From Sulfurovum sp. UBA7648 (GTDB lineage Bacteria > Campylobacterota > Campylobacteria > Campylobacterales > Sulfurovaceae): DNA of 64,000 nucleotides. Position numbers and translations under genes: made by a program. Below the pieces are notes generated by a model. It was not told where the DNA came from, did no database searches, and was given only the letters and a program-made list of their open reading frames with translations. The stretch covers positions 322,432 to 386,431 of the forward strand of contig DLIG01000021.1 in the NCBI GenBank assembly GCA_002483605.1, given 5' to 3'. Positions within the stretch are counted from its first letter, which is position 1. Every line of letters begins with the position of its first letter. Shown here one piece after another: positions 1 through 64,000 of this stretch.

Positions 1-143
1 CGCTTGTTTTTTATTGCTACGGCGAGTCGTGTGCAAATTCATATGAAGCTGCTTTGGCAGTAAGAAAACTTGGATACAAAAATATCTATTGGCTTATAAA
101 CGGATTTTCAGAATGGAAAGAAAAAGGATACCCGCTAGAGTAA
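1..143 (+). CDS. Rhodanese-like domain protein, C-terminal fragment (5' end outside window)
   Basis: The frame starting at nt 3 reads LVFYCYGESCANSYEAALAVRKLGYKNIYWLINGFSEWKEKGYPLE and stops at TAA 141-143. The active-site-loop Cys context and the GF..W...G.P tail are typical of rhodanese domains. Confidence 0.6.
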   Translation, partial: LVFYCYGESCANSYEAALAVRKLGYKNIYWLINGFSEWKEKGYPLE

Positions 144-162
144 CCTTGCTATAAAAGTACCG

Positions 163-1050
163 CTATGAAATAAACAAAATCAGTTTATACAATAACGGTA
201 TCGTTATAAGAGATACTACTATACCGTATCCTACCAGAGCAGCGCTCAGCCTCGGGGCAAAACCTGCATGGATAGCTAGGGCTCCTGCGGTGATCATAGG
301 AGGCATAGAGGCTTCGAGCAGTGTCACGGTTGCTGTCATATTGTGTATATCCAAAACTGTAAATGCCCCGATAGCTATCAGCGGTATCAGCACCAATTTC
401 AACAAAAGTGCTTTGGTAAAAATGGCTTTATCATCACCTAGCCTAAGCTGCATAGAAAAACCTACACTGATCAAGGCAAGCGGCACCAAAGTGTGCGAGA
501 GCAGTTCTATGTATGGCATGGTAATTTGCGGCATAGAGCCTGCAATGGAAGCAAATACCAGGGCTATAAACGGCGGGAAAAAGAGTATTTTTTTTGCAAT
601 TACGGAGATATTGATCTTTTCTCCGCTGAAATATCCGACTATAAATGCTCCATAGGTCGAGAGCATTAAAAAGCTGCCTAATTGGTCATAAACGATCGCG
701 TATTGTATCGCTTCTTTACCGATGACGGCTTCTAGCATAGGAAAGCCGAAAAATGACGTATTTCCAAGAGGAATGAGCAATAAAAGAGCAGCAAGCATAT
801 TGCGCGGCTGATGCCTAAAAAACAAAAAAACCAATAATACTGACAATGCCAAAACGGACCACGGTGTGACAACTGCTATCCATAATGAGTTGTTAAATTC
901 AATATTTGGAACTTGCAAAAGAATAGTAGCGGGAAATGAAATATATATGACAAACAGATTGAGGCTTTTGCCAAAATCTTCGGGAAATTTGGCAAACCTA
1001 AGGGAATATCCAATGATAAGTAAAATTAGAATAAATAATATCTGCACCAT
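163..1050 (-). CDS. AEC (auxin efflux carrier) family transporter
   Basis: 295-aa polytopic membrane protein. The N-terminus (MVQILFILILLIIGYSLRF..FP) and overall length resemble AEC/malonate-type permeases. Confidence 0.65.
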   Translation of the reverse strand: MVQILFILILLIIGYSLRFAKFPEDFGKSLNLFVIYISFPATILLQVPNIEFNNSLWIAVVTPWSVLALSVLLVFLFFRHQPRNMLAALLLLIPLGNTSFFGFPMLEAVIGKEAIQYAIVYDQLGSFLMLSTYGAFIVGYFSGEKINISVIAKKILFFPPFIALVFASIAGSMPQITMPYIELLSHTLVPLALISVGFSMQLRLGDDKAIFTKALLLKLVLIPLIAIGAFTVLDIHNMTATVTLLEASMPPMITAGALAIHAGFAPRLSAALVGYGIVVSLITIPLLYKLILFIS

Positions 1051-1051
1051 G

Positions 1052-2779
1052 TTAACTCGAAAAACCGCTCCCTGAAAAATTATCTTTTGCTATGATTATA
1101 GACTTTTGTTTCTCTTTTTTAGCCATATCTTTTTCTACAAATATAGGCTTTCTGGTTTTTGGATCAAGCCCTGTATAATACATTACAGCTGAATAAGTAC
1201 CAGGTGTGGGGGTGAATACTTGGGCTTGTTCGGGGTTGATGCGAAGCTCTTTGGTGGTAAAGTTTTTTAAGCTTTGCATATCTCGTTCACTGCATCCAGG
1301 GTGTGCTGCGATGAGATAATATGTGAGAAACTGTTTTTTGTCTTGTTTTTTATTGATATCGTCAAACATCTTTTTAAATTCGATAAGGCTTTGTTTGCCT
1401 GGTTTGCCCATGAGTCTAAGCACATTATCTTCGGTATGTTCCGGGGCTATTTTCATTTGTCCTGATATATGATGGGCTAGAAGCTCTCGCAGATAAGTCT
1501 GTCCATGTGCTTTATCCTTGGCTATGATATCGTATCTGATACCTGATGCTACGAAAGTTTTTTTGATACCCTTTATTTTTCTGACACTTCTCATAAGAGA
1601 TATGAGCCTGGCATGATTTGGTTTCATTGCTTTGCAAAGCCTTTTATGATCAACACATCTTTGGTGTTCGCAAGTACCGTGTTTTAGTTTTTTATCACAC
1701 TCATATCCGTACATATTTGCACTTGCTCCTCCAAGATCGGAAATGATGCCTTTGAAATCTTTATCTTGTGTAAAACTTGTTGCCTCGGCGATGATCGAAG
1801 CTTCGCTTCTTGTACGTATAGTGCGTCCTTGATGTACTCCTATGGCACAAAAGTTGCATTCACCCCAGCATCCGTGATGAGTAGTGATGGAATAACTTAT
1901 AGTTTCCATGCATTTTACCTTGCCGTTTTGGGCATAGTATGGGTGAAGTTTTCTAGTATATGGCAGAGCCGATACGGCGTCCATTTCCGATTCTTTTAAA
2001 TATCTGCATGGAGGATTTTGGATGAGGTATCTAGAGCCTACTCTTTGGCAAAGTCCTTTTGCGCTCAGAGGATCATTGTTGTTGTAAAACAGATCAAAGA
2101 GATCTATATATCTCTCTTTTTTTTCTAAACATTCTTCATGTGAGGGCAAAGAGATATATTCTTGCTTTTGGGTATCTGATATATAGCATATACCGCGAAT
2201 ATCTTTAGTATCATGGCCATTTTGCAAAGCAGCAGCCAATTCTTTGATAGCTTCTTCGCCCATGCCGTAAATGAGATAATCGGCTTTGGAGTCAAAAAGG
2301 ACAGGTTTGCGCAGATTGTTGCTCCAATAGTCATAATGCGTAACACGCCTCAGGCTAGCTTCAATGCCGCCAAGAACTATCGGAACTGTATTTTTGAAAT
2401 ATTGTCTTATGAGATTTGTGTAGACTAGCACAGCTCTATCGGGACGGCGGTTGTTGATCCCGCCGGGGGTATAATCATCGATATTACGAAATTTTTTAGT
2501 TGCAGTATAATTGGCTACCATAGAGTCCACGCTGCCGCCGCTTACTCCCCAAAAGAGTTTAGGTTCGCCGAGTCTCTTGATATCAATATCACTTTTTGTA
2601 TCCGGTTGGGCAATGATACCCACCTTAAATCCTAGAGATTCAAGTATCCGTCCAACGACGGCTACCCCGATATATGGGGAGTCTATATAGGTATCACCGC
2701 TAATTAATATGACATCGCATTGATCCCATCCCAACGTTCTCATCTCTTGAGGTGTAGTGGGTAAGAACTTGGTATGCAT
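1052..2779 (-). CDS. ygiQ: YgiQ family radical SAM protein
   Basis: 575 aa. The N-terminus FLPTTPQEMRTLGWDQCDVILISGDTYIDSPYIGVAVVGRILE..GIIAQPD is characteristic of YgiQ. It also has the Cys cluster CWGECNFCAI. Confidence 0.88.
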   Translation of the reverse strand: MHTKFLPTTPQEMRTLGWDQCDVILISGDTYIDSPYIGVAVVGRILESLGFKVGIIAQPDTKSDIDIKRLGEPKLFWGVSGGSVDSMVANYTATKKFRNIDDYTPGGINNRRPDRAVLVYTNLIRQYFKNTVPIVLGGIEASLRRVTHYDYWSNNLRKPVLFDSKADYLIYGMGEEAIKELAAALQNGHDTKDIRGICYISDTQKQEYISLPSHEECLEKKERYIDLFDLFYNNNDPLSAKGLCQRVGSRYLIQNPPCRYLKESEMDAVSALPYTRKLHPYYAQNGKVKCMETISYSITTHHGCWGECNFCAIGVHQGRTIRTRSEASIIAEATSFTQDKDFKGIISDLGGASANMYGYECDKKLKHGTCEHQRCVDHKRLCKAMKPNHARLISLMRSVRKIKGIKKTFVASGIRYDIIAKDKAHGQTYLRELLAHHISGQMKIAPEHTEDNVLRLMGKPGKQSLIEFKKMFDDINKKQDKKQFLTYYLIAAHPGCSERDMQSLKNFTTKELRINPEQAQVFTPTPGTYSAVMYYTGLDPKTRKPIFVEKDMAKKEKQKSIIIAKDNFSGSGFSS

Positions 2780-2790
2780 CGCAGTCTATA

Positions 2791-4308
2791 TTATAGTGAA
2801 TAATCTTTTCTAGGCGGTTTTCCGCCGCTTTTATTTGGCTTGGATGAAGATCTTTGGTTGCGATCATTTCTAGGCCTGTCATCTCTTCTTCGCTCACCGC
2901 CTCTATCATCTCTTGATCTGTTAAATGACGGTTTGCCTCTGCCGTGTCTGTTTCTTCTGTTTCTGTCATCATTCCTAGCCATTGCTTTTTGAAGAAGTCT
3001 CTCTACGTCCTCAGCTTTGAATCCGATCTTTTCTTTGCCTTTGATCTCTTGTTTTTCAAGCATCATAGAAGCAAGCATATGAGCGATCGCTACGATATCT
3101 ATCTCGTGTTGAAGAGTTTTAACGATCTCGATAGCATGTTCACTGATCTGGGTTGCAGAAATTTGAGCTATCAGTTCGTCTTGTTTGCTGGATTGTACTT
3201 CACTTCTGCTTGGTATTGATTGTGTTACCATTTTTGTACCTACATCTTTTTCGATGCGTTTTATGGTACGAAGTTCATTCGGGCTTACAAGCGTGATAGC
3301 TTCACCGCTTTTACCGCCGCGTCCTGTTCTGCCGATTCTATGTACATAGCTCTCGCTGTCAAACGGCATATGGTAGTTAAATACATGGCTTACGTCATTT
3401 ACGTCAAGTCCACGCGCTGCAACGTCAGTGGCTACAAATATATCTACCGTGCCGCTTTTAAAACCCCTGATGGCAACTTCTCTTTGTCTTTGCTCCATAT
3501 CGCCATGAAGGACGCTTACTTTGAAGCCTTGTGATGTTAGATGGCTTGCAAGGCGGTCAACCTCTTTTTTCATACGGCAAAATATGATACATTTAGTAGG
3601 GTTTTTATAATCTATCAAACGCACCAACGCATCATCTCTTTCGTGCTCTTCTACCACATAGTAATGTTGGGTTATCAAGGTATTTGTGCTTTCGCTTTTT
3701 GTGATAGCAACTGTTTTAGGATCTTTTAGGATCTTTTCAGCAAGTTTGCGGATTTGTGGAGGCATAGTAGCCGAGAACATCAGGGTTTGTCTATCTTCGC
3801 TTTGGATAAGTTCAAAAATAGCAGTTATTTCGTCCAAAAAGCCCATGTCTAGCATCTCATCTGCTTCGTCAAGGACTACAAATTTTGGAGCCAGTTTGAT
3901 CCTGCCGCCTTGTAGCAAATCTTGCAAACGGCCTGGAGTAGCTACAACTACGCTGGCTTGTTTTATACGTTCTATTTGTTTGTCATATGATGTACCACCA
4001 TATACGGTAGCTGTTTTAAGGCCTGAATTTTTACCGAAACGATAGATCTCGTCGCTTACTTGCATAGCAAGCTCACGGGTAGGGACGATGATAAGACCTT
4101 CTACTGAGCCATCACCGTTCATCATATTTAGCATCGGCAAACCAAATGCTGCAGTTTTGCCTGTACCTGTTTGAGCTTGGGCTATGATATCATGTCCTGC
4201 AAGTATCAAAGGAATAGCTTCTTTTTGTACCGGGCTTGGCTCAGTAAAACCGGCTTCGTCTATGGCTTGTTGGATAGGTTGTTTTAGATTAAAATCTTTA
4301 AATGTCAT
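2791..4308 (-). CDS. DEAD-box ATP-dependent RNA helicase with an Arg/Asp/Asn-rich basic C-terminal tail
   Basis: Q motif (GFTEPSPVQ), AQTGTGKT (I), VLDEADEML (II), SAT (III) and HRIGRTGRGG (VI) are all present. The C-terminal tail is low-complexity (RNDDRNRRNRHGRG...). Confidence 0.93.
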   Translation of the reverse strand: MTFKDFNLKQPIQQAIDEAGFTEPSPVQKEAIPLILAGHDIIAQAQTGTGKTAAFGLPMLNMMNGDGSVEGLIIVPTRELAMQVSDEIYRFGKNSGLKTATVYGGTSYDKQIERIKQASVVVATPGRLQDLLQGGRIKLAPKFVVLDEADEMLDMGFLDEITAIFELIQSEDRQTLMFSATMPPQIRKLAEKILKDPKTVAITKSESTNTLITQHYYVVEEHERDDALVRLIDYKNPTKCIIFCRMKKEVDRLASHLTSQGFKVSVLHGDMEQRQREVAIRGFKSGTVDIFVATDVAARGLDVNDVSHVFNYHMPFDSESYVHRIGRTGRGGKSGEAITLVSPNELRTIKRIEKDVGTKMVTQSIPSRSEVQSSKQDELIAQISATQISEHAIEIVKTLQHEIDIVAIAHMLASMMLEKQEIKGKEKIGFKAEDVERLLQKAMARNDDRNRRNRHGRGKPSFNRSRDDRGGERRRDDRPRNDRNQRSSSKPNKSGGKPPRKDYSL

Positions 4309-4679
4309 TTTGTTCTTTCTGTTTTTATTTTCTATAAATATCTAGTTTTGTCATCTGAATTAGCTTTTGTTATTGTTTAAGCTCGATTGTTATTGAATTT
4401 TGATCCAAAATCTCTTTTAGATCCCTAACTAATTCAGTCTGAAAGTATTAACGCAAACCAAATCTATTGTAGAATCTATATTTAATCAGATGAATTGATT
4501 AAATTTTGTAGAAGTATCACTATTATAGCATAATTTGCTGAATATTAGGAATGTGTCGTTTGTAATGGTAAATCATTTTTTATTTAAATCAAAATAATTT
4601 TTATTTTTTATTTTATTACCTATTTATAGTTTTTAAGATAAAATTTATGACCTTAATATAATAATGGGACATTTGGTTT

Positions 4680-6221
4680 ATGGCAAAAGAAAAAAAAGTG
4701 GAAGAATTGCTAGAAGTTGCTCTATGGAAAGCGGCCGATAAGTTAAGAAAAAATATAGATGCGGCAGAGTATAAACATGTCGTACTCGGGCTTGTATTTC
4801 TCAAATACATCTCAGACAGCTTTGAAGAGGTTTACAATCAACTCTTGGAAGAAATTGATGATGGAGCAGATCCGGAAGATAAAGACGAATATAAAGCCCA
4901 AAACTGCTTTTTCGTGCCGCCAAATGCCAGATGGAATCACCTTCTATCAAATGCCAAACAGCCGCATATCGGCAAAATCGTCGATGAGGCGATGGATGAG
5001 ATCGAGAGAGAAAATCCGTCACTAAAAGGAGTTTTGCCAAAAGTCTATGCCAGAGATAATCTAGATAGCAAATCACTAGGTGAGCTTATCGATCTTATTG
5101 GCAATATCGCTCTTGGCGATGCAAAAGCCAGAAGTGCTGATGTGCTGGGTCATGTGTTTGAATACTTCCTGGGTGAATTTGCCCTAGCAGAAGGCAAGCA
5201 GGGTGGACAGTTCTATACTCCCAAAAGTGTTGTTGAACTTCTAGTAAGTATGCTAGCTCCGTATAACGGAAGGGTGTTTGATCCGTGCTGCGGAAGCGGC
5301 GGGATGTTCGTACAGAGTGAAAAGTTTGTATTGGAACATCAGGGTAAAATTAACGATATTTCCATCTACGGACAAGAATCAAACCAAACTACATGGCGGC
5401 TATGTAAAATGAACCTTGCCATCCGTGGGATAGATTCAAGTCAAGTCAAATGGAATAGTGAAGGTTCATTTCTAAACGACGCCCATAAAGACCTCAAAGC
5501 AGACCTTATCATCGCTAACCCGCCGTTCAATGTAAGCGACTGGAGCGGAGAGTTGCTCCGTAATGATGCCAGATGGAAATTTGGAGTGCCACCTGCGGGT
5601 AACGCCAACTATGCTTGGATACAACATTTCCTCTACCACCTGGCACCTACAGGGCGAGCCGGATTTGTCCTAGCCAAAGGAAGCCTTACTTCTAATACCA
5701 GCGGAGAAGGTGAGATCAGAAAAGCTCTCATCGAAGCCAATCTAGTAGACTGTATCGTCAACCTGCCGGCAAAACTATTTCTCAATACTCAGATCCCAGC
5801 AAGCCTATGGTTTATGAAGCGAGGCAGAACGACGCAAGATATCCTCTTCATAGATGCAAGAAATAAAGGGCATCTTATCAATCGCCGCACAAAAGTGCTA
5901 AGCCATGACGATATCGAAGAGATATCACAAACTTATCATAACTGGAAAACTTTTTCTCGTCATTCCGGACTTGATCCGGAATCCACTTATCAAGACATTA
6001 AAGGCTTTTGCAAGTCGGCATCGTTGGATGAAGTGAGAGCACTCGGTTATGTACTCACCCCTGGAAGATATGTAGGGCTCGAAGAGAGCGAAGATGAGTT
6101 TGATTTTAACGAACGGTTCACATCGCTTCAAAAAGAGCTGCGAGAGCAGATGAGGGAAGAGTCAGCCTTAAATGAACGGATTATCACAAATCTAGCCAAA
6201 ATCAAGGTAGGCGATGAGTAG
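4680..6221 (+). CDS. hsdM: Type I restriction-modification system, DNA methyltransferase subunit M
   Basis: HsdM N-terminal signature LWKAADKLRKNIDAAEYKHVVLGLVFLKYISD, AdoMet motif FDPCCGSGGM and catalytic NPPFN. Confidence 0.95.
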   Translation: MAKEKKVEELLEVALWKAADKLRKNIDAAEYKHVVLGLVFLKYISDSFEEVYNQLLEEIDDGADPEDKDEYKAQNCFFVPPNARWNHLLSNAKQPHIGKIVDEAMDEIERENPSLKGVLPKVYARDNLDSKSLGELIDLIGNIALGDAKARSADVLGHVFEYFLGEFALAEGKQGGQFYTPKSVVELLVSMLAPYNGRVFDPCCGSGGMFVQSEKFVLEHQGKINDISIYGQESNQTTWRLCKMNLAIRGIDSSQVKWNSEGSFLNDAHKDLKADLIIANPPFNVSDWSGELLRNDARWKFGVPPAGNANYAWIQHFLYHLAPTGRAGFVLAKGSLTSNTSGEGEIRKALIEANLVDCIVNLPAKLFLNTQIPASLWFMKRGRTTQDILFIDARNKGHLINRRTKVLSHDDIEEISQTYHNWKTFSRHSGLDPESTYQDIKGFCKSASLDEVRALGYVLTPGRYVGLEESEDEFDFNERFTSLQKELREQMREESALNERIITNLAKIKVGDE

Positions 6222-7356
6222 TTGGAAAGAGTGTAAGTTGGGGGATATTATTTCTTCAAACAATAAAAGTATTGATAAAAACTATGAATTTGAAAATATA
6301 CAATATTTAGATACTGGCTCAATTACAAATAATAAAATAGATGGTTTTCAAGAGTTTAAAATTAGTGAGGCACCAAGTCGAGCAAAAAGACTTGTTAAAC
6401 ATCAAGATATAGTTTACTCTACTGTTAGACCCATTCAAAGGCATTTTGGTTTTATTGAAAATCCAATGGAGAATTTAGTAGTCTCAACCGGTTTTTCAGT
6501 AATTGAAACAAAACAAAAATTAGCTTATCCTAAATTTATATATTATTTTTTATTGTCAAATGAAACGGTAGAGATTTTAGATGTAATTGCCGAAGCTTCA
6601 ACATCTGCTTATCCATCTTTAAAGCCATCTGATATTGAAAATCTTGATATTTCCCTTCCACCCCTTGAAGAACAAAAAGCAATAGCAGAGGTGTTGAGTA
6701 GCCTTGATGATAAGATAGACCTTCTCCACCACCAAAACCATACCCTAGAAGAACTTGCTCAGACGCTTTTTAGGCAGTGGTTTGTTGAAGAAGCAAAAGA
6801 GGAGTGGGAGGACGGAACATTTGGCGAAGTGATTGAAATTTTTGATAATAAGAGAATTCCACTTTCAAAAATGGAACGAGACAAAATGAAAGAAGGGAAA
6901 CTTTATCCATATTATGGGGCTGCACAAATTATGGATTATATTAATGATTTTATCTTTGACGGTGAATATATCTTAATGGGCGAAGATGGCACAGTAAGGA
7001 CTGAAGAAGGTTATCCTATTTTACAATACACAACTGGTAAATTTTGGGTAAATAATCATACTCATGTTTTATTAGCAAAAGAGCCTTACAGTAACTTTTT
7101 TATCTGGAATTATTTGGCAAAGAAAAATATCGATGAGATAGTAACTGGAGCAGTACAGCCAAAAATAAATCAAGGCAATCTGAAATCACTTGATTTTCCT
7201 AAATATCCTTTAGATTTAATTGAAGCTTTTAATGAACAATCACAAGCTTTTTTTGAAAAAATAAACCAAAATAAAAAACAAATCCAAATCCTTGAAAACT
7301 TGCGAGATACGCTTTTGCCAAAGCTTTTGAGTGGGGAAGCTAGGGTGAAAAAATGA
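6214..7356 (+). CDS. hsdS: Type I R-M specificity subunit S (two target recognition domains)
   Basis: 380 aa. It has a central conserved helix (LPPLEEQKAIAEVLSSLDDKIDLLHHQNHTLEELAQTLFRQWF) and a C-terminal conserved helix (ENLRDTLLPKLLSGE). Its start overlaps the hsdM stop by 8 nt. Confidence 0.9.
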   Translation: MSSWKECKLGDIISSNNKSIDKNYEFENIQYLDTGSITNNKIDGFQEFKISEAPSRAKRLVKHQDIVYSTVRPIQRHFGFIENPMENLVVSTGFSVIETKQKLAYPKFIYYFLLSNETVEILDVIAEASTSAYPSLKPSDIENLDISLPPLEEQKAIAEVLSSLDDKIDLLHHQNHTLEELAQTLFRQWFVEEAKEEWEDGTFGEVIEIFDNKRIPLSKMERDKMKEGKLYPYYGAAQIMDYINDFIFDGEYILMGEDGTVRTEEGYPILQYTTGKFWVNNHTHVLLAKEPYSNFFIWNYLAKKNIDEIVTGAVQPKINQGNLKSLDFPKYPLDLIEAFNEQSQAFFEKINQNKKQIQILENLRDTLLPKLLSGEARVKK

Positions 7357-8261
7357 ATTTAAGTATTCAAGATTTTGATTTTCTAGACGCTTTCAGTAAT
7401 TTGGGTAGTTTTACAATAGATCAGTATGGAAAAAATAAACTTGACTTATTTGTTTTAAATATTAATGCAAATGAATTTAATCTAAAAAGATTAGAAGAGT
7501 TATTAATTGATCCAATGATTGATTATTCGCTTTCAAGGAGTGTAAAAGAAGAGTATAAAAGTAGACCTGCAACTCTTACAAAAAAAGCAAAAGAAAAGTT
7601 TATTGATTATGTAAACAATAAAGGGGAATTAGGGGAATTATTGCTTTATTGTTTTTTGGAGACACATCTTAAAGCTCCAAAAATATTGTCAAAACTAGAA
7701 TTAAAAACATCAACAGGTCTTAATGTAAATGGTGCAGATGGAGTACATTTTTTAAAACTTGAAAATGGAAACTATCAGTTAATTTTTGGTGAATCAAAAA
7801 CAATTGTTGGTTTAACTGATGCCCTGACTGATGCTTTTAAATCAATAGATGAATTCAAAAGAGAAGTGAACTCTAAAGGAAATAAAAAAAGTGGCTTACC
7901 CTATGAAAAAAGTCTTATAAGTGACCATCTTAGTAAAGAGACTTTTACACAAGAGGAAAAAGATTTTATTTCAAAAATTGTTTATCCAAAAAAAGAAAAT
8001 GATTTTGAAGTTGATGATGCTTTTGGTATTTTCATAGGTTACGAAATTGCAATAGATGAAGAGGATAAAAAACTACCAAACGAAGATTTTAGAAAAAAAA
8101 TTCAAGAACAAATAAAAAAAGAAGTAGAAAGTAAATTTTCTCATATTACTAAGAAAATCAATGAGTTTAAGTTATATGGACACAGCTTTTATTTATACAT
8201 ATTACCATTAACTGAATTGGATAAGAACAGAGAAGCGATTATGCAGGGACTTCAATCATGA
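7353..8261 (+). CDS. hamA: DUF1837/HamA-like PD-(D/E)xK nuclease (putative Hachiman effector)
   Basis: 302 aa. Contains GELGELLLY, then GADGVHF (D129) and LIFGESKT (E147, K149), giving a D..ExK core. ATGA overlaps link it to the hsdS stop and the hamB start. This is family recognition by eye with no HMM run. Confidence 0.7.
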   Translation: MNLSIQDFDFLDAFSNLGSFTIDQYGKNKLDLFVLNINANEFNLKRLEELLIDPMIDYSLSRSVKEEYKSRPATLTKKAKEKFIDYVNNKGELGELLLYCFLETHLKAPKILSKLELKTSTGLNVNGADGVHFLKLENGNYQLIFGESKTIVGLTDALTDAFKSIDEFKREVNSKGNKKSGLPYEKSLISDHLSKETFTQEEKDFISKIVYPKKENDFEVDDAFGIFIGYEIAIDEEDKKLPNEDFRKKIQEQIKKEVESKFSHITKKINEFKLYGHSFYLYILPLTELDKNREAIMQGLQS

Positions 8262-10819
8262 AATATATAGACGAACTCGCAAAACAAGCTTTGGAAGATA
8301 AATATTTACATGAACTTTTTTTTAAAATAGAGCAGATTCAAGCAGAAACTTTTTTTCAGATAGAGACTCAAAAATTAGATGAAAAAGAATTGTATGACTT
8401 ATTAAGATTTGCAGACATATTATCTCGTTCTGAAATAGATGAAGCTAAAAATAAAGCATACAAAATTATAAGTTTACTGTTTGAAAAATATAGTGATAAT
8501 GCACTACTTCAAACTTTTGCAAACTCCATCATGATAAAACTTGGAAATTTTCCAGCCTTAGGTTTTATTGAAAAATTCTCAAACGCTCAGTCTAAATTAC
8601 CTTATGAAGTATTATATGAAAAGTCATTAAAAGAAGTTTTTCAAAAAATATCCCATAGTGAATTTATTTTTACAGATAGTCAATATCGTATTTTTGAAGC
8701 TTTAAAAAATAGTAATCATTTTAGTTTTTCTGGACCTACTTCTTTGGGCAAATCATTTATCATCAATGCTTTTATTAGGCATTTAATAACAGAACATAGA
8801 GGCACGGATAATCTTGTAATACTTGTTCCGTCTAGGGCATTGATAAATCAAACGGTAAACAGACTAAAGCGAGAGTTTAAAGATGTAAAAAATTACACAA
8901 TTTTAGCTCATCCAAGTGTCCCTACAATGTTCAGAAATGAAAACAGTCAATACATTTTTGTATTTACACCTGAACGACTAATAGCATATCTCTCTAAAAT
9001 AGAGAATCCAAAAATTGATTATTTATTTGTTGATGAAGCACATAAAATTATTGCAATAAAAGATACAAGAAGTCCTTTATATTATCATGCAATTTTGCAA
9101 GCGGAAAGAAAAAGTATTAAGCTGTTTTTTGCTTCTCCAAATGTTGAAAATCCTGAAATATTTTTACAGTTGTTTGAAAAAAGTCAAGACGAAAATATTG
9201 TCATTAAATCTTCACCTGTTGCTCAGAATAGATATTTTTTAGATTTGGTTGAAAATAAGTGCTTGATGTTTTCAGATTTAGACAAAGATTATAAGTTAGA
9301 TATAAATTTTACCAATAATAATTTCTTCTACTGGTTAAAAAAATTAGGGGATAAAGATAAAAATATAATTTACTGCAACTCAAAAGTAGATACCATTTTC
9401 TATGCTTTAGAATTTTCCACAAATCAACCAATAAAACAATCAAAGCATTTAGAAAGTGTCAAGGAGCTAATAAAAGAATATTTACACGATAAGTATTATT
9501 TAATTGATTGTTTAGATAGAGGTATAGCATTTCATTTTGGTAATCTTCCCCAGTTGATTCGAGAGAAAATAGAATGGCTTTTTGAAGAAAAAGAAATAGA
9601 CTATTTATTTTGCACATCAACTTTACTTGAAGGTGTAAATCTCCCTGCAAAAAATATTTTTATACTTGCTAATCAAATTGGATTATCAAAATTTACGGAT
9701 GTTGATTTTTGGAATCTTGCAGGTAGGGCTGGAAGAATGACAAAAGAGATGTCTGGTAATATAATTTGCATGAGAGCACAAGAAAATAAATGGAAGAATC
9801 AAAAAGAAGATTTAGAAGCTGTTAGAAATAAAAGTGTAAAGCCATTTGAACCGCTAATGATAAAGGGACAAAATAACTTTTTTAAAAACATTGAAGCATC
9901 TTTAACAAATAAAGATTTTTCAAACAAATCATCATCACAACCTGAAAAAGATATATGGAATTACTATGCTAATTTGATTCTAATACATGAGATAAAACAA
10001 GATGATTCTGTTTTAAGAACAAATTTTATTACAAAAAATAAAAATGCTTTAAAAATTTTACAAGAACAAAAAAAGAAAATTTCAGTACCTGAAAAAATCT
10101 TATCTGCATCATCTATGATAAAACCTAAATATCAAAATGATATATATCAAAGTTCAGATATACAAATATTGCCTTCTGATTTTAATTATGATGCAATTGT
10201 TATCGTATTGAAAAATTTAGCAAAATACTACAATTGGGAAAATGAAGAAAATGGTGGTAAAAATCCACTTTACAAGCCTTCTGAAAAAATAAAATATTAT
10301 GCTGTTTTGATGGATAGTTGGATGAAATCAAAGCCTTTAAAAATGATTATCGCCAATACAATTAATTACTATAAAGATAAAGAAAAAATTTGGGAAAATG
10401 GAAACTATGTTTCGTTTGATTACAAAAACAAACATGACATTAATAAAATTATTAATTTAGTTATCTCTGATATAGATAATATTTTGAGATTTAAGCTGAA
10501 AAACTATTTTGAAAATTATTATACATTATTAAAAGAAAAATTTGGTGTGCAAAATGCCGGTGCGAATTGGGCTGATTATTTGGAATATGGTACAACTGAT
10601 AATAAAGTAATTGAATTACAGAATATTGGTATTGCAAGGCATTTGGCTCAACATATTTTAGATAATCATGAAGATTGTTTGTTGTTTGAAAATAACTTAT
10701 TACAATCAGTGGATAAAAATAAATTGTATCAAGATTTTGATGTTGAATCTAATTTATATAGTGAATTTTGTGAGCTGTTTGGATTTGATTTAAGTAATAA
10801 AATAGGTGATAAAAAATGA
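8258..10819 (+). CDS. hamB: SF2 DEAD/DEAH-box helicase, HamB-like (putative Hachiman sensor/helicase)
   Basis: 853 aa. Motifs seen are GPTSLGKS (I), TPER (Ib), FVDEAHKI (II), FASPN (III), LLEGVNLP (V) and NLAGRAGR (VI). It sits immediately downstream of, and is translationally coupled to, the DUF1837-like ORF. Confidence 0.75.
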   Translation: MKYIDELAKQALEDKYLHELFFKIEQIQAETFFQIETQKLDEKELYDLLRFADILSRSEIDEAKNKAYKIISLLFEKYSDNALLQTFANSIMIKLGNFPALGFIEKFSNAQSKLPYEVLYEKSLKEVFQKISHSEFIFTDSQYRIFEALKNSNHFSFSGPTSLGKSFIINAFIRHLITEHRGTDNLVILVPSRALINQTVNRLKREFKDVKNYTILAHPSVPTMFRNENSQYIFVFTPERLIAYLSKIENPKIDYLFVDEAHKIIAIKDTRSPLYYHAILQAERKSIKLFFASPNVENPEIFLQLFEKSQDENIVIKSSPVAQNRYFLDLVENKCLMFSDLDKDYKLDINFTNNNFFYWLKKLGDKDKNIIYCNSKVDTIFYALEFSTNQPIKQSKHLESVKELIKEYLHDKYYLIDCLDRGIAFHFGNLPQLIREKIEWLFEEKEIDYLFCTSTLLEGVNLPAKNIFILANQIGLSKFTDVDFWNLAGRAGRMTKEMSGNIICMRAQENKWKNQKEDLEAVRNKSVKPFEPLMIKGQNNFFKNIEASLTNKDFSNKSSSQPEKDIWNYYANLILIHEIKQDDSVLRTNFITKNKNALKILQEQKKKISVPEKILSASSMIKPKYQNDIYQSSDIQILPSDFNYDAIVIVLKNLAKYYNWENEENGGKNPLYKPSEKIKYYAVLMDSWMKSKPLKMIIANTINYYKDKEKIWENGNYVSFDYKNKHDINKIINLVISDIDNILRFKLKNYFENYYTLLKEKFGVQNAGANWADYLEYGTTDNKVIELQNIGIARHLAQHILDNHEDCLLFENNLLQSVDKNKLYQDFDVESNLYSEFCELFGFDLSNKIGDKK

Positions 10820-10905
10820 CCAAACATCCAACACCATCAATCATCAGCGGACAAAAGCCATTTGTTGGAAAAAATGCAACAGTTTTAAAAGGTAACATAA
10901 AATGA
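10816..10905 (+). CDS. 29-codon bridging small ORF (MTKHPTPSIISGQKPFVGKNATVLKGNIK), hypothetical
   Basis: Its ATG overlaps the hamB TGA (ATGA at 10816-10819) and its TGA overlaps the hsdR ATG (ATGA at 10902-10905). It is below the ORF-track size cutoff. Whether it codes for a peptide or only mediates coupling is unknown. Confidence 0.3.
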   Translation: MTKHPTPSIISGQKPFVGKNATVLKGNIK

Positions 10906-13900
10906 CCAAAATAACCGAAAACGAAATAGAACTTTTCGCCATAGAACTTTTGGAAAAACTGGGATACAGTTATATATACGCTCCTGAGATGGAGAGAAAC
11001 TTCGATGAAGTAATTCTCAAAGACAGACTGCTAGACTCCATGCTCAAGATCAATCATGCTCTGCCTCATAATGTCATCGAAGATGCCATCAAACAGGTTG
11101 AACGCACAAGATCTAGTGAACTATTAACCGATAATGAAACATTTCATAAACTGCTGATCGAAGGCGTGAAAGTCGATATCCAAAAAGACGGCACCACGAG
11201 AGGCGAGTTGGTAAAACTGATAGATTTTGATGATATTGGCAATAACGACTTTGTAGCGGCAAATCAGTTTACTATCATCGAAAATGGGCAAAATAAAAGA
11301 CCGGATATCATCCTATTCATCAATGGTTTGCCTTTAGTGGTTATCGAGCTTAAAAACGCCGTTGATGAAAACGCCACGATCCGATCTGCCCATAACCAAA
11401 TAGGCACTTATAAATCCCTCATTCCTTCGCTTTTTACCTATAATGCATTTTGTGTCATCAGTGACGGGCACGAGGCAAAAGCAGGGACTATAAGTGCTGG
11501 ACTCAGCCGTTATATGGCATGGAAAAGCAGTGACGGGATAAACGAAGATTCCAAGCTCATCCCTCAGCTTGAAACACTTATAAATGGGATGCTAAATCCT
11601 CTGGTATTACTAGACTTGGTACGAAGTTTTATCGTTTTTGAGAAATCTAAAAAAGAGGATAAAAACGGCATCGTAACTATCGAGACAGTCAAAAAGCTTG
11701 CCGCGTATCATCAGTACTACGCAGTAAATAAAGCAGTGCAAAGAACAATAATGGCAAGCAGTGAAGGCGGAGATAAAAAAGGCGGCGTAGTGTGGCATAC
11801 TCAAGGAAGCGGAAAGTCGCTTTCTATGGTATTTTATACCGGCAAGATCGTATTGGCTCTCAATAATCCTACGGTAATTGTGATAACCGATAGAAATGAT
11901 CTGGATGATCAACTCTTTGATACATTTGCGGCTTCAACCGGACTGCTTCGTCAAGAACCGGTGCAGGTAGAAAATAGAGAAGATCTAAAACAAAAATTAA
12001 AAGTGGCAAGCGGTGGTGTGATATTTACCACTATTCAAAAGTTTTCTCCACAAGAGGGAAATGTCTATGATATGCTTTCCGATAGGCGTAATATCGTAGT
12101 CATCGCCGATGAAGCGCACCGCACGCAATACGGCTTTAAAGCAAAGGTAGATAAAGATACCGGAGAGATAAAATACGGTTTTGCAAAATATCTGCGAGAT
12201 GCGCTGCCTAATGCCACATATCTTGGATTTACTGGAACTCCGATAGAGAGTACGGACGTAAATACTCCTGCCGTGTTTGGAAACTATGTAGATATCTATG
12301 ATATATCTCAAGCAGTAGAAGACGGCGCGACGGTAAAGATATACTATGAGAGCCGACTTGCTAAAATCAACCTAAGCAATGAAGGCAAAGAGCTGGTACG
12401 CGAGCTTGACGATGAGCTCTCGGGTGAAAATCTGGATGATATGCAAAAAGCAAAAGCCAAATGGACAAAACTCGAAGCTTTGATAGGCAGTAAGAATCGA
12501 ATAAAAGAGATAGCAAGAGATATCGTGACTCATTTTGAGGCCAGAGAAGAAGTCTTTGACGGTAAAGGGATGATAGTCGCTATGAGCAGAAGAATCGCTG
12601 TGGAGCTTTATAATGAGATCATTGCTTTGCGGCCTGCTTGGCATAACGACGATCTTGCCAAAGGCGTTATCAAAGTCGTCATGACAGCAAGCAGTTCTGA
12701 TGGAGCCGTAATGGCAAAACACCATACCACAAAAGAGCAAAGACGCGCTTTGGCAAACAGGATGAAAGATGACAATGATGAACTGCGCCTTGTCATCGTT
12801 CGCGATATGTGGCTGACCGGGTTTGATGCTCCTTCGATGCACACGCTTTATATCGATAAGCCAATGAAGGGTCATAATCTCATGCAGGCAATCGCCAGGG
12901 TAAATAGAGTTTATAAAGATAAACCGGGCGGTCTGGTGGTGGATTATCTTGGCATTGCCAGCGATCTTAAAAAGGCTCTCTCGTTTTACAGTGATAGCGG
13001 AGGCAAAGGTGATCCTGCGCTTGCGCAAGAGAAGGCAGTAGCACTTATGCTTGAAAAGCTTGAAGTGGTATCGCAGATGTATCATGGGTTTGCTTATGAG
13101 CGATATTTCGGGCTTGATACCAGAGGGAAACTCTCTCTTATATTGGAGGCTGAAGAGCATATATTATCGCTTGAAGACGGCAAAAAAAGGTATATTGAAG
13201 AAGTTACGGCGCTCTCAAGTGCTTTTGCCATAGCAATACCTGATGACAAGGCCATGGATGCAAAAGATGAAATAGCTTTTTTTCAAGCAGTGAAAGCAAG
13301 GCTGACAAAATTTGAAAGCTCAAATGCTATAAGCGACGAAGAGATAGAAACAACCATAAGACAGGTTATCGATAAAGCGCTGGTAACTGATCAGGTGATA
13401 GATATATTTGATGCGAGCGGTATCAAAAAGCCTGATATTTCTATACTATCTGAAGAGTTTTTGATGGAAGTCAAAAATATGAAGCATAAAAATATAGCTT
13501 TGGAAGTTTTAAAAAAACTTCTTAATGACGAGATAAAAACAAGATCAAAAACAAATTTTATTCAAAGCCAGAGCCTCATGGAAATGCTTGAAAATTCCAT
13601 AAGAAAATATCACAATAAAATCATCACCGCAGTTGAAGTGATAGATGAGCTTATAAGTCTAAGCCGTGATATTAAAATAATGGATAAAGAGCCATCTGAG
13701 CTTGGACTTACTGAATTTGAATATGCATTTTACACGGCAGTGGCAAACAATGAAAGCGCACAAGAGCTGATGGGTAAAGAAAAACTCAGGGAACTAGCTG
13801 TGGTACTTTTTGAAAAGGTAAAAGAAAATGCAAGTATAGACTGGACTATCAAAGAGAGTGTCAGATCCAAACTCAAAATCGCAGTAAAAAGAACACTCAG

Positions 13901-13991
13901 ACAATTTGGCTATCCGCCGGATATGCAAGCCCTTGCGACCGATACTGTTTTGAAGCAAGCTGAGATGATAGCAAGTGAGTTGACACAATAA
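10902..13991 (+). CDS. hsdR: Type I restriction endonuclease subunit R
   Basis: 1029 aa. N-terminal nuclease motif RPDIILFINGLPLVVIELK, helicase motifs WHTQGSGKSLSM (I) and IADEAHRTQ (II, DEAH), plus TGFDAP and QAIARVNR. Confidence 0.95.
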   Translation: MTKITENEIELFAIELLEKLGYSYIYAPEMERNFDEVILKDRLLDSMLKINHALPHNVIEDAIKQVERTRSSELLTDNETFHKLLIEGVKVDIQKDGTTRGELVKLIDFDDIGNNDFVAANQFTIIENGQNKRPDIILFINGLPLVVIELKNAVDENATIRSAHNQIGTYKSLIPSLFTYNAFCVISDGHEAKAGTISAGLSRYMAWKSSDGINEDSKLIPQLETLINGMLNPLVLLDLVRSFIVFEKSKKEDKNGIVTIETVKKLAAYHQYYAVNKAVQRTIMASSEGGDKKGGVVWHTQGSGKSLSMVFYTGKIVLALNNPTVIVITDRNDLDDQLFDTFAASTGLLRQEPVQVENREDLKQKLKVASGGVIFTTIQKFSPQEGNVYDMLSDRRNIVVIADEAHRTQYGFKAKVDKDTGEIKYGFAKYLRDALPNATYLGFTGTPIESTDVNTPAVFGNYVDIYDISQAVEDGATVKIYYESRLAKINLSNEGKELVRELDDELSGENLDDMQKAKAKWTKLEALIGSKNRIKEIARDIVTHFEAREEVFDGKGMIVAMSRRIAVELYNEIIALRPAWHNDDLAKGVIKVVMTASSSDGAVMAKHHTTKEQRRALANRMKDDNDELRLVIVRDMWLTGFDAPSMHTLYIDKPMKGHNLMQAIARVNRVYKDKPGGLVVDYLGIASDLKKALSFYSDSGGKGDPALAQEKAVALMLEKLEVVSQMYHGFAYERYFGLDTRGKLSLILEAEEHILSLEDGKKRYIEEVTALSSAFAIAIPDDKAMDAKDEIAFFQAVKARLTKFESSNAISDEEIETTIRQVIDKALVTDQVIDIFDASGIKKPDISILSEEFLMEVKNMKHKNIALEVLKKLLNDEIKTRSKTNFIQSQSLMEMLENSIRKYHNKIITAVEVIDELISLSRDIKIMDKEPSELGLTEFEYAFYTAVANNESAQELMGKEKLRELAVVLFEKVKENASIDWTIKESVRSKLKIAVKRTLRQFGYPPDMQALATDTVLKQAEMIASELTQ

Positions 13992-14003
13992 AGAAAAGAA
14001 ACG

Positions 14004-14039
14004 GTGTCAGGTGAAAATGACAACTCTTAGACTCCGTAT
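14004..14039. repeat. Left copy of the direct repeat bracketing the TA cassette (GTGTCAG-N16-TTAGACTCCGTAT)
   Basis: Shares GTGTCAG and TTAGACTCCG(T/C)AT blocks, at nearly identical spacing, with 14600-14637. Confidence 0.5.
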
Positions 14040-14073
14040 CAGTTTGGAATGGCATGATTTTTATTTCAGCAAT

Positions 14074-14325
14074 TCAATACACCTCTTTACGATGTGCGAT
14101 CTTGGATATAAGCATCAGGTTGTTTTCCTGATAAAATATCACTCTGTAATCTCCTATACGCAATCTATAAGCGCCATCAAATGGAGTTTTTAGTTTTTTT
14201 ATCTTGGTAAGTACGGGAGTGTCTGCAAACTCTTCTATGCCGTCGAGTATATCTTTGGCTATAGAAGGGTTAAGTTTTTGCAGCTGTTTTAGTGCCTTTG
14301 GGTCATACTCTATATCATAAGCCAA
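14074..14325 (-). CDS. RelE/ParE family type II toxin
   Basis: 83 aa. The C-terminal half YRLRIGDYRVIFYQENNLMLISKIAHRKEVY is a typical RelE/ParE fold signature. It overlaps the upstream antitoxin gene by 11 nt. Confidence 0.85.
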   Translation of the reverse strand: MAYDIEYDPKALKQLQKLNPSIAKDILDGIEEFADTPVLTKIKKLKTPFDGAYRLRIGDYRVIFYQENNLMLISKIAHRKEVY

Positions 14326-14530
14326 GAGATTTTCTCACATCATCATGTTTCACCGTTTTCAATGTACCCATTTTGTATTCTTGTACAGTTTTGGTGACGG
14401 CATTGTTATCGAAATAATCCTGCAAGGCTTCTCTGATGATCTGAGTCTTTTTTTTGCCATTTTCATTTGCTATAGAATTGAGTTCATCTATGAGGCTCTC
14501 TTCTAGAGTGATAGTCATTTTTTTGGTCAT
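14315..14530 (-). CDS. Ribbon-helix-helix (CopG-like) antitoxin
   Basis: 71 aa. The N-terminus MTITLEESLIDELNSIANENGKKKTQIIREALQDYF has the RHH pattern. It lies upstream of, and overlaps, the toxin gene. Confidence 0.8.
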   Translation of the reverse strand: MTKKMTITLEESLIDELNSIANENGKKKTQIIREALQDYFDNNAVTKTVQEYKMGTLKTVKHDDVRKSLGL

Positions 14531-14547
14531 GAATTACCTTTGATTTA

Positions 14548-14576
14548 TTTACCATACTTTACCATACTTTTATATA
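14548..14576 (-). promoter_or_regulatory. Candidate TA operator/promoter: tandem ACCATACTTT x2 next to TATATA
   Basis: Exact 10-nt tandem repeat at 14551-14570, about 20-40 nt upstream of the antitoxin ATG on the minus strand, followed by TATATA at 14571-14576. RHH antitoxins typically bind repeated operators. Confidence 0.45.
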
Positions 14577-14599
14577 CAAAGTCAAGACCAAAACTTAAA

Positions 14600-14637
14600 G
14601 TGTCAGCCGTTGAATCTCCACTTTTTAGACTCCGCAT
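14600..14637. repeat. Right copy of the direct repeat bracketing the TA cassette (GTGTCAG-N18-TTAGACTCCGCAT)
   Basis: See 14004-14039. The two copies lie 596 bp apart and enclose only the relE/RHH pair. Confidence 0.5.
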
Positions 14638-14665
14638 TAAGTACAGAGTGACAAAACGAGTGGAT

Positions 14666-14690
14666 TACTGTCTTCACGGAAATGACAGTA
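14666..14690. repeat. Hairpin TACTGTC-N11-GACAGTA, possibly a degenerate REP-like unit
   Basis: 7-bp perfect inverted repeat. The reverse complement reads GTCATTTCCGTGAAGAC, which resembles the GTCAT..GAA..TTC repeat family seen elsewhere in the window. Confidence 0.3.
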
Positions 14691-14829
14691 GGAGCGCCGA
14701 CGTGGTTTACTTTTTGTAATACTCTTAGCGCTTGAAATCACAAAAGCTTTAAGGCATTGAATTTTGACAAATATTATAAGTGCAAACATATTGTAAAATC
14801 TAAATTTGGTCAGACAAATTTATTGAATT

Positions 14830-14859
14830 TTGGCAAAACATTACGAGCAATGCTATAAT
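14830..14859 (+). promoter_or_regulatory. Sigma70-type promoter candidate for blc
   Basis: TTGGCA (14830-14835), an 18-nt spacer, then the extended -10 TGcTATAAT (14851-14859). An AAGGA RBS precedes the ATG at 14889. Confidence 0.45.
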
Positions 14860-14888
14860 GATAGATATATTATCCCAAGGAAAACATA

Positions 14889-15395
14889 ATGAAACATCTA
14901 TGGCTGCTACTCATTACCCTTCTTACAGGATGTGTCGAAAGACCAACACATGTGACACCGGCGGAACACTTTCAGCTTGAGCGTTATCTTGGCACTTGGT
15001 ATGAGATCGCACGTCTTGATCACTCCTTTGAGCGCGGGCTGGAAAAGATCACCGCAACCTATTCCATGCGCGAAGATGGCGGGGTCAAGGTGATCAACCG
15101 TGGATTTGATACAAAGAGCAGAAAGTGGAAAGAAGCAGAAGGCAAAGCCTACTTTGTAGAGAATCCCGATACCGGATTTTTAAAGGTCTCCTTTTTTGGG
15201 CCATTTTACGGTGCATATGTCGTCATCGATACCGACTATGAGACCTACACAATGATCAGCGGGCCTGACCGCTCTTACTTTTGGATACTCTCACGTACCC
15301 CGCAGCTCGATCCGCAGATCCAATCCCGTCTGATCCAAAAAGCCAAAGAAGCAGGCTTCGAGACTGAAAAGCTGATCTTTGTCAACCACCAATAA
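14889..15395 (+). CDS. blc: Bacterial lipocalin (outer membrane lipoprotein Blc)
   Basis: Lipobox LLTGC, and the lipocalin signature GTWYEIARLDHSFERG. 168 aa. Confidence 0.88.
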   Translation: MKHLWLLLITLLTGCVERPTHVTPAEHFQLERYLGTWYEIARLDHSFERGLEKITATYSMREDGGVKVINRGFDTKSRKWKEAEGKAYFVENPDTGFLKVSFFGPFYGAYVVIDTDYETYTMISGPDRSYFWILSRTPQLDPQIQSRLIQKAKEAGFETEKLIFVNHQ

Positions 15396-15537
15396 AGCCT
15401 AACCCAAAAAGGTATTTTCTTTGCCACCTCGATTGAGGGGGTAGGTGAAAAAACAATTCTACTAAAACGCTATTGATATTTTTTCAAGTAGATTAATTTT
15501 TGTGTATAATGATGTATTCGAAAAATAAGGTTTATAT

Positions 15538-16257
15538 ATGACATGTAATGATGAGCAGCATTATAAAAACATACTTGACAATACACTGCAAGCCCTTAAG
15601 AAATATAAAAAAATACTGTTTTTAACCACTTCAAACCGTTGGCACGGAGAAGAGGGTGGCGAAAAGCCTAAAAGTACCAAGCTGGCTTATGAGATTGCCA
15701 AGCGACTGGGGGGTGATAATATTTCTATCATAGAAGTTCCGCTGCTAAAGATCTATCCATGCGAAGGGAATGTATCGACAGCCAGAGGCAATACCTGCGG
15801 GGAGCTTGAAGCAAAGAAAAAAGATCCGCTAAAAAATCCATCAGGCTATCATCGCTGTTGGGCAAGTATCAACAATAAAGATGATGAGCTTTGGCAGATA
15901 AGCAAGGAGCTTTTTGAGTCTGATTGTGTGGTGTTTTTTGGCTCTGTGCGCTGGGGTCAGATGAATAGCGAATACCAAAAATTGATAGAACGTCTCACAT
16001 GGATAGAAAACAGGCACGCAACGCTTGGAGAGGATAACGTAGTCCAAAATATCGATGCAGGCATCATTATCGTATCCCAAAACTGGAACAGTAAAGAGGT
16101 ACTTAGTACACAGAAAAAAGTATTGCAATTTTTTGGATTTAATGTGACAGATAATTTATGCTGGAATTGGCAATATACCCAGAATGAAAGTGATGAGAGC
16201 AAAGAGTCTTATGTCGATGCAGTAAAACAATTTGCAAAGATATTTTTGGAGAAATGA
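15538..16257 (+). CDS. Flavodoxin-like fold protein (NAD(P)H-dependent FMN reductase-like), function unknown
   Basis: 239 aa. KKILFLTTSNRW...KSTKLAYEIAKRL...IEV and later SDCVVFFGSVRWG resemble a flavodoxin-like beta-alpha pattern. The assignment is weak. Confidence 0.35.
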   Translation: MTCNDEQHYKNILDNTLQALKKYKKILFLTTSNRWHGEEGGEKPKSTKLAYEIAKRLGGDNISIIEVPLLKIYPCEGNVSTARGNTCGELEAKKKDPLKNPSGYHRCWASINNKDDELWQISKELFESDCVVFFGSVRWGQMNSEYQKLIERLTWIENRHATLGEDNVVQNIDAGIIIVSQNWNSKEVLSTQKKVLQFFGFNVTDNLCWNWQYTQNESDESKESYVDAVKQFAKIFLEK

Positions 16258-16297
16258 AAAATAGTGGATTTGGTCTTTGAATGATTGATATAGAGCC

Positions 16298-16391
16298 CGT
16301 CATCCCGAATTTATTTCGGGATCTCTATAATTCAAATTGGGATAATTTGTATAATATAATTTGTAGATCCTGAAACAAGTTCAGGATGACG
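16298..16391. repeat. REP-like palindromic element (two inverted hairpin arms)
   Basis: CGTCATCCCGAATTTATTTCGGGATC (16298-16323) and GATCCTGAAACAAGTTCAGGATGACG (16366-16391) match at 22/26 positions in inverted orientation. Each arm is itself a hairpin. The element lies between convergent genes. Confidence 0.75.
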
Positions 16392-16468
16392 ATTTTTTTT
16401 GTTAATTACTATCCTTATAGATCATCGTTCTTGACACGAGGAACCATAATATTGGATTGACGAGTGCT

Positions 16469-17017
16469 TCACAGCTCATCAAACGCATCAAACTTTTCTT
16501 GCGTGGCTTCTAAAACAAGCGTGGCCCCATCATTGAAATGCTTTTCTTTGATGTTTATCCCAAGCTGCGAGAGTGTATATTCTGTCTTTGCCAAGTCGGC
16601 ATAAGCGACTGTTATCTCTCGAATTGCGAGCTTCTCATACGGATATTTTTGCGCGATGTTCACCACTTCATTTACCGCGTCACTATATGCCCGCACCAGC
16701 CCTCCGGTTCCAAGCATGGTTCCTCCGAAATATCGAACTATGATAACAGCACTATTTATCATATCAGCACCGGCTAATGCCTTGAGAGATGGTTTGCCGC
16801 TGGTGCCCTTGGGCTCCCCGTCATCACTGCTGTTTTCAACTATTTGGTCAAATTCATTAATGTATCTGTATGCATAGACGAAGTGTCTGGCTTTGGGATG
16901 TTCATTTCTTAGTCTGCTCATTAGTGTATCAAACTGGCTATAAGGACAGATGTGGGCGATGAACTTTGACTTTTTGACCTCGATAGCAGCAGTAAATTCA
17001 TGAGTGATATAAAACAT
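16469..17017 (-). CDS. yigZ: YigZ (IMPACT/UPF0029) family protein
   Basis: 182 aa. Contains KKSKFIAHI, HPKARHFVYAYRY, SDDGEPKGTSGKP and IIVRYFGGTMLGTGGLVRAY. Confidence 0.85.
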   Translation of the reverse strand: MFYITHEFTAAIEVKKSKFIAHICPYSQFDTLMSRLRNEHPKARHFVYAYRYINEFDQIVENSSDDGEPKGTSGKPSLKALAGADMINSAVIIVRYFGGTMLGTGGLVRAYSDAVNEVVNIAQKYPYEKLAIREITVAYADLAKTEYTLSQLGINIKEKHFNDGATLVLEATQEKFDAFDEL

Positions 17018-17133
17018 GCTGCAATTATAGCAAAAGATATTACCCTCAATAAATCAGAAGCATATAAAGCGAAAAATACTACAATCAATCATAACAATGA
17101 CAGAGTCAAAATATGATTTAAGGAGTATGAAAA

Positions 17134-18909
17134 ATGAAAAGTTTTCGTTTTGTTTTATCGGTTTTTTTGGCTGCGGTGTTTTTTATCCAATTTTCCTATG
17201 CAAAGCCGCTCGAGCTTACAATACTCCATATCAACGATCATCATTCTCATCTAGACCCCGAACCCTTGGAGCTAAAAAGCAACAACAAGACATATATCAT
17301 AGAAGCAGGGGGGATGGCTAGAGTAGCTTCGCTTATAAAAACTCTTAGACAACGATCCAAAAATCCGCTTGTCCTGCATGCCGGAGATGCGATGAGCGGA
17401 ACGCTATATTTCACGCTGTTCAAAGGGCAGGCTGATGTGGAACTGATGAATGAAATAGATTTCGATGCTTTCACTCTTGGCAACCATGAATTTGACGAAG
17501 GTGATGAAGTGCTGGCCCGCTTTATAGACAAGGCTAAATTTCCCGTGATCACCGCAAACGTAGAAGCGTTAAAAGGCTCAGCGCTGGATGGCAAGTGGAG
17601 AGCGTATATCATAAAAGAGATAGACGGGCAAAGAGTAGGCATCATAGGATTGGAAATTGCTCAAAAGACATCTGCATCATCCAGGCCGAGCAGTGCGATT
17701 AGTTTTTATGATGAGATATTTAGAGCTCAGCGTTATGCAGAGGAGCTCCGATCAAAAGGGATAGATAAGATAATCTTGCTAAGCCACTTCGGATACGAAA
17801 ATGACCAGAGGCTTGCGAAAAAAGTAAAAGGGATAGATGTAATAATAGACGGAGATTCACATACATTGCTTGGCGATTTTTCTAGAGTTGGGCTTGGATC
17901 ATCAGGGCAATATCCGACGATAGTTCGCTCAAATGACGGAAATAAAGTATGTATTGCTCAGGCATGGGAATATTCCAAAGCATTAGGAGAACTTCATGTC
18001 TTGTTTGATAACAAAGGAGATGTAGTATCTTGCAATGGAAAAACACACTTGATATCAGGAGAAAATATCTATCTAAAGGATACCGGAGGCAACAAGCAGG
18101 CGATCGACAAGAAAGAGCTTTATGTATTGCAGAGCACTTTAAAAAACAGCGGTTCGCTCAAAATCGTCAAAGACGATGAGAAAGTAGCTCAAAAACTCTC
18201 ATTTTATAAAGATCAAGTCAAAACTAGATCGGCTGAGGTCATAGGGACGATAGGCGAGGATCTGCGACATATAAGGGTGCCCGGCAAAACATATGACGGG
18301 ATTGACGGCAAAGAACTGCCGCTTGGCAGTGAGCTGGCTCCAGTGATAGCCGCATCTTTTTATAATGCCAGTCTTAGGGCGGATGCGTGCATACAAAATG
18401 CAGGCGGTGTGAGATCCGACCTTAGTGCCGGAAATATGACCACGGGCAGCGTATATGGGCTTTTGCCGTTTGCAAATACTTTGGTCGAGATAGAGCTTAC
18501 CGGGGCAGAGGTCAAGCAGACGCTCGAAGATGCACTTATCAATTTTTATGACAATTATGGCTCGGACGGATCTTTCCCGTATGCATATGCGCTTAAGTAC
18601 GATATAGATATGAGCAGGCCCAAAAATGACCGTGTTTACAACCTTGAGATCAAAGATCGCAAAAATGGCAAATGGCAGCCCCTGGATATGTCAAAAAAAT
18701 ACGTAATAGTAGTCAATAGCTATATATCAGAAGGAAGAGACGGCTATACGACATTGCAAGAAGTACAGCAAAAACGCGGTAAAGGAGTCGATACATATCT
18801 GGATTACGCTATGAGTTTTGCCAAATATGTTCAAAGTATCAATCAGCATGGCAAAAAAGTGATGAGGCTGCCAAAAGAGGAGCATTGTATAAAAAGTTAT
18901 AAGATGTGA
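17134..18909 (+). CDS. Bifunctional metallophosphatase/5'-nucleotidase (UshA-like), secreted
   Basis: Signal peptide, ILHINDHHSHL, GDAMSGT and GNHEFD metallophosphatase motifs, and a C-terminal 5'-nucleotidase domain. Confidence 0.85.
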   Translation: MKSFRFVLSVFLAAVFFIQFSYAKPLELTILHINDHHSHLDPEPLELKSNNKTYIIEAGGMARVASLIKTLRQRSKNPLVLHAGDAMSGTLYFTLFKGQADVELMNEIDFDAFTLGNHEFDEGDEVLARFIDKAKFPVITANVEALKGSALDGKWRAYIIKEIDGQRVGIIGLEIAQKTSASSRPSSAISFYDEIFRAQRYAEELRSKGIDKIILLSHFGYENDQRLAKKVKGIDVIIDGDSHTLLGDFSRVGLGSSGQYPTIVRSNDGNKVCIAQAWEYSKALGELHVLFDNKGDVVSCNGKTHLISGENIYLKDTGGNKQAIDKKELYVLQSTLKNSGSLKIVKDDEKVAQKLSFYKDQVKTRSAEVIGTIGEDLRHIRVPGKTYDGIDGKELPLGSELAPVIAASFYNASLRADACIQNAGGVRSDLSAGNMTTGSVYGLLPFANTLVEIELTGAEVKQTLEDALINFYDNYGSDGSFPYAYALKYDIDMSRPKNDRVYNLEIKDRKNGKWQPLDMSKKYVIVVNSYISEGRDGYTTLQEVQQKRGKGVDTYLDYAMSFAKYVQSINQHGKKVMRLPKEEHCIKSYKM

Positions 18910-18933
18910 ATTGGAAATAAGTTATAATTTCGC

Positions 18934-19332
18934 ATGAAAATATCAGTAAATTCTCCATGCCCATGCCATAGCGGAAAGAAATACAAAAAATGCTGCCAGC
19001 CATTTCACAAAGGCGCAAAAGCGGCCAATGCACAGTTTTTGATGAGGTCTAGATACGCTGCATTCGCCTTAGGCGTAAGCGATTATATTATTGCGACTAC
19101 ACACCCTGATAATACCGACTATACAGATGACATATCTTCATGGAAAGACAGCATACTTCAATTTTGCAACAATACAAATTTCGAAGGGCTTAAAATTTTG
19201 GAATTTATAGACGGCGAAAATGAGGCTTTTGTCAAGTTTGACGCACTCTTAAGCGGTACGCATTTCATAGAAAAAAGCCGGTTTTTAAAAGTAGATGGCA
19301 GATGGTTTTATGAGAGCGGAGTGTTTGAGTAG
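18934..19332 (+). CDS. ychJ: YchJ family protein (SEC-C motif)
   Basis: CPCHSGKKYKKCC SEC-C metal-binding motif at the N-terminus, with a UPF0225-like remainder. Confidence 0.85.
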   Translation: MKISVNSPCPCHSGKKYKKCCQPFHKGAKAANAQFLMRSRYAAFALGVSDYIIATTHPDNTDYTDDISSWKDSILQFCNNTNFEGLKILEFIDGENEAFVKFDALLSGTHFIEKSRFLKVDGRWFYESGVFE

Positions 19333-19353
19333 GAATTGTGCAGTGGTATTTCT

Positions 19354-19425
19354 GTCATTCTGAATTTATTTCAGAATCTAGATAATTATCAAGCAAAACA
19401 GATACTGAAACAAGTTCAGCATGAC
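19354..19425. repeat. REP-like palindromic element, second copy
   Basis: GTCATTCTGAATTTATTTCAGAATC (19354-19378) and GATACTGAAACAAGTTCAGCATGAC (19401-19425). Same family and same two-arm inverted layout as 16298-16391, again between convergent genes. Confidence 0.75.
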
Positions 19426-19440
19426 AAGTCAGAAAATTTA

Positions 19441-19773
19441 CTACGATAATTTGCTTATCTCTCTTTGTATAACACCCGGCAATCTTTTTGGCTGTTTTAT
19501 CCTGAGCTGTTTGTTGACATTATATCTGCCAAAAACCACTTCTATATCGTTTGCTGAGATATCAAACTCTTTTGCGAGGTATCTAACCATATGATCAGTA
19601 GCTTTGCCTCTGACAGGTTTTTCGGTTACACTTATTTGGAGCTGATTTCCCTTTGGTTTGCCTATATGGTCTCTTTTGGCTGCCGGGGTTCCTAAAACAT
19701 TCAAAACAAGAATATCACCGTCCATACAGCAAAAAGAATTCATGCTAAGTGCTCGTTTTTCACTCAATTGCAT
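19441..19773 (-). CDS. DUF167 (YggU) family protein
   Basis: LNVLGTPAAKRDHIG...LQISV...PVRGKATDHMVRYLAKEF......IEVVFG matches the YggU pattern. The start codon is uncertain, with an internal Met 10 codons in. Confidence 0.7.
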   Translation of the reverse strand: MQLSEKRALSMNSFCCMDGDILVLNVLGTPAAKRDHIGKPKGNQLQISVTEKPVRGKATDHMVRYLAKEFDISANDIEVVFGRYNVNKQLRIKQPKRLPGVIQREISKLS

Positions 19774-20579
19774 TCTTTTGCGCCAAGCTGTTTTATTTCA
19801 CTGCAAGTAAAACCAGCCAATTTTCTTGCCTTTACATTTATATGAGGGCGATGTTTGTTTGTCAGTTCATATTTGTTTAGTATGTCAAAATACACTCGTT
19901 CATCTATACTATTTTGTAAACAAAGATATTTAAACCACTTATCCCCTTTGCTAACATGCGTTACCTCTTCGTCCAATATGACATAAAGTGCGTCTATGAT
20001 CCTTTTTACTATAGGATCTTTGCGTTTGTTATCCAGTTTTTTGATGATCTGAGGATTGACATCAAGCCCGGCTGCTTCATAATACCTTGGAACTACTGCC
20101 ATTCGTTCAAGTGCTGAGTTATCGGTTTGTCTAGAGATATCAAAGTATCCTTGATGTACATCAAAATCACCGTATTTATAGCCTAGATCTTCCAATACGG
20201 AGTTTAGCATCTTGAAATGCAGTATTTCATCCATGGCTACTTCAAGCCAATCTATCTTAAATTCTTGAGGCATCTCATGAAATCTATAAACCGCATCAAG
20301 AGCCAGATCAATAGCGCTGTATTCTATATGAGTTATCGCATGCACCAATCTTGCCAATCCCTCATTGGTATCCAAATGGTTTCTTTTTGGCAGCTCTTTT
20401 GGGTCAACGATATTGCAAATATCATAATATGATGGTTTGTTAAATACAATAGGCAAAAAATCGGATGGAGTTTGGATATTGTTTTTGGTACAATACGAAA
20501 AACATTTATTGACCAAATCCTCTTTTATCTTTATGTCGTCAGTTATGAGTGCATCGTGCAATGTTTCAAAAAAATTCAT
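19764..20579 (-). CDS. Ferritin-like DUF455 family protein
   Basis: 271 aa. ARLVHAITHIEYSAIDLALD and DEILHFKML look like ferritin-like metal-binding helices. Confidence 0.65.
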   Translation of the reverse strand: MNFFETLHDALITDDIKIKEDLVNKCFSYCTKNNIQTPSDFLPIVFNKPSYYDICNIVDPKELPKRNHLDTNEGLARLVHAITHIEYSAIDLALDAVYRFHEMPQEFKIDWLEVAMDEILHFKMLNSVLEDLGYKYGDFDVHQGYFDISRQTDNSALERMAVVPRYYEAAGLDVNPQIIKKLDNKRKDPIVKRIIDALYVILDEEVTHVSKGDKWFKYLCLQNSIDERVYFDILNKYELTNKHRPHINVKARKLAGFTCSEIKQLGAKECN

Positions 20580-20595
20580 AGGAGAATTATATTAT

Positions 20596-21201
20596 ATGGA
20601 AGTTAAAGTTCAGCCAATGGGGCCATATCAAACAAATTGTTATATAGCAACAATTGATAATAAGGATTTTATTATTGATCCTGGTGTTGGGGCAACATCT
20701 TGGGTTCTTAAAAATGTCAAAAATCCTGTTGCTATAATTAATACACACGGACACTTTGATCATGTGTGGAGCAATCAAGCTATAAAAGAAGCATTAAATA
20801 TTCCTATTTATGTTCCTAGAAAAGATGCTTTTATGCTGCAAAATGATCCGTTTGGACAAGGAACTCCATCAAGTATTCCAGATGTTCAGGTTAAAGAAGA
20901 TGAGGTGGTAGATATAGAAGGGGTTAAAGTAAAATTTCATCATTTTCCTGGCCATACACCCGGATGCAGTGTCGTTGAGGTGGGCAATGTATGGTTTAGC
21001 GGAGATTTTTTATTTGAAGGGTCGATCGGCAGATGGGATTTTCCGTATAGCAATGGTCAAGAGATGACAAAAAGTCTAAAAAAAGTCCTGGCGATGAATG
21101 GAAACTTCAAGATATATCCGGGGCACGGAGGAAGTACCTCTCTGGCAAGAGAGCTGAAATATGTACCTTATTGGATAGAGCAAGTGAGAACCGTTAAATA
21201 A
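20596..21201 (+). CDS. MBL-fold metallo-hydrolase (glyoxalase II-like)
   Basis: MEVKVQPMGPYQTNCYI, THGHFDH and PGHTPG motifs. The ATG at 20596 is preceded by GGAG at 20581. The longer track ORF from 20437 overlaps the divergent gene and is rejected. Confidence 0.85.
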   Translation: MEVKVQPMGPYQTNCYIATIDNKDFIIDPGVGATSWVLKNVKNPVAIINTHGHFDHVWSNQAIKEALNIPIYVPRKDAFMLQNDPFGQGTPSSIPDVQVKEDEVVDIEGVKVKFHHFPGHTPGCSVVEVGNVWFSGDFLFEGSIGRWDFPYSNGQEMTKSLKKVLAMNGNFKIYPGHGGSTSLARELKYVPYWIEQVRTVK

Positions 21202-21222
21202 AGGCAAACTGCTTTGCCTTTA
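21201..21222 (+). terminator. Candidate intrinsic terminator after the MBL hydrolase gene
   Basis: AAGGCAAA-CTGC-TTTGCCTT forms a perfect 8-bp stem overlapping the stop codon. It is followed by a weak T/A tail (TATAAGTT). Confidence 0.45.
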
Positions 21223-21296
21223 TAAGTTCGAAACCGGAGGAGATGTCTCGAAGAGACCGCCGAAGGCTGGGAGAAGTTTTTAGTTTTTAGTTTCTT

Positions 21297-21405
21297 GGAT
21301 CAAGTCTGGAATGACAGACTCTCGTCATACCGAACTTGATTCGGTATCCATGGATTCCAGCTCACAGCACGGAACGACACCCTTCGACAGGCTTAGGGTG
21401 AACGG
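21297..21405. repeat. Cluster of REP-like units in alternating orientation
   Basis: GGATCAAGTCTGGAATGAC (reverse unit), GTCATACCGAACTTGATTCGGTATC (21324-21348, 8-bp stem) and GGATTCCAGCTCACAGCACGGAACGAC (reverse unit), then CCTTCGACAGGCTTAGGGTGAACGG. Located between convergent genes. Confidence 0.65.
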
Positions 21406-21444
21406 AAAATTAGATCCTAAAATTAATTTAGCATAACAAGTGCG

Positions 21445-22617
21445 TTAAATTGTTCTTCTAAACTCAGGATAAGACTCAATACCGCATTCGCTTGCATCTA
21501 ATCCTTCAAGCTGGGCATCGTCTGATGCTCTAAAGGCCATTATTTTATTGATAGCATAAATTATGGCATAAGAGACGGCAAATACAGATATTCCAATTAT
21601 TGCTATGCCTTTGATCTGGCCCATGAGTGTGATCGTCTCATTGCCGGCAAACAATCCGACAGCAAATGTCCCCCATATGCCGTTTATCAAGTGAACAGAC
21701 AAAGCCCCCACCGGATCATCTATACGAACTTTATCAAACAGAGGAACGGCGATCACCACCAGTATTCCTCCAATTCCTCCAATGATAAGTGAATTTAAAG
21801 TATCATACAGGTCTGCACCGGCAGTGATGGCTACAAGTCCTCCTAATGCACCATTTAGTATCATGGTAATATCAAAGAGTTTGTATCTAAGGTATATAAA
21901 GATGCCGGCAGTAAGTGCTCCGGCAAGTCCTGCTGTGTTTGTATTAAAAATTGTAAGTGCTACCGTATCGGCTGCTTCCTTGGAAGCAATATTTCCCACT
22001 GATCCGCCGTTAAAACCAAACCAGCCTATCCAAAGCAATAATGCTCCAAGTGTAACAAGAGGTATATTGGAAGCAGGTATTACTTTTATCTGGTCATTTA
22101 CATATCTGCCTTTTCTTGAACCAATAATCAAGATAGCAGCAAGAAGTGCCCAGCCGCCGGTTGAGTGTATCACGGTTGAGCCAGCAAGGTCATGCATATT
22201 TAGATCAAGAACAGTGTCTTTTAAGATATCGCCGCCCCAAGAAATATTTACGACAAAAGGATAGATCAATGCACCCATAATAACAGTAAATAAGGTCAGT
22301 GGAAATATTTTGGCTCTTTCGCCGACACCTCCGCTCATAATATTGATAGCTTTTCCTACAAAAGCCATCTGAAACATTATAAATGCCAAGGGATTCATAG
22401 TACTAATTTGAATATCGCCAAAAGCAATTTGAAAACCGATCAATATAAATGAAATAGAAGCAACCACATATATCATAATATTGACTGTAAGTACGCTGGT
22501 AACATTTTTTGTTCTCACAATTCCGGCTTCAAGCATGGCAAAACCGGGCACCATGAATATGATCAAAGTCATTGCAAATAGTGTAAAAAGCGTATTGATA
22601 ATATAAGCATCAGCCAT
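21445..22617 (-). CDS. amt: Ammonium transporter
   Basis: 390-aa polytopic protein. It has Amt signatures FAMLEAG, HDLAGSTVIHSTGGW, WFGFNGGS and SVHLINGIWGT. Confidence 0.92.
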   Translation of the reverse strand: MADAYIINTLFTLFAMTLIIFMVPGFAMLEAGIVRTKNVTSVLTVNIMIYVVASISFILIGFQIAFGDIQISTMNPLAFIMFQMAFVGKAINIMSGGVGERAKIFPLTLFTVIMGALIYPFVVNISWGGDILKDTVLDLNMHDLAGSTVIHSTGGWALLAAILIIGSRKGRYVNDQIKVIPASNIPLVTLGALLLWIGWFGFNGGSVGNIASKEAADTVALTIFNTNTAGLAGALTAGIFIYLRYKLFDITMILNGALGGLVAITAGADLYDTLNSLIIGGIGGILVVIAVPLFDKVRIDDPVGALSVHLINGIWGTFAVGLFAGNETITLMGQIKGIAIIGISVFAVSYAIIYAINKIMAFRASDDAQLEGLDASECGIESYPEFRRTI

Positions 22618-22716
22618 TAAATTGCCTTTTTTGCATAAAAATATGGCTAAATTATATCATTTTAATGGGACAATAAAATGCAGCTATTGCTTATTTTTTA
22701 GACAGTACTTTATTAT

Positions 22717-23376
22717 TTAGTATGCAAATTTATAGCCGCGACGACGAACGGTATGTATAACTTGAAACCCTAATATATTTTTAAGGCGTTTACGAATTTG
22801 ATTTATAGCTACTTCAACTGTGTTGTCACTGACATATTCAGGCTCTTCCCAGAGAGCATTGATGATCTCGTCTTTGGAAAAAACTCTCTGTTTACGCAAG
22901 GCAAGATAAGCTAAGATATCAAATGTCTTGCCGTTAAGTGAGACATTTTTTTGATTGTATTCTATTTTTTTGTTTGCGATGTCTATGACTAATTGGCCTA
23001 TATTGATAGTGGTGCCAAAAAGATGGCGCATATTAGCCAACACTCTAGCTGCGATCAGATCAGGATGCTCACAGTGATGACATATAACATCATCAGCCCC
23101 TAGATTGAAAAAAACACCTTGTGTTTTTGGATTTGTGGCTAGTACTATGATCTTAGTTTCATTCTTTTTGCGTTTGACTTCGTTTATATATCTTTCAAGT
23201 GAAAATTTAACGCCTTCGTCAACTACGATAACTAATTCGTAGTGTCTAAAATCTGTAAAATTAGTAGCATCATACAAATCTTTTGCACTATCAACTATAC
23301 AAATAAAATATTTGCTTAGTTCTGATTCAAGTTTTTTGACATATTCATCATTAAAACCTATGGTTAGTATTCTCAT
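22717..23376 (-). CDS. OmpR-family response regulator, atypical/orphan (HP1043/CosR-like)
   Basis: Winged-helix C-terminus WEEPEYVSDNTVEVAINQIRKRL...TVRRRGYKF. The receiver keeps D53 (LVIVVDEG) but lacks the conserved beta5 Lys-Pro (GADDVICHHCEHP). No kinase gene is nearby. Confidence 0.75.
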   Translation of the reverse strand: MRILTIGFNDEYVKKLESELSKYFICIVDSAKDLYDATNFTDFRHYELVIVVDEGVKFSLERYINEVKRKKNETKIIVLATNPKTQGVFFNLGADDVICHHCEHPDLIAARVLANMRHLFGTTINIGQLVIDIANKKIEYNQKNVSLNGKTFDILAYLALRKQRVFSKDEIINALWEEPEYVSDNTVEVAINQIRKRLKNILGFQVIHTVRRRGYKFAY

Positions 23377-23534
23377 ATACTCTTATAACCTTGTAAATTA
23401 TCAAAAAGCGTATCATAGTAATAAAATATTATGATATAAATTTTGCTTAATTAATTTTGATAGAGTTATACCAAAAAACACCTTATTTAAAAATAAAAGT
23501 TAATTTTTAGATTTTTTTGCTATTTTATTAAGAA

Positions 23535-24437
23535 TTAATTTTTTACAGCCTTTATGTAGACTCTTTTTGGAGCTGGATAGCCTTCTACTGTAAGATTTGG
23601 ATTTTGGGGATCTAAGAAGTCTTCCAGACTTTGAGAATCGATCCAATCTGTTTTTCTCTGCTCAGTCTTATCGGTAGTTTTAACGGTTAAAACTTCAACA
23701 TCTTTAAAACCTGCTCTATGACACCAGTTTTTTAGAGCATTTATCGTAGGTATAAAATAGATATTAGGAATTTTGGAATACCGTTCAAAGGGGGTAAGGG
23801 CTACATCTTCTTCGCCATCTATCATAAAAGTATCCAAAAAGAGTTCACCGCCGTTTTCTAATCCTTTGTAGAGAGATTTGAGCGTAGCTATAGGGTCTGA
23901 ACGGTGATACAATACTCCTAGACAAAACAATACATCGAATTTATGCTCATACATCCCCAAATGCTCGACGCCTAAAAGCTCATAGGCTATATCGCTTTTG
24001 ATAAAGTGATTGATAAAAGAAAATTGAGTATAAAAAAGAGCAGATGGATCAAAACCTACAAGTTTTTTTGGTTTATGTTTTAACATCCTAAAAAGATAAT
24101 AACCGTTATTGCAGCCTATGTCTCCTACTGTTTTGCCTTCTAAGCTAAAGTAAGGCTCTAAGAGGTTGTATTTTATAAAGCTTTGCCACTCTGTATCGAT
24201 GAACAAAGAGTTTATTTGAAACGGCCCTTTCCTCCACGGTTTCATGGCGCGTGCCAGCGTATCTATTTGATCTTGCCCGTCTTGTTCTAGAGGTTCTGTT
24301 TGAATCGTAATGATATCATCCAAGCTTACAGTTGTTTCATAATTTGGGAGTTTATTGATCTCTTGCCAAAGAGGGGCTATGTCTTTGAAGTTTAGCCATT
24401 TTAGCCTCTCTTGTCGTATGGAGTTAATGTCTGTCAT
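23535..24437 (-). CDS. cmoB: tRNA U34 carboxymethyltransferase CmoB
   Basis: [22 protein letters not shown] and [14 protein letters not shown] closely follow the E. coli CmoB signature blocks. Confidence 0.92.
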
Positions 24438-24989
24438 TTATTTTACAAAAGCTTTTTTTATTATTTGTTTGGTGTAAGGTCGATCTTCAGGAGATGTTTT
24501 CGCATTCTCGATTTTTTTGACCGCTTCTTTTCCTTTTATAACTTCACCGAAGATGGTGTATCCTCCATTTAAAAATGGAGTGGCAGCAGTGGTGATAAAA
24601 AATTGACTTCCATTCGTATTTGGGCCTGCATTTGCCATAGCGAGCAAAAATGGCTTATCAAATGTCAAGTTGGGAGCATACTCGTTTTTGAAATCTTTTT
24701 TCCAGATCGACTCTCCGCCCATTCCTGTTCCGGTAGGGTCACCACCTTGTATCATAAATCCTTTTATAACCCTGTGAAATATAATACCGTTGTAGTATCC
24801 GTTTTTAGCATGTGTCATAAAATTTTTAACAGCCAAAGGCGCAGCCTTGGTAAAAAGTCTAAGCTCAATATCTCCGGCACTTGTTTGTAACACTACTATC
24901 GGATCTTTTGGCACAGCCGTAACTTCTTTGGCATTTACGCTATTCAAGCCAAAGATAGCCAATAGAGCAGCTATAATTATTTTTTTCAT
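24438..24989 (-). CDS. Periplasmic cyclophilin-type peptidyl-prolyl isomerase
   Basis: Signal peptide MKKIIIAALLAIFG, then FHRVIKGFMIQGGDP and GSQFFIT. The chosen ATG (24987-24989) has a GAGGA RBS and an ATGA overlap with the upstream gene's stop. Confidence 0.9.
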   Translation of the reverse strand: MKKIIIAALLAIFGLNSVNAKEVTAVPKDPIVVLQTSAGDIELRLFTKAAPLAVKNFMTHAKNGYYNGIIFHRVIKGFMIQGGDPTGTGMGGESIWKKDFKNEYAPNLTFDKPFLLAMANAGPNTNGSQFFITTAATPFLNGGYTIFGEVIKGKEAVKKIENAKTSPEDRPYTKQIIKKAFVK

Positions 24990-25279
24990 ACGTCTTCCTC
25001 GCATTTGTCAATTTGTAGTTCGTGCAGTACTTTAGTAAAAAACACACCGCAATTTCTGCAATCTTCTTCGGTGCATTCTATTGAGACTGATTGTATTTTT
25101 GGATCATGCTCCGCAACTCTATCTATGACCATCGGGTTGAGGCCTGTCTCTTTTTTGACTGTTTCTATAGCATGAAAAATTTCTTCCTTTAAAGATTGAT
25201 TGCCGTCAAAAGAGAGGCTAAGTCTTTCGTATTTCTCTTCCATCCTTACATGTGCTTTGATTTTGTTACATTTATCCAT
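24986..25279 (-). CDS. Hypothetical protein (97 aa, acidic, Cys-containing)
   Basis: The ORF is translationally coupled to the downstream ppi gene. I recognise no motif. Confidence 0.4.
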   Translation of the reverse strand: MDKCNKIKAHVRMEEKYERLSLSFDGNQSLKEEIFHAIETVKKETGLNPMVIDRVAEHDPKIQSVSIECTEEDCRNCGVFFTKVLHELQIDKCEEDV

Positions 25280-25354
25280 TTTCGTGCCTTTGATCTATGT
25301 TTGCCTTTATTTCAGAAAAATATTGTATCTAATTTAGTATTTATTTTTTGTATA

Positions 25355-26881
25355 TTATTTTGCATACTCGATAGCTCTTGTTTCTCTTATAACATTTACT
25401 TTTATTTCAGCCGGATATTGCATTTTGCTTTCAATTTCTTTTGCGATCTCTTTGCTTAAAAGTACGGCTTGGTTATCATTTAACTTGTTGGCATTGACCA
25501 TGACCCTGATCTCTCTGCCGGCGTTTATCGCATATGCTTGTTCGACATACTCTTTTGATAGTGCTATCTCTTCAAGTTCCTTGACGCGTTTTGTGAAACT
25601 TTCAAGCACTTCTCTTCTAGCCCCGGGCCTGCCTGCGCTAAGAGCATCAGCTGCGCATACTGCAGCGCTTTCAACGCTAAGAGGCTCTTCATGGCCGTGG
25701 TGAGCATAGATAGCATTGATAACAATTGGGTGTTCGTTGTATCTTTTGCAAAGCTCAGCGCCTAGCTCCACATGAGATCCGCCAAATTCTTGCGTAAGAG
25801 CTTTTCCTATATCGTGCAGCAATCCAGCCCTCATGGCAAGTTTTTCATCCCCGCCCATCTCTGCTGCCATTATACTTGCAAGTCTTGCGACTTCTAGTGT
25901 ATGGCCCAAGGCATTTTGCCCATAGCTGGCTCTGTATTTGAGTTTCCCTATAAGTTTGATCAGCTCTTCATGCATAGGGAAAAGCCCCATGTCTATCAAA
26001 ATATTTTTACCTTCTTCGTAGATTTTGTGTTCAAACTCTTTATTTACTTTTTCATGTATCTCTTCTATGCGAGCAGGATGGATTCTGCCATCTTCGACCA
26101 GCAACTCTATAACCCTTGTTGCAATAGCTCTTCTGTAAAGATTAAACCCGCTTATTATGATCACTCCTGGAGTTTCATCTATGATGATATCCACACCCAA
26201 AAGGGTTTCTAAAGTTTTGATATTGCGTCCCTCTTTGCCTATGATCCTGCCTTTGTGTTCATCTGTTGGAAGAGTGACGAGATTTATAAGCCTTTCGCCT
26301 GCAAATTCTCCTGCATAACGGGTGGTGGCTTGAGCAAGTATGTAATTTGCTTTTCTCTCGCCTTCTTCTTTGGCAAGATGTTCATATTTTCTGACTATGG
26401 CCGCTATTTCATTTCGGCTCTTTTTTTCGACCTCTTGCAGTATATAATCTTGGGCCTGCTGGGTGGTCATAGAAGCGATCTGCTCCATTTTTTTCAGATT
26501 GACATCTATGATATTTTCTTTTTCTTGCTCGAGTTGTTCTAATTTTCTCTCTTTTTGGTTTAGATTCCTAGAGAATTTATATAACTTTTCTTCGATCTGT
26601 TCTAGTTTCTGTCTCTCTGCAAAAAGACTCTTTTCTTGCTCTTCAATGCTTGACATTTTGATCTTTAATGTTTTTTGCAGTTCTAATTCTTCTTTTTTGA
26701 TAGCCACCTTTGCTTCTTGGAGTAAAAGAGCAGATTCGCTCTCTATGACTTTTGCTTTAGCTCTAGTTTCTGCTTCAAGATATGCAAATCTTTTTGATGC
26801 TGTTTTTGATAGCCATATATATGTCATTATAACGCCGGCAAAAATTCCCATCGTTAATGTGAGTATAATGATCGGTAACAT
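25355..26881 (-). CDS. rny: Ribonuclease Y
   Basis: N-terminal TM helix, coiled coil, KH domain (GRIIGKEGRNIKTLE) and HD domain (LLHDIGK). Confidence 0.93.
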   Translation of the reverse strand: MLPIIILTLTMGIFAGVIMTYIWLSKTASKRFAYLEAETRAKAKVIESESALLLQEAKVAIKKEELELQKTLKIKMSSIEEQEKSLFAERQKLEQIEEKLYKFSRNLNQKERKLEQLEQEKENIIDVNLKKMEQIASMTTQQAQDYILQEVEKKSRNEIAAIVRKYEHLAKEEGERKANYILAQATTRYAGEFAGERLINLVTLPTDEHKGRIIGKEGRNIKTLETLLGVDIIIDETPGVIIISGFNLYRRAIATRVIELLVEDGRIHPARIEEIHEKVNKEFEHKIYEEGKNILIDMGLFPMHEELIKLIGKLKYRASYGQNALGHTLEVARLASIMAAEMGGDEKLAMRAGLLHDIGKALTQEFGGSHVELGAELCKRYNEHPIVINAIYAHHGHEEPLSVESAAVCAADALSAGRPGARREVLESFTKRVKELEEIALSKEYVEQAYAINAGREIRVMVNANKLNDNQAVLLSKEIAKEIESKMQYPAEIKVNVIRETRAIEYAK

Positions 26882-26945
26882 TTATTTATCCTTGTTGCAG
26901 CATAACATATAAGGCAAGAGTATATATAAAAATGTATATTTAACT

Positions 26946-27497
26946 TTATGTTATTATAAAATCAGCTTTGATATCGTGTTTATCTGTGATACATTCGCTA
27001 TAAACATACAGCTCTCTTGCAACAAATACCGTGATGCCGATATTTTCTTTTTCTTTTTCAAAAAACCTATCATACATTCCTTTGCCAAATCCGACGCGTC
27101 TTGCTGTTATATCGGTTCCGACTATGGGTACAATGGCTAGATCTATATTTTTTTTTCTAAATTGTTTTGAGTATTTTGGTTCAGTTATGCCAAAACGTTT
27201 TTTTATTAATGGCATTCTATATTTTACCAATCTAAAACTTTCACCTTCCATAAACGGCGTATAAATGACTTTTTTTTCCTTTCGGAGTTTTGCAATAAGC
27301 GGTTTTATGTCAACTTCTATCCTTAGAGGAATGTAAAGCATAATGGTTTGTGATTTTGTGCTTTTGATGAACTTATAAAGCTTGGCAATTATATGTTTAT
27401 CTTTAGTTTTATATCTTATATTGGTGCTGGCTTTTTTTAGCTTAGTAAGGCATTGGCACCTAAAATTTTCTTTGGCTGTTCGAGTATTTTTATACAT
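26946..27497 (-). CDS. 5-formyltetrahydrofolate cyclo-ligase
   Basis: LYIPLRIEVD...IVPIVGTDITARRVGFGKGMYDRFF matches the family C-terminal signature. Confidence 0.75.
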   Translation of the reverse strand: MYKNTRTAKENFRCQCLTKLKKASTNIRYKTKDKHIIAKLYKFIKSTKSQTIMLYIPLRIEVDIKPLIAKLRKEKKVIYTPFMEGESFRLVKYRMPLIKKRFGITEPKYSKQFRKKNIDLAIVPIVGTDITARRVGFGKGMYDRFFEKEKENIGITVFVARELYVYSECITDKHDIKADFIIT

Positions 27498-27627
27498 ATA
27501 ATTTCTTTGGTGTTTTTTAAGATATAAGAACTTTATTATAGCACAAATAGTATAATGAAGTTATCTGATAAAAAATATTTTGCTTTTCTCAGAGGGTTTA
27601 ATAACTTAAAAAGGATATAGTTAATTA

Positions 27628-28497
27628 ATGATTAATTTTATAAAAAAAGCACTCGGAAAAACAACAAAAAACATAGAAGAGATAGTGCCTGACAAAAAAA
27701 AGAACATTTCCAAAGATGCTTTTGAAGATATATTATTAGAATCGGATGTTAATTATGAATTGGTTGAACATATTCTAAAAGATTTGCCGTCTACTATCAA
27801 TAGAATGCAAGCATACAATTCATTGATCTCGGTTTTTCAGTATAAAGCAGATTTTAAAAATTATGATATAAAACCTTTTGTAGAGATGATAATAGGAGTA
27901 AACGGAGCCGGAAAAACGACAACCATTTCCAAGCTTGCTTATCGTTATCTCTCTCAAGGCAAAAGTGTTATTCTAGGAGCAGGAGATACGTTTAGGGCTG
28001 CTGCTATAGAACAGCTGAGTCTTTGGGCAAAAAGACTCTCCATACCTATTGTGGCAACAAGCCAAGGACATGATCCATCGGCTGTGGTTTATGATACCAT
28101 CTCTTCAGCGATTTCAAAAAATATAGATCATGTTATTATTGATACGGCCGGGAGGCTTCACACCCAAACCAATTTGGCCGGAGAATTGCAAAAAATGGTT
28201 CGCGTCGCAGACAAAGCGCTTGCAGGCGCCCCGCACCGTAAATTGCTTGTTTTGGACGGCACACAAGGGAGTTCATCAATAAACCAAGCTAAGGCATTCA
28301 ATGAGATGGTCGGGGTTGACGGAATAATTATCACAAAACTTGACGGTACGGCAAAAGGCGGTTCGGTCTTAAGTATTGCCAAAGAGATGCAAATGCCGAT
28401 TTTTTATATAGGAGTGGGCGAGAAACCGGAAGATCTTATAGAGTTCAAAGCAAATGAATATGTAAATACTATATTAGATCAAATATTTATTTCATAG
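27628..28497 (+). CDS. ftsY: Signal recognition particle receptor FtsY (short form)
   Basis: GVNGAGKTTTISKLA, DTAGRLH and TKLDGTAKGG, which are the SRP GTPase G1-G4 motifs. Confidence 0.93.
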   Translation: MINFIKKALGKTTKNIEEIVPDKKKNISKDAFEDILLESDVNYELVEHILKDLPSTINRMQAYNSLISVFQYKADFKNYDIKPFVEMIIGVNGAGKTTTISKLAYRYLSQGKSVILGAGDTFRAAAIEQLSLWAKRLSIPIVATSQGHDPSAVVYDTISSAISKNIDHVIIDTAGRLHTQTNLAGELQKMVRVADKALAGAPHRKLLVLDGTQGSSSINQAKAFNEMVGVDGIIITKLDGTAKGGSVLSIAKEMQMPIFYIGVGEKPEDLIEFKANEYVNTILDQIFIS

Positions 28498-28587
28498 TTA
28501 TTTTTTGAAATATTCTTTTGTAACTTTAAGAAAATAGTGTATAATAAAACAATTAAGAAAAATATAAAATAGCATAAGGAATAGAAA

Positions 28588-29733
28588 ATGGAGTCAGCAA
28601 ATAATATTTCATTCTACAAGCCGTTTATAAAAGAAAATACCAACTCAAATATTCAAGAAGTTTTGAATTTCGATGATACTTCATCTAAAACAGAAGAACT
28701 TGAAAGGGTGTTTGCCCAGACATTTGAAACGGGTTATGCGCTGGCTACAATGAGCGGTACCGCGGCATTGCACTTGGCTATGTGCGCGTTGGATCTAAAA
28801 AGAGGCGATAAGGTGCTTTGCAGTATCAATGCTTTTGTGGATGTTCCTGAAGTTATAAGACATTTTGATGCAGAGCCGATCTTTGTAGATTGTGACAGCA
28901 ATAATTATATGATAGATCTAGACAAACTTGAGATAGCACTCAGAAAGAATGAAAATAAAAAACTCAGAGCCGTACTGGTAAATCATATGGGCGGTGCAGC
29001 ACCGGATTTGGATAGATTGTATAAAATGGCAAAAGAGTATGATGTAAAAGTAATAGAGGATGCTACAGATGCTATGGGAACCAAATATAATGGCAAGTAT
29101 TTAGGATCAACCGGCGCTGATATTACTGTTTTTTCATTTGCGCCTCATATGTACAAAGACATTATATCCGGCGGTATATTTACAACCAAAGATGATGAAC
29201 TTTATGAGAGGGCAAAATTGCTTAGAACACACGGTATGACGCATCAGTCAGGCGAACATGCATCAGAAGTCAATTATCTATATGATGTAATTGATATAGG
29301 CTGGCGTTACGCAATGAATGAAATAGTGAGTGTTATTTGTTTGGATAGATTCACGTCTTTGCAAGAGCAAATAGAGCGTCGAAAACAGATAGCTCAGATG
29401 TATGTATCCAGACTTGAAAATACAAAACACATCACTATTAAAACAGACATATCACAAGAAAATATATTGCATTTTTTTATTGAGATAGACAAAAACAGAG
29501 ATCATTTTGCAAGAGAGCTTAAGCTTGAAGGTATTGATGTAGGACTGCATTATATGCCTTTGCATTTGACGGAATATTATAGAAAAAAATATTCTCTCAG
29601 AGTTTTTGATTTTCCAGTAGCGCTTGGGGTATATCAAAGAACACTTTCATTACCTTTGTATGCCGGCATGAGCGATAATGAAGTACAAATAGTTATAGAA
29701 GCAGTCGAAAAAATAGCAAATTCTTACATGTAG
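28588..29733 (+). CDS. DegT/DnrJ/EryC1/StrS family PLP-dependent aminotransferase
   Basis: 381 aa. SGTAALHLA, VIEDATDAMG and SFAPHMYKD blocks fit this sugar aminotransferase family. Confidence 0.72.
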   Translation: MESANNISFYKPFIKENTNSNIQEVLNFDDTSSKTEELERVFAQTFETGYALATMSGTAALHLAMCALDLKRGDKVLCSINAFVDVPEVIRHFDAEPIFVDCDSNNYMIDLDKLEIALRKNENKKLRAVLVNHMGGAAPDLDRLYKMAKEYDVKVIEDATDAMGTKYNGKYLGSTGADITVFSFAPHMYKDIISGGIFTTKDDELYERAKLLRTHGMTHQSGEHASEVNYLYDVIDIGWRYAMNEIVSVICLDRFTSLQEQIERRKQIAQMYVSRLENTKHITIKTDISQENILHFFIEIDKNRDHFARELKLEGIDVGLHYMPLHLTEYYRKKYSLRVFDFPVALGVYQRTLSLPLYAGMSDNEVQIVIEAVEKIANSYM

Positions 29734-29737
29734 TATT

Positions 29738-30649
29738 ATGACCAAGTTTTTTGAAACAATTTGGTTTAAAACAAAATGGTATCATTGGCTTATTATTGCC
29801 ATTTTATTGCCTTTTGGATTTGTATGGGGAGTTCTAATGTCGCTTCGTCGTGCATTTGCGGTGCAAAAAGATTATGGCTTGCCGGTAGTCAGTATAGGCA
29901 ATCTGATAGTCGGCGGCACAGGGAAAACACCATTTATCATTGAGCTTGCTTCCTATTTTAACGGCGTTTTTGTAATTTCTAGAGGATATGGCAGAAAAAG
30001 CAAAGGGCTTATAGAGGTTAGCCATAATGGCAAAATACAAGCAAGCGTAGAAGAGAGCGGAGATGAAGCCATGCTTATAGCTAAATCTTTGCCAAAGGCT
30101 AGTGTAATAGTCAGTGAAGATCGCAAGGCAGGAATTGCTTATGCCAAAGACAGGGGTGCAAAGGTGATTTTCCTTGATGACGGTTTTAATCAAGTTGAGA
30201 TCAAAAAATTCGATATCATACTAGAACCGCCGCATATTGCCAATTATCTCCCATTTCCTGCCGGCCCTTTCAGGGAGTGGTGGTTTTATACAAAAAAAGC
30301 CGACTTGGCAGTAAGGGAAGATATAGATTTTCATAGATATGTTGCATATGAAAATTTGAAACCAAATATGATCTTGGTTACAGCCATCGCAAATCCGACA
30401 CGTCTTGATAAGTTTTTGCCGCAAGGTGTTATAGGTAAATATTATTTTGACGATCACGCTTATTTTGATGAAGAGAAACTAGGACTGTTGTTGAATAAAA
30501 ATAATGCTGATAGTTTGCTCGTTACTGAAAAAGATGCAGTCAAGCTGGTTAATTTTAAGTTGCCTATCTCTAAAATCAAGTTAAAATTAGAATTACAAAA
30601 AAGTATTATAGCAAAAGCGAACAGTTATATCAAAGGATACAAAGCATGA
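29738..30649 (+). CDS. lpxK: Tetraacyldisaccharide 4'-kinase
   Basis: VVSIGNLIVGGTGKTP P-loop and SRGYGRKSKG. Confidence 0.88.
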   Translation: MTKFFETIWFKTKWYHWLIIAILLPFGFVWGVLMSLRRAFAVQKDYGLPVVSIGNLIVGGTGKTPFIIELASYFNGVFVISRGYGRKSKGLIEVSHNGKIQASVEESGDEAMLIAKSLPKASVIVSEDRKAGIAYAKDRGAKVIFLDDGFNQVEIKKFDIILEPPHIANYLPFPAGPFREWWFYTKKADLAVREDIDFHRYVAYENLKPNMILVTAIANPTRLDKFLPQGVIGKYYFDDHAYFDEEKLGLLLNKNNADSLLVTEKDAVKLVNFKLPISKIKLKLELQKSIIAKANSYIKGYKA

Positions 30650-31497
30650 AAAATAATATCGAAGTAGTTAAAACTCTTCTAGATGCATTGCCGTATATAA
30701 AAAAATTTAAAGATAAAAAAATTGTAATTAAATATGGCGGTGCTGCACAAACAAGCGATGAGCTTAAGATGCAGTTTGCTCAAGATATAGTATTGCTTCA
30801 CTATGTGGGTTTAAAGCCTATAATAGTTCATGGCGGAGGCAAGACTATTACGGATTTATTGTCGCGTTTGGGTATCGGCACGGAGTTCGTTGACGGACAA
30901 AGAGTTACTACCAAAGAGGTAATGCGCGTAGTTGAAATGGTGCTAAGCGGAGAGATAAATAAAGAAATAGTTGCACTTCTCAATACTCAAGGGGCAAAAG
31001 CAGTGGGAATATCCGGCAAAGACGGACATTTTTTAGAAGCGGTACCTAAAGATTTTGAACGATTCGGATATACCGGGATCATAGATCATATCAATCCGTC
31101 ATTGGTTGATGATATTTTGGACGATGGACTTATTCCTGTCATTGCTCCAATAGCAGGAAGTAATGCAGTTGGCCATCCCGGATTTAATATAAATGCAGAT
31201 CTGGCAGCCAGCAAGATAGCTGTCGCACTTCAGGCTGATAAAGTACTTTTTTTGACAGACACTGCCGGAGTATTGGATAAAGAGGGTAATTTGTTGACAA
31301 ATCTAAGTGTGGAAAAAACAAATCAGCTAAAACATGACGGAACAATTTATGGCGGAATGGTGCCAAAAGTGGATGCTTGTATAGAAGCGCTAAGAGGCGG
31401 GGTGAGCAGAGCCCATATCATTGACGGCAGAGTAGAGCATTCATTGCTCTTGGAGATCTTGACAAGCAGCGGTGTGGGTACCTTTATAGAATTGTAG
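30646..31497 (+). CDS. argB: Acetylglutamate kinase
   Basis: VIKYGGAA, IVHGGG, GQRVT and NINAD motifs. Start overlaps the lpxK stop in an ATGA. Confidence 0.92.
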   Translation: MKNNIEVVKTLLDALPYIKKFKDKKIVIKYGGAAQTSDELKMQFAQDIVLLHYVGLKPIIVHGGGKTITDLLSRLGIGTEFVDGQRVTTKEVMRVVEMVLSGEINKEIVALLNTQGAKAVGISGKDGHFLEAVPKDFERFGYTGIIDHINPSLVDDILDDGLIPVIAPIAGSNAVGHPGFNINADLAASKIAVALQADKVLFLTDTAGVLDKEGNLLTNLSVEKTNQLKHDGTIYGGMVPKVDACIEALRGGVSRAHIIDGRVEHSLLLEILTSSGVGTFIEL

Positions 31498-31556
31498 CCG
31501 GCATTATCTGGTTAACCATCAAATTTGAAGCCAAGCTTTAATTTGGCTTTCGGCAG

Positions 31557-31582
31557 GCGGCTTTCGCAGCTAGCCGCTCTTT
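31557..31582 (+). terminator. Candidate terminator downstream of argB
   Basis: GCGGCT-N9-AGCCGC stem followed by TCTTTG. A second hairpin, AAGCCAA-N8-TTGGCTT, lies at 31528-31549. Confidence 0.35.
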
Positions 31583-31649
31583 GAGACTCTATATATCAAG
31601 AGGTCTTAGTTGTAAGAAATAGTAAAAAAGCTATCCAAGGAGAGAAACC

Positions 31650-32408
31650 ATGAAAGACAAAGATTACAAAGAAGAGCTTTACAATTTACAAGTCGAGCTG
31701 GTTAAATTCCAAAGACATGTAATTAAAAAAAATCTAAAAGTATGCTTGGTATTTGAGGGCAGGGATGCATCGGGCAAAGATGGAACAATAAAGAGATTTA
31801 TGGAGCATTTGAGTCCCAGGGAAGCTAGGGTGGTTGCTCTAGATAAGCCTAGTGATAAAGAAACAAAATCATGGTATTTTCAAAGATATGTGCCGCATTT
31901 GCCAAGCGGCGGACAAATAGTATTTTTCAACAGAAGCTGGTACAATAGAGCAGGTGTCGAAAAAGTCATGGGTTTTTGTACCAAAAAAGAATATTCTCTT
32001 TTTATGGAAGAGGTTGGGAGTTTTGAGCATCTATTGACACATTCTGGTATTATAATGTTGAAATATTATTTGGACATCAGTAAAGATGAGCAACAAGAAA
32101 GACTTGAAAGCAGAAAAAATGATCCATTAAAGCAGTGGAAAATAAGCCCGATCGATGAGCAAGCTCAAAAATATTGGGATGATTATTCAGATGCTAGAGA
32201 TGAGATGCTTGAAAAGACCTCTTTTGAATTTAATCCTTGGTGTGTAGTTCATACTGATAATAAAAAAACAGCTAGAATAAATGTGATGAAACATTTTTTA
32301 TCCAAAATGGATTATCCTGATAAAAATGAAGAATATTTGGAGTTTGATCATAATGTTATTTGTCAGTATAAGCCTGAGTGCTATATAAAAGGATTGATAG
32401 CAAAATAA
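31650..32408 (+). CDS. ppk2: Polyphosphate kinase 2 (single-domain)
   Basis: FEGRDASGKDGTIKR Walker A-like motif and FNRSWYNRAGVE. Confidence 0.88.
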   Translation: MKDKDYKEELYNLQVELVKFQRHVIKKNLKVCLVFEGRDASGKDGTIKRFMEHLSPREARVVALDKPSDKETKSWYFQRYVPHLPSGGQIVFFNRSWYNRAGVEKVMGFCTKKEYSLFMEEVGSFEHLLTHSGIIMLKYYLDISKDEQQERLESRKNDPLKQWKISPIDEQAQKYWDDYSDARDEMLEKTSFEFNPWCVVHTDNKKTARINVMKHFLSKMDYPDKNEEYLEFDHNVICQYKPECYIKGLIAK

Positions 32409-32493
32409 TAATTGAATTTAGTATTTATCAAATAAAATCTGCTTATAGCAATGTTCATCGATTTGCTAAAGAGAATAAAATCTTATTTTAAGA

Positions 32494-32502
32494 TGGTATA
32501 AT
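32494..32502 (+). promoter_or_regulatory. Extended -10 (TGgTATAAT) upstream of thrC
   Basis: Exact TGnTATAAT 58 nt upstream of the ATG, preceded by a T/A-rich region as is usual in Campylobacterota. Confidence 0.4.
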
Positions 32503-32559
32503 TATTTGATAATATTATTGGTAAAAACCAAGAAGAGCAGTAAATAAGGAATTTAAAAT

Positions 32560-34026
32560 ATGAGATTTATAGAGACTCGCGGCAATGACGGGATCAAAGC
32601 AAAATATGTAACATTTTCGGAAGCTATCTTGTCGCCAAGTGCTAGTTTCGGCGGACTATATGTACCCGAGCAGCTACCAAAATTAGACGATGAATTTATA
32701 ACTAAACATCTCAATAGCTCTTATAAAACATTGGCGTTTGATTTTTTAAATAAATGCGAAATAGATATAGATAACGATACTCTGCAAGAAGCACTGGCAC
32801 GTTATGATGCGTTTGATGATGCTTCTAATCCCGTACCTATGGTGCAGATAGAAGATGATTGTTTTGTGAGCGAACTATACCATGGACCGACTCGTGCTTT
32901 TAAAGATATGGCATTGCAGCCGTTTGGATATATTCTGAGCTCTTTGGCAAAAAAAAGAGATGAACATTATCTTATTATGGCAGCTACAAGCGGTGACACC
33001 GGACCTGCAACTCTTGAGACTTTTAAAGATCAATCAAATGTCAAAGTAGCTTGTCTTTATCCGGATGGCGGCACAAGTGATGTGCAAAGATTGCAAATGG
33101 TAACAGAGGATGCTTCAAATTTATTTGTATTTGGAGTAAAGGGCGATTTTGATGATACTCAAAATGCACTCAAATCACTTTTGGCATCAGAGGATTTTAA
33201 CAAAACTCTTCAAGCAAAAAACATCAAATTATCAGCTGCCAATTCAGTTAATTTTGGACGTATAATATTTCAGATAATCTATCATATTCATAGTTACATA
33301 GTTTTACTTAAAGGCAACAAGATCGCCATGGGAGATAAGATATATCTTGTTGTACCAAGCGGTAATTTCGGAAATGCACTTGGAGCTTATTATGCTAAAA
33401 AAATGGGACTTCCTATAAAAAAGATACTTATCTCCTCAAATCGAAATAATATTTTGACAGATTGGATAACCAATGGTGCTTATGATCTAACAACAAGACA
33501 TTTGGTGCATACTATATCTCCGGCTATGGATATACTCAAAAGCTCGAATGTCGAGAGAATCTTGTTTGATAAATTTGGGGCTCTTAGGACAAAAGAGTTG
33601 ATGGATAGCCTTGCATCAAGCGGTAAATATGAGTTGACATCTGAGGAATTGGAAGTTTTAAGAGAAGATTTTGATGCATCGTTTTCTACGGATGAAGAGT
33701 GCGAAAAAGTGATCGGTGAATATGCCAAAAAAGATTATATTATGGATCCGCATACGGCAACTTGCATAAGAGCTTACAAAACTTTAAGAGAACAAAAACT
33801 CCCAACTGTTGTATATTCTACTGCCGAGTGGACCAAATTTAGCCCGACGGTTTCTAAAGCCTTGGGACACGAAGTCAAAAACGACATAGATGCTCTTGAT
33901 TGGATAACAGATCACGTTCATTTAAAAGTTCCAAAAATGATAAAAGAATTATTTAGCAAGCCATTAATTCATGAAAAAGTTATAAATAAAGATACTATAA
34001 GGGAGAATATTTTTAGTATTTTATAA
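32560..34026 (+). CDS. thrC: Threonine synthase (long form)
   Basis: YHGPTRAFKDMALQ (PLP lysine) and SGNFGNA motifs. 488 aa. Confidence 0.88.
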   Translation: MRFIETRGNDGIKAKYVTFSEAILSPSASFGGLYVPEQLPKLDDEFITKHLNSSYKTLAFDFLNKCEIDIDNDTLQEALARYDAFDDASNPVPMVQIEDDCFVSELYHGPTRAFKDMALQPFGYILSSLAKKRDEHYLIMAATSGDTGPATLETFKDQSNVKVACLYPDGGTSDVQRLQMVTEDASNLFVFGVKGDFDDTQNALKSLLASEDFNKTLQAKNIKLSAANSVNFGRIIFQIIYHIHSYIVLLKGNKIAMGDKIYLVVPSGNFGNALGAYYAKKMGLPIKKILISSNRNNILTDWITNGAYDLTTRHLVHTISPAMDILKSSNVERILFDKFGALRTKELMDSLASSGKYELTSEELEVLREDFDASFSTDEECEKVIGEYAKKDYIMDPHTATCIRAYKTLREQKLPTVVYSTAEWTKFSPTVSKALGHEVKNDIDALDWITDHVHLKVPKMIKELFSKPLIHEKVINKDTIRENIFSIL

Positions 34027-34052
34027 CATTTAACGCCCAAAAGGGGGAAGTC

Positions 34053-34943
34053 ATGAAAAAGATTATATTTTTTATGATACTGGGTTTTACGGCAATAATT
34101 TTTGCTCAGGAATCAACGAGGTCAGCTGATGATGCTTTAGAATGTGTAAGATTAAATTTTAAAGCACCAAAATGCAAAGATTTTACAACCAAAGAGAGAA
34201 ATTTGGCAGTAGAATGCGTAAGATCAAACTTTACAGCCCCCATATGCAAACAATACAATCAAACAATCCTTGATCCAAATTCCATAGAACCCTCTTTGGA
34301 TGATAACATTGCACCTATTCAAAAAACACCTTCGATAGAGCCTATAGACCAACCAGACCAGAAAGTAAATATGCAAAACAGCAGTGCAAATTTTACCTCA
34401 AATTTTCAAAGTACTTATACTTCCGAGAGAGGAGATACTCTAGGTAAAATTGCTATAAAATTCGGTGTTGCACAAGGAGAGATCAAGATATTAAATCCAT
34501 CTATCGATTTTCGTGAATTAAAAACAGGCACAGGGATAGTAATGCCTCTTCCGCAAGATAAGATCAATGCAATAATCAAAGCGAGCAAGGTCACAAAGAA
34601 ACCAGAAGAGTATAAGATAATTGCAGAGCCCAAAGGGCGAAAGCTTAAAGTCATTGCTTCTGCTTATACATCTTGCGTTTCTCAAACAGACAGTACGCCA
34701 TTTATAGCAGCATGGGGGTATCGTCTAACTCCTGGAGAGAAAGTTATAGCGGTATCAAGAGATCTAGTTGGCCAATATGGCTTAACCAATGGCTTAAAAG
34801 TAAGAATTAGCGGATTGGATGGGTATTACACAGTTCGAGACAAGATGAACCAAAGATATACGAAACATATAGATATTTATATGGGTTTGGACAAGCGAAA
34901 GGCTCTTCGTTGGGGCAGAAGAAGCGTAACGATATATTGGTGA
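34053..34943 (+). CDS. Secreted LysM domain / 3D domain protein
   Basis: Signal peptide, LysM-like ERGDTLGKIAIKFGV..ILNP, and a C-terminal 3D-like block ASAYTS..QTDSTPF...IDIYM. Confidence 0.6.
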   Translation: MKKIIFFMILGFTAIIFAQESTRSADDALECVRLNFKAPKCKDFTTKERNLAVECVRSNFTAPICKQYNQTILDPNSIEPSLDDNIAPIQKTPSIEPIDQPDQKVNMQNSSANFTSNFQSTYTSERGDTLGKIAIKFGVAQGEIKILNPSIDFRELKTGTGIVMPLPQDKINAIIKASKVTKKPEEYKIIAEPKGRKLKVIASAYTSCVSQTDSTPFIAAWGYRLTPGEKVIAVSRDLVGQYGLTNGLKVRISGLDGYYTVRDKMNQRYTKHIDIYMGLDKRKALRWGRRSVTIYW

Positions 34944-34944
34944 T

Positions 34945-36882
34945 TTATTGTAAAGATTCAAACAGTTCCCAAAGTTCGAGATATTTTTCACTTTTTGTAT
35001 TGTATTCGCTTTGAGTTTCATTTAACATCTTAGTCAGCTCATTTAGTCCTTTTTCTTGATAGCAATCAGGATTGCTGAGACATTTATGAAGCTTGTCAAG
35101 CTTATACTCCAGCTCTTCTATCTCTTTTGGCAGCAGATCAAATTCTCTTTGTTCTTTGTAGCTAAGTTTCGTTTTTATTTTGGCAGGAGCCGGTATTGTT
35201 TGTGATGGAATATCTTTAAACTCTTTTTCCATTGATTCTATTTCTCTAAGCTCTTTTTCTATCATTAGATAGTCACTATAAAGCTGATGTGACTCTTCTA
35301 TGTTTCCTTTTCCGTCAAGTATAAAAAGTTTAGACGCTACTTTGTCTACAAAATATCGATCATGTGATACTACCAATAATGCTCCGCCAAAATTAATGAG
35401 TTGCTCTTCAAGAATGGTGATAGTTTGAATATCAAGATCATTTGTAGGCTCATCCAGTATAAGACAATCTACTTTTTTTGCGAATAGCAATGCAAGCGCC
35501 ACACGATTCTTTTCACCGCCGCTTAGCATGCCTATTTTTTGGTCTAAAAATTCTTTTGGAAATAAAAAGCTTTTGAGATAACCGTATACATGCATATTTT
35601 TCCCATCGACCTCTATGATATCTCCTCCATTTGGGCAAAAAGTCTCAAGCAAGCTCTTTTCATCATCTAGCATATCCCTGTGCTGGTCAAAATATCCTAT
35701 GGCAAAATCCCCCTTGTCTATCTTGCCGCCAAGAGGAGCTATCGTGCCAAGCATTAGTTTAAGGAGAGTGGATTTCCCAGAACCGTTTATGCCTACTATA
35801 GCTATCTTGTCATGTTGCAGTATGCGTGTTGTAAAATTTGTAATTAAAGGTTTCTCAGGTAAGCCATATGTTACATTATGAAGATCAAAAAGCATTTTTT
35901 TTCTAGATACACTTTCATCTCTATTGAAATGTTTTTTTTCTCTCTCTAGCTCTACTACCATTTTGCGAATCAAGGTAGGATTTTTTTTGGCATTTTCACG
36001 AAGTTCAAAGACTCTTTGTTTGCGGCCTTGATTTCTTTTTTCTCTTGCTCTTACCCCTTTTCTGAGCCAGGCTTCTTCTTGCTTTAGAAGTCTAAGCAGG
36101 TTTTCATGCCCCTTTTGCAAAGAATGAAGCCTTTGTTCTTTAAGAGTTAGATAGTTTTGGTATCCGCCTTGATAGCTTACAAGTTGTTGATTATCGACTT
36201 CGATAACTCGAGTAGCGATAGTGTCTATGAAATATCTATCATGGGAGATGAACAGAAGTGTAAATTTTTCTTTGAGCAGTATCTCTTCAAGAAACTCTAC
36301 CATGTATACATCAAGATGGTTGGTTGGCTCATCTAGCAGCAGAACATCAGGTTTTTTCAAGATCAGCCCAGCTAGTGCCACACGGCGTTGTTCGCCTCCG
36401 GAGAGAGAATTGACAAGTCTATTTTCATAATCTTTGAGTTTGAATTCCTGCAATACTCTCTCTATCTTGTCATCTAGATTCCATGCATTATGATGGTCAA
36501 GAAAATTTGTAAGCTCAGCATGTTTTTTTAGAAGCTCTGTGTTGTCAAAATCAGTTGCTAATTGTTCGCCGATCTTATCATAGTCCAATTTGGCTTCATA
36601 TAGTTTTGTCAATTCCAAGCTGATCGCTTCTCGTACTGTGAGGCTTGGTTCAAAAAGAGGATGCTGGGATAGCATTTCTATCTGTGTATTGCCTTGAACC
36701 ACTCTTTTGCCCTCTGTCGGCTCTTCCATGCCGGCTATTATTTTCATAAGGGTAGATTTGCCGCATCCGTTTTGGCCGACGATAGCTATTCGTTCACCTT
36801 CATTTAGGTGAAAGTCTACTCCATCAAGAAGTATTTTGATATTGTATTGTTTTTTGACAGCAAAGAGATCTACTAATGCCAC
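34945..36882 (-). CDS. ABC-F family ATPase (Uup-like)
   Basis: Two ABC cassettes (GQNGCGKST / LSGGEQRR / LLLDEPTNHLD and GINGSGKST / LSGGEKNR / LILDEPTNDLD), no TM domain, and a coiled-coil tail. Confidence 0.9.
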   Translation of the reverse strand: MALVDLFAVKKQYNIKILLDGVDFHLNEGERIAIVGQNGCGKSTLMKIIAGMEEPTEGKRVVQGNTQIEMLSQHPLFEPSLTVREAISLELTKLYEAKLDYDKIGEQLATDFDNTELLKKHAELTNFLDHHNAWNLDDKIERVLQEFKLKDYENRLVNSLSGGEQRRVALAGLILKKPDVLLLDEPTNHLDVYMVEFLEEILLKEKFTLLFISHDRYFIDTIATRVIEVDNQQLVSYQGGYQNYLTLKEQRLHSLQKGHENLLRLLKQEEAWLRKGVRAREKRNQGRKQRVFELRENAKKNPTLIRKMVVELEREKKHFNRDESVSRKKMLFDLHNVTYGLPEKPLITNFTTRILQHDKIAIVGINGSGKSTLLKLMLGTIAPLGGKIDKGDFAIGYFDQHRDMLDDEKSLLETFCPNGGDIIEVDGKNMHVYGYLKSFLFPKEFLDQKIGMLSGGEKNRVALALLFAKKVDCLILDEPTNDLDIQTITILEEQLINFGGALLVVSHDRYFVDKVASKLFILDGKGNIEESHQLYSDYLMIEKELREIESMEKEFKDIPSQTIPAPAKIKTKLSYKEQREFDLLPKEIEELEYKLDKLHKCLSNPDCYQEKGLNELTKMLNETQSEYNTKSEKYLELWELFESLQ

Positions 36883-36969
36883 TAATTGTCCTTGGATTTA
36901 ATTGGCGTATTATACCAAAAAAGCCACTTTAAGCTTAACTAGATATATTTCAAATAAAAAAGGCAATAT

Positions 36970-38235
36970 ATGCTGCAAGCATTAATTATATTATTTTCCG
37001 TATATACGGCTATCAAAGTATATGTTTCTGTTATGCAAATGGGATATATCATTGACGAGAAACGCAAAGATGCTGTGTTGATGACAAAAGCAAAATATCA
37101 AGAGGCAGCAAAGTACGCAGTAGCAAAAGAAAAGCTTGACCTTACTGCGCATTTAGTGGAATATCTTTTGTTTATTTGGTGGATACTAGCCGGATTTGAG
37201 GTAATGTATGGCTTTGCATCACAATATTTAGCGGAATCTCCGTTTTTGGCAAGCATTATATTTTTAGTTGGATATTTTACGATCGAATATATTGTATCTT
37301 TGCCGCTAAGTATTTATCAAACTTTTGTGATAGACAAGCAGTTTGGGTTTACCAAGAGTACGCCAAAACTATTTATCATAGATCAAATTAAAAGTATTAT
37401 GCTTTTTTTTACAATTGGAATCGGGGTCATGGCACTATTGGTGTGGATCATCGAAAGTTTTGAGATGTGGTGGCTGTATGGATTTGTGACCATTATGGCT
37501 ATATTGCTTATTATAAATTTTGCATACCCGACTATTATTGCGCCAATGTTTAATAAATTTACTCCCCTAGAAGATAAAGAGCTGCAAAAAAAGATAGAAG
37601 TTCTCATGGAAAATGCGGGCATGAAAGCTAATGGTGTATTTGTGATGGATGCAAGCAAGAGGGATAATCGCTTAAATGCATACTTTGGCGGTTTTGGGAA
37701 AAGCAAAAGAGTAGTGTTATTTGATACTCTTTTGTCAAAACTGAGCCATGATGAGCTTATAGCAGTTTTAGGGCACGAGCTGGGTCATTATAAACATGGA
37801 GATATTTGGAAAAATGTTGCGCTTATGACAATTTTATTTTTTGTAGTGTTTTATCTTTTGGGACATTTGCCAGAATCTATCTTTACAGAATTGCGTACAG
37901 CACCTATTGCAGGAGCAAAGATAGCATTTATAATGCTTGTATTCCCTCTTTTGACCTTTATTTGGATGCCAATTATAAGTTTATTTAGCAGACACAACGA
38001 ATATCAAGCCGATAAATATGGTTCTGGAGTTGGCGGCAAGGAGCATTTAGTCTCGGCATTGATCAAGTTGGTAGGTGAAAACAAAGCATTTCCTAAATCT
38101 CATCCGTTGTATATATTCTTTTATTATTCACACCCTCCTATTTTAGAGCGTCTTAAAGTTTTAGGATTTGATGAATCTTATAAGAATGAATCGCCATTGC
38201 CTGATGATGGTATTTTTTCATTTATAAAGAAGTAA
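36970..38235 (+). CDS. M48 family (Ste24-type) membrane zinc metalloprotease
   Basis: Polytopic N-terminal half, HELGHYKHGD zinc motif and a downstream NEYQAD. Confidence 0.85.
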   Translation: MLQALIILFSVYTAIKVYVSVMQMGYIIDEKRKDAVLMTKAKYQEAAKYAVAKEKLDLTAHLVEYLLFIWWILAGFEVMYGFASQYLAESPFLASIIFLVGYFTIEYIVSLPLSIYQTFVIDKQFGFTKSTPKLFIIDQIKSIMLFFTIGIGVMALLVWIIESFEMWWLYGFVTIMAILLIINFAYPTIIAPMFNKFTPLEDKELQKKIEVLMENAGMKANGVFVMDASKRDNRLNAYFGGFGKSKRVVLFDTLLSKLSHDELIAVLGHELGHYKHGDIWKNVALMTILFFVVFYLLGHLPESIFTELRTAPIAGAKIAFIMLVFPLLTFIWMPIISLFSRHNEYQADKYGSGVGGKEHLVSALIKLVGENKAFPKSHPLYIFFYYSHPPILERLKVLGFDESYKNESPLPDDGIFSFIKK

Positions 38236-38237
38236 TA

Positions 38238-39056
38238 GTGACAATAAAAGAAACCCTTAGCTGGGCTAGCGAACAGCTACAATTTAGCTGCGAACGTCCG
38301 TTATTTGAAGCAGAGCTGCTTTTGGCTTATCATTTGCACAAAGAAAGAGTTTATTTGCATGTTCATGAGCATGATGAAGTAGATAATATAGATTCATTCA
38401 AATCTCTTATAGCAAGAAGAGCATCACATGAGCCATATGAATATATAGTAGGCAAAGTGAGCTTTTATGATATAAAATTATTTGTTAAACAAGGCGTTTT
38501 GATACCGCGACCTGAAACTGAACTGTTAATTGATGAGGTTTCATCTGTTATAGAAAAAGAGGACATTACATCCATCGCAGAAATAGGGGTTGGAAGCGGA
38601 GCTATATCGATAGTATTGGCGCGTAAATTCCCGTCTTTAAAGATAATAGCTACAGATATCTCTCTTGATGCAATTGCGATTGCCAAAGACAACATAGAAG
38701 CATTTGGATTATCAGACCGCATCACTTTGGTGCATACTAATTTACTCGATGGTATTGAAGAACAAATAGAACTGGTTGTTAGCAATCCTCCTTATATCGC
38801 AAGCAATGCTCTCTTAAAGTCAAATGTCAAAGATTATGAGCCGCATACGGCACTTTTTGGAGGAGAAATAGGTGATGAGCTGCTTAAGCAGATCATTACA
38901 CAAGCAAAACAAAAAGGTGCTTCTTATCTAGCTTGCGAAATGGGATATGATCAAAAAGCGTCAATGGAGCATTTTTTAACACAAAGTGGAGTACAATACA
39001 TAAAGTTTTATGATGATCTAGCTGGGTTAAACCGCGGATTTATAACCAAATTTTAA
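38238..39056 (+). CDS. prmC: Release factor glutamine N5-methyltransferase
   Basis: EPYEYIVGK.F, EIGVGSGAISI and NPPY motifs. GTG start. Confidence 0.87.
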   Translation: MTIKETLSWASEQLQFSCERPLFEAELLLAYHLHKERVYLHVHEHDEVDNIDSFKSLIARRASHEPYEYIVGKVSFYDIKLFVKQGVLIPRPETELLIDEVSSVIEKEDITSIAEIGVGSGAISIVLARKFPSLKIIATDISLDAIAIAKDNIEAFGLSDRITLVHTNLLDGIEEQIELVVSNPPYIASNALLKSNVKDYEPHTALFGGEIGDELLKQIITQAKQKGASYLACEMGYDQKASMEHFLTQSGVQYIKFYDDLAGLNRGFITKF

Positions 39057-39065
39057 AGGATTTAT

Positions 39066-39545
39066 ATGTCACCTATTTTTCGTAACATAACTATGGCTTA
39101 TTTGATTTTTTTATCTGCAGTTTTAGGAGCATCTTTGTATGCAGGTGCAGTAGTTGCCCCTGTGACATTCAATACAGAAAATATATTCGGCTCTGGTATT
39201 TTGAGCCAGTTTCAAGAAGGGATGATCATGACAGAAAATTTTGTCAGATTATCTTATCTGGTAACTATCTCTGTGATAGCAGCAGTTATCTATGAGGGCT
39301 ATAAATATAAAAAAGGCGAGAGAGATATGTTGACATTTGTTGCATTGTTTTTGGTACTGGCTACCGGATTGATGTTTTCATATTATTATTTGCCTGATAT
39401 CATCATGATGCAGCAAGCAGGTGAAGAGATGACAAAAACACAACTCTTTATAGATACGCATAATGGTTCCGAGATTAATTTTAAGATATATACATTTGCA
39501 TTGCTTCTTCTTCTGATCCGCAATTTTAAAAAAGCATTACGCTAA
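39066..39545 (+). CDS. Membrane protein (DUF4149-like), hypothetical
   Basis: 159 aa with four predicted TM segments. The family call is tentative. Confidence 0.4.
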   Translation: MSPIFRNITMAYLIFLSAVLGASLYAGAVVAPVTFNTENIFGSGILSQFQEGMIMTENFVRLSYLVTISVIAAVIYEGYKYKKGERDMLTFVALFLVLATGLMFSYYYLPDIIMMQQAGEEMTKTQLFIDTHNGSEINFKIYTFALLLLLIRNFKKALR

Positions 39546-39555
39546 CGGATTTTTA

Positions 39556-40041
39556 ATGAGTGAAACAATTAGTCACCCTTTTTCACCTATTATTTTTAAA
39601 GATACAAAGACACTTATACTAGGCTCTTTTCCTAGTATAAAATCTATAGAAAATAACTTTTATTATACTCATCCACAAAATCAATTTTGGAAAATTTTAT
39701 CGTCCATTACATCTTATCCTATAAATAACAGGGATCAAAAAATTTGGCTTTTAAAAGAGAGCAAAATAGGGCTTTGGGATATGGTAAGCAGCTGTAATAG
39801 GGAAAATTCAGCCGATAGCTCGATAGAAGATGAAGAGGTCAATGATATAGCTTCACTGCTTGAGAGATATCCGTCTATCAAGACTATAGCATTTACCGGC
39901 AGAAAATCACAAACATTATTTGAACTTAATTTTGGGCATTTGGATATAGAGACATGCTATTTGCCTTCGCCGTCCAGCGCATATGCGAAGCTCTCTATTG
40001 AGCAAAAGATCATTGCATACAAAGAGACTCTAAAGTTATGA
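39556..40041 (+). CDS. DNA-deoxyinosine glycosylase (UDG superfamily)
   Basis: LILGSFPS..S....FYYTHPQNQFW and LPSPSSA motifs. Confidence 0.65.
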   Translation: MSETISHPFSPIIFKDTKTLILGSFPSIKSIENNFYYTHPQNQFWKILSSITSYPINNRDQKIWLLKESKIGLWDMVSSCNRENSADSSIEDEEVNDIASLLERYPSIKTIAFTGRKSQTLFELNFGHLDIETCYLPSPSSAYAKLSIEQKIIAYKETLKL

Positions 40042-40850
40042 TATGGGCAATAGGCGATCTGCAGGGTTGTTATAACTCATTTATGCAGCTTTTAGAAAAG
40101 ATCGATTTTGACCCAAGCAGGGATCAATTGTGGCTTGTTGGGGATCTGGTAAATCGCGGTAAGGGTTCTTTGGAGGTATTGGAATATGTTCATAAGCACC
40201 AAAAAAGTATTAAAATTGTACTTGGAAATCACGATATTGCATTAATATCCGCATATTATGGCATCAAAAAAAGCAACCCGACAATTGAATCGATTTTAAA
40301 GTCCCCAAGAGCAAAAGAACTGATCGACTGGCTTAGGTGTCAGCCGTTATTGCATATAGACAGTAAGCTTGGATATTGTATGTCTCATGCAGGAATATCG
40401 CCTTTATGGGATCTGAAAACAGCAAAAGAAAATGCGGACAAACTTGAAAAAAAACTAGCTGGAGATGATGTCGCCGTATGGCTCAAGAAAATGCTAAGTA
40501 ATTCCGCTGATCGTATAAACTTTGGTACTACAAGCCAAGAAGAAGAAATATTTGCTTTTAGTGTGTTTTTGCGAATGCGTTATTGTTTTGATGACGGAAG
40601 TATGGAAATAGATCAAAAAGGTACTCCTACGCAGCAATTGGAAAATAGCGGACTTAAACCATGGTTCTTGTATTCAAAGAGGATACCTATAGAATACAAG
40701 ATCGTTTTTGGACATTGGTCAACTTTGGGCTTTTATGAGGATGATAACGTTTTGGCGATCGATACAGGCTGCGTATGGAACGGCAAATTAACTGCCGTTA
40801 GGCTTGATGATAGGACGATTGCTCCATGTTTTGTGGAGTGTAACAATTAG
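40038..40850 (+). CDS. apaH: Bis(5'-nucleosyl)-tetraphosphatase, symmetrical
   Basis: IGDLQGC, GDLVNRG, GNHD and GHW metallophosphatase blocks. ATGA overlap with the upstream gene. Confidence 0.85.
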   Translation: MIWAIGDLQGCYNSFMQLLEKIDFDPSRDQLWLVGDLVNRGKGSLEVLEYVHKHQKSIKIVLGNHDIALISAYYGIKKSNPTIESILKSPRAKELIDWLRCQPLLHIDSKLGYCMSHAGISPLWDLKTAKENADKLEKKLAGDDVAVWLKKMLSNSADRINFGTTSQEEEIFAFSVFLRMRYCFDDGSMEIDQKGTPTQQLENSGLKPWFLYSKRIPIEYKIVFGHWSTLGFYEDDNVLAIDTGCVWNGKLTAVRLDDRTIAPCFVECNN

Positions 40851-42022
40851 TCTATAATGTGTCCAACGAATTTAGAGGCATTGTTTATAATATCTCCGCC
40901 TTTTCTAAAGCCAATACCGCAAGACTCATATGCAAAAAAAAGTCCGGCTTGATAGTAGTCGCCTTTATTGTCAACAGCTAGATTTGCATATTCTTGAAAA
41001 AGCATCTTATGGCTATCATATTCGCCTTCTTGTTTTGAAATCAAATTTCCATATTTGTCTATAATGCTTATGCTTTCTCCTTCTCTTCCAAAAAACGGTT
41101 TTTTGACGTGTTTTTTATCTTTTAAAGGTACAAAACTACTTTCTAGCAGCAATGGATGATTTGGATATAGATCCCACAAGATTTTTAGTATCCCCTTGCT
41201 TTGAAAAAGCAATGTATATGCGGGATTGAAAAATATAGCTTTTTGATTTTTTACGATATTGGTTAAGATCATTGCCAGATCAGGTGTTTCCAGTGAGATC
41301 ATTTCCCACGGAACAAGCTTGAACCATAAATCATATTGTTCGTTATTGTAAAATATTCCATCATCGCTAAATTCAATCTCATCAACAAATGCAAAATTAG
41401 TATCAAAACCGGCTTGGGTTGCTATATGCTGCAGTAATTTTACTGTATTTTCTTCTTCCGTATTTCCTCTTATGGAGCTAAACAAAAATTTCCATCCATC
41501 GTATTTGATCTCAAAATCTTCTACACTTTCTTCTAGAGTAACAAGTCTTTTGAAATTATCGGTCAAAGCTTCATAGATACCATTAAATTGGCTGCCTTCT
41601 TCCAAGCCATTATATTTTAGCATTGCCCATTGCACGATAGCGCTCTCAAAGAGCGAAGTTGGCGTATCGGCATTGAATTCAAGTAATTTGATAGGTAATC
41701 CATCTATTCCTCCGGCGAGGTCAAATCTGCCATAAAGATGCCAATGTACATCATTCTCCCATGATTCTTTTATAAGTTCTACAAGATTAAATGGGATCCC
41801 GATCTCATGAAAAAGATTATTGTCTATAACATATTGAGCTGCATTGACAAACATATCATAAAGTTCATTCCCCGCATCATAAAACGCTTTTGCTTCTTGT
41901 TCTGAGACAATTACAAGTTCGTCTGCTATATATTTTGTATTATCGTTGTCTGTATGCCATGCAAAACCGAGCCTGTCTAAATATTGTGTTTCTAGCAGTT
42001 TAATGCTCTGTAATCGTATCAT
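40847..42022 (-). CDS. Glutathionylspermidine synthase-like ATP-grasp family protein (YgiC/YjfC-like)
   Basis: 391 aa. RFDLAGG....KLLEFNADTPT and PFFGREGE blocks. Confidence 0.8.
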   Translation of the reverse strand: MIRLQSIKLLETQYLDRLGFAWHTDNDNTKYIADELVIVSEQEAKAFYDAGNELYDMFVNAAQYVIDNNLFHEIGIPFNLVELIKESWENDVHWHLYGRFDLAGGIDGLPIKLLEFNADTPTSLFESAIVQWAMLKYNGLEEGSQFNGIYEALTDNFKRLVTLEESVEDFEIKYDGWKFLFSSIRGNTEEENTVKLLQHIATQAGFDTNFAFVDEIEFSDDGIFYNNEQYDLWFKLVPWEMISLETPDLAMILTNIVKNQKAIFFNPAYTLLFQSKGILKILWDLYPNHPLLLESSFVPLKDKKHVKKPFFGREGESISIIDKYGNLISKQEGEYDSHKMLFQEYANLAVDNKGDYYQAGLFFAYESCGIGFRKGGDIINNASKFVGHIID

Positions 42023-42024
42023 TA

Positions 42025-42669
42025 TCAGCCCCCAAAAGACCTGCTAGAAGATGTGCTGCTTTTGCTGCCAAAAGATCCACTGCTAGAAGAGCCGCTGCTT
42101 TTGCCTCCAAAGTAACCGCTTTTAGTATTGCCTGCAGATGTTGAAGTACCGCTTTTTTTAAAGCTATCAACGCTTTTTGAATATGTAGACGGTGATTTGT
42201 ATCCTGCTTGTCTATTTTGTTGATAATTTTGATTACCAAATAGTTTGCTACCTATCCAAGATCCTATTATTGCTCCGGCAGCACTGGCCAATATGGCTTC
42301 GCCCAGACTCATACCATTGCCGGAAAGTTGAGCATTTTGCGGATTTGTCAGATTTGAAGTGTTATTGTCTATTTTTAGCTCTTCTTCTTTCATGAGCTTA
42401 TCCATCTCTTCTTTGGAGAGGACTTTTTCTGTGCCGTCAAGCTGTTTTAGTACTATGCGTGTTTCATCTGAGGGAAATTCTTCTTTTATTTTATATTTTC
42501 CCTTTTGGGTCTCTTCAATGATTACAAATGCACCTTTTTTGGCTTCTTCTTGGACAGATTGGTTGTTTTGTTCTTGATTGCCGCAGCCAGTCAGTCCTGA
42601 AGACAATAAAATTCCAAGTCCTGCTGCAGTAAATATAGTAGTGTGTGAAAATGTTTTGATATATTTCAT
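42025..42669 (-). CDS. UPF0323/DUF1190-like lipoprotein with a Gly/Ser-rich tail
   Basis: Lipobox LTGC. It is paired immediately upstream of the GspS-like gene, as ygiB-ygiC are. The C-terminus is low-complexity (GGKSSGSSSSGSFGSKSSTSSSRSFGG). Confidence 0.65.
   Translation of the reverse strand: MKYIKTFSHTTIFTAAGLGILLSSGLTGCGNQEQNNQSVQEEAKKGAFVIIEETQKGKYKIKEEFPSDETRIVLKQLDGTEKVLSKEEMDKLMKEEELKIDNNTSNLTNPQNAQLSGNGMSLGEAILASAAGAIIGSWIGSKLFGNQNYQQNRQAGYKSPSTYSKSVDSFKKSGTSTSAGNTKSGYFGGKSSGSSSSGSFGSKSSTSSSRSFGG
42032..42125. repeat. Imperfect 36/39-nt tandem repeat inside the lipoprotein gene 3' end
   Basis: CCAAAAGACCTGCTAGAAGATGTGCTGCTTTTGCTG / CCAAAAGATCCACTGCTAGAAGAGCCGCTGCTTTTGCCT / CCAAAG... 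encodes the repeated G-K-S-S-x-S-S-S-x-S-F-G tail. Confidence 0.6.
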
Positions 42670-42763
42670 GATAATGATCCCCTTATTAAAAATAGCGGAT
42701 TATTATATCGAAAATATCCCCAATGACAGGGGATGGGTAAAGCAGAAAAAAACAATAGGTTTA

Positions 42764-43924
42764 TCAATCCATTTGTTTTCTTAAAAATGTAGGCACTTGA
42801 TATATGTCATCATCGTCAGTATTATACCCGCCTACAACAATCTTGTTGGCATTTCTGAGTGTATTTATATTATTTGATGAATTTGAATTAAAAAGAGATT
42901 GCGCCGGCTGTTTTTCGCTTGTTTTTAATAGTGTATTGGTTTTGTCTTCAAAACCGGTAGCTATAACTGTGATCTTAACTTCATCTATAGCCAAAGAACT
43001 ATCTGTAGTAGTACCAAATATTACATATGCATGTTCATCGGCATTCTCTTCAATTATTTCCATAGCTTCGGAAATTTCCATCAAAGGATAATCGGGGTGT
43101 ATATAAAAATGAACCAAAATACCGGTAGCTCCATCAATAGATATATTATCCAAAAGAGGAGATTCAATAGCTATTTTTGCTGCATCGTAAGCAGCATTTT
43201 TGCCGATACTTTTGCCTGTGCCCATTAATGCCAAACCGCGATGATTCATAACGGTTTTTATATCAGCAAAGTCAAGGTTTATATCATTTTCACCATGAGA
43301 AATGATTACATTAGAGATTCCTCCAACTGCTTGAGCCAAAATATCATCAACCATTCTAAAGCTCTCTTTGATGCCTAGATTTTTTTCTACGATCGATAAT
43401 AGCTTTTCATTTGGTATAACAATTATGGAGTCACTTTCTCTTTTTAGTTCTTCAAGTCCTTCTTTTGCCAAAGCAGTTCTTTTTTTGCCTTCAAATTTAA
43501 AAGGACTTGTTACTATGGAGACAGTTAATGCACCTATCTCTTTAGCTACCTGGGCTATAATAGGAGCAGCTCCGGTACCGGTACCGCCGCCAAGTCCTGC
43601 AGAGATAAATACCATATCCGCACCTTTGAGTATGCTTCTAAGCTCTTCGAAACTTTCCAAGGCAGCCTCTCTTCCTTTCTCCGGTATCATACCGGCGCCT
43701 TGTCCGCCTGTTGTATTGACGCCCAGCTTAATTTTATATGGAGCTAATGAGTTTTCCAATGCTTGCCCATCGGTATTTGCAACGATAAGATCGATATCTT
43801 TTACACCTTCGCGGATCATATGATTGATCATATTGCCGCCACCGCCACCGACACCGATTACTTTGATCTTAGCACCATTTGTGCAATATTTTGTCTCTAC
43901 TATATCAATCTCAAATGCTTCCAT
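42764..43924 (-). CDS. ftsZ: Cell division protein FtsZ
   Basis: GVGGGGGN and GLGGGTGTGAAP tubulin signature motifs. Confidence 0.97.
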   Translation of the reverse strand: MEAFEIDIVETKYCTNGAKIKVIGVGGGGGNMINHMIREGVKDIDLIVANTDGQALENSLAPYKIKLGVNTTGGQGAGMIPEKGREAALESFEELRSILKGADMVFISAGLGGGTGTGAAPIIAQVAKEIGALTVSIVTSPFKFEGKKRTALAKEGLEELKRESDSIIVIPNEKLLSIVEKNLGIKESFRMVDDILAQAVGGISNVIISHGENDINLDFADIKTVMNHRGLALMGTGKSIGKNAAYDAAKIAIESPLLDNISIDGATGILVHFYIHPDYPLMEISEAMEIIEENADEHAYVIFGTTTDSSLAIDEVKITVIATGFEDKTNTLLKTSEKQPAQSLFNSNSSNNINTLRNANKIVVGGYNTDDDDIYQVPTFLRKQMD

Positions 43925-43951
43925 GCCGTGCTCCTTTTTGTGTGGGTTGGG

Positions 43952-45376
43952 TTAAAATAACTGTTTTAGCCATGTTGACAGCCTGTTTATATAATTATTT
44001 TGTTTATCTGCTCTTGTTAGATCTTCCAAACAAAAGGATTGTGCATTATCTCCTTTTGTTTGATCTTCAAATAACAAGTGATCATCATCTTCATATCTAT
44101 TTTTTTGATTTTTTCTTTGTTCTTGATAGTCGTCTACAGAATTATTATGTATTTTGATATCATGCAAATTTTCATTTTCTATTGCTTTTGAATGCAATAG
44201 TTCTTGAGCGTAATTTATTTCATACTCAGTATGACTTCCGGCTTTGTGCAGCAATAATCCTATAGCCGATGCAAATGCAGGGTTTTTAAGCTCTTCGAAC
44301 ATCCCTTTGATATTTTCTGTATTAGGTACACCTATACGAACCGGCATATTTGAAAAAATAACCTGGGCTAGTTCTCTGATGCCTTTTAGATTTGCCATGC
44401 CGCCTGTTAAGATGATACCAGAACCTATTTTCTCTTTTAAGCCGCTTTTGTCAAATATTTTTTCCAAGATCGCCAATGTCTCTTCGACTCTGGCAAAAAT
44501 AACATCATGTACAATATCTAAAGAAACAATACTTCTATTTTCTTCATTGCCGATAATAGGCAATTCTATTGTATCATTTGAGATTTCAGTTAGATTGCCA
44601 TGTCTAATTTTTATATTTTCTGCTATATTTAGAGGCGTGTGGAGGGCGATAGACAAATCACTTGTAATATTATTTGATCCGATACCAAAAAAGTCGTTAT
44701 ATCTAATAGCATTGCCTGTGTATACAGTTAGCGTGCTCGTTTGTCCGCCTAGATCCAATACCACTACGCCAAGTTCTTTATCATCGTCTTTGATGGTTGC
44801 AATAGATGATGCATATCCGTTTAAAACAATATCTTCTATTTCAACACCGGCTGATTTGACAGCTTTTTTAAGATTTGCAAGATTTGATTTTTGTGTCATA
44901 ATGATATTGACTTCAGCTTCCAACCTGCTGGCATTCATGCCAAACGGATCTTCTACAAAATCTTGATCGTCAACTTTAAAGTTATATGGCAATACATGGA
45001 TAATTTCGTATTCATTAGGAATATTTGCATTGTAAAGTGCAGTATTTAAAGCACGGTGAATCTCTTTTATGCCTATGTCTTTATGCGGAATGTTGACAAT
45101 ACCTGTAGAATTTATACTTTTTGCGTATGCATTGGATATTGATACTATGGCATTGTTGATATTGCTGCCAGATACGCGTTTCGCATCGCTGACAGCTTTT
45201 TTGATAACTTTGGAAGCTAGTTCTATATTTGTGATAGAACCTTTTTTTATACCTTGTGATTTTACAATTCCATGACCCAGTATTTGCAATTGATTATCAT
45301 CTGTTTTTTCTGCGATGATCGAACATATTTTTGTTGACCCAATGTCAATTGCTAATATAGTTTTATTCAAGATCAA
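43952..45376 (-). CDS. ftsA: Cell division protein FtsA
   Basis: Actin-like ATPase blocks DIGSTKI, LDLGGQTS and ILTGGMANL. Located immediately upstream of ftsZ. Confidence 0.95.
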   Translation of the reverse strand: MILNKTILAIDIGSTKICSIIAEKTDDNQLQILGHGIVKSQGIKKGSITNIELASKVIKKAVSDAKRVSGSNINNAIVSISNAYAKSINSTGIVNIPHKDIGIKEIHRALNTALYNANIPNEYEIIHVLPYNFKVDDQDFVEDPFGMNASRLEAEVNIIMTQKSNLANLKKAVKSAGVEIEDIVLNGYASSIATIKDDDKELGVVVLDLGGQTSTLTVYTGNAIRYNDFFGIGSNNITSDLSIALHTPLNIAENIKIRHGNLTEISNDTIELPIIGNEENRSIVSLDIVHDVIFARVEETLAILEKIFDKSGLKEKIGSGIILTGGMANLKGIRELAQVIFSNMPVRIGVPNTENIKGMFEELKNPAFASAIGLLLHKAGSHTEYEINYAQELLHSKAIENENLHDIKIHNNSVDDYQEQRKNQKNRYEDDDHLLFEDQTKGDNAQSFCLEDLTRADKQNNYINRLSTWLKQLF

Positions 45377-46841
45377 GTCCTTTTACATAAACATCAGTAG
45401 AAAAATCTTTATCAAGTTGTTTTAAAAGATTTACTTCCAAAAGCTTTCTTTTTAACTCGCTTACACCTTGATTTATCATCTGTGCCTCATTGTTATCGCT
45501 AGGAATTACCCTTTGAGCTATAATTTTGTAAACCACAACTTTGTCCGATAGATTTATTATACCCTTTTCTTTATCAGATGTAAATAATTCTTGTAAAAAA
45601 TGTAAATTTTCTTCATTATTTAATGACAATGCGTTGTCATTGTTTTTTAAAGATATCCATTTGACCGCTTGTGCATTAGCGGCATCAAAATTTTTAAGAG
45701 TATTTTTCGCAAGAGTTTGTAAAGCATTTTTGGCAGCTTCCCCGCTGTAATCTTTTACTAGATTGGTTTTTGCTTCGTCAAATGTCATTGTTTGAGGATT
45801 TGTTGTAGAGATAAGTTTGATAGTTGCATATTTATCTCCAATAACTCTTGGTTTTATAATATCTCCGTTTTTCATTTTGTCAATTTCATTTATGATATCT
45901 GAGGGGATCTTTTGATCATTTGCTGAAACTATGATCTTTTCGCTTGCTTGCAATTTTGCTTTTTTGAAATCAATGTATGCGCGTTGAGCTGTTTTTTCGG
46001 TTTTTTGCAAGCGAACCTCTTTAGTGACAATCGGCACCACTGCCGCAAGAGGAAGTTGTTTCCCGTCAAGTGCTATAAAATTATGGGCATTTGCTTTATA
46101 GAATGCCTCTAGTTCTTCTTGTGATACCACGATATTGTCGGTTGGAGTCCATAAAATTTCAATAGAATATTTTTTTGGATGCATATAATTTTGTTTATTT
46201 TTAGACCAATATTGTTGAAGTTGATTATCATCAATAGAGATCGAAACGTCTTTAGAAGTCAAGATGCTATAAGCAATTTGGTCTGATAATCCAAGCGGCA
46301 TTGATCCTGCTTTGTCTTCAAAAGGAGTAGCATTAGTATATAATAATGCAATTAATTTATTGATGATCAATTCGTCTTTTATCATATCTTCAAAAACTTT
46401 AGCTTTGATATTTTGTGATTGTAAATATTGTTCATAAATAGTTTTATCAAATTTTCCGTTATTTTTAAAACCCTCAAATGATTCAAGGGCTTTTGCAACC
46501 TCAACGTCACTTGCTATGATGCCATATTGTTTTGCTAAATTTAATATTTGAGTTTGTGTTCTTACGATATTAAAAGCTTGTTTGGCAATGCCCATTTCTT
46601 TTGCTTTTTTGTCATCCAATTTGCCTTGAAACTGCTGATTGTATTGGTTGTATAAATTACGATATGCCATATCGAATCTGTTTTGGTCTATTGTTATGTC
46701 CCCAACTTTGGCTACTTTTCCGCTATTTGCGCCAAATTGATAGCTTCCCCATCCGACAAAACCGGCACCAATAAATGCAATTGTTGCAATCCATATCGTC
46801 CATACCAAATATCTATTGTGTTTTTGCATCCAACTAATCAT
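45363..46841 (-). CDS. PpiD/SurA-like periplasmic chaperone (membrane-anchored)
   Basis: N-terminus MISWMQKHNRYLVWTIWIATIAFIGAGFVGWG is typical of PpiD. 492 aa. Confidence 0.7.
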   Translation of the reverse strand: MISWMQKHNRYLVWTIWIATIAFIGAGFVGWGSYQFGANSGKVAKVGDITIDQNRFDMAYRNLYNQYNQQFQGKLDDKKAKEMGIAKQAFNIVRTQTQILNLAKQYGIIASDVEVAKALESFEGFKNNGKFDKTIYEQYLQSQNIKAKVFEDMIKDELIINKLIALLYTNATPFEDKAGSMPLGLSDQIAYSILTSKDVSISIDDNQLQQYWSKNKQNYMHPKKYSIEILWTPTDNIVVSQEELEAFYKANAHNFIALDGKQLPLAAVVPIVTKEVRLQKTEKTAQRAYIDFKKAKLQASEKIIVSANDQKIPSDIINEIDKMKNGDIIKPRVIGDKYATIKLISTTNPQTMTFDEAKTNLVKDYSGEAAKNALQTLAKNTLKNFDAANAQAVKWISLKNNDNALSLNNEENLHFLQELFTSDKEKGIINLSDKVVVYKIIAQRVIPSDNNEAQMINQGVSELKRKLLEVNLLKQLDKDFSTDVYVKGLDLE

Positions 46842-46944
46842 CTATTTTCATCTACCTTCAATTAAAAAATTTGTACAATATTTTATTCAACTTGTTATTA
46901 AGTGTAATTGAAAAGATTGTTTTATAGATAAATAAGGATATTTT

Positions 46945-48246
46945 ATGGTAGGTCTAAATCAAGAATTAATGAAAAAAGACATGAATGTCATATGGCATCC
47001 ATGCACTCAAATGAAAGATCATGAGACATTGCCGATAATTCCCATCAAATCGGCAAAAGGTGTTTATCTGTACGATTTTGAAGACAATAAATATATAGAT
47101 GCTATCAGTAGTTGGTGGGTTAATATATTCGGCCATTCCAACTCTTATATTAATAATAAAATTAAAGAACAGTTAGAAACTTTGGAACATGTATTATTGG
47201 CTGGTTTTACACACGAACCTGCTATTAAGTTGGCACAAAGGCTTGTTGATATTACACCAGAAAGTTTAAAAAAAGTGTTTTTTGCCGACAATGGTTCAAG
47301 CGCAGTAGAGATCGCACTGAAGATGAGCTATCATTATCATCTTAATTTACAACAACAGCGTACTTTGTTTTTGTCTCTTTCAAATAGTTATCACGGAGAA
47401 ACTATAGGCGCTCTTAGCGTAGGAGATGTTTCTTTGTATAAAAAAACTTATGAGCCATTATTGCTTCAGTGCTTGCAAACTCCTGTTCCGATCGACAATA
47501 GCAAGCAAGCAGCCACAGAAGCATTAAAAAGTCTGGAATTGATATTAAAAGAGAACGGAAATAATATATCGGCAATGATCATCGAACCATTAGTGCAGGG
47601 AGCAGGCGGTATGCATATGTATCATACCGATTATTTAATCGGCGCAAGAATGCTTACGCAAAAATATGGCATCCATTTAATCTTAGATGAGATCATGACA
47701 GGATTTGGCCGTACCGGGACAATGTTTGCATGCGAACAAGCTGCCATATTGCCGGATTTTATGACATTATCCAAAGGGCTTACCGGCGGCTATCTTGCTT
47801 TGTCGGTTGTCATGACAACTGACAAGATATATAATGCATTTTATTGCGAATATAACGAATATAAAGCATTTTTACATTCTCATAGCTATACAGGAAATCC
47901 ATTGGCCTGCAGTGCAGCTCTTGCTACTCTAGAATTATTTGAACAAAGCAATATTTTGGAACAAAATAGAGAAAAAAGTTTACACATAAATACCAAGCTG
48001 GAGAAATTTAAATTGCTTGCAAATGTAAAAGAAGCAAGAGTTTTGGGTATGATAGCAGCGGTTGAACTGCAAGGATATGAAGCAAAAGAGAGAATAGGTC
48101 TGAAAATATATGAGTTTGCACTATCTAGAGGGGTTTTGCTTAGACCGCTTGGAAATGTGGTATATTTTATGCCGCCTTACATCATAACCATAGAAGAGAT
48201 AGACAAGGTCTTGGATGTTATGTATGATGCTATAAAAAGTATTTAA
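46945..48246 (+). CDS. bioA: Adenosylmethionine-8-amino-7-oxononanoate aminotransferase
   Basis: SSWWVNIFGH, LILDEIMTGFGRTG and LSKGLTGGYL class III aminotransferase/BioA blocks. Confidence 0.9.
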   Translation: MVGLNQELMKKDMNVIWHPCTQMKDHETLPIIPIKSAKGVYLYDFEDNKYIDAISSWWVNIFGHSNSYINNKIKEQLETLEHVLLAGFTHEPAIKLAQRLVDITPESLKKVFFADNGSSAVEIALKMSYHYHLNLQQQRTLFLSLSNSYHGETIGALSVGDVSLYKKTYEPLLLQCLQTPVPIDNSKQAATEALKSLELILKENGNNISAMIIEPLVQGAGGMHMYHTDYLIGARMLTQKYGIHLILDEIMTGFGRTGTMFACEQAAILPDFMTLSKGLTGGYLALSVVMTTDKIYNAFYCEYNEYKAFLHSHSYTGNPLACSAALATLELFEQSNILEQNREKSLHINTKLEKFKLLANVKEARVLGMIAAVELQGYEAKERIGLKIYEFALSRGVLLRPLGNVVYFMPPYIITIEEIDKVLDVMYDAIKSI

Positions 48247-49436
48247 AGCATATCGTCTTGATGCCTAAATAAAAACGAAAAAAGCCCTTTTTTGTTTTTG
48301 CGCATTTTATGGTAAAGATTTTGTGCTCTGTCTAGATTAAGCTCAGTAGCCTTTTTGTAGCAATATTCAGCTTGCTTGATGTCTTTTTGCGTTCCAATTC
48401 CATACTCGTAGAATTGTCCTAGGTCACAAAGTGCTTCAGCACAATCACAAGAGGCCAATTCTTTTATAAGCTCAAAGGCCTTATTGTCATCTTTTTTAAA
48501 CAAATCTCCTTTGTATAGCTCTCTAGCAAAGATCAGTTTTCCAAAGTTCGAATTTGTTGCACCAAATACAATAGCCAATTGCAATGCTTCATCATGATTT
48601 TTTAAATTTTTGAGTTTTTGCATATATGTTAGCATATTGAAAATGCCTTTGTCCGTATATCCAATTTTTGCTATATGATCCATCCATGAAGTAACTGATT
48701 TGTGAAAAACATTTATCTCTTTATCAAGATATTTTAATGCAATGTCCTGAAAGTAAGTCATGATATCCGGTATCGCCGGATATTGCTTGGTGTCGTGCGA
48801 TTTTGATTTATCAGTCAATATTTCTTTTTCTTGCTCGTCTTTTTCTTTTGTATCATTTTCCAAATCATTGATTTCATATGTTTGTGTATCCATATCATTT
48901 CCTTCCATTGGCTCGATCGATCTATTATCAATATTATCGTTTTGTATTTCTTCTATCAAATTTGATTCACAAGAATTGATAGTTTTTCTATCTTTTTCTA
49001 TGTGAATTTTAATAATTTTATCACCTTTTTGATCAAAATTAATATTTATAAAAGGGAAATGATCAGCTAAAAATTTGTTATTGTCGTTGTCAATATTAGA
49101 TTGGGGAGATATGCGTGCATGATGATTTTTGAACAGTTGAAATTCATCATCTAATATACTTGACGGTGATAGTGTATGTCTACTCTCTTTTGGCGAGTCT
49201 TCTTCGATTTGCAATTTCTGATCTTCGTGTATAGATTGTATTTTTTCTTCATTGTATAAGTCAATAAGAGCTTGAGCTTGACCATACTGTTTTTGGCGTA
49301 AGAGACTTATGATCTCTTTTATCGGCTCGTCATCTTCAAAGGGTTCAAGCTTGAGCAATTGCAGTTTTATCGTCTCGGCATCTGTCATAAATATAGCCAG
49401 CTTGATAATCTCTAGCCTTTTTTTAATTTGATTCAT
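48243..49436 (-). CDS. Hypothetical protein with an acidic central region and C-terminal Sel1-like repeat(s)
   Basis: 397 aa. The C-terminus AEALCDLGQFYEYGIGTQKDIKQAEYCYKKA fits a Sel1/TPR-like repeat. The middle is D/E/N-rich. Confidence 0.5.
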   Translation of the reverse strand: MNQIKKRLEIIKLAIFMTDAETIKLQLLKLEPFEDDEPIKEIISLLRQKQYGQAQALIDLYNEEKIQSIHEDQKLQIEEDSPKESRHTLSPSSILDDEFQLFKNHHARISPQSNIDNDNNKFLADHFPFININFDQKGDKIIKIHIEKDRKTINSCESNLIEEIQNDNIDNRSIEPMEGNDMDTQTYEINDLENDTKEKDEQEKEILTDKSKSHDTKQYPAIPDIMTYFQDIALKYLDKEINVFHKSVTSWMDHIAKIGYTDKGIFNMLTYMQKLKNLKNHDEALQLAIVFGATNSNFGKLIFARELYKGDLFKKDDNKAFELIKELASCDCAEALCDLGQFYEYGIGTQKDIKQAEYCYKKATELNLDRAQNLYHKMRKNKKGLFSFLFRHQDDML

Positions 49437-49623
49437 TAAGAATAATCCCTTTTGCTGTTAACAATTTACAATATTATATCAAAAAAATTGTCAATCTTTA
49501 CAACTCAAATATCCAGTATTGACATATGATATGTCGATATTTATTGTCATCAAATATATGCACTAAGAATGGTTGGAGTAAAAATTTGTTATCATATAAA
49601 AATTAAATATTAAAGAGTGAGTA

Positions 49624-50553
49624 GTGCCAACAAAAAGTCCGCATATACCTGTTTTGCTTAATGAAGTAATAAATAGTTTCCGCGAAGTAAAAAGTGGTTA
49701 TTTTGTTGATTGTACCCTAGGCTATGGTGGGCATAGCAAAGAGATATTGGAACATTATCCCCAATTAAAACATATAGGTATAGATAGAGACGACGAGGCA
49801 CTCGCTTTTTCTAAACAGCATTTAATGCCGTTTAGCGATAAAAGTACGTTATATAAAGGTACTTTCGCAACTCTTTTTCCTACGCTTCAGGAAAAACCTA
49901 TAGTTGCCGTGTTGGCAGATTTTGGCGTATCGTCTTTGCAATTAGATAAATTAGAAAGAGGCTTTTCTTTTTCTAGCGAAACTCTTGATATGCGCATGGA
50001 CAAAAGTGCAAAGCTTACTGCATATGATGTTGTAAACAATTACAGTTTGTCCGAATTGGAATATATTTTTAAAAATTACGGGGAGATAAAACGTTCCAAG
50101 GAATTGGCTAGTTTGATAATACTAGAGCGATCAAAGCAACCGATATGCAGTGCAAAAGCTTTAAGTGAAATTGCCTTAAAAGTTCTTCCAAAGGGCGGTA
50201 AAATACATCCTGCCACATTGGTTTTTCAAGCCATTAGAATAGAAGTCAATAATGAATTGGGAGAAATTGAAGGATTGCTTGATGCGCTAGAAGCCAGTCA
50301 TACAGAAGGTGAAATAGTATCTTTGATAACATTTCATTCCTTAGAAGACAGACTCGTTAAAAATCGTTTTACAAAATGGAGCAAAGAGTGTATTTGTGAT
50401 GATATGGCGATAAGATGCACTTGCGGGAGAAACCATGCTTTGGGCTATATGTTGAATAAAAAACCGATTACTGCAAGTTTAGAAGAGTTAAAGTATAATC
50501 CTAGAAGCAGAAGCGCTAAACTTCGCACGTTTTGTTTCACTAAATCAAAATAA
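49624..50553 (+). CDS. rsmH: 16S rRNA (cytosine1402-N4)-methyltransferase
   Basis: HIPVLLNEV, DCTLGYGGHS, ADFGVSS.QLD and SFHSLEDR-type blocks. GTG start. Confidence 0.92.
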   Translation: MPTKSPHIPVLLNEVINSFREVKSGYFVDCTLGYGGHSKEILEHYPQLKHIGIDRDDEALAFSKQHLMPFSDKSTLYKGTFATLFPTLQEKPIVAVLADFGVSSLQLDKLERGFSFSSETLDMRMDKSAKLTAYDVVNNYSLSELEYIFKNYGEIKRSKELASLIILERSKQPICSAKALSEIALKVLPKGGKIHPATLVFQAIRIEVNNELGEIEGLLDALEASHTEGEIVSLITFHSLEDRLVKNRFTKWSKECICDDMAIRCTCGRNHALGYMLNKKPITASLEELKYNPRSRSAKLRTFCFTKSK

Positions 50554-50566
50554 TAAGGAGCGGTAA

Positions 50567-50854
50567 TTGACTCACGAGCCTTATAAAGAAAATGGTATTT
50601 CGATACTATTGCTAAAAAAGATTTTATTTATAATGGGTATAGTTTTTTTACTATCATTTGTAAAAATTTATATTAGCAGTCAAATTTATTATACAAGCAA
50701 GATAGTCAATGATCTGCAGCAAGACGTGACAGTATTGAGAGCCGAAAAAAAGATGCTGGAACATAATATAGAAGCTTTACGCTTTAAAACAGAGGTTGTA
50801 GATGTAGAGATAAAGAGTTCTTTGGAACCGCCTCTTGCTGTTAAAGCCAATTAA
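50567..50854 (+). CDS. FtsL-like small membrane protein (cell division), putative
   Basis: 95 aa with one TM helix and a coiled coil, located directly after rsmH. TTG start 6 nt after an AAGGAG RBS. Confidence 0.5.
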   Translation: MTHEPYKENGISILLLKKILFIMGIVFLLSFVKIYISSQIYYTSKIVNDLQQDVTVLRAEKKMLEHNIEALRFKTEVVDVEIKSSLEPPLAVKAN

Positions 50855-50862
50855 TTGGCTTT
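50843..50862 (+). terminator. Hairpin AAAGCCAA-TTAA-TTGGCTTT overlapping the stop codon
   Basis: Perfect 8-bp stem with a 4-nt loop. The T-tail is the TTT ending the stem plus GTAAAT, so terminator function is uncertain. Confidence 0.4.
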
Positions 50863-50876
50863 TGTAAATATAACTT

Positions 50877-50885
50877 TGGTATAAT
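50877..50885 (+). promoter_or_regulatory. Extended -10 (TGgTATAAT) upstream of the 93-aa ORF
   Basis: Exact TGnTATAAT 22 nt upstream of the ATG at 50907, with an AGGAG RBS in between. Confidence 0.4.
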
Positions 50886-50906
50886 CATTATTAACAGGAG
50901 AATGAT

Positions 50907-51188
50907 ATGAATATTTTTAATGAAGAAGATGATTTTTTGGTCACAACACCAAAAGCAAATTATTTTTCAATTTCTAAGAATGCAAATCAAAATATCGTTG
51001 AGATGGAATTCGAAAAAGTTCTTGAGCGTTTAGCGGTTGCAGAAAAACTCATGGAAGACAAAGGATTGGAAGATGAGTTTGAATTGGTTTTAAATGAAAT
51101 GCGCGCTATTGGTAAAATGGAACTTGAAGATCGCGTAAACGGGCTTTTTTTGGAATTAGCCGGCAATATAGTCACGCAGTGCGAATAG
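50907..51188 (+). CDS. Hypothetical acidic protein (93 aa)
   Basis: ORF with a good RBS and a candidate promoter. No motif recognised. Confidence 0.45.
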   Translation: MNIFNEEDDFLVTTPKANYFSISKNANQNIVEMEFEKVLERLAVAEKLMEDKGLEDEFELVLNEMRAIGKMELEDRVNGLFLELAGNIVTQCE

Positions 51189-51191
51189 GGG

Positions 51192-52094
51192 ATGAGTGTG
51201 CTTAATGCAGTTGAAAGAAAAATAGAACAATATATTATTTCTTTGGAACATCCTGAAATATTGGCGCTTTATCGTAAGCTTCCGGCCGGTAAAAGATTAC
51301 GGGCTAAGTTGATTTTATATATCGCCGGGAATAATATATCATCTATTATGCTTGCTTCTATTGTGGAGATGATACACGCTGCAAGTTTGTTGCATGATGA
51401 TGTGATAGATGATGCATTGACACGCAGAAACAAGCCGTCTTTAAATGCAATTTACGGCAATAAAATCGCTATTATGTTAGGTGATGTGCTTTATTCTAAG
51501 GGGTTTAATGAATTGAGCAGATTGGACGCTAAAATAGCTCAAATAGTTTCCGATGCCGTTATCAAATTAAGCATAGGCGAACTTGACGATGTCGGGATGT
51601 CAAAAACATTCAATACCGATAAAGAGAAATATATAAAAATGATCTACGGGAAAACCGCATCTTTGATCGAGGCAAGTGCCTGTAGTGCCGCATTGTTGGC
51701 CGGCAAGTCACAAGAGAAATATCGTATTTACGGAAAAAATCTTGGATTGGCATTTCAAATGATCGATGATCTATTGGATGTTACATCAGATAGCCAAACA
51801 CTCGGAAAACCTGCCTTGCACGACTTTGAAGAAGGAAAAACCACTTTGCCGTATATCTACCTTTATGATGCTTTGAGTGATCAGGATAAAAACAGATTAC
51901 AATCTTTGCATGGTAAAATACTCTCGAAAATTGATGGTGATTGGGTGCAAGAACAGATGAAAATACATAACATCCCTCAAAAGTGCTATGCCGAGGCAAC
52001 ATTGCTAATAGAAGAAGCGATCGCTTTGATGCAAACAGAAGGGGAAACCAAGTTGCTTTCTATTGCAAAAGAGATGATAGACAGGAAGTTTTAA
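51192..52094 (+). CDS. Polyprenyl diphosphate synthase (trans-IPPS, IspB-like)
   Basis: First and second Asp-rich motifs LLHDDVIDD and DDLLD. Confidence 0.87.
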   Translation: MSVLNAVERKIEQYIISLEHPEILALYRKLPAGKRLRAKLILYIAGNNISSIMLASIVEMIHAASLLHDDVIDDALTRRNKPSLNAIYGNKIAIMLGDVLYSKGFNELSRLDAKIAQIVSDAVIKLSIGELDDVGMSKTFNTDKEKYIKMIYGKTASLIEASACSAALLAGKSQEKYRIYGKNLGLAFQMIDDLLDVTSDSQTLGKPALHDFEEGKTTLPYIYLYDALSDQDKNRLQSLHGKILSKIDGDWVQEQMKIHNIPQKCYAEATLLIEEAIALMQTEGETKLLSIAKEMIDRKF

Positions 52095-53401
52095 TGTATT
52101 ATCAAATTGTTAGCTTTAATTATAAAAATTGCGATTTGGCAAATAGGGAAAAAATTAGTTTTAGAACAGATGAAGATAAAAAAGCAATGCTGGATCGTCT
52201 TGTCGGATTTGATTTTATCCATGAGGTATTTATAGTCAGCACTTGCAACCGTACCGAAATTGTTACTGCAAATAAAGACAACTTTGCAACCTATCATACT
52301 ATTTTGGGTGTGATGAGTGAGTATAGCGAAGTTAATTTTCATCAATTAAAAGAGATGATGGAGAGATTTGATGATGAAAATGCGGTTGGACATCTGTTTA
52401 GTGTAGTTTCGTCTCTGGATTCTTTGGTTATAGGAGAATCACAGATCACAGGACAAGTCAAAGATGCATTTCGTTTTTCTTTCAAAAATGATACCGCAGG
52501 AAAAAGGCTCAATCGGCTTTTGTCGTATGCTGTGAAATGCGCTGCTGAAGTACGGAATGAAACTCAAATTTCCGCCAACCCAATATCTATAGCTTCAGTT
52601 GCAGTTTCTCAAGCAGAAGAAATTTTGCAAGACACTATGGCGGGTATGACCGCTATAGTAATAGGCACTGGTGAGATGGGCGTGTTGACTACTAAGCATT
52701 TGCTGCGTTCCGGATGCGATGTTATATTGCTTGGAAGAGACCTTAATAAAGCCAATAGCGTCATAAAAAACCTTGGAGACAATGTTAAAGTTGATACGGT
52801 TGATAATTTGGAAAAATATATAAACAGATATCGTTTGCTTTTTAGTGCTACATCATCTTCTGTACCCGTAGTTACTAAAGATATCATACATGAATGTGAT
52901 TTTAGAAGATTATGGTTTGATATAGCAATACCTAGGGACATAGAAGAGGTTGAAGACGAAAAGATCACCATATATCGCATAGACGATCTGCAGAATATTT
53001 CTAATGCTAATCATGCGCTTAGACAAGAGCAGGCATTTAGAGCCAGTGAAATAGTCTGTGAATATCAACAGGATTTTTATCGTTGGCTCAAAGCATTATC
53101 TATAGAGCCTGTCATAAAAGGCATTAGAGAGCATGCCAATGCGGCTATCGAAAAAGAACTTGCAAGAGCTATCAAGAAAGGGTTTGTTCCAGCAGAGCTT
53201 CAAGATAATTTACATAAATTGGCGATATCTATGTTTAATCAATTTTTACACAAACCAACTCAAAAGATGAGACAAAGCTCAAAAGAAAAAGAAGGTATAT
53301 CCAGCATAGAGGCGATGCAGCACATTTTTGAAGTTAATACTGAAAATGTAGATCCAAAACAATATAAAGAAGAACATCATACAAAAGGATATAAAGCGTG
53401 A
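52094..53401 (+). CDS. hemA: Glutamyl-tRNA reductase
   Basis: The ATG at 52094 (TAATG overlap with the upstream stop) gives [11 protein letters not shown]... Also STCNRTE and GESQI.GQVK motifs. The track ORF from 51983 is an upstream read-through extension. Confidence 0.9.
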
Positions 53402-55101
53402 AGTTTACACAACTACTCATACCTACACTCAAAGAAGTACCAAATGACGCAACTTTAGCCAGTCATATTTATTTGCTTCGCGGAGGATTTATCCAAGGCG
53501 TAGGCAGTGGACTTTATAATTTCTTGCCTCTTGGGAAAATGGTACTAGATAATGTACGCAATATTGTCAAAGAAGAGCTTGATGCCGCAGGTTCCCAAGA
53601 AGTCAGCCTTGGTTTTGTTACCCCGGCATCACTTTGGATAGAGAGCGGTAGATTTGAGAAATACGGCAAAGAGCTTCTTAGGTTTAAAGACCGCAAAGAT
53701 AACGAATTTGTACTTGGGCCTACACATGAAGAGATGATGGTGAATCTTGTAAAGCAAACAGTTAAAAGCTATAAACAATTACCGTTAAATCTTTATCAGA
53801 TAAATCTAAAATTTCGTGATGAGATCCGACCTAGATTTGGGCTTATGAGAGGAAGAGAATTTCTCATGAAGGACGGATACAGCTTTCATGTTAATGAAGA
53901 GGATATGAAGCGCGAATTTGCCCTTATGGAAGAGACATACAAACGTATTTTTATTAGACTTGGACTTGAATTTAGGGTAGTTGACGCTGATAGCGGTGCA
54001 ATCGGCGGCAGCGGGAGTAAAGAGTTTATGGTGCTCGCCAATAGCGGAGAAGATACGATCGTCGTGTGCAAAGATTGTGAATATGGAGCAAATATCGAAG
54101 CAGCTGTCAGAAAGCCTGCATTTTGCGATGCTGAAGCCCCGGAAGCAAATTTTGCCAAATTCCATACACCGAACATCAAGACCATAGATGAACTGAGTGA
54201 TTTTTTTAAAGTTGATCCGTTTTACATTATAAAAACAGTTGCAATGAGAGCATTATATGACGAAGGCAGAAGTGAAATAGTTCTTTTTGTATTGAGAGGC
54301 AGCGATACCTTGCAAGAGACCAAAGCATGCAACGCCGTAAATGCAAATGAACTGATCGATGTTTCTGATACAGAATTATCTGAAGTAGGATTGTATCCTG
54401 GGTATATGGGGCCATTGGAAGTTCCAAGCGGCATAAGAGTGATAGCCGATGATGCCTTAAAAAACGCTACTCAAATGATTTGCGGCGCAAATATTGAAAA
54501 TTACCATTTTATCGGGGTAGATAGCGGTAAAATGAATGCCTCGTATCATGACCTTATAGCCGTACAAGAAGGCGATAAATGTATCTGCTGCGGCGGAGAA
54601 TTGACCTATACCAAAGGGATAGAAGTGGGTCATATCTTCCAGCTCGGTACTCGCTATAGCGAACCCCTCAAAGCGGAATTTTTAAATGAACACGGCAAAA
54701 CCCAACCATTTGTAATGGGTACATATGGTATAGGAGTAAGCAGATTGCTTGCTGCAATTATTGAGCAGCACCATGATGAAAAAGGATGCAAGTGGACAAA
54801 AGAGAGCAGCCCGTTTGCCGTTGAGATTATAGTCTCCAATGCCAAAGATGAATCTCAGAGCAAATTTGCCGAAGAGTTATATCAAGCATTAAAAGCCAAG
54901 AAGATCAAAGTACTGCTTGATGATCGTAAAGAGCGTTTTGGATTTAAGATGAAAGATTATGAATTAATAGGTATCCCTTTTGCGGTAGTAGTCGGACAAA
55001 AACTTGAAGAAGGCATGGTTGAGCTGGTTTACAGAGATGGACGTGAACCTCTTGCAATAGATACTAAAGATATTATTGATGCAGTCGTTGAACTTATCTA
55101 A
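53398..55101 (+). CDS. proS: Proline--tRNA ligase
   Basis: Class II aaRS ProRS blocks [31 protein letters not shown] and [12 protein letters not shown] start overlaps the hemA stop. Confidence 0.95.
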
Positions 55102-55537
55102 GTATTTTTGGCTGCTGCCCATTTTTTTAGCAGCCGAGATATATACTTCATGGTACACGGCTTCTATTATCGGGATTTGGTGGAGTATTGTTTGGATCTT
55201 TGGTATGATAATAATAGGCGTGGCACTTCTTAAAAGAACACATATAGCTATTGCTTTATCGTTTCAATCATTCTTGGCATCTGGCATGAGCATTAATGCT
55301 TTGTATCGTCAAAATATTGCATATATTATGGGTGCGGTTTTGCTGATCGTGCCTGGTATGCTTAGCGATATGGCAGGGTTTTTGGTGCTGTTTTATGCTT
55401 TTTATTTGCAAACAATAGGTACAATATCACCTAAAACCAATCTTAAATCAAATAAAGGGAGTGATGATGTTATTGATGCGGAAATTATTAGTAATGATGC
55501 TATTGACCATGACCGCAATGGTCACAATAGCTTGTAG
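55076..55537 (+). CDS. fxsA: FxsA family membrane protein
   Basis: TM-rich, with [17 protein letters not shown] resembling the FxsA PGF.TD motif. The start is uncertain because the annotated ATG overlaps proS by 26 nt. Confidence 0.55.
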
Positions 55538-56321
55538 TGCCAAAGAGAGCGTAGACGAAAAAGCTATTTTAAAATTTGTCAAAAATCAAGTAGTAAAAAA
55601 TAAAGATGTTAAAGTATTGGGCATAACCGTTATTGAGAGAAAAAATGTCAAAGAACTTCCGGGTTGGGAAGTATTGCTAGTTACTCTGCAATTGGAATAT
55701 AATAATCAAAAATTAAATGCACCTGAGACATTTTTTGTTAGAGACAATGTGATAACGCCTGTATTGGTTGATCTTAAAACCGGTGTTAATTATCGCGATG
55801 AAATAAAACCTACGGTTCCGAATGAAGTTTATGATGCTAATCATTTGCTCTCAGGAAATGCAAATGCAAAACATAAAATCTTGGTTTTTTCAGATCCATT
55901 GTGCCCATTTTGTCAAGAAATTGTACCGGAGCTTTTAGCTGCTGCCAATGCAAATCCTGACCTGATGGCGGTTTATTATTATCATCTGCCGCTAAAACAA
56001 ATCCATCCGGCTTCTGATGTGCTTACTCGTATCATGGAAGTTGCACAAAGACAAGGAAAAAATGACATCATAGCAAAAATATATACTTTACAGATAGATC
56101 CAAATGATACAAATGAAACAAAATTGATAAATACGGTCAAGGATCAAACCGGATTTATCGTAACTCCGGCTCAAATCAACTCGCCTGAGATAATAAACGC
56201 ACTTACCAATGACGAGCAAGTCGCATCAAAATTGATGGTTACAGGCACGCCAACTATATACATAGACGGCAAATTAGATAAGCTTCGAGAAGGCTTTCGA
56301 GATCTATTACCAAAGAAATAA
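55464..56321 (+). CDS. Thioredoxin-fold thiol:disulfide interchange lipoprotein (DsbA/DsbC-like)
   Basis: Signal/lipobox ..AMVTIAC and a CPFC redox motif. AAGGGA RBS at 55455-55460. Candidate starts are GTG 55461, ATG 55464 and ATG 55467. Confidence 0.65.
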   Translation: MMLLMRKLLVMMLLTMTAMVTIACSAKESVDEKAILKFVKNQVVKNKDVKVLGITVIERKNVKELPGWEVLLVTLQLEYNNQKLNAPETFFVRDNVITPVLVDLKTGVNYRDEIKPTVPNEVYDANHLLSGNANAKHKILVFSDPLCPFCQEIVPELLAAANANPDLMAVYYYHLPLKQIHPASDVLTRIMEVAQRQGKNDIIAKIYTLQIDPNDTNETKLINTVKDQTGFIVTPAQINSPEIINALTNDEQVASKLMVTGTPTIYIDGKLDKLREGFRDLLPKK

Positions 56322-56324
56322 GAA

Positions 56325-57275
56325 GTGAAAGAATTAATAATAGCAACACGAGCCAGTGCGCTGGCCCTTTGGCAAGCATACCATGTCAAAGCTCATATAG
56401 AAAAACATTTTAACATCAAAGTTGTGCTCAATGAAATTACCAGCCATGGCGATAAAGTATTGGACCGCCCTTTGGCGCTAATTGGCGGTAAAGGGCATTT
56501 TACAAAAGAACTCGAAGATGCTATGCTGGAAGGCAAAGCACATATGGCAGTACATTCACTCAAAGATGTACCTACATATATACCTGATGGATTAAGTCTG
56601 GCAGCAATTACACAAAGGCAAGATCAAAGCGATGTTCTATTGTCGCATAAATATCCGTCACTTGATGCTTTGCCCCATGGTGCTATAGTTGGTACTACGA
56701 GTTTGAGACGACGAATGCAGCTATTGCATAAGCGCCCTGACTTGAAAGTAAAAGATCTTAGAGGAAATGTAAATACCAGATTGCGCAAACTAAAAGAGGG
56801 CGAATATGATGCTATCATTTTGGCCTATATCGGGCTTCACAGATTGGATCTATTAAAAGATATTCCTTTTGTAGAAAAGCTGTCTTTTATGCTGCCTCCT
56901 ATGGGCCAAGCAGCACTTGGTATTGAAATTATTGAAAATAATCTATTATTGCTTGATATTGCTTTGAGCCTTAATGACGAAGAAAGTTTTTGGTATACTA
57001 AATTAGAGAGAGATTTTGTCTCAGCCATAGGTGCAGGTTGTTCTGCTCCTGTGGCAGTCAATGCTGCTATGAACAATGATATGATCACAATAAGGGCCAT
57101 GATAGGTTATCCTGACGGGACACATATTATGGAGAGAAGCATGGTGGCGCATTTTGAAGAGAGTCAAAATCTTGGATTTGATTTGGCAAAAGAGATGATT
57201 AAAAACGGTGCATTGGAGATATTAAAAGAAGCAGAAAAGCTTGCTTTTAAAGATGAGATGCCGCAAAGAATATAA
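56325..57275 (+). CDS. hemC: Hydroxymethylbilane synthase
   Basis: IATRASALALWQA, HSLKDVP, TSSLRR-like GTTSLRRR and RGNVNTRL motifs. GTG start. Confidence 0.92.
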   Translation: MKELIIATRASALALWQAYHVKAHIEKHFNIKVVLNEITSHGDKVLDRPLALIGGKGHFTKELEDAMLEGKAHMAVHSLKDVPTYIPDGLSLAAITQRQDQSDVLLSHKYPSLDALPHGAIVGTTSLRRRMQLLHKRPDLKVKDLRGNVNTRLRKLKEGEYDAIILAYIGLHRLDLLKDIPFVEKLSFMLPPMGQAALGIEIIENNLLLLDIALSLNDEESFWYTKLERDFVSAIGAGCSAPVAVNAAMNNDMITIRAMIGYPDGTHIMERSMVAHFEESQNLGFDLAKEMIKNGALEILKEAEKLAFKDEMPQRI

Positions 57276-57284
57276 AGGCTTACA

Positions 57285-59096
57285 ATGCAAGACGTTATAG
57301 AGTGGTTTAAAGCCAATGGCGGAGTTAGGCTAATAGAAGAGCCTTTGGATGTAGAACTTGAGATCCCTCATATTGCTTATTTGGAGATCAAAAAAGATAA
57401 CGCTTCGCCCCTCTTATTTACTAAGCCTGTTTCAAAAAGATTAGGCATTGAGTATGATATGCCGGTATTTATGAATCTTTTTGCATCCAAGGATTTAACG
57501 GAGAAAATTTTTGGTACACATCCTGATAAGATAGCAGAGGACATAGGCTGGTTGCTAAAGATGAAACCTCCAAAAGCTTTGATGGAAAAAATTAAACTCT
57601 TGCCAAAACTCTGGAAGCTCAAAAGTGTATTTCCCAAAAGATTATCAAGCAAAGGCGAATGTCAAGAAATAGTTTGGGATACTATAGATTTGGACAAATT
57701 GCCGATCTTGAAAACATGGAGCGAAGATGGCGGCAGATTTATCACTATGGGGCAGGTGTATACACAAAGCATAGACGGCTCTGTACAAAATCTTGGGATG
57801 TATCGCTTGCAGCAATATGATAAAAATCACCTAGGAATGCATTGGCAGATTCACAAAGACGGGGCACATCTGTTTCATGAGTATGCAAAGGCCGGTAAAA
57901 AAATGCCTGTTTCTGTAGCAATAGGAGGAGATCCGCTATATATCTGGTGCGGACAGGCTCCAATGCCAAACGGCATGTTTGAATTATTGCTATATGGGCT
58001 TATCAGGGGCAAAAATGCCAAACTGGTCAAATCTTTGACAAATGAGATCTATGTGCCTCATGATGTAGATATGATCATAGAAGGATTTGTAGACCCTAGC
58101 AAGAGAGAGATCGAAGGACCGTTTGGCGATCATACAGGATATTACACGCTGCCTGAAGAGTTTCCGGTTATGGAGGTAACGGCTATCACAACCAAGAAAG
58201 ATCCGGTATTTCACGCTACCGTGGTCGGTAAGCCGCTGCTAGAAGATAAATATATGGGGTGGGGTACAGAGAGAATATTTTTGCCGCTTTTAAAACCAAT
58301 GGCCCCCGAGCTCATAGATTATCATATGCCGGAAAACGGGGTGTTTCACAACCTGATCTTAACAAAGATGCAGCCGCTTTACAAAGGGCATGCTAAGCAG
58401 TTTATGCATGCTTTTTGGGGTGTAGGGCAGATGAGTTTTGTCAAGCATGCTATATTTGTCGGCGAAGATTCTCCGGACCTGACCTCTTATGAGGCTTTGT
58501 GCGAACATATACTAAATAGATTGAGTAAAAAAAGTATATTTATCTCTGAAGGAATAGTAGATCATTTGGATCATTCCGCAAATGAACAGTTTGTCGGCGG
58601 TAAATTAGGAGTTGATGTTACGGGCGAAGAAGTATCCAAGGATATAGAACTCTTAGATGATAATGATCTGTTATCCAAAATGAAAGTCATTGACCACAGT
58701 ATCTTAGGTCTAAAACAGTATATGATGCACACCGCAAATCCAATCTGTGTCATAAGTGTAGATAAAAAATCCTCTATGCTTTGTCTTGGGCAAACTCTGG
58801 AAAGTTTGGCAAAACATATAAAAATACTTATAGTCGTAGATAAACATAATAATGACCTGGATAATCCGTATATGCTCATTTGGCGAGTAGTAAACAATAT
58901 TGATGCCATTAGAGATATTATACTTGAGCCGTTTGTTCTTATAGATGCGACCAATAAAAATCATCTTGATGGCTTTACCAGAGAATGGCCTGGCGATACA
59001 CTTTGTGATGCAAACGTTCTTAAAAATTTAAAAGAGCGGGGTTTGGTTGAATATGATGAAGCTTTGATACGCAAATGGGGATTATTGGAGTTCTAG
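57285..59096 (+). CDS. UbiD family decarboxylase (menaquinone biosynthesis decarboxylase, futalosine-pathway type)
   Basis: 603 aa. NLGMYRLQ, GGDP and FGDHTGYY blocks are typical of UbiD. Confidence 0.85.
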   Translation: MQDVIEWFKANGGVRLIEEPLDVELEIPHIAYLEIKKDNASPLLFTKPVSKRLGIEYDMPVFMNLFASKDLTEKIFGTHPDKIAEDIGWLLKMKPPKALMEKIKLLPKLWKLKSVFPKRLSSKGECQEIVWDTIDLDKLPILKTWSEDGGRFITMGQVYTQSIDGSVQNLGMYRLQQYDKNHLGMHWQIHKDGAHLFHEYAKAGKKMPVSVAIGGDPLYIWCGQAPMPNGMFELLLYGLIRGKNAKLVKSLTNEIYVPHDVDMIIEGFVDPSKREIEGPFGDHTGYYTLPEEFPVMEVTAITTKKDPVFHATVVGKPLLEDKYMGWGTERIFLPLLKPMAPELIDYHMPENGVFHNLILTKMQPLYKGHAKQFMHAFWGVGQMSFVKHAIFVGEDSPDLTSYEALCEHILNRLSKKSIFISEGIVDHLDHSANEQFVGGKLGVDVTGEEVSKDIELLDDNDLLSKMKVIDHSILGLKQYMMHTANPICVISVDKKSSMLCLGQTLESLAKHIKILIVVDKHNNDLDNPYMLIWRVVNNIDAIRDIILEPFVLIDATNKNHLDGFTREWPGDTLCDANVLKNLKERGLVEYDEALIRKWGLLEF

Positions 59097-59101
59097 TGAT
59101 A

Positions 59102-60595
59102 TCAGCTCTTGTACCAAAGAGATATTGCTCCTATTATAAATAAGCCTAAAGCGATCTCTTTTAGATCTTTGTCATATAGAAGCATAAAAAAACTAGCTAA
59201 GATAAGCAGCGATGAGCTTAAAAGAGGTTTTGCATACTCTTTTAATTCTTTTGATATCCAATAAAGCTGATCTTTGGAAAGAGAAACTTCTAGCTCGTTG
59301 TTTGCCATCTTTTGCATAGAATGTTTCATGTTTTGGATAAAAAACGGCGTATCTTTAATATTTTCGATTACCATATCCAATATCCCGTTTTGAGAACCAA
59401 GTGCTTTTGGTATATTGCTTTGAAGGATTGGCAATATATCCTTAACCCCGTTAAAATTTTCTATATATGTCGTGCCGAGTCCTTCTATGATAGCACTAAC
59501 TCTTAGTATGTATATGGCATCACTAGGAAGTTTGAACGGCAGATCTTTAGTAGATTCGAGTACGTCAAAAGCTAATTGCTGCATAGATTCGCTGTCGAGA
59601 TTTTCATCAGAAAAAATAGCAAACATTTTTGATGTAAATTCTGCCAATTCAGCTGTCGGTGCTTCATAGGCTATTGTGCCCAAACGTTTATTTGCACTAA
59701 TGTAAAGTTCATAATTTTGTTCGTGGGCAGCTTTTATAAGCTCTATTATAGCTATCCTGGTCTCGTTTGGTACTTTTTTTACCATTCCAAAATCAAGCAA
59801 TATCAATTCACCATTTTTTGAGACCAATAGATTACCAGGATGCGGATCAGCATGAAAGTAGCCTTTAATGAGCATTTGGTCAGCATAAAAATTAACCAAT
59901 TTTGATATGAGAGGTTTAAAATCAATACCGTGTGCAAGCAGATTTTCCTTGTCATCAAACCTATAACCTTCTTCAAAGCTCATAACTAGTGCATTGTCGC
60001 TGCAGTACTCTTCATAAGGCTTTGGAAACGTTATGCCGCTATTTTTGTAAAGCGTAGAAAATTCTTTCAGGTTTTGCAGCTCTATGCTCAATGAGACTTC
60101 CTGAACGATCATTTTAGAAAATTCACTGATAACAGCTTCGATAGAATTTTTGGTGTATGTACTAAAAAGAGGTTTGAAAAGACTGTTGAAAAAACTTATG
60201 ATCTTTATATCAGCTCTTACTTGATTGGTTATGTCAAATCTGCGCAATTTTACTGCCAGTTTTGTCTTATCTTTCAGATATGCGATATGAACTTGCCCTA
60301 TGGAAGCAGAAGCAATAGGGGCAGGGGAGAATTCTTGGAATATATCCATATCTCCAAAGGCGTCTTTGTAAACCGCGGCAAACTCATTATCTTTCATAGG
60401 AGGCAGTTGGTCGTGAAGTTCTTTTAGTTCATCAATATAATCTTTTGAAAAAAAATCAGACCTAGTAGCCAAAACCTGCGCTAGTTTTATAAAGCTGGCC
60501 CCAAGAGTAATGATGGTTTGTTTTAATGCCTTTGGAGGCAAAGGCTTGAGGCCAAAAAAACTCTCTTTTTTCTTTATTATCAAGTAAAGAGTCAT
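59102..60595 (-). CDS. ABC1/AarF/UbiB family atypical kinase
   Basis: GASFIKLAQVLATRSD, ASIGQVH and HADPHPGNLLV blocks, plus C-terminal TM helices. Confidence 0.82.
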   Translation of the reverse strand: MTLYLIIKKKESFFGLKPLPPKALKQTIITLGASFIKLAQVLATRSDFFSKDYIDELKELHDQLPPMKDNEFAAVYKDAFGDMDIFQEFSPAPIASASIGQVHIAYLKDKTKLAVKLRRFDITNQVRADIKIISFFNSLFKPLFSTYTKNSIEAVISEFSKMIVQEVSLSIELQNLKEFSTLYKNSGITFPKPYEEYCSDNALVMSFEEGYRFDDKENLLAHGIDFKPLISKLVNFYADQMLIKGYFHADPHPGNLLVSKNGELILLDFGMVKKVPNETRIAIIELIKAAHEQNYELYISANKRLGTIAYEAPTAELAEFTSKMFAIFSDENLDSESMQQLAFDVLESTKDLPFKLPSDAIYILRVSAIIEGLGTTYIENFNGVKDILPILQSNIPKALGSQNGILDMVIENIKDTPFFIQNMKHSMQKMANNELEVSLSKDQLYWISKELKEYAKPLLSSSLLILASFFMLLYDKDLKEIALGLFIIGAISLWYKS

Positions 60596-60639
60596 TAAAA
60601 ATGCAAATATTGCATAAACTCTAAAAGGATTATAGTAGC

Positions 60640-60912
60640 TTATTTTTTTGATAATAATTCCTCTTTTAGTTTTGCTATATCATCTTTTGTGGCAATGCCT
60701 AGCTCATCTAAAGCTTCCTTAATAGCTTCTTTGACGGCATCTTTTGATTTTTCTTCACTTTCTTTTCCTTTGTCGGCTAGTGAAGTAAGGAAGCTTTTAG
60801 CATCCTCGGTTTTTATCTTGCCGCTATCTTCAAGCTTTTTGATCTCTTCTTCTACTTTTTCTTTAAATATTGCAATAGCACCTAGCCCGGTATGAAAAAT
60901 ATCTTTTATCAT
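60640..60912 (-). CDS. Phasin-like small protein
   Basis: 90 aa, helical and K/E-rich. The N-terminus IFHTGLGAIAIFKEKVEEEIKKL resembles phasin-family (COG3937-type) proteins. Confidence 0.45.
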   Translation of the reverse strand: MIKDIFHTGLGAIAIFKEKVEEEIKKLEDSGKIKTEDAKSFLTSLADKGKESEEKSKDAVKEAIKEALDELGIATKDDIAKLKEELLSKK

Positions 60913-61087
60913 TTTAGATCCTTTTTTATTATTATAACTCTATTTTTTAATTTTGTGTGCATTGTTTTTTGAGAGATCCAAAAAACAATTAATAACAAAT
61001 AATAATTTAATTTTATTTTCTTTGTTAAACATAAGTTTTAGTGTGCTAATATCTCTAATGGAAGATTTAGTTTAAGCGAGGTCAAAA

Positions 61088-61405
61088 ATGGATACTCAAG
61101 TTCTAACATGGCTTGTTGGTGTGATAGCATTTTGTATGGTTTTTGCAACTGTGATTGTAGTGTTAATCGGCATAAATGCAATAAAAATAATGAAGCGCGT
61201 TGATAGACTTTTGCTTACTTCCCAAAATGATCTCACGCTTTTGTCAGGACAGGCAATCAAAACACTCAATGAGATCAAAGCAGAAAGCAAAATACTTGCG
61301 GACCAAGCATCGATCGGAATTTCTAAAGCAGCAATTGGTACCTTTGTTGCAGGATCTATATATCGGTTTCTAAAGAAAAAAAGTGATTCTAGGAGCACAC
61401 AATGA
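61088..61405 (+). CDS. DUF948-like membrane protein (YtxG-like), putative
   Basis: One N-terminal TM helix and a helical tail. It is coupled by an ATGA overlap to a YtxH-like gene, echoing the ytxG-ytxH pairing. Confidence 0.35.
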   Translation: MDTQVLTWLVGVIAFCMVFATVIVVLIGINAIKIMKRVDRLLLTSQNDLTLLSGQAIKTLNEIKAESKILADQASIGISKAAIGTFVAGSIYRFLKKKSDSRSTQ

Positions 61406-61707
61406 ATGAAAATAGTTTGGTAAATTTTTTACTAGGAACAGTAATAGGCGGTGTAAGCGTATATTTTGCACTTAAACATCAAGATGAGATTATAGACAAA
61501 CTCCATCAGCTGGAAGAAGAATATGCACTTGATCCTGATAATATTATGGAGTCCGCAAAAGAAAAGATAGATGTTTTGACCAAAAATATACAATCAAAAG
61601 TTGAACAGTTTAAAGAAGATGTCATTGAAAACAAAGATGATGCTATAAACGCGATCATGCAAGAACTGACTCATCTTCGCAAAGAAGTGGCGAAGTTTAA
61701 GTCCTAA
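61402..61707 (+). CDS. YtxH domain-containing protein
   Basis: N-terminus FLLGTVIGGVSVYFAL followed by a long charged helix. Confidence 0.5.
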   Translation: MNENSLVNFLLGTVIGGVSVYFALKHQDEIIDKLHQLEEEYALDPDNIMESAKEKIDVLTKNIQSKVEQFKEDVIENKDDAINAIMQELTHLRKEVAKFKS

Positions 61708-62782
61708 AAGCTTTTATTAAGTGTCTATGCTTTAATAATCTTAAAAGGGTCGTGGCAAATGCTACGATCGCAGGACCCAAAATTATCCCCCAAAAACCAA
61801 ATGTAATTAATCCTGCCATGATCGAGAAAAATATTAAAAAATCATTTACTGCTTTGTGTTCTTTATTTAATATTTTGTTTAGTAAATGATTAATTTTTTG
61901 CAAAACAAGAAGTCTTACTATATTGTCTATAAAAAATGATATCATTGCCCATGAATAAATAAAGATAATCAGGGCATTCATATAGTTGCCGCCAAAGAAT
62001 TCTTTTAAAACTATCGGTATCCAAATCAATGTTGTTCCAACAATAGGCACAACAGATGTCACTGCTATCATAAGACCCAAAATCCATGGATTGTATCCAT
62101 CAAAAAAGCCGATAAAAAGTCCAAATGCAACTCCTTGGGCGATACCGACTCCTATAAGGGTATAAAATCCGGTAGCAGATGTAGCTACCAAATCGGTCGT
62201 AAACTCTTGCAAAATAGTGCGCTTCATAGGTATGATAGGGACTATTGACAGGATCAAGGATCTTTGATACCAAGAAAGCAAAAAGAAAAAAATAACAATC
62301 AATATCATATCACCCATGCCTTTTAGGAAATCAAGCAAACTATTGCCAAAATTTATAGCAATAGTGGAAATGATCTTGTCTTGATTGACAATTAGTTGCT
62401 GATTTAGGCTTCTTAATGGTTTTTCAATCCAATACATTGAATCAGGGATCAGTGATAGCAGATGCCCAAATTGCTGATAAAGCGTAATACCCATAGAGAT
62501 AATTTCTTTTGGATTTGTAACAAGATAGTAAGTAAAAAATACAATGGGAATAAATAAAATTACAATCAAGATAGCAGTTTCGCCAGTCGCGGTTAAAATA
62601 GCTATTTTGGGCGGCGAAAGCAAATGCCTTTTAAAATATTTTTCAAAATATATATGAATAGGATTAAATGCAATTACAAGTAAAAGAGCTACAAAAAAAC
62701 TCTTCATAAAAGGATAAAAAAGCCAACCAAACATACCGAGTGTGACAACAATCATGATTTTCACAAATAGGTTTTGTTCCAT
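61697..62782 (-). CDS. AI-2E family transporter (PerM-like)
   Basis: 361-aa polytopic protein. The late conserved block VPIVGTTLIWIP is typical of this family. Confidence 0.8.
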   Translation of the reverse strand: MEQNLFVKIMIVVTLGMFGWLFYPFMKSFFVALLLVIAFNPIHIYFEKYFKRHLLSPPKIAILTATGETAILIVILFIPIVFFTYYLVTNPKEIISMGITLYQQFGHLLSLIPDSMYWIEKPLRSLNQQLIVNQDKIISTIAINFGNSLLDFLKGMGDMILIVIFFFLLSWYQRSLILSIVPIIPMKRTILQEFTTDLVATSATGFYTLIGVGIAQGVAFGLFIGFFDGYNPWILGLMIAVTSVVPIVGTTLIWIPIVLKEFFGGNYMNALIIFIYSWAMISFFIDNIVRLLVLQKINHLLNKILNKEHKAVNDFLIFFSIMAGLITFGFWGIILGPAIVAFATTLLRLLKHRHLIKAFRT

Positions 62783-62967
62783 TGATACTCCTTTTTAAAA
62801 ACTCACATATAGAATTTTATCTAAAACTAAACCACTTTGTATCAAATAATACTTAACTTTTATAAAATAGCAATGATTAGAATTATAAATAGGAGTTAGT
62901 TTATCTTTATTTAAACTTTTTATGATATCATTTTCTTGTAATAAAAATTATCTAAAAGGAAAATGAA

Positions 62968-63564
62968 ATGTTAGTAACTAAAAAAGCCCCTGATTTTACA
63001 GCTACAGCCGTATTGGCAGATGGATCAATAGTGGAAGATTTTAATCTTTATAAAAATATAGGCGCAAAAGGCGCAGTGCTATTTTTCTATCCGCTTGACT
63101 TTACTTTTGTATGTCCATCTGAAATCATAGCATTTTCTCATAGAATAGATGAATTTACAAACAGAGGTATTAATGTGATAGGCGTCTCTGTGGATAGCCA
63201 ATTTTCTCACTTTGCTTGGAGAGAAACACCGGTAGAACAAGGCGGGATAGGGCGTATTAAATATCCGTTGGTCGCAGATCTTAATAAGCAAATTTCAAGA
63301 GATTACGATGTATTATTCAACGAATCGGTAGCTCTTCGAGGTTCTTTTTTGATCGATGCAGATGGTACTGTTAGACATGCTGTTATAAATGACTTACCGC
63401 TTGGCAGAAATATTGATGAAATGATAAGAATGGTTGATACTATGCTATTTACCAATGAGCACGGAGAGGTTTGTCCTGCAGGATGGCAAAAAGGTGACGA
63501 AGGTATGAAAGCAGACACAAAAGGTGTTGCTGAATATCTCGAAAAACATGCAAGCAAATTATAG
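62968..63564 (+). CDS. ahpC: Peroxiredoxin (typical 2-Cys, AhpC/TsaA)
   Basis: FYPLDFTFVCPSEI peroxidatic Cys motif and resolving-Cys motif EVCPAGW. Confidence 0.95.
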   Translation: MLVTKKAPDFTATAVLADGSIVEDFNLYKNIGAKGAVLFFYPLDFTFVCPSEIIAFSHRIDEFTNRGINVIGVSVDSQFSHFAWRETPVEQGGIGRIKYPLVADLNKQISRDYDVLFNESVALRGSFLIDADGTVRHAVINDLPLGRNIDEMIRMVDTMLFTNEHGEVCPAGWQKGDEGMKADTKGVAEYLEKHASKL

Positions 63565-63591
63565 TTTTTAAAACAAAAGGAATTAGACGAT

Positions 63592-64000
63592 ATGATGAAT
63601 TATATTTCTATGCTCAAAGAGCATGGGCTTAAGGCAACTTTTCAAAGAATGCATATACTTGAAGTTATTGGAGAGTGTGGACATAAAGATATTGATGAGA
63701 TTTATGCTGAAGTTATAAAAATTCATCCGTCTTTGTCTTTGGCAACTATATACAAAAATATTATAATTATGAGCCAAAGCGGAGTATTATCCGAAGTTCC
63801 TGTTGTCGGTAAAAAATCCAAATATGAAATTGCCAAATCGGATCATATCCATTTGATTTGTACCCACTGCGGTAATATAGAGGACAAATATGCATCTGTA
63901 GACAATAAGAATCTATTAGATGAACTGGCAGCAAGCGAACATTTTGATCTTAATAAAAAAGAGATCAATTTATACGGTGTTTGCAGCCATTGTCAAAATA
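63592..64000 (+). CDS. Fur family transcriptional regulator (PerR-like), 3' end outside window
   Basis: Hand translation gives MMNYISMLKEHGLKATFQRMHILEVI...LATIYKNI...HLICTHCG...YGVCSHCQ. This has the Fur-family winged helix and CxxC pairs. It is not in the ORF track because no stop lies in the window. Confidence 0.75.
   Translation, partial: MMNYISMLKEHGLKATFQRMHILEVIGECGHKDIDEIYAEVIKIHPSLSLATIYKNIIIMSQSGVLSEVPVVGKKSKYEIAKSDHIHLICTHCGNIEDKYASVDNKNLLDELAASEHFDLNKKEINLYGVCSHCQN

Follow-up and report, generated by a model that had tools for sequence, protein, structure and literature searches.

Defence genes embedded in type I restriction-modification (R-M), BREX, DISARM and Hma systems have been described in terms of 'guilt-by-embedding' (Payne, Hughes, Fineran and Jackson 2024, bioRxiv 10.1101/2024.01.29.577857). 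In that preprint, 96.7% of embedded genes are oriented as their host system; co-regulation and linked transfer are proposed, and the significance and mechanism of embedding are left open. It also describes PrrC, which is nearly confined to type I loci, where the R-M complex physically silences it until the T4 Stp peptide frees it. TgvAB, a GmrSD-like two-gene system that Vibrio cholerae VPI-2 carries inside a type I R-M operon, does not need the nuclease activity of HsdR for defence; in its native operon context it defends 10- to 100-fold better, a gain that its authors explain by stoichiometry and by the presence of the native ribosome-binding site (PMC11411939). As for Hachiman, HamAB of E. 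coli ECOR31 defends alone: it senses DNA damage, responds by degrading DNA and has a preference for 3' overhangs (Tuck et al. 2024, PMC12278908). Work on Pez-Ham of Streptococcus indicates that Hachiman is costly and gains from expression control, and that a neighbouring module can set its level, limiting the cost (PMC13064477).

Here we analysed 64,000 nt of Sulfurovum sp. UBA7648 (contig DLIG01000021.1, 322,432-386,431; hereafter the window), in which a Hachiman pair lies between type I hsd genes. Six open reading frames follow one another on the plus strand: hsdM (4680-6221), encoding a type I N6-adenine methyltransferase of 513 aa; hsdS (6214-7356), a specificity subunit of 380 aa with two target-recognition domains (TRDs); hamA (7353-8261), a predicted Hachiman effector nuclease of 302 aa with a DUF1837 domain; hamB (8258-10819), a predicted Hachiman SF2 sensor helicase of 853 aa; a short ORF of 29 codons (sORF, 10816-10905, MTKHPTPSIISGQKPFVGKNATVLKGNIK); and hsdR (10902-13991), a type I restriction subunit of 1029 aa. 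Pfam and PADLOC agree with the gene calls that an earlier note had made from the ORFs.

The window resembles the cases of Payne et al. 2024 in that a complete defence system is nested, in the same orientation, within a DNA-modification-based system, and much of the cargo of the present HsdR family matches PDC families given there. The main text names Hachiman zero times, and we found in the available parts no mention of hsdS 3' or hsdR 5' remnants or of bridging short ORFs at cargo boundaries. As with prrC in E. coli EcoprrI (hsdMSR), a defence effector sits between type I hsd genes; unlike PrrC, the HamAB subfamily of the window is found mostly outside R-M loci and has no known contact or trigger link to R-M. 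TgvAB is likewise a two-gene nuclease/NTPase module in an hsd operon, the systems being thought of as complementary layers, and its defence has been measured. Within the same phylum, Campylobacter jejuni hsd loci also carry variable ORFs between the hsd genes, the rlo (R-linked ORF) genes reportedly described by Miller et al. in Microbiology in 2005; gene order and cargo set differ from those of the window, and Hachiman was, to our knowledge, not yet known at the time. ECOR31 HamAB and Pez-Ham share the two-protein architecture and motifs of the present pair; they are served by a promoter of their own or by a TA-type regulator, whereas the window cassette lacks upstream non-coding DNA and would rely on the hsd promoter.

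All five proteins of the unit retain intact catalytic motifs. HsdM matches N6_Mtase (PF02384, 2.5e-109) and HsdM_N in Pfam, with NPPF at residue 280 and the SAM motif VFDPCCGSG at 199. HsdS contains two Methylase_S stretches (Pfam) and matches PADLOC Specificity_I over its full length. HsdR matches PADLOC REase_I with 1302.8 bits and comprises an HSDR_N nuclease, a SWI2/SNF2 ATPase, a T1R_D3-like domain and a T1RH-like C-terminal domain (Pfam); its motifs PD...ELK at 134-151, GSGKS at 302 and DEAH at 403 are invariant in the alignment. These features predict a complete type I R-M system, with methyltransferase, two-TRD HsdS and nuclease/translocase HsdR. HamA matches PF08878 (8e-59) and PADLOC HamA1 (3.7e-115), and carries GADG at 127 and FGESK at 145, with D129, E147 and K149 invariant across 24 relatives. 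HamB matches PADLOC HamB1 over its whole length (1073.8 bits) and displays motif I GPTSLGKS, DEAH at 259 and AGRAGR. The pair is therefore classified as a putative Hachiman type I system, with a predicted anti-phage role.

Every junction of the unit, read directly from the sequence, is an overlap. At hsdM/hsdS (GGCGATGAGTAG) the hsdS ATG lies at 6214 and the hsdM TAG at 6219-6221, an 8-nt overlap, and the remaining four are ATGA overlaps at hsdS/hamA (7353-7356), hamA/hamB (8258-8261), hamB/sORF (10816-10819) and sORF/hsdR (10902-10905). The earlier note had these coordinates and sizes (8, 4, 4, 4 and 4 nt, all on the plus strand) exactly right. Assuming independent junctions, five overlaps in a row would arise with a chance of 0.25^5 ~0.001 on the genome background, where 9 of the 36 other same-strand junctions in the window overlap, and of 0.44^5 ~0.016 at the rate of the operon family, in which 103 of 234 junctions (44%) across 54 related hsd loci overlap and another 61 are spaced by 0-20 nt; two of the five overlaps depend on counting the 29-codon ORF as a gene, without which hamB and hsdR are 82 nt apart. 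Tight gene packing is a trait of the HsdR family, and four of the five overlaps can be traced to separate origins. That between hsdM and hsdS (-8 or -4) is repeated across HsdR-family loci and the hamA/hamB overlap (-4 or -1), present in nearly all related Hachiman loci, is intrinsic to the cassette; both sORF overlaps derive from a scar, discussed below. The fifth, hsdS/hamA, is a 4-nt overlap in the window and in a close relative with 94% HamA identity (L149), and a 3-nt gap in two other loci, L004 and L005.

Co-transcription and translational coupling of the unit are plausible from its layout. The best candidate promoter, TTAAGA-18-TATAAT (4633-4662, plus strand), lies 18 nt 5' of the hsdM ATG within a 370-nt AT-rich intergenic region; it is a candidate by its 10/12 consensus match. 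From hsdM through the end of hamB there is zero non-coding DNA. No terminator-like site was found in 4680-11803, and the entire region holds 3 such sites against 5.6 ± 2.5 in shuffles. One could instead regard the genes as mere neighbours, with overlaps that reflect genome compaction and with hamAB and/or hsdR expressed mainly from internal promoters, free of any stoichiometric tie. Composition gives this view some footing: hamAB has 26-27% GC, against 41-44% in hsdM and hsdR, and contains many -10-like hexamers, including an 11/12 promoter-like match inside hamB (9737-9765), so internal transcription starts are possible. Campylobacterota promoters depend mostly on the -10 element, and the Shine-Dalgarno-like motif found 6-10 nt before every start would permit independent initiation. 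However, promoter-like sites overall (46 against 39.5 ± 6.5 in shuffles) are not above chance; sequence cannot show that an internal promoter is absent, because these sites are at chance level and hamB holds the 11/12 match. The uninterrupted coding from hsdM to the end of hamB also speaks against separate expression, as does the homology with non-embedded relatives, which starts exactly at the hamA ATG and thus implies that the cassette brought no upstream regulatory DNA. Cargo is, moreover, nearly always co-oriented, and we consider expression as mere neighbours unlikely. The layout is most economically read as a single, translationally coupled operon, which fits both the architecture of the HsdR family and the published 96.7% co-orientation.

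The hsdS-hsdR interval was compared across 56 loci belonging to the same HsdR family, two of them at 47% identity and the others at 61-88%. In 38 of the 56 it holds 1 kb or more of same-strand cargo, and in 45 it is longer than 150 nt. The cargo, almost always on the same strand, amounts to 136 proteins in 80 clusters, including RhuM, SLFN/AlbA_2 (Schlafen), YhcG, HepT/MNT, Fic, DUF3800, Abi_C, AbiEii (AbiE), AAA_13 (PrrC-like ATPases), KwaB (Kiwa), GmrSD, PIN and HamA, and the PADLOC families PDC-S05, S23, S02, S06, S42, M23 and ThsA-like. With dozens of unrelated families in the same slot, the slot is generic and not specific to Hachiman. It also holds two unrelated Hachiman subtypes, the second (in L071) with 29% HamA identity, a HamB of 696 aa and a hamA overlapping hsdS by 4 nt; Hachiman has entered the slot at least twice. 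By its gene content and orientation, the window locus fits the sense in which Payne et al. 2024 speak of an embedded defence cassette, and the same pattern appears in the 45 related loci. The left boundary of the slot is recognizable as well. The central region and the 3' end of hsdS are conserved and common to L004 and L005, and the 3' end, encoding the C-terminal helix (...LENLRDTLLPKLLSGEARVKK, 7253-7356, plus strand), represents a left homology arm shared with operons of the family. DNA homology begins at 7253 with L004 and at 7269 with L005, and in L149 an 85-nt hsdS 3' remnant precedes hamA with the ATGA overlap retained.

The right boundary is occupied by the sORF. The chain from hsdM to hsdR that the earlier note drew as one unit stands as tight same-strand packing, but the sORF does not stand as one of its genes: its composition identifies it as a chimeric recombination scar, in which 12 nt duplicated from the hsdR start are joined to a RhuM fragment, rather than a conserved gene. 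A repeat search revealed the 12-nt direct repeat AAAATGACCAAA on the plus strand, the first copy of which (10813-10824) covers the stop of hamB together with the start of the sORF, and the second (10899-10910) the stop of the sORF together with the true start of hsdR. Between them, local alignment, BLAST and translations place a fragment of a RhuM-family cargo gene, codons about 62-77, at 10863-10901 (plus strand), where the peptide KNATVLKGNIK aligns with RhuM AKNATVQ(K)EGNR. The 3' half of the sORF matched RhuM genes or remnants in three loci (L095, L072 and L079), always at the same position in the gene and with a score unreached by 300 shuffles (p = 0.003, the floor, in each case).

Related loci carry similar leftovers. 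In L149, hamB ends with the same GTGATAAAAAATGACCAAA as in the window and is followed by ATGACCAAA, and in L005 hamB is followed by a 19-codon ORF, MTKITENK..., which is a copy of the hsdR start, and then by a RhuM-like gene. Additional hsdR-start copies number 8 in 190 kb of cargo intervals and 0 in 1.29 Mb of control sequence, and at least 11 of 55 loci have hsdS 3' or hsdR 5' remnants where their cargo begins or ends. Medium-sized gaps are bridged by short ORFs in 21 of 54 cases against 7.9 ± 2.1 in shuffles, a control that cannot tell ORFs open by descent from ORFs kept open by selection. We propose that the ancestral hamB probably overlapped the hsdR ATG directly, that a RhuM-type cargo gene was later stacked behind it, importing a second hsdR start, and that most of this gene was then deleted, which would have left 86 nt flanked by the 12-nt hsdR-start duplication. 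The traces in the window itself are short, 12 nt for the hsdR-start remnant and about 39 nt for the RhuM match, and the scar history leans on the clearer sister loci.

Could the sORF nonetheless encode a genuine small protein, or act as a leader that regulates hsdR? It has a good Shine-Dalgarno-like AGGTGA 6 nt before its ATG and 29 open codons that end exactly on the hsdR start, and the enrichment of bridging ORFs in the family points the same way. Yet a bridging ORF also arises in 23% of shuffles of the 82-nt interior, and tblastn and blastn searches of 150 loci returned no homologue outside the same strain (L150). Neither Pfam, PADLOC nor Rfam gave a family match, RNA structure did not exceed chance (z = 0.82), and the hsdR-start duplication and the RhuM fragment explain the sequence. 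We regard a functional sORF product as very improbable; as a scar, the sORF may still serve as a ribosome relay from hamB to hsdR.

The earlier note had further suggested that Hachiman may be wired to the R-M system. On that model the relation of HamAB to the R-M complex would be that of PrrC to EcoprrI: HsdMSR would keep HamAB inactive until an anti-restriction protein blocked the enzyme, or else HsdR-made ends would trigger it. PrrC, as described in Payne et al. 2024 (10.1101/2024.01.29.577857), shows that such wiring exists, and the damage activation and 3'-overhang preference of HamAB (PMC12278908) make restriction products conceivable triggers. Within the Campylobacterota HamAB clade, seven of eight members directly follow an R-M gene (hsdS, an hsdS remnant or MmeI), and the second, unrelated Hachiman subtype in the same slot also agrees with a guarding role. 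Against it, 42 of the 59 species-level loci of the subfamily (about 71%) have no tightly linked same-strand upstream gene and just 9 adjoin R-M genes, a distribution far from the near-exclusive R-M association of PrrC. The partner also varies among the closest relatives of the window cassette, from two type I families to a type IIL MmeI enzyme (in L001 and L002), and in L003 hamAB stands alone; such differing partners speak against any specific contact between the proteins. In L149, hamAB has survived within a broken hsd remnant, and the ~7 kb after hamB contain no hsdR. The generic nature of the slot, shared by dozens of unrelated families, the action of TgvAB (the one tested precedent of a two-gene system in a type I operon) without the HsdR nuclease, and that of E. 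coli HamAB on its own, likewise leave a PrrC-like link unsupported, and abortive firing at every restriction event would presumably undo the benefit of non-lethal restriction. Overall, we judge functional wiring of HamAB to the R-M system improbable. Separately, the seven-of-eight R-M adjacency in the Campylobacterota clade could reflect a functional benefit beyond hitch-hiking.

Taken together, the locus is best explained as a cargo-carrying type I R-M operon with a hamAB, for which no own promoter was detected, in the hsdS-hsdR slot, one promoter with translational coupling, independent defence layers and a scar sORF, a reading to which we assign a probability of roughly 0.7. All six ORFs would be transcribed from one promoter upstream of hsdM, and ribosomes would be handed from gene to gene by termination-reinitiation where stop and start codons overlap. 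Restriction would deal with unmodified incoming DNA, and HamAB-driven DNA destruction would come later, once phage replication damages DNA, the two systems acting as independent layers. Embedding would then mean that the two systems are inherited together and that a toxic module is expressed jointly with R-M, at a low level and in a fixed ratio; it would not reflect physical contact or signalling between them.

The locus is another example of the known carrying of passengers by type I R-M operons, as expected from published surveys. The leftovers at cargo boundaries (hsdR starts and hsdS ends), often forming bridging short ORFs, offer a concrete, testable account of cargo acquisition, stacking and continued expression. 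Tentatively, and at less than even odds, we suggest a cassette array, in which promoterless cassettes bounded by the conserved hsdS 3' and hsdR 5' ends are exchanged among operons and stacked by recombination, and scars, sometimes in-frame fusions, are kept open as relays, the sORF being one, that carry coupling to hsdR through any number of cassettes. For annotation, this is a warning that small ORFs within such operons are often scars and not genes. If coupling to hsdR truly needs relays, selection would act on operon syntax during the rapid turnover of defence genes.

The six open reading frames and five overlaps described in the earlier note were recovered by ORF calling and by direct reading of the junctions. 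On the forward (+) strand, hsdM (4680-6221) is followed by hsdS (6214-7356; two recognition domains), hamA (7353-8261; DUF1837), hamB (8258-10819), a 29-codon ORF (sORF; 10816-10905) and hsdR (10902-13991). hsdS overlaps hsdM by 8 nt at the junction GGCGATGAGTAG, and each of the next four junctions is an ATGA, at 7353-7356 (hsdS/hamA), 8258-8261 (hamA/hamB), 10816-10819 (hamB/sORF) and 10902-10905 (sORF/hsdR). The proposed identities of HsdM, HsdS, HamA, HamB and HsdR also held, with very strong Pfam and PADLOC scores and intact motifs in HsdM (NPPF and the SAM motif), HsdR (PD...ELK, GSGKS, DEAH), HamA (GADG, FGESK) and HamB (GPTSLGKS, DEAH, AGRAGR). Such a run of five overlaps is unusual for this genome, although two of the five hinge on counting the sORF as a gene; for comparison, the rest of the window has overlaps at 9 of its 36 same-strand junctions. 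A 262-codon ORF antisense within hsdR (12372-13160, - strand) is probably a chance open frame.

Judged by sequence comparison, the sORF is a scar. A 12-mer, AAAATGACCAAA, occurs twice, once across the hamB stop and sORF start (10813-10824) and again across the sORF stop and hsdR start (10899-10910). In L149, a related Hachiman locus with 94% HamA identity, the window's GTGATAAAAAATGACCAAA recurs at the end of hamB. In front of its hamA, and still overlapping it by ATGA, are 85 nt left over from the 3' end of a window-like hsdS, and no hsdR is found within the ~7 kb of contig after hamB. Together, these features of L149 suggest that hamB formerly overlapped the hsdR ATG directly. In another relative, L005, hamB overlaps a 19-codon ORF, MTKITENKTELLKRSIKNA, which opens with a seven-codon copy of the hsdR start, and a RhuM-like gene comes next; this truncated gene gave no Pfam match and was assigned by BLASTP to the RhuM cluster of cargo, that is, of genes lying between hsd genes. 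RhuM forms the largest cargo cluster, is often directly 5' of hsdR and is sometimes fragmented. In three loci, RhuM genes or their remnants in the matching gene position align to the 3' half of the sORF (10863-10901), with 0 of 300 shuffles reaching the observed score in each (p = 0.003, the floor of the test), and the peptide of this half, KNATVLKGNIK, resembles the RhuM motif AKNATVQ(K)EGNR.

Other roles for the sORF found no support. It matched neither Pfam nor PADLOC, had no relatives among the 150 compared loci except in the same strain, had no Rfam match and showed no RNA structure beyond chance (fold z = 0.82), which leaves both a conserved peptide and a structured RNA unsupported. A hairpin masking the hsdR start, and so forcing coupling, was looked for and not found. 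The reading of the earlier note stands in part: an operon with coupling is plausible, functional wiring finds no support, and the sORF is a scar rather than a conserved gene.

Across the HsdR family, extra copies of the hsdR start number 8 in 190 kb of cargo intervals, compared with 0 in 1.29 Mb of control sequence. In at least 11 of 55 loci, cargo boundaries hold remnants of hsdS 3' or hsdR 5' ends detected by tblastn, and a short ORF spans the gap from the upstream stop to the downstream start in 21 of 54 gaps of 30-160 nt (7.9 ± 2.1 in shuffles). Several of these bridging ORFs are hsdR N-terminal pieces (MTKLTESAIEDFA...) and several are hsdS C-terminal pieces (...RDTLLPKLMSGEVRV). Six such boundary ORFs, L083:8376-8531, L072:7493-7576, L073:6168-6263, L101:7572-7724, L112:3110-3238 and L119:3970-4089, begin on the stop codon of the gene before and finish on the start codon of the gene after, and that of L083 fuses the two kinds of piece in frame. 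The hsdR-start copies, the remnants and the bridging ORFs at boundaries indicate that cargo modules of the family probably move between operons carrying bits of the flanking hsdS and hsdR, and that they are stacked in series. Separately, L072:9600-9800 holds a degenerate RhuM pseudogene remnant (…ILIYQTEDDELEQN, a stop, then TVAKNATVQKN…) in the 400-nt gap before hsdR; cargo therefore decays in place. We also observed that in many of the ~75 family loci hsdR opens with ATGA, its second codon coding for Thr, Asn or Ser; a 4-nt overlap with hsdR therefore arises whenever the gene before it terminates in TGA in the appropriate frame.

The HsdR family was surveyed in metagenomes, giving 56 loci with both hsdS and hsdR. 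The hsdS-hsdR interval measures at least 1 kb in 38 of them and exceeds 150 nt in 45, while hsdM and hsdS are at least 300 nt apart in 27 of 44 loci. Cargo lies nearly always on the same strand, and its 136 proteins fell into 80 clusters. Pfam and PADLOC identified RhuM, Schlafen/AlbA_2, YhcG/DUF1016, HepT/MNT, Fic, DUF3800, Abi_C and AbiEii, together with AAA_13 and PrrC-like ATPases, KwaB, GmrSD, PIN, ThsA-like proteins and several PDC families; these are the usual passengers of R-M operons. In L071 the cargo includes another Hachiman, of an unrelated subtype (29% HamA identity; HamB 696 aa), and its hamA likewise overlaps hsdS by 4 nt. Overlaps occur at 103 of 234 junctions across 54 loci (48 by exactly 4 nt), and 61 further junctions are 0-20 nt apart. 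Given these counts and the diversity of the cargo, the tight chain in the window is normal syntax for the family, and the hsdS-hsdR slot is generic.

From the side of the cassette, HamA relatives were surveyed with one genome per species, yielding 67 usable loci. Nearly all show a hamA/hamB overlap, of either 4 or 1 nt, and this junction is therefore intrinsic to the cassette. Neighbours could be called for 59 of the loci; 42 of these lack any gene on the same strand in the 50 nt before the cassette, and in nine Hachiman adjoins R-M genes. Hachiman directly follows an hsdS of the window's hsd family in L004 and L005, lies 8-23 nt past an HsdR gene in L008, L043 and L046, and lies within about 300 nt of one in L023 and L024. 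In L001 and L002, the gene before hamA encodes a type IIL restriction-modification enzyme of the MmeI family, and its stop shares an ATGA with the hamA start; these loci belong to Sulfurimonas sp. CS5 (L001:7365-13494) and a related MAG (L002:2162-8288). A Schlafen/AlbA_2-HATPase_c_4 gene follows hamAB in L001, and a 489-aa ORF of the same size occupies that place in L002.

In a neighbour-joining tree of HamA and HamB, the window grouped with L149, L003, L002 and L001 as sister to L004, L070 and L005, the two groups together forming one Campylobacterota clade of eight members, seven of which have an R-M gene directly upstream. This clade may stem from one old insertion into the window's hsd family or from repeated capture. 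Nucleotide identities between the window and L004/L005 are similar for hamAB (73-74%), hsdR (72%) and hsdM (72-73%), but equal divergence was judged unreliable as proof of co-inheritance because of saturation at synonymous sites and differing codon bias. Exchange of alleles is evident in L001, a mosaic in which HamA and HamB residues 1-200 are window-like; HamB (hamB, 10906-13494) then shares 79-97% identity with the L004 allele over residues 201-800 and is again nearer the window allele in its last ~60 residues. Natural recombination between HamAB alleles thus occurs. Compared with its non-embedded relatives, the window is homologous at the DNA level from precisely the hamA ATG to a point 25-35 nt short of the hamB stop, so no regulatory DNA travels with the cassette. 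Low GC content was rejected as proof of recent arrival: hamAB lies below its flanks in 58 of 58 loci (L001-L066) from many phyla (mean 0.31 versus 0.41), including hosts with 50-70% GC, and the low GC in the window is therefore uninformative on arrival time.

L149 is itself a mosaic (1684-5631). A window-like hsdS central conserved segment (2083-2256; 78% over 58 aa) lies within an ORF otherwise annotated REC1/ORF6N. Next come a distinct type I hsdM/hsdS pair (643 and 352 aa) and, immediately ahead of hamA, the window-like hsdS 3' remnant (5537-5626). A second M-S module seems to have been inserted into the old hsdS.

A simple scan detected no terminator-like site upstream of 11804, in agreement with the earlier note. 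Promoter-like sites are no commoner than in shuffles; one 11/12 match falls within hamB (9737-9765), and internal promoters may therefore exist. The best candidate upstream promoter is TTAAGA-18-TATAAT at 4633-4662. The operon sits among housekeeping genes rather than in a large island. Upstream, the other strand encodes a transporter, a radical-SAM protein and a DEAD-box helicase; downstream come a ParDE pair in convergent orientation and a gene for a lipocalin. Genomic-island signs (tRNA, integrase) were ruled out on the basis of these flanks and of the lack of tRNA genes in the window, where no Rfam family was matched either. The ParE toxin and RHH antitoxin genes (14074-14530, - strand) converge on hsdR, 83 nt past its stop, and no terminator-like site was found in between.

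In a survey of embedding (Payne, Hughes, Fineran and Jackson 2024, bioRxiv 10.1101/2024.01.29.577857), defence genes embedded in type I R-M, BREX, DISARM and Hma systems are documented at scale, with 96.7% co-orientation with the host system; backup, complementarity and co-regulation are discussed as ideas, and PrrC is the one example functionally wired to R-M. Unlike PrrC, Hachiman is not "almost exclusively embedded". The wiring to R-M that the earlier note suggested for Hachiman is unsupported, given the many relatives that lack a close upstream gene, the generic slot and the autonomy of HamAB, which by itself protects E. coli (Tuck et al. 2024, PMC12278908). Our literature search returned no paper specifically on Hachiman within type I R-M operons, and work on S. 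thermophilus defence islands was uninformative on this point; nor, in the parts of the literature consulted, did we find cassette exchange and stacking via hsdS 3' and hsdR 5' remnants or frequent bridging short ORFs. The locus is a further case of a known embedding habit; as far as these sources extend, the evidence for remnant-based exchange and the bridging ORFs may be new.

We propose that a single promoter upstream of hsdM would transcribe the whole unit and that ribosomes would be passed on at every overlapping stop/start, the sORF possibly relaying them over the 86-nt scar. R-M and Hachiman would act independently. In support, HamAB is autonomous in E. coli, and the Vibrio system TgvAB, itself embedded in a type I operon, needs no HsdR nuclease activity for defence (PMC11411939). 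The native operon context improves the performance of TgvAB, with stoichiometry the probable reason (PMC11411939), and in Streptococcus a neighbouring TA module adjusts Hachiman expression, limiting its cost (PMC13064477). In light of both, embedding in a weakly, constitutively expressed operon may be a sensible way of giving a costly module fixed low expression together with joint inheritance.

Follow-up and report, generated by a model that had tools for sequence, protein, structure and literature searches.

The hamA and hamB genes of Sulfurovum sp. UBA7648 very probably constitute a canonical two-gene Hachiman anti-phage system of type I-A, carried as promoterless cargo in the hypervariable slot between hsdS and hsdR of a Sulfurimonas-type type I restriction-modification (R-M) operon. 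The window, i.e., the whole stretch of DNA that was analysed, comprises 64,000 nucleotides, and the operon within it consists of the following features:

hsdM, 4680-6221, + strand: first gene of the operon, methyltransferase subunit of the type I R-M system
hsdS, 6214-7356, + strand: type I specificity subunit with two target-recognition domains
hamA, 7353-8261, + strand: 302 aa, DUF1837 domain only, predicted PD-(D/E)xK-type nuclease
hamB, 8258-10819, + strand: 853 aa, Ski2/Hel308-like SF2 helicase, predicted Hachiman sensor/ATPase
small ORF of 29 aa (MTKHPTPSIISGQKPFVGKNATVLKGNIK), 10816-10905, + strand: occupies the spacer between hamB and hsdR
hsdR, 10902-13991, + strand: last gene of the operon, type I restriction/translocase subunit

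Both cassette ORFs lie where a preliminary description of this DNA had placed them, and the motifs that it listed for HamA and HamB were recovered at the residue and nucleotide positions given there; only for FVDEAHKI does the range of 9032-9043 cover the DEAH core alone, the full octapeptide occupying 9026-9049. Its central proposal, that the pair forms a HamA/HamB module, holds far beyond chance. HamA matches Pfam PF08878 (DUF1837) with 199.7 bits (gathering cut-off 25) over profile positions 1-230 of 230, and the PADLOC model HamA1 (PDLC00156) with E = 3.7e-115 over residues 6-301. PF08878 is the sole Pfam domain of the protein, and no N-terminal fusion is present. Characteristic motifs include GELGELLLY (aa 91-99), GADGVHF (aa 127-133, with D129 at nt 7737-7739), and LIFGESKT (aa 143-150, with E147 and K149 at nt 7791-7799). 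The residues D129, E147, and K149, already suspected of forming a nuclease core, are invariant in HamA alignments of 20 and 32 sequences and constitute the predicted catalytic D-ExK site, which is intact; the GELGE motif is likewise invariant across HamA homologs. An AlphaFold2 model of HamA (pLDDT 77.6) has significant matches among PDB folds only to solved HamA chains (8VXY_A and 8ZUE_A, both with probability 1.00). In characterised Hachiman systems, defence is lost on mutation of the nuclease site (E138A/K140A and E150A/K152A; Tuck et al. PMC12278908; PMC11914072), and these substitutions alter the ExK part of the D-ExK motif that is also found in the HamA of the window. Sequence alignment of HamA with ECOR31 E138/K140, attempted with a single query and with a profile of 20 sequences, did not reach 8VX9_A or 8ZUE_A; the two proteins are linked only via fold comparison, so that individual residues are equated through the D-ExK motif they share and not by explicit alignment.

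HamB is matched by the PADLOC model HamB1 (PDLC00176) with E = 0 and 1073.8 bits over residues 1-840 of 853 (profile positions 1-844 of 845), and by PDB chain 9WH1_B, the HamB of trypsin-HamAB, with 360 bits over residues 3-814. The helicase core carries Walker A GPTSLGKS (K165, nt 8732-8755), TPER (aa 237-240), motif II DEAH (aa 259-262, nt 9032-9043), FASPN, LLEGVNLP, and NLAGRAGR, within which AGRAGR represents motif VI. Across 13 homologs, residues G159-S166, E260, A261, K263, and R490-R493 do not vary. The approximately 150 N-terminal and 330 C-terminal residues had been put forward as possible lineage-specific additions; the full-length matches do not bear this out. As judged from sequence comparison, both regions are family-typical: they contain many invariant columns in homologs from several phyla, and full-length HamB homologs of 845-862 aa occur in many phyla.

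The best PADLOC models for the pair are HamA1 and HamB1, and no gene for HamC (DUF3223) is present in the cassette region, where the 29-aa ORF is the only other ORF, which places the system in type I and not type II. The assignment to subtype I-A follows the classification of PMC11914072, because HamA contains only the DUF1837 domain and has an intact D-ExK nuclease site. The HamAB systems of E. coli ECOR31 (PDB ID: 8VX9 and 8VXY; PMC12278908) and E. coli DEC14B (PMC11914072) have in common with the window pair the hamA-hamB order, a DUF1837-only HamA with a D-ExK site, and a Ski2-like SF2 helicase with Walker A, DEAH, and motif VI. The resemblance to ECOR31 is nevertheless remote: for HamA it is confined to the fold level (TM 0.47-0.55, about 11% identity), while the match of HamB to 8VX9_B (37 bits) is restricted to the C-terminal RecA lobe, and the size class differs (about 850 aa in the window versus 1174 aa in ECOR31). 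The closest solved relative of the pair is trypsin-HamAB (PDB ID: 9WH1, 9WHK, and 9WHU; bioRxiv 10.1101/2025.09.03.673762), whose HamB also has 853 aa and whose DUF1837 domain aligns over residues 9-300. Its HamA, however, has 528 aa with an N-terminal trypsin domain that is missing from the 302-aa protein of the window, and in 9WH1_A the catalytic D, E, and K are absent (GFHGAHV and LIHSAAFI at the aligned positions), whereas D129, E147, and K149 are kept here. The effector of trypsin-HamAB is a separate MBL nuclease; no MBL gene is located near hamAB in the window. The Hachiman-trypsin-MBL variant was rejected as an assignment on these grounds (no trypsin domain, no MBL gene, intact DUF1837 active site), and since 9WH1 represents a variant with a different effector, details of activation may differ. 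By analogy with 8VX9, 8ZUE, and 9WH1, HamA and HamB would form a heterodimer.

The genes surrounding the cassette encode a predicted type I R-M system with all three subunits. HsdM contains Pfam HsdM_N and N6_Mtase domains (365.8 bits for the latter) and matches PADLOC MTase_I (7.2e-192); HsdS contains two stretches of Pfam Methylase_S and matches PADLOC Specificity_I (1.6e-80). HsdR matches PADLOC REase_I (PDLC03040) with 1302.8 bits over residues 2-1027 and NCBIfam TIGR00348 with 631.9 bits (cut-off 284.55), and it comprises the Pfam domains HSDR_N, SWI2_SNF2, T1R_D3-like, and T1RH-like_C. The closest homologs carry the names Sulfurimonas or Sulfuricurvum. In contig L001, which is otherwise 99% identical, the second recognition domain of hsdS (approximately 6813-7268) has been replaced.

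The hsdM, hsdS, and hsdR genes are co-oriented around the cassette, and together with hamAB they form one translationally coupled string, confirming the single-operon arrangement described previously. Adjacent hamA and hamB, on the same strand and in that order, overlap by 4 nt; ATGA stop/start overlaps are found at the hsdS/hamA and hamA/hamB junctions, as well as between hamB and the 29-aa ORF and between the latter and hsdR. This small ORF is called as a gene in L001, and its first 27 nt are identical at 23 of 27 positions to those of a 44-aa ORF preceding hsdR in L081; either a relic of the junction or a coupling leader is conceivable. Similar ends are seen in hsdS and hamB (GGTGAAAAAATGA and GGTGATAAAAAATGA), ATGACCAAA occurs at both 10816 and 10902, and in L006 an hsdR-like 5' relic (MTKITEN...) directly follows hamB. 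A target-site duplication or insertion scar at the cassette ends was considered but not called, because the small-ORF likeness to L081, of only about 27 nt, is too short to carry such a claim. No promoter region belonging to hamAB itself is apparent. A scan of 4200-14800 returned 48 promoter-like sites versus 38.5 expected, in AT-rich DNA and with a sigma-70 consensus that is a poor model for Campylobacterota, and 3 terminator-like sites versus 6.1 expected. A link between hamAB and the downstream ParE/RHH toxin-antitoxin pair, by analogy with Pez-Ham (PMC13064477), was also rejected: that pair is encoded past hsdR in the opposite orientation and is of another toxin-antitoxin family.

The position between hsdS and hsdR, initially regarded as unusual, turns out to be routine. 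Ten related operons (HsdR 79-88% identical) were compared, and all ten hold cargo in this interval, with no two sets the same. Some cargo families recur, among a range that comprises Hachiman (two subtypes), Kiwa, Abi_C, Fic, KilA-N, and unknown ORFs. The hsdM-hsdS interval often holds cargo too in the same operon family, in which the known defences also include pairs with an AAA_15/AAA_21 ATPase. The hsdS-hsdR interval of the Sulfurimonas-type operon is, in short, a hypervariable cargo slot whose content is routinely swapped. That type I R-M operons can harbour embedded defence genes is established and catalogued (PMC11411939; PMC12707154; bioRxiv 10.1101/2024.01.29.577857), and Payne et al. 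2024 (bioRxiv 10.1101/2024.01.29.577857) report co-orientation of embedded genes with the host system in 96.7% of cases. PrrC (EcoprrI), the Campylobacter jejuni rlo/mlo ORFs (RloF), Vibrio cholerae TgvAB, and the systems of Payne et al. are likewise co-oriented cargo between hsd genes; PrrC, RloF, and TgvAB occupy the same hsdS-hsdR position as hamAB (PMC12707154, PMC11411939). What distinguishes the window is that the cargo is Hachiman: those parts of the main text and supplements of Payne et al. that were accessible contain no mention of Hachiman among embedded systems, and a literature search found no paper specifically reporting Hachiman inside a type I operon. Physical linkage is also known from the 7.2-kb island of Streptococcus thermophilus, which combines Hachiman with a type II R-M system and protects more strongly than Hachiman alone (PMC12322248), although there the two systems are adjacent, whereas here hamAB interrupts a type I operon.

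The cassette differs from its host operon in composition and in relatives. Its G+C content is 27% versus 41-44% for hsdM and hsdR (0.16-0.18 versus 0.39-0.41 at third codon positions), and the other HamAB homologs of the clade have a G+C of 0.26-0.28 in every host examined; the low G+C therefore belongs to the cassette lineage and does not indicate decay. In the closest cassettes (L002-L004; HamA 86-92% identical), homology spans from the hamA ATG to the hamB stop. The cassette of L002 (87-88% identity) stands alone, while those of L003 and L004 lie behind an MmeI-type enzyme. Cassettes located in type I operons (L005 and L006) are only 68-72% identical, though the accompanying HsdM and HsdR are about 80% identical to those of the window. 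Across a sample of 76 related loci, one genome per species, a hamA partner is found beside hamB in 64, the remainder being truncated contigs or loci with no hamA called. Most of the 64 loci with both genes have no R-M neighbour, and hamAB is therefore probably autonomous. In at least 10 of the 64 (at least 16%), hamAB follows an R-M gene in the same orientation, namely hsdS, hsdR, or the gene of an MmeI-type enzyme; this fraction is a lower bound, because the profiles used for hsd detection, seeded from the window's own proteins, missed the EcoEI-type HsdR of two loci (L018 and L039), which was recovered with Pfam. Guardians of the PrrC/RloC type, in contrast, occur almost only in type I R-M loci and depend on the R-M complex for their activity. 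Membership of hamAB in that group was rejected, as most of the 64 loci lack an hsd neighbour and the closest cassette, that of L002, stands alone.

Based on the characterised homologs (PMC12278908, PMC11914072), HamB would hold HamA in check as long as it scans intact DNA. Once a free 3' DNA end is loaded, or DNA damaged during infection is encountered, the HamB ATPase/helicase would be driven and would activate HamA, which would then degrade phage and host DNA indiscriminately, resulting in abortive infection. Transcription of hamAB most likely proceeds together with hsdM-hsdS, as suggested solely by stop codons that overlap the next start and by a lack of sites resembling terminators. The module could then form a second, independent line of defence against phages that evade restriction via methylation or anti-restriction proteins.

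A closer relationship between the two systems can be envisaged. The hsdS-stop/hsdR-start junction might serve specifically for the exchange of promoterless defence cassettes, with Hachiman functionally wired to restriction: HamB would be loaded by DNA ends that HsdR produces, and the response would escalate to abortive infection when restriction alone fails. The starting point of this proposal is that all eleven operons, the window included, hold cargo there, translationally coupled to hsdS; on balance, we regard it as unlikely. Still less probable is a functionally integrated composite of HamAB and the type I R-M system, in which embedding is mechanistically required and not merely a convenient parking place. 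HsdR cleavage would then supply the ends that trigger HamB loading or, in another version, inhibition of the R-M complex would set off HamAB as a PrrC-like guardian. The tight translational coupling through ATGA overlaps (hsdS/hamA, hamB/29-aa ORF, and 29-aa ORF/hsdR) and the repeated same-strand R-M linkage in the HamAB lineage agree with such a composite, as do the activation of Hachiman by free DNA ends or DNA damage (PMC12278908), which restriction would generate, the superior protection conferred by the native S. thermophilus island, and the precedent set by PrrC, a guardian that sits inside a type I locus (PMC12707154). However, most relatives of the cassette stand alone, the 87-88% identical one of L002 among them; the R-M partner and position vary (hsdS, hsdR, or MmeI); and sister operons hold unrelated cargo in the same slot, as expected of a recombination hot spot and not of a co-adapted complex. 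Moreover, the characterised Hachiman systems are functional by themselves when placed in heterologous hosts (PMC12278908, PMC11914072).

It is highly improbable that the cassette is only a passenger, silent or in decay, left over from horizontal acquisition and no longer engaged in defence. Its foreign third-codon-position composition and its want of a promoter region would fit, but both ORFs are full length, all family-invariant residues and helicase motifs are kept, and the low G+C is shared by the other HamAB homologs of the clade in every host examined. In addition, HamB is 100% identical in an independent assembly in which the neighbouring hsdS recognition domain has been swapped. Hardly any weight can be given to HamB being a housekeeping repair helicase of the Hel308/Ski2 type accompanied by an unrelated nuclease. 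The SF2 core weakly matches the helicase domains of Hel308, Ski2, Brr2, and Pol-theta; these matches, however, span only the RecA lobes, whereas the HamB models span the whole protein, the NCBIfam Hel308 model (NF040935) reaches 52.1 bits where its curated cut-off is 1200, and hamA is an obligate partner in 64 of the 76 loci.

A Hachiman module carried as operon cargo opens no long-standing question and would not surprise a specialist. The practical value is limited: two genes of an uncultured or little-studied member of the Campylobacterota are annotated as a Hachiman system that is intact. The more useful by-product is the context: as the hsdS-hsdR slot holds known defences next to uncharacterised ORFs, it represents a hunting ground for new defence genes, following the "guilt-by-embedding" logic of Payne et al. 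The locus is also a natural place to ask whether restriction and Hachiman act additively or synergistically.

The genes concerned belong to one co-oriented string on the + strand:

4680-6221, + strand: hsdM
6214-7356, + strand: hsdS
7353-8261, + strand: hamA, 302 aa
8258-10819, + strand: hamB, 853 aa
10816-10905, + strand: small ORF of 29 aa bridging hamB and hsdR, with an ATGA overlap at each end
10902-13991, + strand: hsdR

Every ORF and motif quoted in the preliminary description was found at its residue or nucleotide position. HamA carries GELGELLLY (residues 91-99), GADGVHF (with D129), and LIFGESKT (with E147/K149), while HamB carries GPTSLGKS (with K165), TPER, DEAH (nt 9032-9043), FASPN, LLEGVNLP, and NLAGRAGR. 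ATGA overlaps occur at four junctions (hsdS/hamA, hamA/hamB, hamB/small ORF, and small ORF/hsdR), and a sequence scan found no terminator-like sites inside 7353-10901. These overlapping stops and starts and the lack of internal terminators make it probable that the hsdM promoter drives hamAB and that its translation is coupled to that of hsdS.

The first 27 nt of the small ORF resemble those of a 44-aa small ORF preceding hsdR in the related operon L081 (9874-10008; 23/27 identical). In another homologous locus, L006, a truncated hsdR-like start (MTKITENKTELL..., ~12565-12625) directly follows hamB. The three might, quite tentatively, be remnants of recombination where hsdS meets hsdR. Just beyond hsdR, encoded on the opposite strand, is a putative toxin-antitoxin pair, also present in L001, a second, independent assembly of this locus:

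14074-14530, - strand: ParE-family toxin of 83 aa (PF05016, 2e-10) and an overlapping antitoxin-like ORF of 71 aa

The L001 equivalent of the antitoxin-like ORF gives weak RHH_1 and DUF6364 matches. Across the whole 64-kb window (positions 1-64000), searches for tRNA and tmRNA genes returned none, and all Rfam families stayed below their gathering scores.

The proposed identity of the first protein as a Hachiman HamA is borne out by profile and fold alike. It scores 199.7 bits against Pfam HamA (PF08878), covering the entire profile, and matches 21 PADLOC HamA models, with HamA1 PDLC00156 at the top (3.7e-115, residues 6-301). The AlphaFold2 model (pLDDT 77.6, pTM 0.77) has only two significant PDB matches, both of them HamA chains: 8VXY_A, the ECOR31 HamA(E138A,K140A) (E = 5.5e-5, probability 1.00, TM 0.47/0.55), and 8ZUE_A from E. 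coli K-12 (probability 1.00). Residues D129, E147, and K149 are invariant in two homolog alignments, of 20 and of 32 sequences, that reach down to 23% identity, as are G91, E92, E95, K114, K118, and H132. With these profile matches, invariant residues, and fold match, the Hachiman assignment withstands the tests proposed for it.

The partner is likewise recognizable as the Hachiman helicase: it matches PADLOC HamB1 PDLC00176 with 1073.8 bits, residues 1-840 corresponding to profile positions 1-844/845, and residues 3-814 align to 9WH1_B, also of 853 aa, with 360 bits. Its N-terminal 150 and C-terminal 330 residues, suspected earlier of being lineage-specific, lie within both matches. An alignment of 13 homologs, drawn from Campylobacterota and Gammaproteobacteria among others, has dozens of invariant columns in these two regions, and full-length relatives (845-862 aa) are spread over Sulfurimonas, Sulfuricurvum, Pseudomonas, Vibrio, Clostridia, Bacillota, Bacteroidota, and candidate phyla; the suspicion is thus to be dropped. 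The profile scores also exclude a housekeeping role for this helicase, as NCBIfam Hel308 reaches 52 bits, far under its cut-off of 1200. A cassette carried as a decayed passenger is also disfavoured, given the complete conservation of the invariant residues; both the nuclease site and the ATPase/helicase are intact.

In a search against solved structures, HamA residues 9-300 align to the C-terminal domain of 9WH1_A, from the trypsin-HamAB complex of a Hachiman-trypsin-MBL system (bioRxiv 10.1101/2025.09.03.673762). In that variant the catalytic residues of the DUF1837 domain are lost (bioRxiv 10.1101/2025.09.03.673762): it has GFHGAHV and LIHSAAFI at the positions where the HamA described here has GADGVHF and LIFGESKT. 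Profile searches of the cassette and the window ORFs found no HamC gene, no N-terminal fusion on HamA, and no MBL gene. The published classification defines type I-A, the majority clade with 86% of HamA sequences, by a HamA that consists of DUF1837 alone and keeps its active-site residues (PMC11914072); on this basis, the pair is an ordinary Hachiman type I-A system.

By analogy with characterised homologs, HamA would form a heterodimer with HamB and be restrained by it on intact DNA. Once a 3' DNA end enters, or DNA is damaged, ATP hydrolysis would be triggered and HamA activated, which would then degrade DNA non-specifically and abort the infection. In characterised HamAB, defence is abolished by the nuclease mutations E138A/K140A and by the helicase mutation D431A (PMC12278908); the type I-A HamAB of E. 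coli DEC14B behaves similarly, with E150A/K152A abolishing activity (PMC11914072). Because the similarity to these proteins is remote, mechanistic details may differ, including the trigger and the respective roles of ATP binding and hydrolysis.

Scanning a HamB alignment against one genome per species recovered 76 loci, 64 of them with both genes. Most lack an R-M neighbour, and a minority show same-strand linkage to R-M genes:

Positions of hamAB in the R-M-linked loci
L005: between hsdS (before) and hsdR (after)
L006: probably as in L005; the contig ends there
L024, L026, L031, L032, L039: after hsdR
L018: last in an hsdR...hsdM-hsdS string
L003, L004: immediately behind an MmeI-type enzyme, overlapping it by 4 nt

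The closest cassettes (HamA 88-92%, HamB 74-87% identical) are those of L002, which stands alone, and of L003 and L004. The cassettes that L005 and L006 carry within type I operons are just 68-72% identical, although the HsdM and HsdR of these two loci are ~80% identical to the window's. Nucleotide homology with L002-L004 runs from the hamA ATG to the hamB stop, so that what is mobile is the two-gene cassette alone, lacking any promoter region. The cassette has a G+C content of 0.26-0.28 in all hosts examined (hsdM 0.44 and hsdR 0.41 in the window). A second low-G+C stretch (0.31-0.33 vs a window mean of 0.365) lies at 22500-24000, with minus-strand ORFs at 22717-23376 and 23535-24437.

In L003 (2162-8288, a Burkholderiales MAG) and L004 (6460-12589, Sulfurimonas sp. 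CS5), near-identical hamAB is translationally coupled to an MmeI-family type IIG/IIL R-M enzyme, and an SLFN_AlbA_2/HATPase_c_4 gene follows the cassette. The MmeI-family enzyme is a second R-M host type for the cassette, which implies transfer across phyla.

The location between hsdS and hsdR had been considered unusual, which it is not. Ten related operons were compared, nine with HsdR 86-88% identical and L005 at 79%; all ten carry cargo in this interval, and every set is different:

Cargo between hsdS and hsdR in related operons
L078: another Hachiman subtype (HamA 342 aa, HamB 738 aa), AAA_15/AAA_21 ATPase, 279-aa ORF
L080: Abi_C, unassigned ORFs of 310 and 98 aa, Fic/HTH
L081: KilA-N, the 44-aa small ORF
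L083: two uncharacterised ORFs (283 and 150 aa)
L084: Y1 transposase, ORF6N, RhuM, HTH
L085: two uncharacterised ORFs (265 and 149 aa), ORF6N, 54-aa ORF, Bro-N
L086: NA37, RelA_SpoT, DUF5677, AAA_15/21 ATPase, 276-aa ORF
L087: KwaA and KwaB (Kiwa), five unassigned ORFs
L088: KwaA-like, two uncharacterised ORFs, RhuM/Fic
L005: hamAB, two uncharacterised ORFs, Fic/HTH

A second slot, between hsdM and hsdS, is frequently occupied by an SLFN_AlbA_2/HATPase_c_4 gene or DUF1016. Uncharacterised ORFs in the two intervals include those of 277/307/140 aa in L087, 299 and 310 aa in L088, and 200 and 271 aa in L005. The region is still recombining: L001 is ~99% identical on both sides of the second hsdS target-recognition domain, with an identical HamB, whereas the domain itself (6813-7268 vs 2538-3008 in L001; HsdS of 380 aa vs 385 aa in L001) is unrelated, so the specificity has been exchanged by recombination next to the cassette.

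Such embedding has been described before. The EcoprrI locus harbours PrrC (PMC12707154), in Campylobacter jejuni R-linked ORFs including RloF are located between hsdR and hsdS (PMC12707154, PMC11411939), and TgvAB of Vibrio cholerae is likewise embedded in a type I R-M operon (PMC11411939). Payne et al. drew up a catalogue of 17,432 genes lying within BREX, DISARM, and type I R-M systems, 96.7% of them co-oriented with the host system, as a basis for "guilt-by-embedding" discovery (bioRxiv 10.1101/2024.01.29.577857); a search of the paper's text and available supplements found no mention of Hachiman. Our literature search found no paper specifically reporting Hachiman inside a type I operon.

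Restriction makes the DNA ends that activate Hachiman, which would suit a functionally integrated R-M/Hachiman composite, and in S. thermophilus a native island of Hachiman and type II R-M protects better than Hachiman alone (PMC12322248). Integration is nevertheless disfavoured, as most copies of the cassette stand alone, those next to R-M genes differ in partner and position, and sister operons hold unrelated cargo in the same slot. The pair is cargo, translationally coupled to its host genes; operons of this family normally have the slot occupied, one more case of a phenomenon already on record.

The gain is modest: a very active cargo slot is documented in Sulfurimonas-type type I R-M operons, and its uncharacterised ORFs are worth screening. 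Those beside Kiwa, Abi_C, the AAA_15/21-ATPase pairs, and the second Hachiman subtype (L078-L088, L005) are candidate new defence genes, as is the recurrent SLFN_AlbA_2/HATPase_c_4 gene between hsdM and hsdS.
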